Of a stretch of DNA of 12,160 nucleotides, positions 1 to 12,160 are shown piece by piece. The notes under the pieces were generated by a model, which made no database searches, had not been told where the DNA came from, and saw only the letters and a program-made list of their open reading frames with translations. The translations under genes and the position numbers were made by a program. Positions within the stretch are counted from its first letter, which is position 1, and the number at the start of each line of letters is the position of its first letter. The stretch spans positions 1 to 12,160 of the IMG/VR virus record IMGVR_UViG_2728369554_000008; one strand, given 5' to 3'. Source of the stretch: a virus. Taxonomy: Duplodnaviria; Heunggongvirae; Uroviricota; Caudoviricetes.

Positions 1-339
1 TTATAATTTGTTACTGTGCCACTCAAGGGCAATATCTTTGAAGGTGTTGTTTAACTGCGTTTCCCGGGCAATCTTTTCCTCTCGCTTCACTTCCATCAGA
101 TCGATTCCCCCAGAGATACCTCTTTTAGCTTCTTCAAGTTTTGCAGGAGCATCAGCTAAGGTGACCTCAGGATACACACCTAGTGCTAACAGCTTCTCTT
201 TACCAGCTACACGATACTTGAGACGCCAATATTCTCCTCCACCAGGTTTTACCAGGAGGTACAGACCACCACCATCAGCCAACTTGTAAGCCTTCTCTTT
301 TGGCTTGGCAGTGTCTATTTGACGGGCATTGAGTTTCAC
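1..339 (-). CDS. P4-type tyrosine integrase, N-terminal arm-type DNA-binding domain only (112 aa; probably a truncated remnant)
   Basis: Minus-strand ORF starting at GTG 337-339 with GGAG about 9 nt upstream; the complement of positions 1-3 is TAA. Translation MKLNARQIDTAKPKEKAYKLADGGGLYLLVKPGGGEYWRLKYR...EWHSNKL matches the conserved N-terminus of P4-family integrases, which are normally about 400 aa, so the catalytic domain is missing from this frame. Confidence 0.7.
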   Translation of the reverse strand: MKLNARQIDTAKPKEKAYKLADGGGLYLLVKPGGGEYWRLKYRVAGKEKLLALGVYPEVTLADAPAKLEEAKRGISGGIDLMEVKREEKIARETQLNNTFKDIALEWHSNKL

Positions 340-493
340 TTGGGGGTATCTCCACTAAACTGAACAGCAAATCCCCTCAATTGCTTGTAGAGTTTGGGGT
401 ACTTAAATAGACGTCAAAAGACTAAAAGGGGCATTAATATACTGATTATAAGAGGTTTTTAAATACTTGAGTAGACTTGGGGAGACGTTAGAA

Positions 494-537
494 TGGTGCG
501 ATAATAGGAGTCGAACCTACGACCTTCGCATTACGAA
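494..537 (-). other. tRNA 3'-half remnant (tRNA-Thr(CGU)-like); putative attachment-site direct repeat, not a complete tRNA gene
   Basis: Reverse complement of 494-537 reads TTCGTAA-TGCGA-AGGTC-GTAGG-TTCGACT-CCTAT-TATCGC-A-CCA: anticodon loop with CGU, variable loop, T-arm with GGTTCGAnTCC, acceptor 3' strand and CCA. Sequence upstream of the anticodon loop (538-570) has no D-arm or 5' acceptor strand, and the acceptor strand is one nt short of canonical length. Confidence 0.6.
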
Positions 538-898
538 TTATAAGAATCCGCTTCTAATTCAAAGCATTACCCCATCAACACTGCGCTCACACGTCCCACC
601 ACATCAAAACATGTAAAGCCTTGCAAGCCATTGCGAGGCCTTATGTGTCTCAGTTTTGTCCCACCTTGTATTACGACTTGCATAGCCAATGAAGATAAAC
701 GTGACGACAAACGGCGCAGCAGTCTTCTTTTCCTTCATACTTTCCCCACCCAGCATGCATACCTTTATGCCATAACTGAAGTTTATGTCTGTTATGAGCG
801 AGGAGCGGAAGTCCGCAATTGTTCTTGCAACTAGGGCAGCTAAAAGACATGGCAGGCAAATGTCTACATGTAGGATACACCTGCTATCATAAAGAATC

Positions 899-1678
899 TT
901 AGTCCTGAAGCATTTTAACTTTCTTCTCATGCTTTTTATATTCGCCATTTATCCATTCAGGTTCTTCCCGAATAGCTGATCGCATACAGTGTGTTGGGAT
1001 ATCATTCCAGAAAGCTGTAATCGCATCTGCAAACTCTATAAACTGTGTTTCTGTAACCTCAAGTTGCTCATGACGTAGACTAAATCTATAGCCTCCTGGA
1101 ATATTGATATCCTGATAATACTCAGGATGCGCGACGGAAAGCTCCCGATGGGCATGGCCATCACCGTGCTTATAAACATTGACTACTTGGCGACAGGCAT
1201 CGATTTTTTCGTAATAAGCCTTGCCGGTGATATCCATCCCAACCCATTCTAGAATTTCAATTAGCCTTGGGAAGCCGATGTCCCAGATCATCGATGTTAC
1301 GGGTTTAGAGTCGAGCCAATGACTGAATTCACGGATACACTTTTCTCGAAGTTCCTTATCGAACTGGTGAAACATTCCTGCTGTCAGAGCAAGTGAAACC
1401 GTATTTTTCATATCACTGAGGGCAATCCAATGTGAAATTCCTTCATCATAAGCCTGTTCCCAGATAGCCCCCTCGTCGTCATAATCGGGGTCAAAACGCT
1501 TACCGGCGGCCTCATAGTAATCTTTTTCTTTCTGCCGAGCTTCAGCTTCAAGATCAGAATCGCTAAACTGCGAAAATAAACGTTTTCTGGCTTCAGAAAC
1601 ATAAAAATTGTGTTTGTCGAGGAAGTAAGCCCGATCAATGGTTGCAAAATAAAAAAGTGAAAAATCTTTTTCGCTCAT
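899..1678 (-). CDS. Hypothetical acidic protein, about 259 aa, function unknown (accessory cargo)
   Basis: ORF track gives 899-1756. The start is placed at the internal ATG (1676-1678) because GAGGGAG lies 6 nt upstream; the protein then begins MSEKDFSLFYF. It is rich in D/E, has an HGDGHAHRE segment, and matches no structural-phage motif I recognise. A hand count of line 1201-1260 gives 24/60 G+C. Confidence 0.7.
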   Translation of the reverse strand: MSEKDFSLFYFATIDRAYFLDKHNFYVSEARKRLFSQFSDSDLEAEARQKEKDYYEAAGKRFDPDYDDEGAIWEQAYDEGISHWIALSDMKNTVSLALTAGMFHQFDKELREKCIREFSHWLDSKPVTSMIWDIGFPRLIEILEWVGMDITGKAYYEKIDACRQVVNVYKHGDGHAHRELSVAHPEYYQDINIPGGYRFSLRHEQLEVTETQFIEFADAITAFWNDIPTHCMRSAIREEPEWINGEYKKHEKKVKMLQD

Positions 1679-2007
1679 GGGGATCTCCCTCGTTTCGTCA
1701 GTTCTACAAGCCCTTGGAAGTAGGCTGCTAATAAAGAAAAGATTACATTTGAACAACTGTGCAAGATAGCAGTACGCCTAAAGGTAGTGCAAGTATCCCA
1801 ACTAAGGTAACGATGCGTTTTCAAATATATGACTTAACGCTCGCGATATCCGCTTCTGGCACGAGGCGGACAGAACATGTGGACATGACGTCAGCTCTAA
1901 GCGAGGAGCTGATGCTAGCGGGGTAGGTTCAGTACAATCATAGGAGAGATCCAAAGTGTGCAGACACTGACTAAATTAAAGAAAATAGCATCTACGCTAT
2001 ATGGATA

Positions 2008-2928
2008 TTAATAATGTCTATGACGAATATCATTATACGCAGCCTCGGAAAGTTCGAATACCCGATCCAATCCGGAATGGGGTAATTCCACAACCAATCC
2101 CCGCTGAATAAGTTTATCGATCTGCATTAAAGCTATTTTATCTACAATAGATCGAGATAACTTAGGCGTTGCACCCAATAATACAGCTTTATATACTTCC
2201 ATAATTCTTACAATACTAGGCTCCCGATTACTATGCCTTAATTTAATAGCGCGAGTGAAACTAGGAAGCGAAAACTGTCGTCCTGACATGTTAAGTTCAA
2301 CATGTCCATAGAACATGTTAAATAGAATCCTTCGAAGTCCTTCATCAGATGATAAATAATCTATTAATTCTTCTTGTCTCTTTTCTTGAATCCAAGTTCT
2401 AATAAAGAGCCATCCTGATAATAACGATACACATAATAGATAGTATTGCGAATCAGGGAGCTGTAGCCAAGGTCCAATGATTGGGTTATCTTTAGCCGTA
2501 TTGGGAAACGTAAAAAAGAAAGCGCTTAGCGTCGCAAATACTCCTGACCCCAATCGAGGGAGAAATGCACGGGATCGTGTATCACTCCGAACTTCTGACT
2601 TTATTAATGAAGGCGTCAGACTAACAGTCTGAGTTCCTGTCGCAGTAATCACTTTAACCAAATCCATCACTTGTGACATGGGTATCAACTGTTTGTCATT
2701 TTCATCCGTAGATTTCTCAATAGACTGATTATCAATGAATTCTTTTGCTGAATTAAGGTGTTGCCATAGATTTTTTGACTCATCATCAATAAAAATACCA
2801 CTAGTATTGTCTGGATGTATTGATGCCATTTTTCTGACTATTGCCTGGCGTAACCCATTTGGGTCATTTTCCATAACATTAGAAAACTTAAAATATGCAG
2901 CAATTTCTTTATTATTTTTCCAGTCCAT
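2008..2928 (-). CDS. Hypothetical protein with two central hydrophobic segments, about 306 aa, very AT-rich (accessory cargo); start uncertain (2928 or 3003)
   Basis: ORF 2008-3003 in the track. No Shine-Dalgarno precedes the first ATG at 3003; the ATG at 2926-2928 (MDWKNNK) follows an AT-rich promoter-like stretch. Hydrophobic segments LGSGVFATLSAFFFTF and YYLLCVSLLSGWLFI. A hand count of line 2101-2160 gives 19/60 G+C. Confidence 0.65.
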   Translation of the reverse strand: MDWKNNKEIAAYFKFSNVMENDPNGLRQAIVRKMASIHPDNTSGIFIDDESKNLWQHLNSAKEFIDNQSIEKSTDENDKQLIPMSQVMDLVKVITATGTQTVSLTPSLIKSEVRSDTRSRAFLPRLGSGVFATLSAFFFTFPNTAKDNPIIGPWLQLPDSQYYLLCVSLLSGWLFIRTWIQEKRQEELIDYLSSDEGLRRILFNMFYGHVELNMSGRQFSLPSFTRAIKLRHSNREPSIVRIMEVYKAVLLGATPKLSRSIVDKIALMQIDKLIQRGLVVELPHSGLDRVFELSEAAYNDIRHRHY

Positions 2929-3472
2929 AGTAATTCTGCCCAATGAAGTAAAATATAAAATTTTATTTTTTCGTTTAGGTTGAGGTTTAATTAACAAAAG
3001 CATTAATGCTAAATCAAACGATAGTTCGCAATGACAATATAAACGTTTTCAGTGAGTTAAGCAATACTAGGAAATTATGAGACAGATTACGTCGCCTCCA
3101 CCATAATGATTAACGAACCGTACTTTTTGCAAAGTCCGCATCTGGCACATAGCAGACCAGAGACACTGGCGTAAAGCCATGGAGGATCGGTGGGAGGAGG
3201 TAAAAATCCTCTCATGCAAAAAATACGCAAAATCGATAACAGTTGGAAATCATTCAATACTCGCACTATCGAAAGTTCACCAGCCAACCGCAGCGCGTTC
3301 TTGCATACGACGTGGCTGCGGTTTCAACTCCGTCCCCCACCAATCATGATTGGGCAGTACCAGTACAGCACTAGTAAAAACTGGAAATAAGCAGTCTCAG
3401 CAAAATACCGGCCAGACGGTGAGAAGACAAAAAAGATACGCAAAGTAGCCGCGGCCCTTAGTGACATGAAAT

Positions 3473-3492
3473 CCCGCTATACGGGCTTTTTT
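3473..3492 (+). terminator. Candidate intrinsic terminator or attenuator hairpin upstream of the 3568 gene
   Basis: CCCG-CTATA-CGGG stem-loop followed directly by CTTTTTTGT on the plus strand. The stem is short (4 GC pairs), so function is uncertain. Confidence 0.3.
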
Positions 3493-3567
3493 GTATCTGC
3501 ACACGATTGATTATTAGGTCCGTATAGCTAATAGTGGTCTTAACCTACATATAGAATCAGAGACTTT

Positions 3568-4263
3568 ATGAAAAAGGAAATACTCAAGGCTCTTTGCCCT
3601 ACATGCGGTGGGTTACGTAACTGCACTGTGCATGGGAAGCTAACCACTAGCTGGGAGGATTCCCAATATCCAGTTTATGGGTACCATTACCATCACCTAC
3701 TCCAATGCAATGGCTGTGATACTGTCTTCTATCACCACAACGAACACTTCAGTGAGCATACTACCCACGAATATCGTGATGGTGAATTTGTAGAAACGCC
3801 TATAGATATGATCACTACCTATCCTGCCGCTGAAACATTTCAAGCTCCGATATGGTTATCCAAGCTTGAATCAGTTGATCGTCAGCTCTTTCAAATATTT
3901 AATGAAATGTATTCTTCATATACTTCTGACCATTTCATCCTTTCGTCCATCGGTTTACGGACGATTTTTGATCGAACTGCTGAACTGTTACAAATTCACC
4001 CCGGTTTGCCGCTTGGTGAAAAAGTTGAAAAATTAAAACAAGATGGAGTCATAGGCGACACTGAGGCATGCGTTATATCTTCTGTAATTGATGCAGGAAA
4101 CGCCGCCGCACATCGCAGTTGGAGCCCGAATAAAAGTGAGTTCGAACAAATGCTAGAAGCTATAGAAAGTTTTGTCCAAAGAACTATCTTGGGCAAAAAA
4201 TCACTTGAACATATAACCAAACAACTCCCACCTCGGGTTACAAGACCTAAAAATAGTGCATAA
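3568..4263 (+). CDS. Zinc-ribbon plus DUF4145-like domain protein, 231 aa (candidate accessory/defence gene)
   Basis: N-terminus has CPTC (x33) CNGC, a four-cysteine zinc-ribbon pattern. The C-terminus LGEKVEKLKQDGVIGDTEACVISSVIDAGNAAAHRSWSPNKSEFEQMLEAIESFV fits the remembered DUF4145 pattern (L-x-x-K-I-x-x-L, then G-N-x-A-A-H). A hand count of line 3901-3960 gives 22/60 G+C. It is convergent with the invertase gene. Confidence 0.8.
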   Translation: MKKEILKALCPTCGGLRNCTVHGKLTTSWEDSQYPVYGYHYHHLLQCNGCDTVFYHHNEHFSEHTTHEYRDGEFVETPIDMITTYPAAETFQAPIWLSKLESVDRQLFQIFNEMYSSYTSDHFILSSIGLRTIFDRTAELLQIHPGLPLGEKVEKLKQDGVIGDTEACVISSVIDAGNAAAHRSWSPNKSEFEQMLEAIESFVQRTILGKKSLEHITKQLPPRVTRPKNSA

Positions 4264-4289
4264 TCCGCGATCATCAATGTGGCGTAAGG

Positions 4290-4847
4290 TTATGGTTTAC
4301 TTGCTACAGGGAATTTTTTATACACCGTTGAAATACCCAGATCATAAATCAGTGCGACTTGCTGCTGATATATTCCCGATTCAATCAACCTGCCAGCCTG
4401 CTCCCATTGTTCTACTGTCAGCTTTGGCTTTCGCCCACCATTCCTCCCTTCTTGTCGTGCTGCGGCAAAGCCCGCCCTAGTACGTTCGACAATAAGCTCT
4501 CGCTCCATTTCAGCCAGGGCACCCATCACATGAAAGAAAAAGCGCCCCATTGGTGTGCTGGTATCAATAGCATCCGTCAGGCTGCGAAAATTAACGCCAC
4601 GTTCGCGCAACTCCTCCACCAGCACGACAAGATGCCGCATACTGCGCCCCAGTCGGTCCAGTTTCCAGACTACCAGAGTGTCACCTGCTGATAATGTTCT
4701 GAGCAGTTTTTTCAGTCCCGGTCGGTCGGACTTAGTGCCGCTGATCTTATCTTCAAAAATCAGCTCACATCCTGCACACTCCAGCGCATTACGCTGCAAT
4801 TCCGTATTCTGGTCATTTGTTGATACGCGGACATAGCCAATAAGCAT
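4290..4847 (-). CDS. pin: Site-specific DNA invertase, serine recombinase of the Pin/Gin/Hin/Cin family
   Basis: Translation MLIGYVRVSTNDQNT...GDTLVVWKLDRLGRSM...MGRFFFHVMGALAEMERELIVERT with a C-terminal helix-turn-helix: the catalytic Ser in YVRVST and the hallmark motifs of DNA invertases. The start is set at the ATG (4845-4847) preceded by AGGGGA; the track's extension to 4892 is not supported by family alignment. Confidence 0.95.
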   Translation of the reverse strand: MLIGYVRVSTNDQNTELQRNALECAGCELIFEDKISGTKSDRPGLKKLLRTLSAGDTLVVWKLDRLGRSMRHLVVLVEELRERGVNFRSLTDAIDTSTPMGRFFFHVMGALAEMERELIVERTRAGFAAARQEGRNGGRKPKLTVEQWEQAGRLIESGIYQQQVALIYDLGISTVYKKFPVASKP

Positions 4848-4874
4848 GAGCATTCCCCTGAGTAAAAACCGGGG

Positions 4875-5414
4875 ATGATGCCAGTTAGCCATAATCTCTG
4901 CATTTTCTTAAACGTTGGTTTGGGAGAAGGCTCTGCATTACCTGTTGGTGTCCCTGTTCCGTGGCCTTCAGCCACACCGCCAACAGGCTGGCTGAAATGC
5001 AATGGTGCCGCTTTTTCTGCTGAAGAATACCCGGAACTGACAAAGGCTTATCCGACAAATAAATTGCCTGATTTACGTGGTGAGTTTATTCGTGGCTGGG
5101 ATGACGGGCGGGGGATTGATACAGGTCGCTCTATTTTAAGTATTCAGGGGTATGCAACGGAGGATCATGCTCATGGATTACCGTCAAGATCCACGATTGT
5201 GACTGATGCAACGATTAATTTCTATTTTGATGAAAACTGGGTAAATAGTGGCACTGACATTATCAAAAGAGGAAACACAAACGATGCCGGATTACCAGCA
5301 CCGGATTATGGAACCTTTAAAACATATAAACAATCAGTGGCTGGTTTAGGTACCGCAGCCTCAGAAACGCGTCCGCGTAATATTGCATTTAACTATATCG
5401 TAAGGGCAGCCTGA
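4875..5414 (+). CDS. Alternative tail-fibre C-terminal cassette (Sv'-type), currently in the unexpressed orientation; functional coding begins at the crossover site near 4917
   Basis: Translation across the site reads NVGLGEG, matching NLGLGEA in the constant part of the tail-fibre gene at 6812-6837. Downstream motifs WLKCNGAAFSAEEYPELTKAYPTNKLPDLRGEFIRGWDDGRG are typical of Mu/P1/e14-type fibre tips. There is no plausible independent start; the ATG at 4875 lies in the invertase upstream region. Confidence 0.8.
   Translation: MMPVSHNLCIFLNVGLGEGSALPVGVPVPWPSATPPTGWLKCNGAAFSAEEYPELTKAYPTNKLPDLRGEFIRGWDDGRGIDTGRSILSIQGYATEDHAHGLPSRSTIVTDATINFYFDENWVNSGTDIIKRGNTNDAGLPAPDYGTFKTYKQSVAGLGTAASETRPRNIAFNYIVRAA
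4903..4928. repeat. Invertase crossover site 1 (hix/gix-like, 12-2-12)
   Basis: Plus strand TTTTCTTAAACG-TT-GGTTTGGGAGAA. Its reverse complement shares TTCTCCCAAACCAA with site 2, and it lies about 56 bp upstream of the invertase start. Confidence 0.8.
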
Positions 5415-6016
5415 TGCATAAAGCAATATTAAATAGTGAGCTTATTGCAACAAAGGCAGGGGATGTTACCGTTTATAACTACGATGGTGAAACACTGGAA
5501 TATATTTCCACGTCAACTGAATATCTTGCTGTGGGTGTCGGTATTCCGGCATGTTCCTGTCTTGATGCACCTGGCATACATAAGGTTGGTTATGCAATCT
5601 GTCGTTCTGTGAATTTAAATTCATGGGAATATGTGCCAGACCATCGCGGTGAAATCGTCTATAGCACCGAAACAGGAGAATCAAAAGAAATCACAGCTCC
5701 GGGTGATTACCCTGAAAATACAACCACTATCGCCCCTTTATCTCCATACGATAAATGGGATGGTGAGAAATGGGTGACCGATACTGAGGCACAGCATAGC
5801 GCCGCAGTCGAAGCGGCAGAAGCACAACGCCAGTCACTGATTGATGCTGCAATGGCTTCCATTAGTCTGATTCAGCTGAAATTACAAGCCGGACGGAAAC
5901 TGACGCAGGCAGAAACAACCCGACTTAACGCCGTGCTGGATTACATTGACGCGGTGACGGCAACAGATACCAGCACCGCGCCGGATGTCATCTGGCCTGA
6001 ACTGCCGGAGGCGTAG
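5414..6016 (+). CDS. Tail-fibre assembly protein (Tfa/U'-type), partner of the silent fibre cassette
   Basis: Its ATG overlaps the TGA of the preceding cassette (TGATG). The C-terminus LDYIDAVTATDTSTAPDVIWPELPEA parallels the C-terminus of the opposite-strand Tfa, as in paired U/U' chaperones. Confidence 0.85.
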   Translation: MHKAILNSELIATKAGDVTVYNYDGETLEYISTSTEYLAVGVGIPACSCLDAPGIHKVGYAICRSVNLNSWEYVPDHRGEIVYSTETGESKEITAPGDYPENTTTIAPLSPYDKWDGEKWVTDTEAQHSAAVEAAEAQRQSLIDAAMASISLIQLKLQAGRKLTQAETTRLNAVLDYIDAVTATDTSTAPDVIWPELPEA

Positions 6017-6431
6017 GCCATTCAATATCTGGAGCACTGGAGATATCCACCAGTTCCAGTGCGTCCAGGTAATCCAGCCACAAATTATATTGCGCCAGTT
6101 CCTCGCCTTTCAGACGACCAATAGCGGCTTTACCGGGCCATTGTTTACTGTTCATGTATTCGTTGGCCTGGTTAATTAGTAGCTGTCTTTCTGATTCAGT
6201 AATTTCAATAAGCTCTTCATGCGTGGGTGGAGGAATATCTGCCCACGCAGGCAGCCCATCATCTCCGGCAATACGGATTTTTCCTTGTGGCGGTTCAGCC
6301 ATAAACTCACTGATAATATTTTGATTTACTTCCTTAGCGTCTGATAAATCCCATCCCTCTGATTTATATTTATCAATCATATCCACAGGGAAAAAAGCAT
6401 TATGCCTTGCGCTATAAACATATTCGTTCAT
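5988..6431 (-). CDS. Tail-fibre assembly protein (Tfa/U-type), partner of the expressed fibre
   Basis: Start is set at the ATG (6429-6431, MNEYVY) preceded by AGGGTGA; the track begins at an upstream GTG (6440). C-terminus LWLDYLDALELVDISSAPDIEWPTPP. Its 3' end overlaps the convergent Tfa gene by about 29 bp. Confidence 0.85.
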   Translation of the reverse strand: MNEYVYSARHNAFFPVDMIDKYKSEGWDLSDAKEVNQNIISEFMAEPPQGKIRIAGDDGLPAWADIPPPTHEELIEITESERQLLINQANEYMNSKQWPGKAAIGRLKGEELAQYNLWLDYLDALELVDISSAPDIEWPTPPAVQAR

Positions 6432-6451
6432 ATAAATCACCCTGAATAAAA

Positions 6452-7114
6452 TTACTCACCAACAGCCCACCAACTGTAATTCATCGATACCGTGTCGCTG
6501 GTTGATGACGTTCTGTAAGCAGAATTAAAGCCGGTTAACGTTGGGTCTTCTGCAGTCATCACGAACCCTCGCCCAGCGCCTAAAGGCGCACCGCCATCAC
6601 CAGAATGAGTAAGCATGGCGCAGTCCGCTTTTTTGGGGAAAGGGATGCTGAATGTAATTCTCATTGTTTGCGTCGATAATTTCGGCGTAACCGCACCACG
6701 ACCATATTGCAGGATTTTCCCGTTGGGTAATTTCATCCATCCATCACCACTGGCAAAAGAGGCCATGTCCGGTATCTGATTTTCCCCTGTTCCAACCCCC
6801 CGTTTCGCCGCTTCTCCCAAACCAAGGTTTTCGAGAGCCGTTGGTACTGTGCCATCCGATTTGATATCACCAAACGGATTCTTGCGGCTTAACAGCAGCG
6901 CACGAAGCGCTGTAAGCAGCTGGTCATGCCGCCCCTTCTCCAGGCTGGCACCGGATGCCTCCACCACGCTGCAAAGCTCCTCCTGCAACATGTCAAAGTA
7001 GTCATCATCCAGATCGGTGGCAGGCGTGCCGGTCTGGGGGTTACCACGGGTAAAACCGTTCTTACCCGCGCCGAACTTATCCTTCTGCGCGGTTTTCGTG
7101 TCTATACGATGCAT
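6452..7114 (-). CDS. Tail-fibre protein (constant N-terminal part fused to the currently expressed variable C-terminal part)
   Basis: N-terminus [67 protein letters not shown] is a conserved prophage tail-fibre N-terminal domain. Crossover site 2 lies inside the gene at 6812-6837, so residues after ALENLGLGE are exchangeable. Confidence 0.9.
6812..6837. repeat. Invertase crossover site 2 (hix/gix-like, 12-2-12), inside the tail-fibre gene
   Basis: Plus strand TTCTCCCAAACC-AA-GGTTTTCGAGAG, an imperfect palindrome with an AA core. It is inverted relative to site 1 (plus-strand core TT) and resembles hixL as I remember it (TTCTTGAAAACC-AA-GGTTTTTGATAA). Confidence 0.8.
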
Positions 7115-7117
7115 GAA

Positions 7118-7702
7118 TTACTCCGGATATTTAAAAATTACGTAGGTATGCGACGGGCAGAGTTTGTTAAGCACACACTCGACAACGGTGTCGCCCCAGA
7201 TACGCAGTGCGGAATCACAGGGATCGCCACATGTCATCCAGGTGGTGTTGGTGGCGGCTGGCATGTTGACCTGCCAGTAATACCGCCATTCCGGCGCATT
7301 CACCGCGTCAGTACAGGCCGATGAGCAGGTGAACGTGCTTTTGTCGTATCGCGTGATGGTGGCGTCTGGTCTGCCCAGGGCAGCAAGCTGTGCAAGGTAA
7401 AAATCCTCATTGATGCCGCCCGCCAGGTTAACCTTCGCATCCAGTCGTTGCTGACGCTGGCGAAGGGTCTGTGTCCCTGCGGGAATACATTCATCCGGCA
7501 GGCCGCACAGACGCTCCCAGCGGTTTATCAGTTCGGTGGTGGTGCGCGGATCCAGCTCCCGCATCAGGGCATCCGCACGCTGATGAACGCGGGTTAATGA
7601 CGGTGCCGCACCGGCAATCGCCGGATCTCTGGCTGACCACGCCGGACCGGGGGGCAACAGTGCCGACAACAGACGGATGTAATCATCGTTTGTCACGTCC
7701 AT
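7118..7702 (-). CDS. Mu gp48-like tail/baseplate protein (DUF2313, e14 YmfQ-like), 194 aa
   Basis: Lies directly upstream of the tail-fibre gene with a 3-nt gap, and its size and position match Mu gp48 and e14 YmfQ. Assigned by position and remembered family features; no search was run. Confidence 0.8.
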
Positions 7703-8751
7703 GAAATCGTCCCCAGTACCGCCAGTTCATTTTTTGCAATGGAGATATTGTCTGCCGGTGCAAGCAACTGATGGCTGTATTCCCCGTTCGCACCGGAAAT
7801 CGCCTCACTGATACGCGACACCTTCAGTTCTCCCTGCGGATAACCATCACGCAGCAGGAACGAACGCAACTCGGCGGTGATGGCAGCCCGTATTTCCGGT
7901 GTGTCCGGCGTCACGCGGATATGAAAATCCACTTTATGCGCCACCGGCCTGAATACATACAAATCAGAGCCTGCCACCGGGGCCAGTGGCTCAATGTGTT
8001 GTCTTGCCGCCGTTTCCGTTGATTCTTCCGGAATGGGATTAATCAGGTCACTGCCGGCAATCATCACACCGACAGTCCCCGTTCCCATCCAGTGGCGGTA
8101 TGTCCATGCGCGGGTAATGCCGGGCACTTCTTTAGCCCAGACAACATAGTCCCCGTCAGCCCCGCCCTGAGGAGTCCAGTAATACCGCTCAATGACGCGG
8201 GCGCGCCACGTTTCCAGATCTTCAGTATCAAATCCACCTGTCAGAGTGTCTGCCACGCCGGAAGACGGCAGACCATTAACCGGCGTGACCAGGATTAATG
8301 ACGTACCGTCGTCAGCGTTACCGACCGTGCCTGCACTTGAGCAGGCGATCGGCACGCGCAGGACACCACCGGCGCTGGTTGCATCGGCAGTTGCCGTGTA
8401 CTGAACCAGGTCATCGCGCTGAATAACACTCCCGGCGGTCACCTTCAGGCCATCGCTGACGCCTTCCCAGCGCATATACCCGCTGGCAGTCGTGGCCCCC
8501 TTGCGCGGACACCGTTTCATCGCAGCATGTCGCGCCAGCCAGGACTCATCGCACAGGTCAGGCAGCATGTTCATTGCCAGATAATCGATGTACCCGTAAA
8601 CCGTATGCAGCGCCGCCGCATACACCTTTGCCCGCACGTCTTCATCCATGCGCCGGAGCGTGTCGCTGACGTCCAGCCTGGCGAATAAATCGTTACGGAG
8701 CATACTGATATTTTCTGCCAGCGTCGGGCGCTGAAATTCACTGTCCGCCAT
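7693..8751 (-). CDS. Baseplate J-like protein (Mu gp47 homologue), 352 aa
   Basis: Size and position in the operon match Mu gp47. Its 3' end overlaps the gp48-like start by 10 nt. Confidence 0.85.
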
Positions 8752-9166
8752 GCGTTATCGCACTCCACAGATCATCAAAAGAAATCATTACCGGTCCGTC
8801 ACGACGCCAGAGAGTGATACTGTTACCCAGTTCATTAATCCCGGTGCGGCGGATATCCAGATCAATACGGGACACCACGCCGTCATCAATCATCCATTGC
8901 AGGCATTCGCGGATATACCCCCTTACCGTCAGCACCAGTTGATTGGTCAGTTTGCTGCGCTGAAGCAGCCACAGTCGGGAGCCGTAACGGTCATTCTGTA
9001 CCGCAGGCCAGGTATCCCCCCACCATCCCATCGGGACTTCGGCGTTGTCATCAGGCTCCGCCCGCCGCCAGGTAAACAGGGAAATCACCACAGCGCGGGT
9101 CAGCGGATCCAGCTGTGCGCTGGCGCAGGTGCGTTTACCGTTCACCGTCAGCCACAGTTCCATCAT
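8738..9166 (-). CDS. Mu gp46-like baseplate protein (Phage GP46 family), 142 aa
   Basis: Small protein between the gp45-like and gp47-like genes, overlapping both neighbours, as in Mu. Confidence 0.8.
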   Translation of the reverse strand: MMELWLTVNGKRTCASAQLDPLTRAVVISLFTWRRAEPDDNAEVPMGWWGDTWPAVQNDRYGSRLWLLQRSKLTNQLVLTVRGYIRECLQWMIDDGVVSRIDLDIRRTGINELGNSITLWRRDGPVMISFDDLWSAITHGGQ

Positions 9167-9711
9167 GCCTCCATCGCTTTATCAGGTTTGTCGGTGTTAC
9201 TGCCCTGACCGTTCTCTCTGTGACGATGCCCGTTATAGGCAAGCCGCATCGCTGACATGGTGGTACCGCCGGAGTCGCACAGGTCTTTCACCTGTCCGGT
9301 CACTTCCAGGTCCATTTCAAAACGTGCTCTGGGCGCATTGCGAAACGTGATCGTTTTACCTGCACCGTCCACCACAATCCCCTCCCGGGTCAGCGTCACG
9401 GACTGCCCCTGATCGTCATAGACCGCCACCTCACCCGTCTGCAGCCCTTTCAGGCGGTAGCGCCGGTCCGACACCGTAACAACCACCGCATGAGAACGGT
9501 CACCATCCGGAAACAACACCACCGCTTCCGCACCGCTGTTTGCCCTTGCGGTAAAACCGTAGGGTTCAAGATGTTCAACCCCGGCTTTGGGTTCACCGGC
9601 AATCAGGGACACATCCACGGTCTGACATTTCGTGGCGGCACTGATGCTTTTCACCACTGCCCGCCCAATCAGCCCGAGGAGTTGTCGCTGCATGGCTTCA
9701 ATCGTCCTCAT
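9163..9711 (-). CDS. Baseplate assembly/spike protein V-like (Mu gp45 homologue), 182 aa
   Basis: Position and size match Mu gp45. Stop and start overlap the neighbours (ATGA-type coupling). Confidence 0.8.
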   Translation of the reverse strand: MRTIEAMQRQLLGLIGRAVVKSISAATKCQTVDVSLIAGEPKAGVEHLEPYGFTARANSGAEAVVLFPDGDRSHAVVVTVSDRRYRLKGLQTGEVAVYDDQGQSVTLTREGIVVDGAGKTITFRNAPRARFEMDLEVTGQVKDLCDSGGTTMSAMRLAYNGHRHRENGQGSNTDKPDKAMEA

Positions 9712-10790
9712 CAGAACGGGTCCTCCTGTACTCTGGCTTTTTTCTTTTTCCGCGCGCCGGGGGCTTCGGGTTCAGGCAGATAAGCATCAGGCGGGCCGAC
9801 ACGGATTTCCGTCAGGGTGCCGTTCTGGTCCTGAGTAAACGTGACTTCCGAGACAAGCAGTTCGGTATTGTCGAAACCACAGACAGGATCGAAGACAATC
9901 ACCCGCTGGTTGGGCTGCCACAGCGTACCGTTACCCTGTCGCCAGCCCTGCACCACATAGGTGGTTTCATCCGTCCGCGCCGCCCGTTGCCGGGCTTCAA
10001 AGTCAGCACGCGCAATACAGCCTGCCCCCGTAGCCTGCCCTGTCTGCCTGATATACATCGGACGGTAACGGGCAATAAATGCGTCTTCTGTGCGGGCCCG
10101 CAGCGCGGTGGTGGTGGCCTCACCGAAATCATCGTCGTTTCCGGCACGCTGCCCCGCCACCTGGTAAACAGAAAACCGCTCCCGGATACTCTTCTCCGTA
10201 TCGCAGGAAAGGATGTTTTCCCCAAGTACCAGCGCGGTATGTGCCCGCGTTGAGCCAATACCGCCAATCACCAGCCTGCCGTGCGGGTCGTCGTAAGCCA
10301 GCGCCTGCTGCTGACCGAGTATTTTGTTGATCACCTCAATCACCGTTTCACCGTGATCAGGCTGGACATCAGGAATAACACCCGACGGCGCACCGCTGTT
10401 CACCACCTCAATGCCGAAAGGCGCAGCAAGCGCCTGCGCAATCTGAACCAGCGATCGTCCGTTAAACTGTGTCGGTTCGGCTGCACAGTCAATCAGGTCA
10501 GCGGTCAGACTACGCCCAGCAATACCGGTGCTGACCGAACGGGCATCATAACGAACGGGAGTCGCCTCCACCCAGCCGGTGATCACCAGCTCATCACCAA
10601 TCAGCACTTCCACTTTTGAACCGTTTTTAATACGCGGCTGAAGCGTGGTGATACCCTCATCTCCCGGCCACTGGCGGGTGATCTCCACACTGAAATCCCG
10701 CGTCAGCCGTTCAATACCGGCACCGATGCGCACCGATGTCCAGCCATTCCACTCCCGGCCATTTACCCGTAGCGTGACGTTATCATTCAT
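9711..10790 (-). CDS. Mu gp44(P)-like baseplate hub / phage late control D-family protein, 359 aa
   Basis: Position between the gp43-like and gp45-like genes, with a lysine-rich C-terminus (ARKKKKARVQEDPF). High G+C and translationally coupled to neighbours. Confidence 0.8.
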   Translation of the reverse strand: MNDNVTLRVNGREWNGWTSVRIGAGIERLTRDFSVEITRQWPGDEGITTLQPRIKNGSKVEVLIGDELVITGWVEATPVRYDARSVSTGIAGRSLTADLIDCAAEPTQFNGRSLVQIAQALAAPFGIEVVNSGAPSGVIPDVQPDHGETVIEVINKILGQQQALAYDDPHGRLVIGGIGSTRAHTALVLGENILSCDTEKSIRERFSVYQVAGQRAGNDDDFGEATTTALRARTEDAFIARYRPMYIRQTGQATGAGCIARADFEARQRAARTDETTYVVQGWRQGNGTLWQPNQRVIVFDPVCGFDNTELLVSEVTFTQDQNGTLTEIRVGPPDAYLPEPEAPGARKKKKARVQEDPF

Positions 10791-12160
10791 AGCACTGGCA
10801 CCTTCAGAGGGATCACCGGCACAAAGCCGGGATGCGTAATGGCATTACGCCGGATAATGTCCGCGTCACGCGCCGCGTTATCAAACCAGGTCGCCGCCAG
10901 CACCAGCGCGGGTAAGACCTCATCCGGCGTGCGCTGAATGATCCGTGCAGACTGTTCAAGGCGCGTGTTGATATCCGCATTCAGATCTGCTTTCACCCGG
11001 CGCAGCGCCAGAAACAGCGCATCACTGGTTGTACGGGACAACTCCTTATCAATTGCCGTATTCAGTGTGTCGCGAATGTCAGTCAGTTCTTCCCACGTCG
11101 GCAGGTCAACCGTGTTTTTCACCGCCGGTGCATTGTTCAGTGCCGGATGCGTGACGGAAGGCCAGCCGGTGCTCTGCGCGGGTGTTGTTGACTGCCCCAC
11201 TGCGGCATTCTGCATCACCGCGGAAATTGTTGGCGCAGGCAATCGGGTGATGGCATACGCCGCTTCGCTGATTGCGGTCGTACGAAGGGTGCTGGCAACC
11301 ACGTTACGCTGCTGCGTTGCCGTGGCGGTGGTTTTACTGTCCGTTTTCCAGACGCCGCGCGGTTGCAGATCGCTGCCGAGGCTGACACCGGAAAGCGTTT
11401 TGATCATGGTGACCAGGTCGCTGGCGTTACCATAAAGGCGTTTCCCGGTACGCCACATTTTCTGCACCTGCTCAACGAAATTTTTGCCTGACGATGGCGG
11501 CGGCAGAAGTACCGAGATATCCCCCTGCAACAGCCTGGCGGCATCCGATACGGCAGAATCCACCACTTTCATCGCATCAGAAACATACCCCAGCATTATG
11601 CTGGCATTACCGATAACGTCGTTCTGCACGAAATCCGCCACACCATCGATACTGAAACCGCTGAAGCTGTCACTGATGCAGTCATCCAGTGCAGAACAGG
11701 ATGACATCAGCGTCTGCGCCGTCGCCACACCTGATGTGGGGTAAGAGAGTTCTCCTGCTTCGACAAACTTCAGGTCAAAGCGGACAATACGCCCTTCACT
11801 TTTCGATGTGCTGACCCGAACTTCCCCGTCAACACAGACTTTCAGCTCACCATATGTCGGGTGGACAAGCGTGCCGGGACCGGGTTTATTCAGCGCTTCA
11901 ATCAGGCGATCGCGCTGGTCAAAGCAGTCATCTCCCACCACATAAGCTGTGATGGACGGGCGGAAAGTGACTTTTCCCAGATCTTCGGTATAGGGCTTGT
12001 CGCGGTTCGGGTATTCGTGCGTTTCCACACGACGACCGGTTCCCGCACTTTCTTCTTCAACCTTAAACGGCACACCTCGAAATGATGCTTCAAGTAGCTT
12101 TTCACGCCAGCCACTTCGAGAATCAGAGGATAGGTACGAAGAAATATGAGAAAAATCCAT
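10787..12160 (-). CDS. Mu gp43(N)-like DNA circularisation protein; the ATG coincides with the window edge, so the true start may lie outside
   Basis: N-terminal region WREKLLEASFRGVPFKVEEESAGTGRRVETHEYPNRDKPYTEDLGKV...GPGTLVHPTYGEL matches the DNA circularisation N-terminal domain as I remember it, followed by a long Ala/Thr/Ser-rich region. Overlaps the gp44-like start by 4 nt. Confidence 0.85.
   Translation of the reverse strand: MDFSHISSYLSSDSRSGWREKLLEASFRGVPFKVEEESAGTGRRVETHEYPNRDKPYTEDLGKVTFRPSITAYVVGDDCFDQRDRLIEALNKPGPGTLVHPTYGELKVCVDGEVRVSTSKSEGRIVRFDLKFVEAGELSYPTSGVATAQTLMSSCSALDDCISDSFSGFSIDGVADFVQNDVIGNASIMLGYVSDAMKVVDSAVSDAARLLQGDISVLLPPPSSGKNFVEQVQKMWRTGKRLYGNASDLVTMIKTLSGVSLGSDLQPRGVWKTDSKTTATATQQRNVVASTLRTTAISEAAYAITRLPAPTISAVMQNAAVGQSTTPAQSTGWPSVTHPALNNAPAVKNTVDLPTWEELTDIRDTLNTAIDKELSRTTSDALFLALRRVKADLNADINTRLEQSARIIQRTPDEVLPALVLAATWFDNAARDADIIRRNAITHPGFVPVIPLKVPVL

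Follow-up and report, generated by a model that had tools for sequence, protein, structure and literature searches.

The 12,160-nt stretch of DNA analysed here (the window) very probably carries the attR of a temperate SfV-family phage inserted in the E. coli tRNA gene thrW, lying beside the relic of an older P4-type integrase. This assignment was made by comparing the sequence with phage genomes, with occupied and unoccupied thrW sites and with the far prophage end in a close relative. The features and their coordinates are listed in Table 1.

Table 1. Features of the window around the thrW junction and in the adjoining prophage end
Feature	Position	Strand	Remarks
Integrase stub, P4-type tyrosine, 112 aa	1..339	-	GTG start at 339, TAA stop 3..1
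Spacer, thrW 3' end to integrase start	340..493	-	Old P4-type attL-side arm; host-side arm (B') for the SfV-like phage
thrW 3' part, displaced	494..538	-	att core of attR, anticodon loop to CCA, 45 nt
attR phage-side arm	539..660		In SfV, DNA between attP and gtrA; blastn 96% over 488-660
Prophage right end, SfV family	661..12160		Cargo ORFs, invertase and invertible tail-fibre segment, Mu-like baseplate/tail genes; continues past the window
Cargo ORF	899-1756		PHROG 19541
Cargo ORF	2008-3003		No Pfam, NCBIfam, PADLOC or PHROG match
Cargo ORF, DUF4145	3568-4263		PHROG 1305, 'DNA binding protein'

The right boundary of the prophage in thrW

Read on the minus strand, positions 538 to 494 (ATTCGTAATGCGAAGGTCGTAGGTTCGACTCCTATTATCGCACCA) correspond to the last 46 nt of E. 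coli thrW minus one G, which is missing from the 3' strand of the acceptor stem (ATCGGCACCA in the core, ATCGCACCA in the window); 45 of the 46 core nucleotides are present. The intact tRNA-Thr(CGU) gene used for this comparison, GCCGATATAGCTCAGTTGGTAGAGCAGCGCATTCGTAATGCGAAGGTCGTAGGTTCGACTCCTATTATCGGCACCA, was taken from CFE299 (locus L003), the closest complete genome, which is 99.5% identical to the window over positions 1-3326. Positions 499-538 are an exact match (40/40) to the opening 40 nt of the thrW-derived core, ATTCGTAATGCGAAGGTCGTAGGTTCGACTCCTATTATCG. This match occurs once in the window and in none of 200 shuffles (chance expectation 0). The published 46-nt att core of phages SfI, SfII, SfV, SfX and P22 is ATTCGTAATGCGAAGGTCGTAGGTTCGACTCCTATTATCGGCACCA (PMC3636060).

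ARAGORN detected no intact tRNA gene across the window (0 genes), and no Rfam tRNA match was found in positions 1-2000, even at E ≤ 10. As both searches came back empty, positions 494-538 are a tRNA fragment and not a gene. The first-pass annotation had also described a tRNA 3' half here without an intact gene around it, and that description is upheld; the span that it gave (494-537) was one base short at the 5' end.

We then compared both sides of this fragment with phage and chromosomal sequences and observed the following. By sequence comparison, the window is a piece of E. coli chromosome. The genomes of SfV, SfI and SfIV match it from position 488/492 rightwards, with 96-97% identity in the Mu-like tail module. 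The attP of SfV (U82619), together with its gtrA-side arm, aligns to window positions 488-660 with 96% identity (blastn). In the annotation of SfV the gene order is int, attP, gtrA-gtrB-gtrV and then the tail fibre genes. On the host side, positions 1-540 align to strain 536 with 0 mismatches and 1 gap, the gap being the missing G of the core.

The DNA flanking the core differs between the site types in an informative way. In attP the arrangement is ...gcggattctTATA-core-tttaaatcaataag, and in the attL of CFE299, where thrW is intact, it is thrW 5' half-core-tttaaatcaataag. The window has ...gcggattcttATA-core-ttctaacgtctcccc, and strain 536 has other DNA-core-ttctaacgtctcccc. The unoccupied site, with an intact thrW followed directly by ttctaacg... 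and the stub, is found in Nissle 1917, ATCC 11775 and many other strains. Since the window joins a phage arm, the core and the DNA that used to lie downstream of thrW, its tRNA piece is the attR copy. The matches of the phage genomes to the right, the aligned attP arm and the junction flanks all bear out the earlier proposal that the fragment is the distal direct repeat of the right-hand prophage.

A 3' fragment with an internal 1-nt deletion might also be what remains of a decayed tRNA gene whose 5' half had been deleted by events unrelated to phage integration. The 5' boundary of the fragment, however, falls at exactly the same base as that of the published att core, and the DNA past this boundary is the SfV attP arm, not proA-side DNA. 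A decayed tRNA gene is contradicted by the comparison of the junction flanks, and we give this explanation next to no probability.

Under the attR assignment, the phage integrase would have recombined the 46-bp attP core, identical to the thrW 3' part, with the chromosomal thrW. This integration would have rebuilt an intact thrW at the far, int-proximal attL end and left the original thrW 3' part at the near end as a non-functional 45-nt duplicate. The fragment would be the substrate used by Int and Xis for excision, an activity that is predicted. In SfV, SfI, SfII, SfIV, SfX and P22, the attR in thrW has the same core (one G apart) at the same site beside proA. In contrast to the Shigella phages, whose host-side arm is the yaiC side, the host-side arm in the window is a relic of the vat island.

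The far end of the prophage could be followed in CFE299. Its chromosome carries, in order, proB, proA, an intact tRNA-Thr, a tyrosine integrase and a complete lambdoid/Mu-tail prophage, and continues with the thrW fragment, the stub, a MarR-family gene (vatX), vat, a defective IS1, an integrase scrap and yagU. The tRNA-Thr at this end (L003 28259-28334) adjoins the tyrosine recombinase and proA. The two copies of the core are ~40.8 kb apart; the second copy of the repeat is thus present at the far prophage end of this relative. By comparison with CFE299, vatX/vat would be expected to the left of the window on its own contig, and the intact thrW ~40 kb away on the right. Among the complete E. 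coli genomes, none was found that covers at least 80% of the window.

The attR core of CFE299 (L001 12494-12541) has a compensatory T-stem variant, GGAGG...CCTCT compared with GTAGG...CCTAT. This variant suggests that the fragment was once part of a functional variant tRNA 3' end brought by an earlier element.

The truncated integrase and the vat island

The stub covers the whole of the Pfam domain PF13356, Arm-DNA-bind_3 (positions 1-83 of 83, E = 9e-24), and matches the 413-position integrase model NF007246 over its positions 8-117. The C-terminal catalytic domain (PF00589, R-H-R-Y) was sought and is absent, the ORF stopping at codon 113. The stub has in common with P4-type (CP4-57-like) integrases their N-terminal Arm-DNA-bind_3 domain (DUF4102), which is complete; compared with a full-length enzyme of this type, it lacks residues 113-404, comprising the core-binding and catalytic parts. 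RefSeq annotates the same sequence as a pseudogene ('Arm DNA-binding domain-containing protein; incomplete; missing C-terminus').

A full-length allele of the gene was found in strain 123636, where a 404-aa integrase and a P4-like satellite (primase, Icd-like, antirepressor) lie beside the same attR. The stub is 92% identical at the amino-acid level to residues 1-112 of this integrase. With the 404-aa protein as a tblastn query, residues 1-112 alone were recovered from the window, from 25 kb of CFE299 (L001), from strain 536 (L004) and from the related contig L013. In a three-way alignment, the window and CFE299 track the full-length gene for 112 codons and diverge from it fully at AAATTA/TAA. 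Beyond this break the full-length gene continues as AAAAAATGGTCTGC..., whereas the relic passes into unrelated AT-rich DNA, TCACAATAATAGTGTATATAA... (TCACAATAATAGTG...), towards vatX and vat. Within the window, position 3 alone (TAA vs AAA) separates the relic junction from the full-length allele.

The homology to the integrase ends at the stop codon, which indicates that a deletion or replacement truncated the gene and created the stop at the junction. The integrase cannot be recovered by correcting the frame, since its catalytic part is absent and not frameshifted; lacking this domain, the stub is a pseudogene unable to recombine DNA. A frameshifted or downstream catalytic domain was rejected, as tblastn gave nothing past residue 112 in the window or in the 25 kb of CFE299. 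The ORF and its PF13356 match agree with the initial description of a 112-aa integrase N-terminal domain that ends in a stop, has no catalytic domain and lies on the same strand as the tRNA fragment upstream of it. Following the reading frame past position 1 in CFE299, strain 536 and L013, by alignment or tblastn, likewise did not recover a full-length integrase, the catalytic part being missing rather than frameshifted.

The stop codon of the stub, at positions 1-3, forms the very start of the window and coincides with the break point of the integrase homology. Such a start is compatible with a provirus call trimmed at the end of a gene, with ~540 bases of non-phage chromosomal DNA included.

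The stop could alternatively be a point nonsense mutation (AAA to TAA, codon 113) in a complete P4-like integrase, in which case the catalytic domain and the satellite would lie to the left of the window and two potentially recent elements would form a true tandem. Strain 123636 has precisely this layout, with its full-length 404-aa integrase and P4-like satellite; a single base of the window separates TAA from the full-length AAA, and AAAAAATGGTCTGCTGG would then be the sequence leftwards. However, the first 1000 bases of the window are only 95.5% identical to strain 123636, while positions 1-540 have no mismatch to the relic allele of strain 536. The 336-nt coding part differs from the full-length allele by 19 changed codons and 9 amino-acid changes, and every near-identical relative, including L013 with its missing G, continues into vatX DNA. 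We therefore consider a nonsense mutant highly improbable and retain the truncation by deletion or replacement.

The relatives also indicate what adjoins the relic. In strain 536, CS18F, CFE299 and L013, the vat island begins with DNA identical to the stub and the spacer upstream of it, and vatX and vat follow. The order from the stub to vatX/vat was seen in the relatives L001, L004, L005 and L013; the window itself begins at the stop codon. The vat/vatX island has been located between yagU and proA, adjoining thrW (PMC6592367), and thrW is listed as one of the tRNA genes most often used as integration hotspots in E. coli (PMC7545054). Parreira and Gyles (2003), as cited in these two papers (PMC7545054, PMC6592367), placed the VAT-PAI of ExPEC/APEC at thrW.

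Of 5426 complete E. coli genomes, 542 matched a 601-nt probe across the break with at least 99% identity. A further ~455 genomes match the integrase half only, from probe position 302-305, and in those listed this sequence lies inside genes annotated as full-length integrases. In strain 536, the position of the prophage beside the same fragment and stub is taken by a different large island, of the PAI III536 type. This shows serial accretion of elements at the site, with the vat relic innermost.

The host chromosome would already have carried the older P4-type remains, that is, the attL arm (340-493) and 112 codons (339..1), directly after thrW when the phage arrived. A deletion or replacement would have cut the older integrase gene and in the same step made the TAA stop, from which the DNA would lead to vatX and vat. 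The first-pass annotation had read the stub as what a second element left behind at this tRNA. This stands, as a relic integrase heads the vat/vatX island and a full-length allele with its satellite exists in strain 123636. Of its choice between tandem and decayed elements, decay was confirmed and a recent tandem phage was not: the second element is a fixed, immobile island relic that predates the prophage.

A distal thrW-derived repeat for the vat island was sought in L001, with a tolerance of up to 3 mismatches over 21-25 nt, and was not found; the island is thus without a recognisable second att. An integrase remnant near yagU in L001 (5140-5283) gave no detectable homology to the integrase of the stub by tblastn. 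The prophage separates the island from the functional thrW, and vat and vatX themselves lie outside the window.

The spacer (340-493) is identical to that of strain 536, the sole gap of positions 1-540 falling in the core, and the same DNA directly follows the intact thrW in Nissle 1917, ATCC 11775 and others. It carries short motifs, TTGGGG(G)TA / ACTTGGGG, at 338-348, 393-401 and 475-482, and inverted at 369-381 (repeats D11 and D13). The strain with the full-length integrase has an extra 12-bp copy of the motif, TTGGGGGTACTT, in its spacer. These motifs are possible arm-type integrase binding sites, although they are too short to exclude chance.

We also considered that the stub may have been domesticated as an expressed, stand-alone DNA-binding protein, which might bind the arm-type repeats and modulate P4-type integration and excision or the expression of vatX/vat. 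Its ORF has a start codon, is uninterrupted and spans PF13356 in full, the sequence is shared at ≥99% identity by 540 genomes, its dN/dS relative to the full-length allele is 0.25, and a weak promoter-like site lies upstream at 463-436 (-). The high identity is no proof of selection, however, since the recent common descent of the vat-positive lineages would give the same. The dN/dS value mostly records changes from the time when both alleles were full-length and is uninformative on present-day selection. Promoter-like sites were not above the level in shuffles (4 vs 1.8 ± 1.3), and several of the amino-acid changes are non-conservative (R65P, R68L, P81L). A domesticated stub is very unlikely in our judgement.

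The missing G of the displaced core

Among the 407 complete genomes with this attR type, UPEC_U013 was the only exact match to a 126-nt probe among the matches listed. Nearly all other listed hits span 127 nt, that is, the G is kept; two more of the listed hits, H125 and H126, span only 126 nt, with 98.4% identity. An exact-pattern scan of IMG/VR gave one related contig with the same G loss, L013, which is 98% identical to the window, has different cargo and has a stub running into the vatX gene. The single-G deletion is common to window positions 494-538, L013 12831-12878 and NZ_CP058596.1 3944388-3944513. The core in the window differs from the SfV/P22-type core by this rare 1-nt deletion. 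The missing G is a real but rare variant of a displaced, unselected copy, and its loss probably arose in that displaced copy.

For integrases of the lambda type that insert into tRNA genes, the crossover is expected close to the end of the core that lies in the anticodon loop. The block of identity at thrW begins in the anticodon loop and, by analogy with those integrases, the crossover probably lies near this end. If it does, precise excision would leave thrW with a defective acceptor stem and would penalise loss of the prophage. We attach very little probability to the proposal that a domesticated stub acts at the thrW arm repeats to influence the hotspot elements or vatX/vat and that, separately, the missing G penalises prophage loss.

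Prophage cargo and the thrW hotspot

The slot at 600-4263 holds variable cargo where SfV-type phages carry gtrA, gtrB and gtrC beside attP. Compared with those phages, unrelated cargo ORFs and an invertase cassette replace the O-antigen modification genes gtrABC. The cargo ORFs next to attR could not be assigned to a defence system or a family by scanning with PADLOC, Pfam and NCBIfam.

A Gin/Cin-type serine invertase with Resolvase and HTH_7 domains is encoded at 4290-4892 (-). Beside it lies a segment of ~1.9 kb bounded by 20-nt inverted repeats (4910-4929 and 6811-6830, 95% complementary), and between the repeats are opposed tail-fibre C-terminal and tail-fibre-assembly genes (region 4290-7114). 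From its gene content and repeats, the invertase with this segment looks like a putative invertible host-range cassette.

The DUF4145 gene, the invertase and the tail module (3218-12160) recur in E. coli prophages adjoining dusA (L007-L012), together with another integrase and dinI. This resemblance indicates that the thrW prophage is a mosaic, its tail end being common to the dusA-integrating phages.

The arrangement described here is ordinary, already known, fully accounted for by established biology and annotated in hundreds of genomes. It places the window in the E. coli chromosome between proA and yagU, at the thrW hotspot for integration, and has little importance beyond annotation. The right boundary of the prophage is fixed to the base, with the core at 494-538 and phage DNA from 539, and positions 1-493 are chromosomal island DNA and not phage, which is useful for trimming the provirus call. 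The locus is a textbook example of how mobile elements accumulate one after another at a single tRNA gene.

Follow-up and report, generated by a model that had tools for sequence, protein, structure and literature searches.

An invertase-adjacent cargo slot in an SfV/e14-type prophage and its three single-gene candidates for anti-phage function

The evidence supports positions 538-4289 of the window (the whole stretch of DNA analysed here, 12,160 nt) being a variable accessory, or cargo, slot next to a DNA invertase gene. Our preferred reading, to which we give a probability of about 0.6, is that these positions form the cargo ('moron') slot next to att in an SfV/e14-type prophage residing in a thrW tandem array, filled by recombination with three independently mobile single-gene cassettes (named A, B, and C below), each of which is most likely anti-phage. 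The slot varies among related prophages, with mcrA or O-antigen conversion genes in it in relatives, and A, B, and C each travel alone. A defence role for the three genes is what we infer from genomic context, making them plausible candidates for anti-phage genes of the superinfection or abortive-infection type. Prophage cargo slots have proved to be a source of new immune genes, and the present one contributes three compact candidates, each a single gene, which are missed by current defence-finding models.

Layout and borders of the slot

Three intact ORFs lie on mixed strands within 538-4289, with gaps of 329 bp between A and B (1679-2007) and of 639 bp between B and C (2929-3567). These coordinates agree with an earlier account made from the letters alone (hereafter the sequence-only reading), which had described three ORFs of mixed orientation separated by about 330 and 640 bp. 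The features of the window to which we refer are the following.

1-339, minus strand: N-terminal part of a P4-type tyrosine integrase (Pfam Arm-DNA-bind_3, E 9e-24)
492-538, minus strand: att copy consisting of the 3' 47 nt of the tRNA-Thr(CGU) gene thrW (47/48 identity to K-12 thrW positions 31-78)
899-1678, minus strand: gene A, 259 aa counted from its ATG
2008-2928, minus strand: gene B, 306 aa
2929-3567, no strand: divergent intergenic region of 639 bp, holding the mosaic junction (about 3127-3326) between an A+B block and a C+invertase block
3568-4263, plus strand: gene C, 231 aa
4290-4892, minus strand: serine DNA invertase of the Pin/Gin type (Pfam Resolvase, E 2e-51, and HTH_7)
6452-12160, minus strand: Mu/SfV/e14-type baseplate and tail genes, 96-97% identical in nucleotide sequence to SfIV, SfII, SfV, SfI, and SKA5

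The tail and baseplate genes, whose counterparts in relatives are annotated as ymfQ, baseplate J, gp46, V, and DNA circularization protein, place the prophage in the SfV/e14-type family. The tail module is related to that of e14, in which homologous ymfQ-stfP tail genes are followed by pinE, mcrA, and att; direct inspection of this order bears out the analogy with e14 (mcrA beside pinE) that the sequence-only reading had drawn. The invertase, annotated as a DNA invertase in phage SKA5 and the positional homologue of pinE in e14, is the conserved right border of the slot.

At the other end, the tRNA-derived, att-like remnant suspected by the sequence-only reading proved to match thrW of E. coli K-12 in its 3' portion, and this att copy is the border between tandem integrated elements. 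Neither ARAGORN nor Rfam found a complete tRNA in the window, the Rfam scan giving merely two sub-threshold matches. The integrase fragment beyond this border is a truncated pseudogene adjoining the vat island in the annotation of E. coli CFE299, while in strain 123636 it is full-length and lies in a P4-like satellite; it is part of the neighbouring thrW-integrated element and not of the prophage.

The G+C content of the slot is 0.412 (A 0.422, B 0.371, C 0.417), with a minimum of 0.323 in a 400-nt window, as compared with 0.568 in the tail genes and 0.498 in the invertase gene. The AT-richness previously proposed from hand counts of single lines thus holds as a contrast (0.412 vs. 0.568), the size of which those counts had overstated. 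A fourth ORF in the slot (604-948, minus strand) has no family match and is probably spurious. Promoter and terminator scans of the window showed no excess over shuffled expectation, and a repeat search found nothing relevant.

Variable content and mosaic structure

At least seven distinct contents were seen in the homologous slot. In SfV, whose baseplate genes are 97% identical, it holds gtrV-gtrB-gtrA; in e14, a known defence gene, mcrA, encoding a type IV restriction enzyme; in SKA5 and T309.Ta3, DinI with or without gene C; in CFE299, an acyltransferase gene together with B and A; in strain 123636, A and IS1; and in other E. coli relatives, DinI, an acyltransferase gene, IS1, or a subset of A, B, and C. 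Serotype-conversion genes of the gtr/oac type are present in SfV, in CFE299, and in an Enterobacter relative. Whether the slot is a variable hotspot, a question raised by the sequence-only reading, is answered by this comparison, as its content differs between near-identical prophages.

The position considered here, from the tail-fibre or invertase genes to att, is the same as that of pinE-mcrA in e14 and of gtrABV in SfV, with a homologous tail module in each case, and the gin-com-mom region of Mu can be likened to it as a cargo slot lying between tail-fibre or invertase genes and att. The P2/P4 defence hotspots (Rousset et al. 2022, PMC9122126) are a further parallel, a homologue of gene A being located inside the P2 hotspot itself. 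Unlike the slots of related phages, which carry known restriction, modification, or serotype-conversion systems, the present one holds three uncharacterised single genes, and, unlike the slots compared, it adjoins another integrated element, in the thrW tandem array.

CFE299 matches positions 1-3326 of the window and C-bearing genomes match from 3127-3221 onward, the two blocks meeting in the divergent intergenic region, for whose counterpart in relatives pseudogene scraps (capsid and HTH fragments) are annotated. Among 5,426 complete E. coli genomes, A and B are found jointly in one, C in 34, and all three genes in none (the prevalence figures for the slot genes being 1, about 16, and 34 of 5,426). 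Moreover, B is found without A, A without B, and C without either. The earlier view of the three genes as one island must therefore be abandoned, since each is also found alone elsewhere, in unrelated settings, and the window has a mosaic make-up; a single operon or multi-gene system formed by A, B, and C was rejected for the same reasons.

The three cargo genes and their relatives

A, B, and C are real genes and not chance ORFs. All three are full length relative to their own conserved families (about 92 clusters for A, about 395 representative clusters for B, and 17 clusters for C) and 99-100% identical to copies in other strains, B also having such a copy in another genus; dN/dS is 0.15 for A and 0.22-0.33 for B. 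Profile searches matched none of them to phage structural, lysis, or regulatory families, in keeping with the previously noted lack of resemblance to genes for phage morphogenesis, lysis, or regulation. Searching 50,697 phage genomes by tblastn with A, B, and C gave no match, and PDB sequence searches with A and C were empty. Likewise, no model of PADLOC-DB 2.0.0, which we take to include one for PD-T7-4, was matched by A, B, C, or any member of their families, apart from scattered single hits at chance level.

The C protein combines an N-terminal Cys4 zinc ribbon, recognised as a sequence pattern (C10-x2-C13 and C47-x2-C50, where 13 relatives all keep C47 and C50 and nearly all keep C13), with a C-terminal DUF4145 domain of the HEPN clan (Pfam PF13643, residues 115-199, E 8.8e-10, 39 bits against a cut-off of 23.1), and matches phrog_1305 (E 5e-43). 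The HEPN toxin superfamily includes DUF4145 (PMC3710099), and for single-gene HEPN/DUF4145 proteins carrying zinc ribbons a defence function has been demonstrated by experiment (PMC13017515). RAZR (PD-T7-4) of E. coli is a ring-activated zinc-finger RNase whose role in defence has been validated experimentally (Nature 2026, PMC13017515); it acts by abortive infection, is triggered by ring-forming phage proteins, and requires both R146 and H154, which stand in R-x7-H spacing (PMC13017515). Like RAZR, C is a single protein, of similar size (231 aa, the PD-T7-4 ORF at 34-694 having about 220 codons; PD-T7-4 accession RRL46918.1), encoded by an accessory gene carried in E. coli, and in both an N-terminal Cys4 zinc ribbon is combined with a DUF4145/HEPN domain at the C-terminus and with a conserved His in G-N-x3-H. 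DS-38, from the DefensePredictor screen (Science 2026), displays the same combination of zinc ribbon and DUF4145/HEPN domain and is likened to C by architecture, not by sequence. Searches of PDB sequences with the C protein or its family profile (HMMER, E<=10) returned no RAZR match, though 9y6u and 9y9c were included, and PADLOC matched none of 13 C family members; C thus appears to share the architecture of RAZR without a detectable sequence relationship. The earlier claim that no nameable system is present stands as regards PADLOC, for all three proteins, and was too strong for C in view of this RAZR/DS-38-like architecture.

The equivalent of the essential R146 of RAZR is, in C, Ile174, eight residues upstream of H182, and this position is occupied by I, V, or T across the C family, in which H182 is invariant and followed by an invariant R183. 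R131, D135, R136, and W185 are invariant as well, and R183, R131, and R136 might substitute for the catalytic Arg of RAZR. In the scheme that we envisage, the variable zinc ribbon of C would bind a phage protein and the DUF4145/HEPN domain would cleave RNA and bring the infected cell to a halt, as in RAZR, with an altered active site made up of His182/Arg183 and Arg131/Arg136 in place of the canonical Arg at H-8. C could in this way reveal how far the RAZR mechanism tolerates a lost catalytic Arg and a different zinc ribbon. As to its genomic setting, C lies beside the invertase in all 34 C-bearing E. coli genomes; elsewhere, it is found in an island containing Gabija and at prophage ends, three different types of prophage having the identical C protein there, and a Burkholderia homologue adjoins a Gabija-like pair and a PRTase.

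Gene A encodes an all-helical protein that is a candidate HEPN-fold effector. Across 55 sequences, N167 and H171 of its motif R163-x3-N167-x3-H171 never vary, whereas R163 is kept in 58% and gives way to Q, H, or N in the others. The x7 spacing between Arg and His is that of R146 and H154 in RAZR (PMC13017515), as against x4-6 in classical HEPN proteins. The closest structural matches found for A were toxins of the HEPN type from toxin-antitoxin systems; a Foldseek search of the PDB gave helical-bundle noise alone. Pfam matched neither A nor any of its 55 relatives, and profile similarity to the HEPN clan was absent in Pfam, in hhalign against the DUF4145 family of C, and in PDB sequences. As compared with HepT SO_3166 (PDB 5yep; HEPN-MNT) and DUF86 proteins, A is twice as long and without an MNT partner, shows no Pfam or profile similarity to them, and keeps the Arg in only 58% of sequences. 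A homologue in the P2 ogr-portal hotspot adjoins a PycTM gene. A would then be a second, more divergent RNase-type effector of the HEPN fold, whose additional N-terminal helices may serve as a sensor or oligomerisation module, and would give the HEPN effectors a further branch, one that Pfam does not cover. Two candidate relationships were rejected: A as a DUF4145 relative of C (hhalign probability 0.3%, not significant), and the 310-aa gene adjoining B in Klebsiella as a homologue of A (BLASTP E 1.6).

As for gene B, family profiles predict a bona fide J domain at the N-terminus of its product. The B family profile matches the solved J domain of E. coli DnaJ (1bqz, E 1.2e-5) and dozens of other J domains, hhalign of the family against J domains gives 95.3% (E 2.4e-8), and Pfam DnaJ is matched by 37 of 105 relatives (best 6.7e-7), the B protein of the window, taken alone, falling below Pfam DnaJ detection. 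All 105 relatives keep the H of the HPD motif (residues 38-40), whose P and D are conserved among them to 90% or more. Next come hydrophobic segments at about 126-142 and 161-180, which hydropathy predicts to be two membrane segments, with an invariant P-R-x-G-S-G motif and Glu182 in the central hairpin, and then a winged-helix-like C-terminus (AF2 model of moderate confidence, pLDDT 65; Foldseek winged-helix matches in the PDB weak, E 0.3-1). The family has no Pfam or NCBIfam match except DnaJ and no Pfam model spans the whole protein; a J domain, a predicted membrane hairpin, and a winged-helix-like tail together make up a new architecture, and the searchable defence literature contains no mention of the family.

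Points of likeness between B and the J proteins DjlA, DjlB, DjlC, and Rki of phage RB43 are the J domain with its HPD and the predicted membrane segments. DjlA has its transmembrane segment at the N-terminus and its J domain at the C-terminus, the anchor of DjlC is C-terminal, and Rki is soluble. Outside the J domain, which is the sole common part, the architecture of B differs from that of DjlA, DjlB, and DjlC (for DjlA and DjlC, as generally known), and B, unlike these three proteins, is encoded in defence islands and not at housekeeping loci. A copy 99% identical to B is flanked by a type II CBASS and Shango and has Mokosh-like and Mrr-like genes close by, further copies adjoin type I R-M/AAA_13, Gabija, and AbiH, and B recurs in dense defence islands in four genera. 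For comparison, DefensePredictor gives a defence-island background of about 2% over all E. coli genes and 17% for known defence genes. Three distant loci have no obvious defence neighbours, and a scan of a genome collection with a narrow alignment yielded only 4 loci. The family spans Proteobacteria and beyond, and no relatives were found on IMG/VR viral contigs.

Alternative readings and a possible mode of action for B

The slot could hold cargo for lysogenic conversion or host physiology and not for defence, B being, for example, a membrane co-chaperone that steers DnaK to envelope stress or capsule signalling, in the manner of over-produced DjlA acting through Rcs, and A and C having RNA-processing or regulatory functions. 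The slot of SfV-group phages does hold O-antigen modification genes and not defence genes, that of CFE299 includes an acyltransferase, B, which has a J domain, is predicted to be a membrane protein, and A, B, and C are without a PADLOC match. However, Pfam found no glycosyltransferase, flippase, or acyltransferase domain in A, B, or C, nor is there an envelope-related one, B recurs in defence islands of four genera, and zinc-ribbon HEPN/DUF4145 single-gene proteins are experimentally proven defence (PMC13017515), all of which makes us consider such cargo unlikely here.

A little less likely still would be a purely selfish role, in which A and C are toxin-type (addiction) genes that stabilise the mobile element, with B hitch-hiking and none of them contributing to phage immunity. 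The HEPN toxins among the structural matches of A and the membership of DUF4145 in the HEPN toxin superfamily (PMC3710099) would suit this explanation, but A and C are single cassettes, no conserved small antitoxin gene adjoins either in the contexts examined, and the identical C at the ends of three prophage types fits an exchange of cargo better. As for recombination debris between tandem elements, with ORFs that are decaying and non-functional in this host, the mosaic junction near 3127-3326, the pseudogene scraps and IS1 in the slot of relatives, and the long non-coding gaps all point in that direction. It is nonetheless highly improbable in the face of three full-length ORFs, of purifying selection on A and B, and of the near-identity of all three to copies from other strains, B having one in another genus too.

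Under the preferred reading of an anti-phage cargo slot, recombination would fill the slot with separately mobile single-gene cassettes, of which B matters most. With its J domain, HPD motif, and predicted membrane segments, B presumably acts through DnaK. It would be held in the inner membrane by its hairpin, with the J domain and the winged-helix tail both cytoplasmic, and the J domain would recruit host DnaK. DnaK could then silence the membrane module until phage protein synthesis titrates the chaperone; alternatively, the winged helix could bind a phage client, which B would deliver to DnaK at the membrane. That B represents an undescribed immune class, namely a membrane-anchored J protein coupling the DnaK cycle to phage sensing or exclusion, is a tentative and for now doubtful proposal. 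It would bring a dedicated J-domain protein into anti-phage immunity, as a complement to the recent observation that bNACHT25 senses phage by way of host DnaJ (PMC12169576). Of note, B renders such 'chaperone-guarded immunity' testable by one point mutant in the HPD motif.

Layout and insertion site of the slot

At the end of this SfV/e14-type prophage, window positions 538-4289 form a slot containing three genes, designated A, B and C, and the content of this slot is, overall, probably defence cargo (at about 0.6). A prophage hotspot with candidate defence genes is an already known kind of feature. The window is organised as follows.

1-339, minus: N-terminal 112 codons of a P4-type integrase (Arm-DNA-bind_3)
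492-538, minus: 47-nt copy of the 3' end of tRNA-Thr thrW (47/48 identity to K-12 thrW)
899-1678, minus: gene A (259 aa)
2008-2928, minus: gene B (306 aa)
3568-4263, plus: gene C (231 aa)
4290-4892, minus: Pin/Gin-type invertase (Resolvase and HTH_7)
Beyond the invertase, to 12,160: invertible tail-fibre segment, then Mu-like baseplate and tail genes

The thrW copy, at which no intact tRNA was found, is the tRNA-derived att-like remnant noticed in an earlier sequence-only reading, which was also right about the mixed orientation of the ORFs and their long gaps (329 and 639 bp). The G+C drop that it described is real: the tail genes reach 0.568 and the invertase 0.498, whereas 538-4289 has 0.412 and gene B 0.371. 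Its counts of single lines somewhat overstated the contrast. A 114-aa ORF at 604-948(-), between att and gene A and overlapping the 3' end of A, is probably spurious; Pfam, NCBIfam, PHROGs and PADLOC gave no match.

The tail/baseplate module shares 96-97% identity with the Shigella serotype-converting phages SfIV, SfII, SfV and SfI and with coliphage SKA5, and its genes bear annotations such as ymfQ and stfP, as in the e14 remnant. Adjoining the invertase, 4875-6440 carries genes for the tail-fibre C-terminus and for fibre assembly, on both strands; they make up a predicted invertible host-range segment of the kind present in e14, Mu and SKA5. The prophage is assigned to the thrW/CP4-6 site, alongside a second, tandemly integrated element, by its thrW fragment and by what flanks the site in related E. 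coli: yagP and paoABCD (ECZP248), the vat island (CFE299) or a P4-like satellite (123636). The integrase at 1-339(-), beside the att copy, is a property of this neighbouring element and not of the prophage: CFE299 has a truncated copy beside its vat toxin island, and strain 123636 an intact one in the P4-like satellite. Since it comes from a different element, thrW here harbours mobile elements in a tandem array.

Variable and mosaic content

Slot content in related prophages and strains
SfV: gtrV-gtrB-gtrA, flanked by a tail-fibre assembly gene and int
e14: pinE-mcrA-att
SKA5: DinI
T309.Ta3 (integrated at dusA): int-DinI-C-invertase
CFE299: acyltransferase, HTH pseudogene, B, A
ECZP248: prophage scraps and C
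Strain 123636 and about nine others: A, with IS1 at the expected place of B

With contents that differ in this way among relatives, 538-4289 is very probably a variable accessory slot, and its earlier description as a recognised cargo slot, including the e14 analogy, holds. The three genes are independent cassettes: among 5,426 complete E. coli genomes, A occurs in about 16, C in 34 (beside the invertase every time), A and B together in one, and all three together in none. This pattern makes the window a mosaic, whose left block (1-3326) is common to CFE299 and whose right block (from about 3127-3221) is common to C-bearing prophages. The idea of a three-gene island in a cargo slot is thus retained as regards the variable slot and abandoned as regards one system. 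At this locus, IS1 replaces gene B in most A-carrying genomes (L032:7206-7903 and some nine further E. coli genomes), and the invertase is a pseudogene in the IS1-bearing strains, so that the slot is undergoing erosion there.

Genes C and B

Gene C matches Pfam DUF4145 (E 8.8e-10), a HEPN-superfamily domain frequently fused to zinc ribbons (PMC3710099), and carries the cysteine motifs C10-x2-C13 and C47-x2-C50. It shares this zinc ribbon and DUF4145 architecture with RAZR (PD-T7-4), a single-protein abortive-infection system of E. coli whose zinc-finger domain binds ring-shaped phage proteins and whose DUF4145 domain cleaves RNA, R146 and H154 being essential (PMC13017515). DS-38, whose finger differs, is a second validated zinc-finger/HEPN protein. 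Sequence comparison did not place gene C in the RAZR family: PADLOC gave no match for gene C or any of 13 relatives, HMMER searches of PDB chains (including RAZR-Gp77 entries 9y6u/9y9c) with the protein or its profile gave none at E<=10, and the position equivalent to R146 is Ile/Val/Thr in the gene C family, in which H182, R183, R131, D135 and R136 are invariant. By its sequence, gene C is a distinct, new subfamily of a known architecture, of putative catalytic competence; by analogy, we conclude that it would work in a RAZR-like manner, sensing via the zinc ribbon and acting via a putative HEPN output. It is reasonably likely to be defence cargo. An identical C protein occurs in Enterobacter hormaechei (L025, L026 and L027; gene 7001-7696) at one and the same chromosomal junction, downstream of the liv transporter genes. 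There it lies at the chromosome-proximal end of a prophage whose type differs among the three: P2/Mu-like, lambdoid, or P22-like with gtrABC. A Burkholderia homologue adjoins a Gabija-like pair and a PRTase.

Gene B is the novel element, with an architecture not previously described. A word-indexed search recovered 8 clusters only; with an exhaustive profile search the number of representative clusters rose to 395, with members about 300 aa long that share the full-length architecture. It contains a J domain, as indicated by individual Pfam DnaJ matches in 37 of 105 family members (best 6.7e-7), by hhalign against a hand-assembled J-domain alignment (95.3% probability, E 2.4e-8, HPD aligned) and by a family-profile search of the PDB, in which the structure of the E. 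coli DnaJ J domain came up at E 1.2e-5 along with dozens of further J domains; the HPD tripeptide (38-40) varies little, if at all, within the family. Two hydrophobic segments (about 126-142 and 161-180) lie between an invariant P-R-x-G-S-G motif and an invariant Glu182. The first is immediately preceded by five basic residues and the second immediately followed by three, an arrangement that suggests a cytoplasmic location for both soluble domains. The C-terminal 120 residues gave only weak winged-helix matches, on a predicted gene B model of pLDDT 65.

In Erwinia typographi, a 99% identical gene B lies between a type II CBASS operon (Cap4-SAVED nuclease, CD-NTase, E1-E2, JAB) and Shango SngB/SngC, near Mokosh-like, Mrr-like and type IV REase-like genes. 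Such identity across genera, in a CBASS/Shango setting, points to very recent horizontal transfer as a single-gene cassette. The 99% protein identity includes the upstream extension of B (L021:9926-10921 against window 2008-3003). In Klebsiella, gene B comes after a P4-type integrase and abuts a type I R-M system with an AAA_13 gene; it adjoins Gabija in Proteus, and further contigs carry AbiH or large helicases. Gene A is absent from all these loci. Three distant gene B loci have no obvious defence neighbours, and no relatives were found on viral contigs. Literature searches combining J-domain or DnaJ-domain with defence system or island returned no description of a J-domain defence gene, the nearest case being host DnaJ, which mediates sensing by bNACHT25 (PMC12169576). 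A defensive role for gene B is a tentative proposal, somewhat less likely than not; were it demonstrated, the gene would be novel in kind.

Possible functions and rival explanations

The analysis established the slot and its variability, the separateness of the cassettes, the domains assigned to B and C, and the presence of B in defence islands. We infer that A, B and C each protect the lysogen from other phages. Gene C would be a phage-triggered RNase and so, probably, would gene A, a candidate new HEPN branch whose status as defence cargo is close to an even call, leaning slightly against. Gene B would recruit DnaK at the membrane, serving as a chaperone-titration guard or else acting via client delivery. 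Defence competes with three other readings: cargo for lysogenic conversion or host physiology, toxins of an addiction type, and debris left by recombination. As to the last, the three ORFs are, on sequence criteria, genuine genes, since each has a conserved family and dN/dS is low for A (0.15) and B (0.22-0.33).

Some 100-200 bp at 3127-3326, annotated in relatives as capsid and HTH pseudogene scraps, are common to A+B-type and C-type slot variants and look like a recombination joint assembling different cargo combinations. At this mosaic junction, 3289-3412(-) in the B-C intergenic region resembles the Shigella sRNA CssrB in an Rfam match below threshold (21 bits, E 0.38), with a nearly perfect alignment over the 3' 44 nt; this segment may mark sequence in common with the ends of Shigella SfV-type prophages.

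Follow-up and report, generated by a model that had tools for sequence, protein, structure and literature searches.

Stand-alone HEPN proteins of the Abi_2/AbiD/AbiF, PD-T4-5 and DUF4145 type are single, all-helical proteins of about 230–280 aa. They are encoded by accessory genes in restriction operons or on prophages, and stand-alone Abi/HEPN genes occupy positions in R-M loci that are comparable to the one described here. In these features they resemble the protein which is the subject of this work, the 259-aa product of a gene at the end of a prophage within the window, as we call the whole stretch of 12,160 nt of viral DNA that was analysed. The likeness extends to location and to one motif: in other genomes an Abi_2/PD-T4-5 gene lies in the same slot between yeeA and yeeB as our gene, in the window a DUF4145 gene lies 1.9 kb from it, and with Abi_2 it has in common an N-x3-H spacing where a long helix ends. 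However, our protein is without the Arg of Rx4-6H and has the core K-H-G-x-G instead, its family profile aligned to neither the Abi_2 nor the DUF4145 profile with more than 1% probability (hhalign), and it has no Pfam match.

PrrC and RloC are latent effectors within restriction operons, where they form a second line of defence, a concept close to the role that we propose below. They carry an N-terminal ABC-type ATPase, whereas Pfam searches matched no NTPase, ABC or P-loop domain in our protein or in 118 members of its family. Moreover, they are linked to type I R-M systems, whereas the host system of our family is of the YeeABC/MmeI type. The HEPN-MNT toxins (SO_3166, PDB 5yep; 7ae2; DUF86) have about 135 aa instead of 259, share 6–8% identity with our protein and possess an Rx4H-x-Y motif that is absent from it. 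They also come with an adjoining MNT antitoxin, whereas no antitoxin-type ORF or Pfam match of this kind flanks our gene in the window and none is recurrent beside the solo copies in other genomes.

The cluster YeeA(DnmA)-YeeB-YeeC has been described as MmeI-related (Morgan et al. 2009, PMC2731913). In B. subtilis, dnmA-yeeB-yeeC consists of three genes without a fourth (PMC9973331, PMC2731913) and gave no protection against three phages under the conditions tested (PMC9973331). For Vibrio crassostreae, inactivated yeeA and yeeB are reported to render the cells more phage-sensitive (10.1101/2021.05.05.442762, as cited in PMC9973331). The gap between the yeeA-like and the yeeB-like gene is the commonest genomic home of our family, but the family is not among the three described components, and for the copy in the window neither the ORFs nor Pfam revealed YeeABC genes within the 12 kb.

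The gene and its position in the prophage

The longest ORF listed at window positions 899-1756 on the - strand starts with a TTG and would encode 285 aa. The ATG at 1678, from which the 259-aa product is translated, is the biologically sensible predicted start, not the TTG. The alignments with homologues begin at this ATG, the GAGGGAG in front of it is kept in the E24377A and Serratia alleles, and RefSeq contains the identical 780-nt coding sequence as a "hypothetical protein" of E. coli CFE299. Judged from comparative sequence data, the ORF is a genuine and intact gene, far beyond chance, because its family comprises 92 clusters at 90% identity and 1,427 representatives at 50% identity and because the protein matches phrog_19541 with an E-value of 1.7e-121. 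The product is acidic (pI 5.13), with 18.5% D+E versus 12.4% K+R, and residues 171-179 read HGDGHAHRE. The initial annotation had described a D/E-rich protein of about 259 aa, read from an ATG with a GAGGGAG site and containing this stretch, and was correct in all of these points.

Table 1. Features of the window and their coordinates
Feature	Position	Strand	Remarks
P4-type integrase, N-terminus (Arm-DNA-binding)	1-339	-	belongs to the next island
thrW att fragment, last 45 nt of tRNA-Thr(CGU)	494-538	-	anticodon loop to CCA, 1-nt deletion
3' flank common to the E24377A allele	790..898	-	end of the mobile unit of ~1.07 kb
Coding sequence (259 aa) with its stop codon	899..1678	-	WP_025269809.1, phrog_19541; uncharacterised family member
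Family signature V166-N-V-Y-K-H171-G-D-G174	1157..1183	-	codons; V-N-x-x-K-H-G-x-G
Second conserved strip H104-Q-F-D-K-E-L-R111	1346..1369	-	codons; consensus H104-x2-[DE]107-K108-x2-R111
5' flank travelling with the gene	1679..1854	-	~176 nt, common to the E24377A allele
Shine-Dalgarno-like GAGGGAG	1685..1691	-	6 nt 5' of the ATG at 1678
DUF4145 gene	3568-4263	+	PF13643, 8.8e-10; phrog_1305
Gin/Pin-type serine invertase	4290-4892	-	Resolvase+HTH_7 Pfam match

From position 12160 down to about 4900 the window is occupied by Mu-like tail and baseplate genes with a GC content of 55-60%. A block of only 35-45% GC contains the DUF4145 gene, a gene for a 306-aa protein (2008-2928) and the gene studied here. 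The latter is the last cargo gene before the attR of a thrW prophage, because a thrW att repeat and the integrase of the next island lie beyond it. By its sequence the thrW fragment is taken as the att repeat of the prophage, and the prophage itself can be classified as SfV/Mu-tail-like, integrated into thrW of E. coli, with our gene at its attR end. Scans of the window with ARAGORN and against Rfam made no calls, since thrW is present as a fragment only. The designation as cargo in the initial annotation therefore holds: the gene is low in GC and lies between the tail-fibre invertase and the thrW att fragment.

Some further observations concern the surroundings. The sequence of a thrW fragment and then an integrase N-terminus suggests that two elements were integrated in tandem at thrW. 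The invertase abuts oppositely oriented ORFs for a tail-fibre C-terminus and for tail-fibre assembly (4875-5414 +, 5414-6016 + and 5988-6440 -), and the region 4290-6440 looks like an invertible host-range segment. The DUF4145 gene adjoins the invertase on the opposite strand and its product has a Cys-rich N-terminal segment; the block of DUF4145 gene plus invertase is far commoner in E. coli prophages than the block with our gene.

Conserved signature and predicted fold

Searches of the protein against Pfam, NCBIfam and PADLOC gave no match, in line with the initial annotation, which had recognised no family. PADLOC 2.0 matched neither the window protein nor an operon-type homologue, and 118 family members searched against Pfam with E-values up to 10 pointed to no recurrent family. 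PDB sequence searches were empty for the single protein as well as for the family profile, Foldseek of the predicted model against PDB and BFVD returned nothing significant, and no match turned up when 50,697 deposited phage genomes were searched by tblastn. Thus, the remote-homology and structure-based searches that had been suggested for this protein, covering Pfam, the PDB profile search and Foldseek versus PDB/BFVD, did not connect it to a known family. The possibility that it is a YeeC paralogue devoid of the nuclease was rejected, as hhalign of the family profile against YeeC was negative. In the full-text literature nothing was found for the accession numbers of the family and its PHROG id, nor for the combination of HEPN, MmeI and helicase. 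HEPN-like genes as accessories of restriction operons or prophages are a known theme, but the libraries and the literature searched contain no description of the family, of its signature without the arginine or of its link with the YeeABC slot.

Conservation was calculated over 118 diverse representatives with identities down to about 21%. The signature (Table 1) is nearly invariant, with H171 at 100%, N167, K170, G172 and G174 at 99% and V166 at 94%; F223, W224 and P228 are conserved to 97-99%. In the second strip position 107 is D or E in 98% of the representatives, K108 is found in 87% (plus 7% R), R111 in 89% (plus 9% K) and H104 in 81%. According to the structural model, these residues share one face of a long helix formed by residues 69-118. 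The conservation of the signature patch points to a site for catalysis or for the binding of a ligand.

The AF2 model (pLDDT 93, pTM 0.88) is all-helical without a Rossmann-like core, and the modelled fold may resemble that of HEPN proteins, enzymes that work in dimeric form. The spacing of N167-x3-H171 equals that of N and H in the R-N-x-x-x-H of the Abi_2 neighbours (RNRIAH). The canonical HEPN motif Rx4-6H is absent in the family, as examined over the 118 representatives: the position of the HEPN Arg is taken by V166, and the nearest arginine, R163, is conserved to 70% and stands at x7 spacing.

Two of the 50%-identity representatives are chimeric. P0153 joins family residues ~1-185, including VNVYKHG, to a T5orf172/MUG113 domain, and P0216 joins residues ~1-138 to DUF2971. 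Either protein could be a true fusion or have arisen by deletion within an operon.

Operon and prophage contexts and a possible role in defence

We surveyed loci that carry members of the family, namely 25 viral contigs from IMG/VR and the 80 best loci from GTDB. In 43 of the latter our gene is immediately preceded by one for a ~925-aa MmeI-type methyltransferase (yeeA/dnmA-like) with MmeI_N, hel, Mtase, TRD and C domains (PADLOC REase_MTase_IIG, 1.5e-269), and downstream follow genes for a ~690-aa DEAD/ResIII helicase (yeeB) and a ~400-aa T5orf172/MUG113 protein (yeeC). The genes at these junctions mostly overlap by 4 nt, and the hosts of these operons are many alpha-, beta- and gammaproteobacteria. 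Both flanking genes are present in 41 GTDB loci, and 17 of these contain extra genes between our gene and the helicase gene, namely Abi_2/PD-T4-5, YhcG/DUF1016 or RhuM. The Abi_2/PD-T4-5 gene was found directly after our gene in the slot. In one locus (L016) a GmrSD_N+SLFN/AlbA_2 protein is encoded upstream of yeeA, at 1976-4183.

Whether the family is core or accessory to the cluster was assessed in metagenome loci anchored on YeeC, 40 of which had both methyltransferase and helicase. Of these, 16 had no insert between the two genes and 22 had inserts of more than 350 nt, and hmmsearch with the family profile detected the family in three of the 40. It is accessory, because only these three loci carry it, and on the same count we rejected the idea of a core subunit of YeeABC. 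Other occupants were RhuM, PLD-like and CoiA_N-like genes and several genes for 138-394 aa without a Pfam match. Thus, yeeA and yeeB enclose a hypervariable accessory slot, comparable to those in type I R-M loci, and our family is one portable occupant of it.

At least 35 of the 80 best GTDB loci are solo, among them every relative that is ≥47% identical to the window protein. Their neighbours are integrases, NYN-LOTUS, DUF5677, BrxL, UvrD helicases and phage tail genes, as well as an R-M pair consisting of an EcoRII-C domain protein and a C-5 methylase; a recurrent partner gene was not found beside the solo GTDB loci. The copies on viral contigs adjoin tail fibres, invertases, nin-region genes and HNH genes. 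Members of the enteric clade are all carried alone, as cargo of prophages or islands, far from YeeABC genes.

We propose that the gene forms an accessory cassette of its own (a "moron") and acts autonomously at the attR end of the thrW prophage. The family of its product would combine an all-helical, HEPN-like fold with the invariant patch N-x-x-K-H-G-x-G. Most likely, the protein would by itself serve as a second-line effector against phages: a latent nuclease of HEPN-like type, with RNA as its probable substrate, would be triggered during infection and arrest the cell, and the population of lysogens would be protected. The positive charge of the usual HEPN arginine might be provided by K170 or R111. 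For this reading as a whole, a HEPN-like accessory cassette that acts autonomously, probably in phage defence, and encodes a latent nuclease, we estimate a probability of roughly 0.45, because we infer several of its steps, namely the defence role, the nuclease activity, the trigger and the link to restriction. The solo copies next to integrases, tail-fibre/invertase modules, nin-region genes, the R-M pair, BrxL and UvrD-type helicases argue for an effector, as do the N167-x3-H171 spacing, the place of the family in the yeeA-yeeB slot beside Abi_2/PD-T4-5, YhcG and RhuM genes, and the phage sensitivity reported for V. crassostreae. Against it count the lack of the HEPN Rx4-6H and of a profile link to Abi_2, DUF4145 or Pfam, the empty Foldseek results for PDB and BFVD, and PADLOC, which holds no model for the family. 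The B. subtilis YeeABC cluster, which gave no protection, and the window copy, which has no YeeABC in its 12 kb, point in the same direction, and a toxic nuclease without a visible antitoxin would require self-restraint.

A bolder form of the effector reading, which we regard as rather doubtful, is that the family consists of unrecognised HEPN-like enzymes that dispense with the arginine and use N-x2-K-H-G-x-G together with the [DE]K-x2-R strip for catalysis. They would then be portable Abi effectors that ride in the accessory slot of YeeABC/MmeI-type systems and work alone on enterobacterial prophages.

The main alternative is a non-catalytic helical adaptor or regulator that couples or tunes YeeA, YeeB and YeeC, with the solo prophage copies being orphans, relics or modulators of another host system. 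Most operon copies overlap tightly, by 4 nt, with yeeA and yeeB, as would suit co-translation and stoichiometry, the catalytic dyad of canonical HEPN proteins is missing, and in P0153 the first ~185 residues are fused to the T5orf172 domain. However, the scarcity of the family in the YeeC-anchored loci (3/40) and the 16 of these without any insert mean that the system works without it, and the B. subtilis cluster makes do with three genes (PMC9973331, PMC2731913). Furthermore, the N-x2-K-H-G-x-G patch is still invariant in the 35 or more solo loci out of 80 and in the whole enteric clade, which is solo throughout. We therefore consider an adaptor unlikely.

A somewhat less probable explanation is a phage-side function, either counter-defence, in which a copied R-M accessory protein would act as a decoy and interfere with host restriction, or another lysogenic-conversion factor, a moron unrelated to defence. 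The enteric clade does reside on prophages in moron positions, and Hdf-like anti-restriction genes occur near two viral loci. But most members of the family are chromosomal and lie in restriction-like operons, co-oriented and overlapping with host genes. Moreover, a phage-borne gene of this kind contrasts with the absence of matches in the 50,697 deposited phage genomes and with its rarity in E. coli, where 18 of 5,426 complete genomes have it.

Independence from the neighbouring gene

The gene at 2008-2928 is on the same strand and separated from ours by 329 nt, in agreement with the distance of about 330 bp given by the initial annotation, which had considered the two as partners in a two-component module. 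Co-occurrence across genomes does not bear this out. Relatives of the 2008-2928 gene were not found within 6-7 kb of our family in any of the 80 best GTDB loci or the 25 IMG/VR viral loci, nor were relatives of our gene found within 4 kb of 2008-2928 homologues in six loci. The pair is confined to two near-identical E. coli prophage ends, those of the window and of CFE299, and the latter is the only one of the 18 complete E. coli genomes with our gene that has both. In nine E. coli genomes our coding sequence is intact and IS1 stands in the place of the neighbour; in NZ_CP162160.1 (7192-8631 of locus L002) and in eight others an IS1A replaces the largely deleted 2008-2928 gene, and in the strains AH02, AH04 and CT01 from among these an IS66 element is additionally present.

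The gene has also moved without its neighbour. An allele of 95% identity is located in a lambdoid prophage with other neighbours in six genomes, including E24377A and SE11, and when the two E. coli alleles are aligned, homology is seen only over window positions ~790-1854. The shared unit of ~1.07 kb consists of the coding sequence with ~176 nt on its 5' side and ~108 nt on its 3' side. Since homology is limited to this stretch, the gene moves alone, presumably with its own promoter in the 5' flank. A consensus scan of this flank (1679..1854) gave no promoter; by eye a weak extended -10 candidate, TGCTATCTT, can be picked. Separate transcription from 2008-2928, as the initial annotation had suspected, is probable, as merely the ~176 nt of 5' flank travel with the gene. 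Decay of the gene may be seen elsewhere: a fragment relative of 147 aa (P0092, 63% identity over a third of the protein) occurs on 562 E. coli contigs, and two complete genomes (H42/H43) keep just the last 189 nt. Both look like decayed copies.

In the gap between the two genes, the palindrome noted in the initial annotation exists as a 7-bp stem (TCAGCTC...GAGCTGA), but it has no T-tract. Scans of 1679-2007 for promoters, terminators and inverted repeats reported nothing, and among 100 shuffled sequences 7 folded at least as well as the gap (z -1.6), which is unremarkable. The annotation had also called the upstream protein hydrophobic. Overall it is not (GRAVY -0.26, no 19-aa window above 1.4), although two moderately hydrophobic segments are present, at about aa 127-141 and 161-179. 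The 306-aa protein has an invariant H38-P39-D40 following a DnaJ-like helix. A profile of eight homologues searched against PDB hit four chains only (1bqz DnaJ, DNAJB2, DNAJB8 and HCG3), all of them J domains and in register, with E-values of merely 1.4-1.9; Pfam DnaJ did not match the protein. It looks like a diverged member of the J-domain proteins, to which two hydrophobic helices are added, and is by itself a candidate for a single-gene defence or chaperone-hijacking protein. Its family is tiny, with eight clusters versus 92, a difference of about 10-fold. Homologues with 81-85% identity reside in a Klebsiella integrase island by type I hsdR and in Proteus by Gabija-like genes; in the Klebsiella loci a type I R-M system with an AAA_13 gene lies nearby, and in Proteus the Gabija-like genes are OLD/TOPRIM plus UvrD. 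The neighbourhoods of these homologues and of L016 are defence islands.

As the two genes do not co-occur elsewhere, an outcome that the initial annotation itself had named as refuting, a two-gene module is refuted at the comparative level. Their common strand, the 329 nt between them, their place in one low-GC cargo block and their renewed adjacency in CFE299 would fit such a module, but in view of the co-occurrence counts (0/80, 0/25 and 0/6), the unit common to the E24377A allele that leaves the neighbour out, the nine genomes with IS1 and the unequal family sizes we regard it as most improbable. Hardly more credible is an acidic protein that binds metal through the histidines of HGDGHAHRE, as had also been supposed: three His within seven positions and an acidic surface would suit it, but family-wide conservation in this stretch is limited to H171, G172 and G174, with position 175 variable and 177 an F or L in 84% of the representatives, so that this cluster was rejected as a local accident.

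For the annotation of the window it follows that the cargo consists of independent single-gene cassettes and not of a two-component system. If the defence reading is true, a widespread unnamed family becomes a testable single-gene anti-phage candidate with a motif that departs from the canonical HEPN site. Should the family indeed be Abi effectors without the arginine, its size of at least 1,400 clusters at 50% identity would place it among the larger single-gene defence families that lack an annotation, and it would offer a handle on how YeeABC-type systems get backed up. More defence genes can be sought in the slot that yeeA and yeeB enclose in the MmeI-related YeeABC operons.

Follow-up and report, generated by a model that had tools for sequence, protein, structure and literature searches.

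An undescribed family of J-domain proteins, probably membrane-anchored, carried in defence islands and mobile elements, with a possible role in anti-phage defence

A minus-strand gene at 2008..2928 of the window, the 12,160-nucleotide stretch of DNA analysed here, encodes a protein of 306 amino acids (35.1 kDa, pI 8.5), with its stop codon at 2008-2010. In the list of open reading frames, this frame extends from 3003 to 2008 and would yield 331 amino acids, and the original prediction regarded the start codon as ambiguous. Homologues without exception open with M-x-W, and the Klebsiella and Proteus orthologues have stops in the upstream stretch. Therefore, translation starts at the ATG at 2928, which settles the matter, and the in-frame extension of 25 codons (2929..3003, minus strand), being interrupted by stops in these two equivalents, is probably not translated. 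The PGAP call for the 306-residue product (WP_097452624.1) uses the same start. The open reading frame has a G+C content of 37.1% versus 49.6% for the whole window, and the profile around the gene falls to 35-39%, so that the gene does occupy the lowest-G+C stretch, as first noted. Among four orthologues, dN/dS is 0.22-0.37, and the 2008-3003 minus-strand frame is a real gene under purifying selection.

A weak candidate sigma-70 promoter (TTGCTT, a 17-nt spacer, TATATT) was picked out by eye at 3036..3064 on the minus strand and is only a suggestion; a stricter consensus scan of the window returned no minus-strand promoter. A consensus scan likewise predicted no terminator just 3' of the gene, and neither Rfam families nor tRNAs were detected within the window.

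A full HMMER scan places the protein in a family of 395 representative clusters (about 395-400), with full-length homologues at 42-95% identity. A word-indexed protein search with a 126-sequence alignment recovered 11 proteins only. The relatives from Klebsiella and Proteus share 85% and 81% protein identity with the window protein, respectively. No model in Pfam, NCBIfam, PADLOC or PHROG covers the family; searches of these four resources with a single sequence gave no match, and no model of PADLOC-DB v2.0.0 matched at E<=0.1. Nothing that the original prediction had named as refuting it was observed; in particular, no housekeeping protein and no structural protein of phages proved homologous. 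The family was also not found in 50,697 phage genomes, PHROGs or the BFVD viral structure predictions. A phage origin is unsupported, given zero matches in those phage genomes or BFVD. A plasmid search gave one distant match and no other, and the gene is intact in just one of 5,426 complete E. coli genomes.

The original prediction recognised no specific family for this protein and overlooked an N-terminal J domain, the DnaJ-type module by which the Hsp70 chaperone DnaK is activated. The domain spans residues ~5-70 (2719..2916, minus strand) and comprises helix I, a basic helix II, the HPD loop and helix III, with the tripeptide His38-Pro39-Asp40 encoded at 2809..2817 (minus strand). In DnaJ itself, the D35N mutation is suppressed by DnaK R167H. 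HPD is the sole invariant motif across the family: H is present in 126, P in 125 and D in 124 of 126 aligned members, and 147 of 157 relatives fetched have the motif among their first 80 residues. The best match of the family profile in the PDB is E. coli DnaJ (1BQZ, E=6.1e-6), and the 14 chains matched at E<=0.01 are J domains without exception; even at E<=10, J domains account for ~50 of 54 matches. The Pfam DnaJ model (PF00226) is matched by 43 of the 126 members at E<=0.01, the best at 6.7e-7. A small profile of nine sequences had given two J-domain matches, in register, at just E=1.6-2.1. The window protein alone does not match Pfam DnaJ even at E<=10, and the assignment therefore rests on the family profile.

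The basic face of helix II and the helix III aromatic, with which J domains contact Hsp70, are conserved as well. Columns equivalent to DnaJ R22, K26 and R27 hold K or R in 67%, 69% and 48% of members, respectively; the residue following HPD is K or R in 78%, and the helix III aromatic equivalent to DnaJ F47 is Y, F or W in 99%. The window protein keeps R27, R32 and K33 and has Val at the K26-equivalent position. An AF2 model (overall pLDDT 87.6; 88-97 over residues 1-70) has helices at 6-12, 23-36 and 49-76 and places HPD between the latter two. Structural searches with predicted models returned no J domain among their top matches; an earlier AF2 model built from nine sequences reached a pLDDT of just 66.5, and comparing it with the PDB by Foldseek yielded nothing informative. 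The presence of a J domain changes the picture from that of a generic membrane effector to that of a membrane protein coupled to DnaK/Hsp70.

The J domain is followed by a linker (residues 71-120; 2569..2718, minus strand) that is partly low-confidence or disordered, with AF2 pLDDT of 56-79 over residues 71-110. It contains a conserved L-I-P at residues 81-83 (75% of members have L81, and 66% have P83). Beyond it lie the two adjacent, moderately hydrophobic segments that were described originally, and both are conserved in every homologue. Segment 1 (LGSGVFATLSAFFFTF; residues 126-141, 2506..2553, minus strand) is rich in Gly, Ala, Ser and Thr, with S128 kept in 83% of members, and is marginally hydrophobic. 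Segment 2 (YYLLCVSLLSGWLFI; residues 162-176, 2401..2445, minus strand) is the stronger membrane helix. In the window protein, the 19-residue Kyte-Doolittle maximum of the segments is 1.36, and crude Hessa-type sums are +2.8 and +5.3 kcal/mol. For segment 2, the family median of this sum is -0.96, and the best 17-residue Kyte-Doolittle window is >=1.6 in 94% of members. Across the family, these values make segment 2 a good candidate for a transmembrane helix, whereas segment 1 is marginal.

Segment 2 is followed by the motif T-W-x-x-E-x-R, whose juxtamembrane Glu182 (2383..2385, minus strand) is nearly invariant (97% of the 126 members have E here, and 83% have W179). The count of K plus R is 4.5 ahead of segment 1, drops to 1.7 in the loop and is 3.0 beyond segment 2, and longer relatives, in which segment 1 is strongly hydrophobic, carry a hydrophilic insert of ~190 amino acids exactly in the loop. 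From this charge bias and the position of the inserts, the two helices probably form an N-in/C-in hairpin, but the topology is uncertain because segment 1 is just marginally hydrophobic. The C-terminal part (residues ~215-303; 2020..2286, minus strand) is a basic, winged-helix-like domain with a pI of 10.2 and a net charge of +6, and the charge of its recognition helix is neutral as a family median. We are highly confident in the overall architecture, which consists of an N-terminal J domain of the cytoplasmic type, a flexible linker with the LIP motif, two hydrophobic helices, the conserved Glu and, at the C-terminus, a basic winged-helix domain. J-domain proteins of this kind, probably membrane-anchored, form an undescribed family.

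The gene is the only one in a segment of 1309 bp (1849..3157, minus strand) that the window shares with Erwinia typographi at 97.7% identity (blastn, window against locus L011). Similarity to the Klebsiella and Proteus loci begins at the same upstream edge as this cassette. A related-locus search with a 7-sequence alignment retrieved a single locus. Each edge of the cassette carries a copy of a hairpin sequence. The upstream copy (TCTGCTATGTGCCAGATGCGGA; 3135..3156, minus strand) coincides with the end of inter-genus homology, and the downstream copy (TCCGCCTCGTGCCAGAAGCGGA; 1849..1870, minus strand), which folds as RNA at -13.4 kcal/mol, lies 138 nt past the stop codon. These comparisons strongly support movement of the gene as a one-gene cassette between bacterial genera.

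The boundary hairpin, an element of 26-28 nt, appears to be previously undescribed, and no occurrence of its sequence was found in the literature. A link of the hairpin to pin or tail-fibre genes was considered and rejected. We also rejected a two-gene system with the neighbouring gene for a 285-residue protein. The Klebsiella, Proteus and Erwinia loci lack this neighbour, and it remains where IS1 has removed the J-protein gene. Among ten E. coli genomes that carry the locus, nine have IS1 precisely in place of the gene. Such replacement is compatible with a fitness cost, and the replacements may be clonal, reflecting one or a few events.

In 10 of 13 independent contexts, as a raw count, the family gene adjoins defence or toxin genes, whether known or candidate ones. 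A type I restriction-modification system is a neighbour together with PrrC; Gabija, PDC-S06, HEPN_AbiU2, MNT-HEPN and Olokun each adjoin a family gene, and AbiH is a neighbour on a conjugative element. CBASS II, Mrr-like and HNH genes, Shango and a Mokosh-like helicase form a further set of neighbours, and a PLD-helicase, the SIR2 gene PDC-S25 and HEPN-RES form another. One relative lies next to a SNIPE nuclease, in which PF13250 is fused to a T5orf172 nuclease domain. In the window itself, the gene is located at a prophage end with no known defence gene beside it, and the loci of long variants (L024-L026) are without defence genes. No Hsp70 gene occurs in any family locus inspected, nor is any neighbour conserved across these loci, which bears out the stand-alone arrangement originally proposed. 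The further resemblance to single-gene defence or abortive-infection proteins is borne out in part: the stand-alone arrangement and the defence-gene neighbours favour it, whereas no PADLOC model matched. The distribution strongly supports the view that this gene lands in defence islands and in the cargo regions of prophages and conjugative elements.

This neighbourhood tips the balance slightly towards a role of the protein in anti-phage defence. In our main reading, to which we assign a probability of roughly 0.5, the protein is a class-C J-protein that stands alone and serves an anti-phage module by bringing the DnaK of the host to the inner membrane. The proposed N-in/C-in hairpin would leave both the J domain and the winged helix facing the cytoplasm. 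There, the J domain would recruit and activate the host Hsp70, presumed to be DnaK, while the winged helix would recognise phage DNA or a phage protein at the membrane. The membrane hairpin would be the part that acts on the membrane, and DnaK would be the switch. In the version we prefer, the J domain would load DnaK in cis onto the linker or hairpin and thereby keep the protein inert. Infection would then divert or overload DnaK, or supply the ligand of the winged helix, and the released protein would perturb the membrane and abort the infection. There are precedents for chaperone-dependent defence, since bNACHT25 requires the DnaJ-DnaK cycle (PMC12169576) and CmdTAC senses infection via a SecB-like chaperone (10.1101/2022.05.12.491691). 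An excess of chaperone abolishes defence by CmdTAC. We consider this specific chaperone-gated mechanism for the window protein rather less likely than not.

A different use of the same parts is possible but unlikely. The protein could be a non-lethal exclusion adaptor, whose winged helix binds an incoming phage component and whose J domain sends DnaK to clamp or disassemble it, on the model of DnaJ and DnaK dismantling the lambda O-P-DnaB complex. Its target at the inner membrane might be DNA ejected by the phage, a pilot or tape-measure protein, or a complex for replication or assembly; entry or replication would be blocked and the cell would survive, as with a superinfection-exclusion protein. 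The basic winged-helix character of the C-terminal domain is consistent with such an adaptor, as are the prophage-end position in the window and the SNIPE neighbour of one relative, and the general role of class-C J proteins is to target Hsp70 to one particular client or site (PMC8215388). The defence-island evidence counts equally for this adaptor and for the main explanation. However, an adaptor offers no reason for the membrane hairpin and juxtamembrane Glu to be the most conserved features after HPD, and the neutral charge of the recognition helix also argues against it.

The other readings are less probable still. DjlA is linked to the Rcs phosphorelay and to colanic-acid capsule, and a similar envelope-signalling co-chaperone would act with DnaK to modulate a membrane sensor and alter the cell surface, instead of acting within an infected cell; resistance to phage, if any, would arise indirectly, and the protein could really serve adaptation to stress. 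Such a role would suit the family contexts that lack defence genes, and DjlA represents the commonest bacterial class-C architecture, a membrane J protein working with DnaK (PMC10410713, PMC8215388). It is rather improbable, given that the domain order is reversed, that the sequences are unrelated beyond the J domain and that models and profiles of DjlA, DjlB and DjlC give no match. A housekeeping signalling factor likewise does not show such a patchy distribution on islands or such recent transfer between genera. Very unlikely, in our judgement, is a role as decoy or modulator of DnaK for a mobile element, with the membrane-tethered J domain titrating or redirecting the chaperone to deprive competitors that depend on it (lambda-like replication, P1 RepA) or to tune the heat-shock response. 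Phage RB43 does encode a J protein, Rki, that acts on host DnaK and stabilises sigma-32 (PMC3486835); lambda and P1 need DnaK/DnaJ (PMC12169576, PMC8215388), and the family gene resides on islands next to prophages, on a conjugative element and on further integrated elements. Yet a simple decoy would have no need of a conserved membrane hairpin and winged-helix domain, J proteins are catalytic and normally of low abundance (PMC8215388), and the family is missing from the 50,697 phage genomes, PHROGs and viral structure predictions searched. The marginal hydrophobicity and Gly/Ala/Ser/Thr-rich composition of segment 1 recall a pinholin-style signal-arrest-release domain, in which case the hairpin would make lesions and the protein would be a holin- or toxin-like factor for addiction or lysis. 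Two family members match Phage_holin_3_6 weakly (Pfam, E=0.018), and the presence of IS1 in place of the gene in most E. coli carriers could be read in the same way. This last proposal is highly improbable, however, as 306 amino acids with two soluble domains far exceed the size of a holin, no context has an adjacent endolysin or lysis cassette, the holin matches are not significant and the family was not found in phage genomes.

J-domain proteins determine the sites and clients of Hsp70. None of the six in E. coli K-12 is tied to immunity (PMC8215388). It is possible, but doubtful as a whole, that the window protein is the first anti-phage immunity protein with its own J domain, with DnaK as guard or executioner, and that its gene is one of many cargo cassettes exchanged at 26-28-nt hairpins among enterobacterial islands and prophages. 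If DnaK were the guard, immunity would be triggered when infection diverts the chaperone; if it were the executioner, DnaK would be directed against some phage component located at the membrane. Either case would represent a one-gene system plugged straight into the host Hsp70 cycle. A built-in J domain in a defence-island protein would make the link between chaperones and immunity direct and easy to test, since point mutants of HPD and known dnaK alleles allow clean genetics, and the unannotated part of defence islands would gain a family of ~400 sequence clusters. The boundary hairpin would provide a concrete handle on the swapping of single defence genes between genera.

Among known systems, E. 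coli DjlA is similar in having the features predicted for the window protein: an anchor in the inner membrane, a cytoplasmic J domain, DnaK as the expected partner and no DnaJ-type client-binding domains. However, DjlA has an N-terminal anchor and a C-terminal J domain, whereas the window protein has an N-terminal J domain, a central hairpin and then a winged helix; no NCBIfam family matches it at E<=0.01, and DjlA is a core gene while the gene studied here is rare island cargo. DjlB and DjlC, tail-anchored partners of HscC, resemble it as specialised class-C proteins with an N-terminal J domain and an anchor further downstream. They differ in having HPE in K-12, a length of 475-483 amino acids, a single C-terminal anchor and a position next to hscC, the gene of their Hsp70. 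Kinship with them was rejected, as hhalign gave a probability of 0.3-0.9% and aligned just 29 residues, from helix II through the HPD/HPE tripeptide, and BLASTP with the long variant gave no match.

Rki, the first phage-encoded J-domain protein, is comparable as a mobile-element protein that acts on host DnaK (PMC3486835). It comes from a virulent T4-related phage, whereas the present family has no phage-genome match and possesses membrane and winged-helix modules. By analogy, the eukaryotic proteins Tim14/Pam18 and Sec63 also use a membrane-held J domain to focus Hsp70 on clients there; these are parts of protein translocases, and the best PDB match of the family profile to Tim14 has E=0.51. 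In proposed logic, the nearest systems are bNACHT25-DnaJ (PMC12169576) and CmdTAC (10.1101/2022.05.12.491691), in which activation of defence depends on a chaperone cycle. These rely on a separate host DnaJ or on a dedicated SecB-like protein, whereas the window protein, which has no homology to either, carries a co-chaperone domain of its own.

The gene of interest occupies 2008-2928(-) of the window. As described in the original prediction, a 331-aa ORF extends from the first ATG (3003-2008(-)) and occupies the most AT-rich part of the window, where sliding windows give 35-39% G+C (37.1% for the ORF versus 49.6% for the window). It is preceded by a weak Shine-Dalgarno sequence and encodes two hydrophobic segments, both kept in all homologs. 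The choice of start codon, previously called ambiguous, is now settled. Because all homologs begin with M-x-W, and because the in-frame upstream stretch contains stop codons in the Klebsiella and Proteus orthologs, the start is the ATG at 2928, giving 306 aa. PGAP annotates the same start (WP_097452624.1). The ORF is a real gene. Eight clusters of close relatives span its full length at 42-95% identity, and dN/dS is 0.22-0.37 among the E. coli-type, Erwinia, Klebsiella and Proteus orthologs. When 1.84 billion representatives were scanned exhaustively with HMMER, 395 clusters fell in the family at E ≤ 1e-3 (219 at E ≤ 1e-10), most of them full-length proteins of 270-330 aa.

DnaJ-type co-chaperones use their J domain to make Hsp70/DnaK hydrolyze ATP. 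The family alignment has an invariant M-A-x-x-H-P-D close to the N terminus, which led us to suspect such a domain, and this possibility was tested in several ways. HPD falls inside the first 80 residues in 147 of 157 fetched relatives, typically as L-H-P-D-K-N/T-G-G. His38 is the sole invariant column of a 126-sequence alignment, in which Pro39, Asp40, Gly44, Phe46, Ala61 and Glu182 are >90% conserved. Searched singly, 43 of these 126 members match Pfam DnaJ (PF00226) at E ≤ 0.01 (best 6.7e-7), and no other Pfam family recurs among them. When all PDB sequences were searched with the family profile, the 14 matches at E ≤ 0.01 were all J domains, with E. coli DnaJ at the top (6.1e-6); at E ≤ 10, J domains account for ~50 of 54 matches. 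In 67-69% of members, the columns equivalent to DnaJ R22 and K26 hold K or R; 99% keep the aromatic of helix III. Judged from these sequence comparisons, the window protein is a class C member of the J-domain superfamily. Searched alone against Pfam it has no match, being too divergent, which accounts for its annotation as "hypothetical."

The 126-sequence alignment yielded a confident AlphaFold2 model (mean pLDDT 87.6, pTM 0.62), which predicts helices at residues 6-12 and 23-36, the HPD loop and a helix at 49-76, followed by a low-confidence linker (77-105) in which an L-I-P motif is conserved, a pair of long helices (106-140 and 158-193) that hold both hydrophobic segments (126-141 and 162-176), and a C-terminal alpha/beta unit. 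The C-terminal winged helix is basic (pI 10.2). The segments of the window protein are only moderately hydrophobic; across the family, segment 2 makes a good transmembrane helix and segment 1 a marginal one. K+R totals are 4.5 ahead of segment 1, 1.7 within the 20-residue loop and 3.0 past segment 2. In relatives of 464-524 aa, segment 1 is strongly hydrophobic, and the inter-helix loop is precisely where a hydrophilic insert of roughly 190 residues is found. The charge bias, together with the insert and hydrophobic segment 1 of the longer relatives, favors an N-in/C-in membrane hairpin, a topology in which the J domain and the winged helix would share the cytoplasm with DnaK. Conservation beyond HPD is highest in or just after the hairpin (S128, F175, W179 and E182, the last at 97%), suggesting that the hairpin is functional and more than a mere anchor. 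An architecture consisting of a J domain with intact HPD, a conserved hairpin and a basic winged helix is very probable. In one sub-family of long variants (P0117, P0122, P0125 and P0137; loci L024-L026), the inserted loop domain is presumably periplasmic, and the genes adjoin a K+-channel-like gene, not defense genes.

No model in Pfam, NCBIfam, PADLOC (PADLOC-DB 2023 release) or PHROG covers the family. Identity with DjlA is ruled out by the reversed architecture and the lack of a model match, and identity with DjlB/DjlC by an hhalign probability of <1%; an Rki-like identity was also rejected. Among papers found on J domains and anti-phage defense, only the bNACHT25-DnaJ work was relevant, and a 2020 catalog of J proteins from bacteria and phages (Barriot et al.) may list some members of the family. 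The domain is known and the architecture undescribed; the biological setting is probably new.

The J gene is rare and mobile: of 5,426 complete E. coli genomes, only one has it intact. Nine of the 10 complete E. coli genomes with the locus have a 768-bp IS1 in its place, with junctions at window positions 2039 and 3012 (window 2040-3011 versus 6141-6908 of the E. coli AH04 locus), and retain just the last ~10 codons and the flanks. This replacement reflects either a clonal event or a costly gene. The Erwinia typographi protein is 99% identical to that of the window, and the two loci have only 1849-3157 in common (1,309 bp, 97.7% identical); a single gene thus moved between genera recently. No family member occurs in 50,697 phage genomes or in PHROGs, and just one plasmid match, a distant one, was found.

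In the window, the J gene resides in a cargo stretch between the N terminus of a P4-type integrase (1-339) and a Pin-type invertase accompanied by e14/Mu-like tail and baseplate genes, the position of mcrA in e14. The integrase (1-339(-)), at the window edge, comprises only the arm-binding N terminus; in E. coli CFE299 (L001 7104-7439) it is a truncated pseudogene abutting a vat autotransporter islet, and E. coli AH04 has a full-length integrase and, at about window 915-926, an inserted IS66. The island seems to be in decay. A gene at 3568-4263(+), located between the cassette and the invertase, encodes a 231-aa protein whose N terminus has four Cys in CxxC-type pairs and whose C terminus is a DUF4145 domain (PF13643, E=8.8e-10); it matches phrog_1305, annotated as a DNA-binding protein. 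The otherwise matching CFE299 locus lacks it and has an acyltransferase in its place. The Pin/Gin-type serine invertase (4290-4892(-)) adjoins oppositely oriented tail-fiber C-terminal and assembly ORFs (4875-6016(+) and 5988-6440(-)), and 4290-6440 resembles an invertible segment for host range in an e14/Mu-like tail module.

Among the loci compared, no neighbor of the J gene is conserved, and none of the loci has an Hsp70 gene close by. The gene is solitary, mobile and island-borne, and its association with defense genes is strong guilt by association. It neighbors a type I R-M system with PrrC in Klebsiella and Gabija in Proteus, lies near AbiH in a CTnDOT-like conjugative element, and in Erwinia sits between a type II CBASS operon and Mrr-like/HNH nucleases, with Shango and a Mokosh-like helicase further out. 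Neighbors in metagenomic relatives are PDC-S06 (P0016), HEPN_AbiU2 (P0015), an MNT-HEPN pair (P0019), Olokun (P0010), a PLD-helicase, SIR2 PDC-S25 and HEPN-RES (P0013), and a SNIPE-T5orf172 nuclease (P0018). These make up 10 of 13 informative contexts by raw count.

The ends of the 1,309-bp segment common to E. coli and Erwinia coincide exactly with two copies of an imperfect 22-nt palindrome, TCYGCY-N-YGWGCSARAAGCGGA, also given as TCYGCYNYGWGCSARAAGCGGA. The window contains copies at 788-809(+), 1849-1870(-) and 3135-3156(-). Further copies occur in the Erwinia locus L011 (9734, 9773, 11057, 13372 and 20594 with the relaxed full pattern; 3878, core only), in L007 (7766 and 9503) and in L003 (7611). 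The palindrome lies at every junction between defense modules in Erwinia and between the resolvase gene, J gene, YCII and Gabija in Proteus. No copy occurs in 34 kb of K-12 controls, and neither Rfam nor the literature gives a match. Exact matches occur in at least 120 IMG/VR contig stretches, representing 108 different flank contexts; the copies are nearly always intergenic, and pairs frequently flank cargo genes. We estimate a chance frequency of ~1.5e-11 per position, so only a handful of matches would be expected in ~100 Gb, our guess at the size of IMG/VR. The consensus folds into a 9-bp stem with a 6-nt loop (-15.3 kcal/mol, z -4.8). It is a candidate terminator-like element, recombination site or protein-binding site, and could serve as a recombination or boundary element for cassette exchange.

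The copy at 788-809 closes a second one-gene cassette. Its gene (899-1756(-); 285 aa as an ORF, 259 aa by PGAP) has no match in Pfam or PADLOC and matches phrog_19541, of unknown function (2.5e-121); bracketed by two palindrome copies, it resembles a cargo cassette in its own right. Prophage contig L030 of IMG/VR has a gene for a 251-aa protein (8009-8764(-)) between two copies, directly after a tail-fiber assembly gene. The protein combines a membrane helix at the N terminus, a middle resembling a coiled coil and a C terminus that reads like a winged helix; the gene may be a further example of membrane-plus-winged-helix cargo, similar in general design but lacking a J domain.

The observations in the original prediction are confirmed and made more precise. 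Its reading as a possible abortive-infection-type effector, which missed the J domain, is partly supported. We put the probability of a defense role at roughly 0.55. In class C J proteins, the J domain brings Hsp70 to a particular place or client (PMC8215388), and by extension the window protein would bring DnaK to the inner membrane, on its cytoplasmic side. In our favored reading, the protein would be a one-gene anti-phage module, with the winged helix as sensor, the hairpin as the membrane-acting part and the J domain as a chaperone switch. DnaK loaded in cis onto the linker or hairpin would hold the protein inactive until infection diverts DnaK or provides a ligand, whereupon membrane perturbation would lead to abortive infection. 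We prefer this version of the module, although the probability of this particular mechanism is low.

Other roles are conceivable for a J protein in this setting. It might be an adaptor for non-lethal exclusion that directs DnaK against an incoming phage component, a decoy or modulator of DnaK in the manner of Rki (PMC3486835), or an envelope-signaling co-chaperone resembling DjlA. A holin-like toxin is the weakest of the alternatives, because of the size of the protein, the lack of lysis genes and the absence of the family from phages. The J gene is a credible, testable candidate for a chaperone-coupled defense gene. The proposed chaperone-gated abortive mechanism has parallels in bNACHT25, which depends on a chaperone (PMC12169576), and in the chaperone dependence of CmdTAC.

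What the first reader, a model, noticed from the sequence alone, without database searches (positions are those of the whole stretch)
3568..4263. Zinc-ribbon plus DUF4145-like single-gene candidate next to the invertase
The N-terminus carries a four-cysteine zinc-ribbon pattern (CPTC ... CNGC). The C-terminal 110 residues fit the DUF4145 pattern as I remember it, including the G-N-x-A-A-H core. That domain has no assigned function; from memory it also occurs fused to or beside restriction-type nucleases. The gene is low in G+C, has its own upstream region with a hairpin plus T-run 76 bp before the start, and sits alone on the plus strand, consistent with an independently acquired moron.
Basis: partly seen in the sequence, partly recalled or inferred. 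Interest (0 to 1): 0.7.

Follow-up and report, generated by a model that had tools for sequence, protein, structure and literature searches.

The report
Prophage zinc-finger HEPN defence candidate
A small stand-alone gene at the very end of an E. coli prophage encodes a zinc-binding sensor-like domain fused to a HEPN (RNase-type) domain. It has the same layout as the recently solved anti-phage protein RAZR but belongs to a separate, untested family that lacks RAZR's catalytic arginine.

Summary
Window 3568-4263 (+) is a real 231-aa gene with a Cys4 site (C10/C13/C47/C50). It has a significant DUF4145 match (39 bits, cut-off 23.1) containing GNAAAH.

DUF4145 is no longer functionless: it is a divergent HEPN RNase domain. 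The E. coli defence protein RAZR (PD-T7-4; Nature 2026) has this same layout of an N-terminal zinc domain plus C-terminal DUF4145.

The gene is an AT-rich cargo gene in the slot beyond the tail-fibre invertase, where e14 carries mcrA. Relatives sit at the ends of several prophage types, on plasmids including Y. pestis pMT1, and beside Gabija, AbiTii, type I restriction and the validated DS-38 gene.

It is not a demonstrable RAZR member. No PADLOC model hits it or 40 relatives. The position equivalent to RAZR's catalytic R146 is T/V/I/A/S in all 167 sequences, whereas H182, R183, W185, R131 and K152 are (near-)invariant.

Best reading: an uncharacterised RAZR-like single-gene abortive-infection sensor/effector (family = phrog_1305). 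This is a new variant of a known kind, and its function is inferred, not shown.

The parts
3568..4263 (+). Complete gene, 231 aa (identical to RefSeq WP_001514810.1, 'DUF4145 domain-containing protein')
   Evidence: ORF list; identical annotated gene in E. coli genomes; full-length match to phrog_1305, E=5e-43
3580..3825 (+). N-terminal zinc-pinned beta-sheet domain (residues 5-86), the putative sensor
3595..3606 (+). First zinc knuckle, C10-P-T-C13
   Evidence: Translation; Cys conserved in 154-155 of 167 sequences, the rest mostly gaps
3706..3717 (+). Second zinc knuckle, C47-N-G-C50
   Evidence: Translation; Cys conserved in 163-164 of 167 sequences
3856..4224 (+). C-terminal DUF4145 / HEPN helical domain (residues 97-219), the putative RNase effector
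3958..3960 (+). Invariant R131 (motif G-x-R-T-x-F-D-R), a candidate active-site or structural arginine
   Evidence: 167/167 conserved
4096..4128 (+). Signature motif G177-N-A-A-A-H182-R183-x-W185-x-P187, carrying the HEPN histidine
   Evidence: Translation; H182 and W185 167/167, R183 163/167, G177 164/167, P187 165/167. The position 8 residues before H (I174, nt 4087-4089) is T/V/I/A/S and never Arg
3218..3567 (+). Upstream non-coding block that travels with the gene in other genomes; expected to hold its promoter
   Evidence: Colinear at 96-97% identity with L001 (from 3218) and L002 (from 3127) although the sequence further left differs; no promoter reaches the scan threshold; no Rfam family
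3473..3492 (.). Weak hairpin plus T-run (possible bidirectional terminator insulating the gene from upstream transcription)
   Evidence: Sequence; reported only as a - strand site by the scanner; -9.6 kcal/mol with flanks

Best explanation
The gene is a prophage-borne, single-protein anti-phage (abortive-infection type) sensor-effector built like RAZR/PD-T7-4. A variable N-terminal zinc-stabilised beta domain would recognise a protein of an infecting phage. A C-terminal DUF4145/HEPN domain would dimerise or oligomerise and cut RNA to stop translation, protecting the lysogen population and so the prophage.

Shown here: the gene and its four-Cys site, the DUF4145 match, the HEPN fold of the C-terminal half, the invariant residues, the cargo position, the AT-rich composition, and the association with mobile elements and defence genes.

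Inferred: that it defends, that the N-domain is the sensor, that the HEPN domain is catalytically active (probably through H182 with R183 and/or R131 replacing the missing canonical Arg), and that the target is RNA.
For: Architecture: a Cys4 domain plus DUF4145 in one ~230-aa protein. This is the layout described for RAZR, an experimentally proven abortive-infection RNase (PMC13017515; 'Zn finger-HEPN', PMC9519451 Table S1).

Conservation: H182, R131, K152 and W185 are invariant and R183, G177 and P187 near-invariant across 167 sequences, the pattern expected of an active site. The N-domain is more variable than the HEPN half, as reported for RAZR's sensor domain.

Cargo behaviour:
- The gene sits beyond the invertase at the prophage end, where e14 has mcrA and a sister prophage has an acyltransferase.
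- Homologues are the last gene of P2-like, lambda-like and P22-like prophages, next to gtr, DinI and UmuD-like morons.
- They are inserted between tail genes S and V in Pseudomonas prophages.
- They occur on 46 IMG/VR contigs and in 69 plasmid records, including Y. pestis pMT1.

Defence neighbours:
- DS-38, 364/366 identical to the validated protein (PMC13092281).
- AbiTii.
- Mrr plus a second paralogue.
- Gabija-like and reverse-transcriptase genes.
- Type I REase x3, MADS x2, PDC-S02, LmuB, HNH and MTase among the immediate neighbours in 71 species.

No conserved partner gene was found, so it is a single-gene system. Gene G+C is below its flanks in 56 of 80 loci, median -5.8 points. Only 34 of 5426 complete E. 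coli genomes carry it.
Against: - There is no experimental result for this family. No paper mentions WP_001514810 or phrog_1305.
- No PADLOC model hits the protein or 40 relatives.
- The arginine equivalent to RAZR's essential R146 (8 residues before the His) is absent from the whole family, so RNase activity is not assured.
- The N-domain shows no detectable similarity to classical zinc ribbons or to any solved structure.
- There is no tblastn or blastn match in 50,697 sequenced phage records.
- No promoter was predicted.
- PHROGs labels the family 'DNA binding protein'.
- The neighbourhood evidence is descriptive; no enrichment statistic against a background was computed.
Confidence: 0.55

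Rival explanations
1. The HEPN domain is catalytically inert. The protein is a nucleic-acid-binding regulator or adaptor of the prophage, as the PHROG label 'DNA binding protein' implies, for example controlling lysogeny, the invertase or tail-fibre expression.
Against: The gene is absent from sister prophages with the same backbone. It occurs in unrelated prophages, plasmids and chromosomal defence islands with no invertase, so it cannot be a core regulator. His182, R183 and W185 are invariant, as in an active site. There is no HTH or other known DNA-binding domain. The PHROG label has no traceable experimental basis.
Confidence: 0.15
2. It is a toxin or addiction-type module that stabilises the mobile element (post-segregational killing or stress-induced growth arrest) rather than an infection sensor.
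Against: There is no MNT or other conserved partner gene next to it in the window or among 134 neighbours from 71 species. A lone constitutively active toxin could not be maintained.
Confidence: 0.1
3. It is an anti-defence decoy: a phage-encoded, arginine-less ZF-HEPN protein that co-assembles with host RAZR-like HEPN proteins and poisons their composite active site.
For: HEPN active sites are composite across a dimer, and RAZR works as a higher oligomer (PMC13017515). This family lacks the catalytic Arg and is phage-borne.
Against: It sits at a lysogenic-conversion slot rather than among early genes. It also occurs in chromosomal islands beside restriction, Gabija and MADS genes. It has strong conservation of His182/R183, which a decoy would not need. 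It shows no detectable sequence similarity to PD-T7-4 models, so co-assembly is unlikely.
Confidence: 0.05

Closest known systems
RAZR (PD-T7-4), ring-activated zinc-finger RNase of E. coli UMB1727 (Vassallo 2022, PMC9519451; Zhang 2026, PMC13017515)
   Same: Both are single ~220-230-aa proteins with an N-terminal Cys4 zinc domain, a linker, and a C-terminal DUF4145 that is a divergent HEPN fold with a conserved His. Both are carried on integrase-associated mobile DNA in E. coli. In both, the zinc domain is the more variable half.
   Different: No PADLOC defence model hits this family. The zinc domain here is ~82 aa of long beta-strands with no classical zinc-ribbon match, against ~65 aa related to RPB9 in RAZR. 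The residue equivalent to the essential R146 is T/V/I/A/S. The family has its own invariant H-R-x-W-x-P, R131 and K152. Phenotype, trigger and oligomeric state are unknown. RAZR's sequence (RRL46918.1) could not be obtained, so no direct alignment was made.
Pfam DUF4145 (PF13643), HEPN superfamily (Anantharaman et al. 2013, PMC3710099)
   Same: Significant HMM match and HEPN fold. That paper lists zinc-ribbon fusions and dsDNA-virus occurrence for DUF4145.
   Different: This family belongs to the minority without the canonical Arg of the R-x(n)-H motif (the paper gives the motif as ~80% conserved in DUF4145).
DS-38 (WP_001313577.1), validated HEPN + zinc-finger defence protein of E. coli (DefensePredictor, PMC13092281)
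   Same: A HEPN domain plus Cys-rich zinc modules in one protein. A 99%-identical copy lies 480 bp upstream of this gene in strain DETEC-P61.
   Different: The domain order is opposite (HEPN N-terminal with a canonical R-N-x3-H, then multiple C-terminal zinc fingers). It is 366 aa, and profile comparison finds no homology.
McrA of cryptic prophage e14 (E. coli K-12)
   Same: It occupies the same genomic slot: the last cargo gene beyond the Pin-type invertase and invertible tail-fibre segment of an e14/SfV-type prophage.
   Different: It is an unrelated protein (HNH type IV restriction enzyme), co-directional with pin rather than convergent.
BxaP and Ishtar1 (other DUF4145-containing defence proteins; PMC10799925, bioRxiv 10.64898/2026.07.06.735840)
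   Same: They use a DUF4145/HEPN domain in experimentally supported anti-phage (BxaP) or anti-plasmid (Ishtar) defence.
   Different: In both, DUF4145 is N-terminal and fused to other C-terminal domains (HEAT-like, or a beta/alpha domain). Neither has a zinc domain.

Membership tests
Pfam DUF4145 (PF13643) / HEPN superfamily | HMM match above the curated gathering score | tested here: met
   39 bits against 23.1, E=8.8e-10, residues 115-199 on profile positions 4-87 of 88; ten longer relatives score 31-48 bits
Pfam DUF4145 (PF13643) / HEPN superfamily | All-alpha HEPN bundle fold | tested here: met
Pfam DUF4145 (PF13643) / HEPN superfamily | Catalytic R-x(4-7)-H motif: Arg and His on one helix | tested here: not met
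   His182 is invariant, but H-5 is Gly (164/167) and H-8 is T/V/I/A/S (0/167 Arg). R183 at H+1 (163/167) and R131 (167/167) are the only (near-)invariant arginines
RAZR / PD-T7-4 | Single protein with an N-terminal Cys4 zinc domain and a C-terminal DUF4145/HEPN domain | tested here: met
   RAZR description in PMC13017515
RAZR / PD-T7-4 | Detectable sequence homology to PD-T7-4 (defence-system HMM, or the solved chains 9Y9C/9Y6U) | tested here: not met
   PADLOC-DB v2.0.0 gives 0 hits for the protein (E<=0.1) and for 41 family members (E<=0.01). PDB sequence and profile searches find nothing. Caveat: I could not verify that the PD-T7-4 model and the RAZR chains are in these copies. PADLOC v2.0.0 does report another system of the same series, PD-T4-6 (PMC11811056)
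RAZR / PD-T7-4 | Zinc domain is a classical RPB9/TFIIS-type zinc ribbon of ~65 aa | tested here: inconclusive
RAZR / PD-T7-4 | Essential catalytic pair R146 / H154 (R-x7-H) | tested here: not met
   The His equivalent is present (H182). The Arg equivalent (I174) is never Arg in the family. Equivalence is inferred from Pfam profile coordinates, not from a direct alignment to RAZR
RAZR / PD-T7-4 | Anti-phage abortive-infection phenotype; activation by assembly around phage portal or Gp77 rings; non-specific ssRNA cleavage | not testable with these tools
   Needs plaque assays, escape mutants, cryo-EM and RNase assays
HEPN-MNT type II toxin-antitoxin | Adjacent minimal nucleotidyltransferase (MNT) antitoxin gene | tested here: not met
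   The neighbours in the window are an unassigned ORF and the invertase. No family is shared by more than 4 of 134 immediate neighbours in 71 species
DS-38 (HEPN + zinc fingers) | N-terminal HEPN with R-N-x3-H followed by C-terminal multi-zinc-finger array | tested here: not met
   Opposite domain order; hhalign probability 1.2%; DS-38 sequence from PMC13092281 Table S8
PHROG phrog_1305 | Full-length profile match | tested here: met
   E=5.3e-43, residues 2-225 on profile positions 11-224 of 226; 41/41 family members match only this PHROG

The most novel reading that the evidence does not exclude
phrog_1305 proteins are a second, mechanistically distinct class of zinc-finger-HEPN immune sensors. 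They would have a new zinc-pinned beta-sheet fold that recognises a different kind of phage trigger than RAZR's ring-shaped proteins. Their HEPN centre would be re-wired, with the canonical arginine replaced by an H-R-x-W-x-P / R131 / K152 constellation, giving either a different RNA target or chemistry or a non-nucleolytic output.
Probability: 0.3. Interest if true: 0.65.

Novelty: new variant of a known kind. Interest (0 to 1): 0.5.

Why it matters
If it defends, it adds a widespread single-gene immune sensor to the RAZR paradigm. The family counts 289 clusters at E<=1e-30 and 2708 at E<=1e-3. It spans Proteobacteria, Acidobacteriota, Bacteroidota and Chloroflexota, and is carried by prophages and plasmids including Y. 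pestis pMT1. Current defence-annotation tools miss it and phage annotation mislabels it 'DNA binding protein'. Its arginine-less but strongly conserved HEPN centre is a natural test of what a HEPN nuclease minimally needs. Its unusual zinc domain may reveal a new way of recognising phage proteins. It also illustrates that the slot beyond the tail-fibre invertase in e14/SfV-like prophages is a defence or conversion cargo site (mcrA, acyltransferase, this gene).

Tried and rejected
1. Identity with DS-38, the other validated E. coli 'HEPN + zinc finger' system: rejected. DS-38 is a different 366-aa protein with the reverse domain order. It turned out to be a neighbour of this gene in one strain.

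2. Obtaining RAZR for direct comparison failed.
- PDB sequence searches with the protein and two profiles found nothing.
- Supplementary tables give only the accession RRL46918.1.
- A second database search with the HEPN half at E<=10 reached only the same family plus one truncated relative.

3. Defence HMMs (PADLOC) and NCBIfam gave no hit.

4. Sequenced phage genomes gave no blastn or tblastn hit.

5. An R136-x7-H144 pair in the query looks like a HEPN motif, but it is not conserved in the wider family (position 144 is mostly Asp) and lies outside the motif region of the Pfam profile. Rejected as the active site.

6. A tRNA-like string at 3320-3342 was considered as an att site. ARAGORN finds no tRNA and the string is found in only 136 genomes, so this is not supported.

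7. Rfam: nothing in the window.

8. Foldseek on the full model gave only weak hits (E>0.01). The high-probability ones were HEPN proteins, and the actin-capping-protein hits have TM 0.15 and are noise.

Full report
**1. Observation**

Window 3568-4263 (+) is an intact 231-aa ORF. Its start matches that of its homologues.

- It carries C10-P-T-C13 and C47-N-G-C50.
- It matches Pfam DUF4145 over residues 115-199 at 39 bits, above the 23.1-bit curated cut-off.
- That match includes G177-N-A-A-A-H182.
- G+C is 41.7% (GC3 34.9%), against 57.3% for the adjacent baseplate genes.
- The hairpin plus T-run 76 nt upstream exists, but it has only four G-C pairs on the + strand. The scanner does not call it on that strand, and terminator-like sites are not above chance. 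No promoter reaches the scan threshold.

Only the 'own transcription unit' part is unproven.

**2. The setting**

The window joins two blocks.

- Positions 1-3326 are an AT-rich island: a truncated P4-type integrase and two unassigned ORFs. In another strain this island lies next to the vat island.
- From about 3127-3218 rightwards the sequence is the end of an e14/SfV-like prophage. It holds this gene, a Pin/Gin-type invertase (4290-4892, -), an invertible tail-fibre segment bounded by 20-nt inverted repeats (4910-4929 and 6811-6830), and then YmfQ, baseplate and tail genes.

The gene therefore lies outside the invertible segment. It is convergent with the invertase, in the last slot of the prophage.

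- In K-12's e14 that slot holds the restriction gene mcrA.
- In a sister prophage with the same left junction it holds an acyltransferase.
- In strain T309.Ta3 the same gene plus invertase follows int and dinI of a dusA-integrated prophage.

The gene is rare: 34 of 5426 complete E. coli genomes carry it.

**3. The protein**

An AlphaFold2 model (pLDDT 84) has two halves.

**4. The family**

A profile search of 1.84 billion representatives finds 2708 clusters at E<=1e-3, 1408 at E<=1e-10 and 289 at E<=1e-30. Nearly all of the best 150 match over the full length.

All 41 sampled members map to a single PHROG, phrog_1305, which is labelled 'DNA binding protein'.

Conservation across 167 sequences:

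| Residue(s) | Conservation |
|---|---|
| C10, C13, C47, C50 | conserved in 154-164 of 167; the rest mostly gaps |
| R131, K152, H182, W185 | invariant |
| G177, R183, P187, D135, E200 | near-invariant |

The N-domain is more variable than the HEPN half: 30% against 39% mean pairwise identity.

Sixteen members have N-terminal extensions. The ten scanned show only weak zinc-ribbon-like hits there.

**5. What is known about this architecture**

DUF4145 was placed in the HEPN superfamily in 2013, and zinc-ribbon fusions and viral occurrences were noted then (PMC3710099).

PD-T7-4 was recovered in a functional screen of E. coli DNA and annotated 'Zn finger-HEPN' (PMC9519451). It has since been renamed RAZR and characterised (PMC13017515):

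- An N-terminal Cys4 zinc domain senses ring-shaped phage proteins (portal, Gp77).
- Twenty-four copies assemble around the ring.
- The DUF4145/HEPN domain, with essential R146 and H154, cleaves ssRNA and aborts infection.
- The zinc domain sets specificity and is the most variable part.

Other DUF4145 proteins with defence phenotypes are BxaP and Ishtar1.

**6. Same as RAZR, or only like it?**

The layout, size, mobile-element habitat and variability pattern agree. Three tests do not.

- No PADLOC v2 model hits this protein or 40 relatives. That release does include another system of the same series, PD-T4-6, although I could not list its models.
- The Pfam profile coordinates put the HEPN motif at residues ~165-185. 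H182 is therefore the equivalent of RAZR's H154, and I174 the equivalent of R146. That position is T, V, I, A or S in all 167 sequences, and H-5 is Gly. Instead the family has an invariant or near-invariant H-R-x-W-x-P.
- The zinc domain is larger than RAZR's and has no detectable classical zinc-ribbon match.

The comparison is therefore indirect, and I do not file the gene as a RAZR member.

**7. Context evidence for defence**

Prophages and plasmids:

- Close homologues (63-70% identity) are the terminal gene of P2-like, lambda-like and P22-like prophages in Citrobacter and Enterobacter. They sit beside DinI, UmuD-like, gtr/glycosyltransferase and tail-fibre genes.
- In Pseudomonas the gene is inserted between tail genes S and V.
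- Forty-six IMG/VR contigs and 69 plasmid records carry relatives. These include Y. pestis pMT1 and conjugative Y. enterocolitica plasmids.

Defence neighbours:

- One copy lies next to an AbiTii protein.
- In Rahnella two paralogues flank an Mrr-type endonuclease beside an integrase.
- In Burkholderia the gene lies in an island with Gabija-like, reverse-transcriptase and kinase genes.
- In E. coli DETEC-P61 it lies 480 bp downstream of a 99%-identical copy of the validated defence gene DS-38.
- Among the immediate neighbours in 71 GTDB species are type I restriction enzymes (x3), MADS components (x2), PDC-S02, LmuB, HNH and methyltransferases.

No partner family recurs in more than four loci. 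The gene is more AT-rich than its flanks in 56 of 80 loci, by a median of 5.8 points.

This pattern is typical of mobile defence cargo. It is descriptive, however, not a statistical enrichment test.

**8. Mechanism proposed**

The proposal is a RAZR-like, single-polypeptide abortive-infection system.

- The zinc-pinned beta domain binds a protein of a superinfecting phage.
- Binding changes the oligomeric arrangement.
- HEPN domains pair to form a composite site centred on H182.
- RNA is cut and translation stops.

The fold, the invariant residues and the context are shown. Sensing, activity and target are inferred by analogy. Because the canonical Arg is missing, either R183 and/or R131 substitute for it (my preferred reading, given their invariance) or the domain is not a nuclease.

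Rival readings, with the evidence for and against each, are given in the Rival explanations section:

| Rival | Confidence |
|---|---|
| Regulator or nucleic-acid binder | 0.15 |
| Addiction toxin | 0.10 |
| Anti-defence decoy | 0.05 |

**9. Verdict**

The gene is best described as an uncharacterised, RAZR-like zinc-finger-HEPN cargo gene, and so a new variant of a known kind. Interest is moderate. The architecture now has a well-studied precedent. This large family, however, is missed by defence annotation, has a non-canonical HEPN centre and an unmatched sensor fold, and is easy to test.

Noticed in passing
window 4290-7114 (inverted repeats 4910-4929 and 6811-6830): A complete Pin/Gin-type tail-fibre inversion switch. 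It comprises the invertase (Resolvase+HTH_7, 4290-4892 -), 20-nt inverted repeats with the TTCTCCCAAACCAA core, and two alternative fibre C-termini (4875-5414 +, 6452-7114 -), each with its own tail-fibre assembly gene.
   Followed up: partly
window 1-3326: A separate AT-rich island (G+C 41%). It holds a truncated P4-type integrase (1-339 -, Arm DNA-binding domain only) and two unassigned ORFs: 899-1756 (-), which matches phrog_19541 of unknown function, and 2008-3003 (-), which has no hit in Pfam, PADLOC, PHROGs or NCBIfam. In strain CFE299 the same block follows the vat autotransporter island. These two ORFs are untested accessory or defence candidates.
   Followed up: partly
L002 (E. coli DETEC-P61) 7865-8965, 480 bp upstream of the DUF4145 gene: A gene annotated 'hsdR' is 364/366 identical to DS-38 (WP_001313577.1), an experimentally validated HEPN + zinc-finger defence protein. 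The RefSeq product name is misleading.
   Followed up: yes
L003 (E. coli CFE299) 9324-10688, equivalent to window ~3326-4900: A sister prophage with the same left junction carries an acyltransferase (a likely O-antigen modification moron) and non-invertible fibre genes in place of the DUF4145 gene plus invertase. The slot is therefore an exchangeable cargo site.
   Followed up: partly
window 3320-3342: The string GGTTTCAACTCCGTCCCCCACCA resembles a tRNA T-arm/acceptor 3' end and sits at the junction (3326) of the two sequence blocks. ARAGORN finds no tRNA, the string is unannotated, and it is present in only 136 E. coli genomes. Its origin is unexplained.
   Followed up: partly
L141 (Yersinia pestis Nepal516 pMT) 6001-6723: The plague plasmid pMT1 carries a 41%-identical homologue (WP_002224263.1). 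It is flanked by IS100, IS256 and IS1618 elements and lies about 5 kb from the phospholipase D (ymt) gene. Fifty-one Yersinia plasmid records carry family members.
   Followed up: partly
L012 (Rahnella) 3304-4050 and 8001-8764: Two paralogues of the family lie 4 kb apart in one integrase-associated island, with an Mrr-type endonuclease between them.
   Followed up: partly
L034-L049 (Sphingomonadales, about 12 genera): About 14 loci give the same tblastn match to the query (41% identity over residues 7-226). Most also share the same neighbours, including a 1404-aa ORF upstream and a 100-aa ORF downstream. This suggests one recently spreading mobile element.
   Followed up: no
P0078, P0105, P0108, P0164 and 12 other family members of 307-507 aa: About 10% of family representatives have 100-280-aa N-terminal extensions. 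Of the ten scanned with Pfam, four show weak Lar-like zinc-ribbon hits in the extension, possibly a duplicated or additional sensor module.
   Followed up: partly

Follow-up and report, generated by a model that had tools for sequence, protein, structure and literature searches.

A tail fibre locus with the features of a Pin/e14-type DNA inversion switch in an SfV-like Escherichia prophage

Results

Gene organization of the tail fibre region

The window analysed here is the whole 12,160-nt stretch of phage DNA; its features are listed in Table 1. The intact baseplate and tail module comprises genes for gp48/YmfQ, baseplate J/gp47, gp46, gp45, a gp44/P-like protein and a DNA circularization protein, and gene calls on identical contigs agree with this assignment. 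As in e14, Mu and SfV-like phages, the fibre gene comes next after gp48/YmfQ. The order gp48/YmfQ, short fibre with a constant N-terminus of ~100 aa, Tfa, inverted Tfa, inverted Collar tip and invertase is that of the e14 type. To the left of the invertase are four open reading frames, of which only one had a Pfam match (DUF4145, 3568-4263); a PADLOC scan of these four gave no matches. The nearest integrase gene (1-339) is truncated to 112 aa, and the prophage may therefore be unable to excise; a host-range switch would then be without effect at the phage level in the source strain. No tRNA was found in a scan of the window, and so there is no attachment-site tRNA within it.

Table 1. Features of the fibre locus and its surroundings (positions in the window)
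Feature	Position	Strand	Remarks
Serine DNA invertase, Pin orthologue	4290-4847	-	185 aa; Pfam Resolvase 1.8e-51 and HTH_7 2.2e-11
Putative Fis-dependent recombinational enhancer	4763-4825		5' end of invertase gene; two Fis-like 15-mers, 4811-4825 and 4763-4777
Cassette in non-fibre, invertase-proximal position	4875-5414	+	Pfam Collar 5.4e-15
pixR-type site, invertase-proximal	4903-4928	-	Core dinucleotide 4915-4916, AA on minus strand
Invertible segment	4915-6825		1,911 bp from core to core; unique part between repeats, 1,881 bp
Tail fibre assembly chaperone for Collar tip, TfaE-type	5414-6016	+	200 aa; Pfam Caudo_TAP 6e-33
Chaperone for current tip, TfaP-type	5988-6431	-	147 aa; Pfam Caudo_TAP 4.5e-31
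Fibre in expressed position	6452-7114	-	220 aa; Pfam Gp53-like_C on residues 128-219
pixL site, inside fibre gene	6812-6837	+	AA core dinucleotide at 6824-6825
Mu/SfV-type baseplate and tail module, intact	7118-12160	-	Pfam Phage_Mu_Gp48, Baseplate_J

The fibre consists of a constant N-terminus of 101 aa (6812-7114) and a variable tip of 119 aa (6452-6811). It is 57% identical overall to K-12 StfP, and the N-terminus is nearly identical. The cassette beside the invertase has an 18-aa leader, wholly or partly outside the segment, followed by a 161-aa StfE-type Collar tip, and shows 94% identity to K-12 StfE. The Collar tip shows similarity to the T4 gp37 tip in its collar region (PDB 2XGF, 6e-18). 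When PDB sequences were searched with the Gp53-like fibre, a weak match to a short tail fibre (E=0.002) and a sub-threshold match to the Mu S N-terminus were obtained, from which no receptor was inferable. The two tips fall in different Pfam families (Gp53-like_C and Collar), and each has its own Caudo_TAP chaperone. The TfaE-type chaperone is 94% identical to K-12 TfaE, and its start overlaps the stop codon of the Collar tip (TGATG). The TfaP-type chaperone is 53% identical to K-12 TfaP; its open reading frame is listed to 6440 with a GTG start. The two chaperone genes converge and overlap by 29 bp (5988-6016), an overlap also annotated in K-12 tfaP/tfaE and in relatives. Flipping 4915-6825 in silico kept the reading frame and converted the 220-aa Gp53-like_C fibre to a single 262-aa open reading frame with the Collar tip. 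These values agree with the first-pass annotation of the locus, which had described the exchange of a tip of ~120 aa for one of ~165 aa and an overlap of ~29 bp between converging chaperone genes. The cassette had also been called silent, which is accurate only in part: a 179-aa open reading frame begins at an ATG (4875) that lies outside the segment, as in K-12 stfE, and the cassette is not strictly start-less coding DNA.

Recombination sites

The site at 6812-6837 reads TTCTCCCAAACC AA GGTTTTCGAGAG, and the reverse complement of the site at 4903-4928 reads TTCTCCCAAACC AA CGTTTAAGAAAA. Both sites have a 12-2-12 layout with an AA core, are inverted with respect to each other, and have the identical inner half-site TTCTCCCAAACC; in this alignment 21 of 26 positions are alike. 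The dyad matches between half-sites within the sites number 8-9 of 12. The sequence TTCTCCCAAACCAA occurs in exactly two copies in the window, one per strand. An independent repeat search returned 4910-4929 / 6811-6830 (20 nt, 95% complementary) as the longest inverted repeat in the window. Codons of the fibre gene span 6812-6837, and the cassette beside the invertase reads IFLNVGLGEGSALP across 4903-4928. The earlier description of two inverted 26-bp sites, one within the fibre codons and the other at the head of the cassette, was thus confirmed as to coordinates, shared run and translations.

The sites were compared with published site sequences (Table 3 of PMC3241671). At 26 of 26 positions, the site at 6812-6837 was identical to pixL and to the site in K-12 stfP; its partner, read as the reverse complement of 4903-4928, matched both pixR and the K-12 e14 site at 25 of 26. 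Matches to other systems were 19-20 of 26 for hixL and cix (20 for hixL), 17-18 for gix and 21 for a mix site. The repeats therefore align with known invertase sites. Their reported close resemblance to hix/gix holds in so far as they are of Hin/Gin type (17-20 of 26); they are rather the pix sites of e14 (25-26 of 26).

The 15-nt exact arm by itself is only modestly improbable, arms of at least 15 nt being found in 8 of 200 dinucleotide shuffles. The shuffle test is marginal, and the case for a switch is therefore not rested on repeat statistics; chance origin of the repeats is excluded because the sites match the published recombination sites. Shufflon-like multiple inversion was rejected, the inner half-site pattern being matched by only two sites in the window.

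Invertase and putative enhancer

The invertase gene is intact and encodes a full-length protein that begins with MLIGYVRVSTNDQ. A longer open reading frame extends to 4892; the real start is probably at 4847. The protein has 84% identity to K-12 PinE over 184 aa and aligns over its full length with Mu Gin (PDB 3UJ3/4M6F; residues 1-181, E=1e-91). The catalytic Ser is present in YVRVS, in agreement with the family motif YxRVSxxxQ. Helix B of the window invertase, GLKKLLR (K46, K47, R50), aligns with GLKRALK of Gin, and EQAGRL is common to both proteins; residue numbers in the window invertase are presumably offset by one from Hin numbering. The Hin residues that contact Fis or the enhancer are K47, K/R48 and K/R51 in helix B and Q151, R154 and L155 in helix 1 of the DNA-binding domain (PMC3798978). 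By its alignment with Gin, the window invertase has the Fis/enhancer-contact residues of the invertase subclass.

Two Fis-like 15-mers matching GNNYRNNWNNYRNNC lie at the 5' end of the invertase gene, with centres 48 bp apart at +30 and +78. pinE and Mu gin have the pair at matching positions, inside DNA blocks that are identical in all three genes. The Fis consensus is permissive and gave many 6/7 matches in the scan; only the conserved pair with 48-bp spacing is worth attention, and it weakly suggests a putative enhancer in this part of the gene. A distance of ~97 bp separates the proximal centre from the midpoint of the 4903-4928 site; the distance from hixL to the hin enhancer is ~100 bp (PMC3798978). 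A scan of 4200-7300 for promoters and terminators gave 4 sites of each kind, vs 4.3 and 2.9 expected, and was uninformative for transcription of the invertase or of the open reading frame next to it.

Both orientations in public genomes

L026 (GCA_017201735.1) is identical to the in-silico flipped window over 6,501 bp (100%, 0 mismatches, 0 gaps), and L030 (GCA_011874525.1) has the observed orientation across the same 6,501-bp span. The site at 4903-4928 bounds the inversion in the flipped twin. Within each of two clonal pairs of complete genomes, CH458/CH423 and strains 119/118, the sequences agree fully over 11.3-11.4 kb save for an exact inversion, with inverted intervals of 1,881 and 1,863 bp that the same sites delimit. 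Complete E. coli genomes, counted at coverage of at least 80%, comprised 57 with the observed arrangement and 64 with the flipped one. A look-up of the identical Tfa200 protein showed both states several times in the same genomic context: flipped in L026 and 7 similar places, and as observed in L030 and 2 more, in L034 and in L035. The identical invertase allele occurs with either tip expressed. Inversion of the e14 P segment in cultures has been reported (PMC4272514; PMC12529663).

The first-pass annotation had proposed that the switch is locked in one orientation. It is not locked, because L026 equals the flipped window, L030 has the observed orientation, and the clonal pairs differ by the inversion alone. 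Both states are common, the invertase is intact, and what the window captures is one of the two states. The 100% flipped twin in a public genome bears out the proposal that the adjacent invertase and the inverted sites exchange the tip together with its chaperone. Inversion with breakpoints in the sites was established by genome comparison rather than from reads of the source strain; in the source isolate itself, inversion is presumed.

Discussion

We consider it very probable that the locus is a Pin/e14-type (Din-family) DNA inversion switch in an SfV-like Escherichia prophage with a Mu-type tail. Dimers of the 185-aa invertase would bind the two inverted 26-bp pix sites, and host Fis, bound to the candidate enhancer in the 5' end of the invertase gene, would assist cleavage of both sites, predicted to occur at the central AA/TT dinucleotide of each. 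A 180-degree rotation of one tetramer half, followed by religation, would then leave the 1.9-kb segment 4915-6825 inverted. As in the Din family, inversion is predicted to depend on host Fis and on DNA supercoiling. The fibre gene is read from outside the segment, with its constant 101 codons (7114 down to 6812) fused in frame to either tip, and either orientation sets the matching Tfa chaperone gene directly downstream of the fibre. In a population, phage (or particles derived from them) of two receptor specificities would thus coexist, and inversion, judged by homology, may change host range.

Inverted repeats can mislead assemblers and can serve homologous recombination, and the orientations in databases might accordingly reflect assembly error or RecA-dependent exchange across the repeats. 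The identity shared by the sites, however, is only 15 bp, which is far below read length. It is also below the length that RecA needs for efficient exchange. The flips are exact and are seen in many closed genomes, and their breakpoints coincide with published invertase sites adjoining the invertase gene. Experiments have shown that inversion of e14 depends on pinE and pinQ (PMC12529663). Given the exact flips, the 15-bp identity and the position of the breakpoints at invertase sites, we rejected assembly artefact and RecA-mediated inversion, whose probability is close to nil. Only slightly less improbable is that the sites and cassettes persist as a relic in a lineage where the segment no longer inverts. 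The window does have a single orientation, and decay does occur, since a relative, strain G5 (H1), carries a frameshifted recombinase and a truncated fibre gene. The invertase of the window, however, is full-length with its catalytic motif, and neither site is damaged; the opposite orientation occurs in a genome identical over 6.5 kb, and both states are repeated in the same genomic context.

The switch could also serve host defence instead of, or besides, host range, because inversion changes the tip that is fused to the leader open reading frame at 4875. A free leader-fused tip protein would block the receptors of other phages, as reported for K-12 e14 StfE2; inversion of the e14 P segment is reported to yield a chimera that blocks T2 adsorption (PMC12529663, 2025). 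The 179-aa open reading frame that starts at ATG 4875 outside the segment, an arrangement shared with K-12 stfE, is in keeping with such a role, as are the gene called by PGAP for the leader open reading frame in relatives and the truncated integrase near this end of the element. However, neither a promoter nor a convincing ribosome-binding site was found for the 4875 open reading frame (none of the 4 promoter-like sites of the scan lies there), and the tips differ from the tested K-12 StfP tip, the whole fibre being 57% identical. With an intact tail module in the window, and the same module present in inducible phages, the classical role can be accepted without further assumptions. We therefore regard a defence role as unlikely, and prefer the host-range switch.

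Two wider readings were considered, namely a domesticated prophage with a mainly host-serving switch and a portable cassette swapped at pix-type sites; jointly they have a low probability, and both already have precedents in the literature. Were the prophage domesticated, the switch would select the tip that is made as a free leader-fused protein masking receptors, as claimed for StfE2. Were the cassette portable, the 1.9-kb segment would move between unrelated prophages via invertase-mediated exchange. The segment is 99.8% identical in P2-like prophages, and the homology stops at the sites. The main practical weight of the Pin/e14-type switch lies in annotation and comparative genomics, with two states in otherwise identical genomes. 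Such two-state loci lead to apparent structural variants and orientation-dependent gene calls: in CH423, for example, the fibre has been labelled an incomplete pseudogene, yet the segment there is an exact reverse complement of its CH458 counterpart. For biology, the locus is a further well-preserved case of receptor-specificity bet-hedging by temperate Escherichia/Shigella phages, and it raises no new question.

Comparison with known systems

The serotype-converting Shigella phages SfV, SfII, SfI and SfIV and the Escherichia phages SKA5 and vB_EcoM-720R4 have baseplate/tail genes and a constant fibre part 96-97% identical to those of the window. The match to SfV, SfII and SfI starts at ~6760 and leaves the current tip, both chaperones, the second cassette and the invertase unmatched, whereas that to SfIV reaches further, to ~5500 of the window. 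The deposited genomes of SKA5 and 720R4 carry the module. That of SKA5 includes an invertase and a converging pair of tfa genes, but its invertase-side site differs from that of the window; two converging tfa genes also lie at the start of the 720R4 record.

Other members of the Din family, namely the P1 C segment with Cin, p15B Min and the Shigella B segment with PinB, likewise have 26-bp sites at a conserved motif inside tail fibre genes, although their fibres and cassettes differ from those of the window. Min of p15B shuffles several cassettes by means of six sites, whereas the window has two sites only. Salmonella Hin and hix, which act in flagellar phase variation, represent the same enzyme family and site architecture, with an AA core. 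The Hin enhancer lies inside the invertase gene, ~100 bp from the proximal site, as would the putative counterpart in the window at ~97 bp. Hin, however, flips a promoter and is encoded within its segment, whereas the window invertase is encoded beyond the segment, and what inversion exchanges is coding sequence.

The layout of the Mu G segment with Gin is the same as that of the window: gp47, gp48, a fibre with a constant N-terminus, chaperone, inverted chaperone', inverted tip' and invertase. Gin aligns with the window invertase over its full length, and the Mu sites are also of 26 bp with a 12-2-12 architecture. The gix sites, however, have a GA core and match those of the window at only 17-18 of 26 positions. 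Mu S has ~500 aa, vs 220 and 262 aa for the two fibres of the window, and the U and U' genes do not overlap, unlike the tfa genes of the window. The Mu tips are unrelated in sequence to the window tips, barring the weak sub-threshold match of the N-terminus.

The P-invertible segment and PinE of the cryptic prophage e14 were reportedly described by Plasterk and van de Putte in 1985. The P segment of K-12 has the same gene order and orientation as the window (ymfQ-stfP-tfaP-tfaE-stfE-pinE), including the 29-bp tfa overlap. Its pixL is identical and its pixR alike at 25 of 26 positions, and identity is 94% for the StfE-type tip and TfaE, 98% for YmfQ and 84% for the invertase. The other cassette has diverged, the fibre having 57% identity to StfP and the chaperone 53% to TfaP, and the e14 segment measures 1,797 bp vs 1,881 bp in the window. 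The upstream tail/baseplate module is intact in the window but largely deleted in K-12 e14 (jayE pseudogene), and the cargo beyond the invertase is a DUF4145 gene in the window vs mcrA in e14. The sites are the pix sites of e14, and the locus is therefore very probably the known P-segment system, an unexceptional and active example of the long-known e14/Pin-type switch.

Recombination sites

The first-pass annotation proposed two inverted 26-bp sites, and both were found where it had placed them. The right site reads TTCTCCCAAACC-AA-GGTTTTCGAGAG, and the left site, as reverse complement, reads TTCTCCCAAACC-AA-CGTTTAAGAAAA. Exactly two copies of the 14-mer TTCTCCCAAACCAA are present in the window, one on each strand. 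A repeat finder returned 4910-4929/6811-6830 (20 nt, 95% complementary) as the longest inverted repeat in the window. Because exact inverted repeats of at least 15 nt also arose in 8 of 200 dinucleotide-preserving shuffles, a 15-nt arm alone is only marginally unusual, and the case for the sites was therefore not rested on statistics.

The K-12 e14 sites, taken from the genome, are TTCTCCCAAACCAAGGTTTTCGAGAG and TTCTCCCAAACCAACGTTTATGAAAA, and are tabulated as pixL and pixR (PMC3241671). The window sites matched them at 26/26 and 25/26 positions. Matches were 19-20/26 with hixL and cix, and 17-18/26 with gix; the earlier description of the sites as resembling hix/gix was true but understated. 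Judged by sequence, the two sites are pix sites. Their core dinucleotides are identical and inverted (TT on the plus strand at 4915-4916, AA at 6824-6825), as the cleavage and religation chemistry of the Din family requires. Among species-representative genomes, the exact pixL 26-mer was found in Escherichia and Shigella only, except for one contig (L043, 155-180; 5.8 kb) of a metagenome-assembled genome labelled Bacillota, which is probably a mis-binned enterobacterial prophage fragment.

The second-best inverted repeat (5935-5952/6061-6078; 18 nt, 89% complementary) is not a recombination site; it arises because the converging chaperone genes share the homologous C-terminal motifs LDYIDA/LDYLDA.

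Features of the switch region and its left flank, in window coordinates
Feature	Position	Strand	Remarks
P4-type integrase gene, truncated	1-339	-	first 112 aa, Arm-DNA-bind_3 only; stop at window edge
Cargo genes beyond the invertase gene	899-1756 (-), 2008-3003 (-), 3568-4263 (+)		one DUF4145
Serine invertase gene	4290-4847	-	185 aa; Resolvase and HTH_7 domains; adjoins left site
Putative enhancer, two Fis-like 15-mers	4811-4825 and 4763-4777		centred at +30 and +78 of the invertase gene
Invertase-proximal ORF	4875-5414	+	reads ...FLNVGLGEGSALP... across left site
Left site (pixR-type)	4903-4928
Caudo_TAP chaperone genes	5414-6016 (+) and 5988-6431 (-)		converging; 29-bp overlap at 5988-6016
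Tail fibre gene	6452-7114	-	reading frame crosses right site
Right site (pixL)	6812-6837

Fibre tips, invertase and putative enhancer

Translations read through both sites, which confirms their proposed placement within the fibre gene and at the head of a second cassette. The convergence of the two chaperone genes and their overlap of about 29 bp were likewise borne out by the ORF list and translations. Each tip is paired with its own chaperone, and the tips belong to different families. The Collar tip is related to the collar region of the T4 gp37 tip and to gp12; the Gp53-like_C tip has only weak structural relatives by sequence. We infer that the two orientations correspond to two receptor specificities.

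The invertase aligned end to end with Mu Gin (PDB 3UJ3/4M6F; E=1e-91) and was 84% identical to PinE of K-12 e14. The catalytic serine is present, in MLIGYVRVSTNDQ. The protein also has the basic helix-B residues (GLKKLLR) and the Q..RL patch (EQAGRL) that are distinctive of Fis/enhancer-dependent invertases (McLean et al., PMC3798978). The two Fis-like 15-mers are 48 bp apart, within DNA blocks invariant among the window invertase gene, pinE and gin. The proximal one lies ~97 bp from the centre of the left site; the distance from hixL to the hin enhancer is ~100 bp (PMC3798978; PMC4513852). The consensus used was loose, and the 15-mers are suggestive only, as a candidate enhancer.

Both orientations of the segment

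In-silico inversion was performed by reverse complementing 4915-6825, from core dinucleotide to core dinucleotide. The fibre frame was kept: the first 101 residues remained constant, and the 119-aa Gp53-like_C tip was replaced by a 161-aa Collar tip. These lengths agree with the predicted swap of tips of roughly 120 and 165 aa together with their chaperones. The flipped fibre has 262 aa; its stop codon and the first codon of the 200-aa chaperone gene overlap.

The switch had been described as locked in one orientation. However, both arrangements were found in public genomes, so that "locked" is not apt. The outcome that would have refuted the switch according to the first-pass annotation, a single orientation in every case, did not occur. 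At a coverage of at least 80%, 57 of 5,426 complete E. coli genomes had the observed arrangement and 64 the flipped one, and the two sets include near-clonal isolates that differ in their state. Over 11,312 bp, the only difference between CH458 and CH423 is a 1,881-bp block in exact reverse complement; cattle strains 119 and 118 differ in the same way, by a 1,863-bp block over 11,408 bp. In both pairs ...AACGTTGGTTTGGGAGAAG... borders the block at one end and ...CTTCTCCCAAACCAAGG... at the opposite end.

The most direct evidence came from a look-up of contigs that encode the 200-aa chaperone. One of them, L026 (GCA_017201735.1; 854,619 nt), equals the in-silico flipped window along 6,501 bp (window 2500-9000), free of mismatches and gaps. 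Another, L030 (GCA_011874525.1; 854,556 nt), is an equally good match to the observed orientation; their lengths suggest that both contigs probably derive from one clone. In the same genomic context, the flipped state was present in L026 and 7 similar places, and the observed state in L030, 2 similar places, and contigs L034 and L035. The identical invertase allele also occurs in other prophages, some of which have one tip type in the expressed position and some the other.

Strain G5 (L001, 5091-5647 and 7167-7562), with a frameshifted recombinase gene and a shortened fibre gene, is a genuinely decayed relative. The annotation of CH423 lists its flipped fibre (L003, 6116-6629) as an incomplete pseudogene, even though reverse complementing the CH423 segment gives exactly the intact segment of CH458. 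Gene annotation at such loci varies with orientation.

Alternative explanations

The exact, recurrent flips in closed genomes contradict three other readings: that the switch is a relic or locked, that the orientations in databases are assembly artefacts, and that inversion is mediated by RecA. All three are also countered by the shared identity of only 15 bp and by the intact invertase.

A role of the switch at the level of the host was also considered. Since its integrase is truncated, the prophage may be unable to excise, which would shift the balance towards such a role. Because the ATG at 4875 lies outside the segment, the tip left off the fibre is joined to a short leader, as it is in K-12 stfE. 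For K-12, Kirigo et al. (PMC12529663) report that PinQ or PinE inverts the e14 P segment and that the resulting chimera, StfE2, blocks adsorption of T2. They found the inverted state in ~30% of a wild-type culture and in 33% of 562 deposited genomes. However, no expression signal was found for the invertase-proximal ORF, and the tip concerned is not the same as that of K-12. We consider a host-level role unlikely.

Proposed mechanism

For invertase-driven switching of the fibre tip, membership of the Din family predicts the following course (PMC3798978, PMC4513852). Invertase dimers would occupy both sites and Fis the two enhancer sites in the 5' part of the invertase gene; on supercoiled DNA, an invertasome would then assemble from all three DNA segments. 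The catalytic serines would cut at the 2-bp core, one subunit pair would turn by 180 degrees, and the ends would then be religated. The fibre is expressed from the late operon, which lies outside the segment; in keeping with this, no promoter signal above chance turned up within the segment in a simple scan.

Possible module exchange and prophage context

The 1.9-kb invertible segment (4910-6836) recurs at 99.8% identity in P2-like prophages (L027, L029, L031 and L033; about 2991-4918), attached there to a P2 H-type fibre of 515 aa and a different invertase of 197 aa. Homology with the window ends at most a few bases from the recombination sites: the inner half-sites are the same, the outer ones are not (GGTATGCGAGAA and CGTTTTATGGAA). 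The pattern suggests that the whole segment is exchanged as a module between unrelated tail types. G+C content is ~58% in the baseplate genes, declines to 45-47% across the invertible segment and the region of the invertase, and reaches 36-44% at positions still more to the left. The change (6600-7200 versus 7200-12000) lies near the boundary between constant and variable fibre parts and is consistent with mosaic origin.

Window 4200-7800 is 100% identical to several NCBI assemblies (L008, L010, L012); in the identical contigs the truncated integrase is followed by a MarR-family gene and a gene for a 1,376-aa Peptidase_S6 autotransporter. No complete RefSeq E. coli genome contained the whole stretch at >96%. 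The source organism is probably Escherichia coli or a near relative. Dus-linked relatives have an intact integrase and a DinI gene at the position of the truncated integrase. Two of the three cargo genes had no match in Pfam or PADLOC. In their place K-12 e14 has mcrA, and O157:H7-type relatives have a GIY-YIG (LEM-3-like) gene; the position appears to be a variable slot and might hold defence genes.

Comparison with known systems

The Mu-type baseplate module upstream of the fibre is intact, and is 96-97% identical to that of Shigella phages SfV, SfII, SfI and SfIV and Escherichia phages SKA5 and vB_EcoM-720R4. SKA5 has an invertase and converging tfa genes; converging tfa genes also appear in the vB_EcoM-720R4 record. 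The Mu G region shares the architecture of the window: gp47, gp48, S, U, inverted U', inverted S' tip, gin.

In e14 of MG1655 the same arrangement lies on the other strand (ymfQ, stfP, tfaP, tfaE and stfE (inverted), pinE), with an identical 29-bp tfaP/tfaE overlap. Of the two cassettes, one closely resembles that of e14, at 94% identity both for the Collar tip against StfE and for the 200-aa chaperone against TfaE. The other is diverged: the fibre shares 57% identity with StfP, differing mostly in the tip, and the 147-aa chaperone 53% with TfaP. Inversion of e14 P is cited as known since 1985 (Plasterk & van de Putte, via PMC4272514), and has been observed again by whole-genome sequencing with PCR (PMC4272514) and by qPCR (PMC12529663). 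The first-pass annotation described correctly an inversion switch that is already known. Leaving aside the enhancer, which stays a candidate, each defining feature of Din-family systems open to testing here was found in the window element; dependence on Fis is predicted from the family. From both sites and synteny, the element is assigned to the e14 P-segment type.
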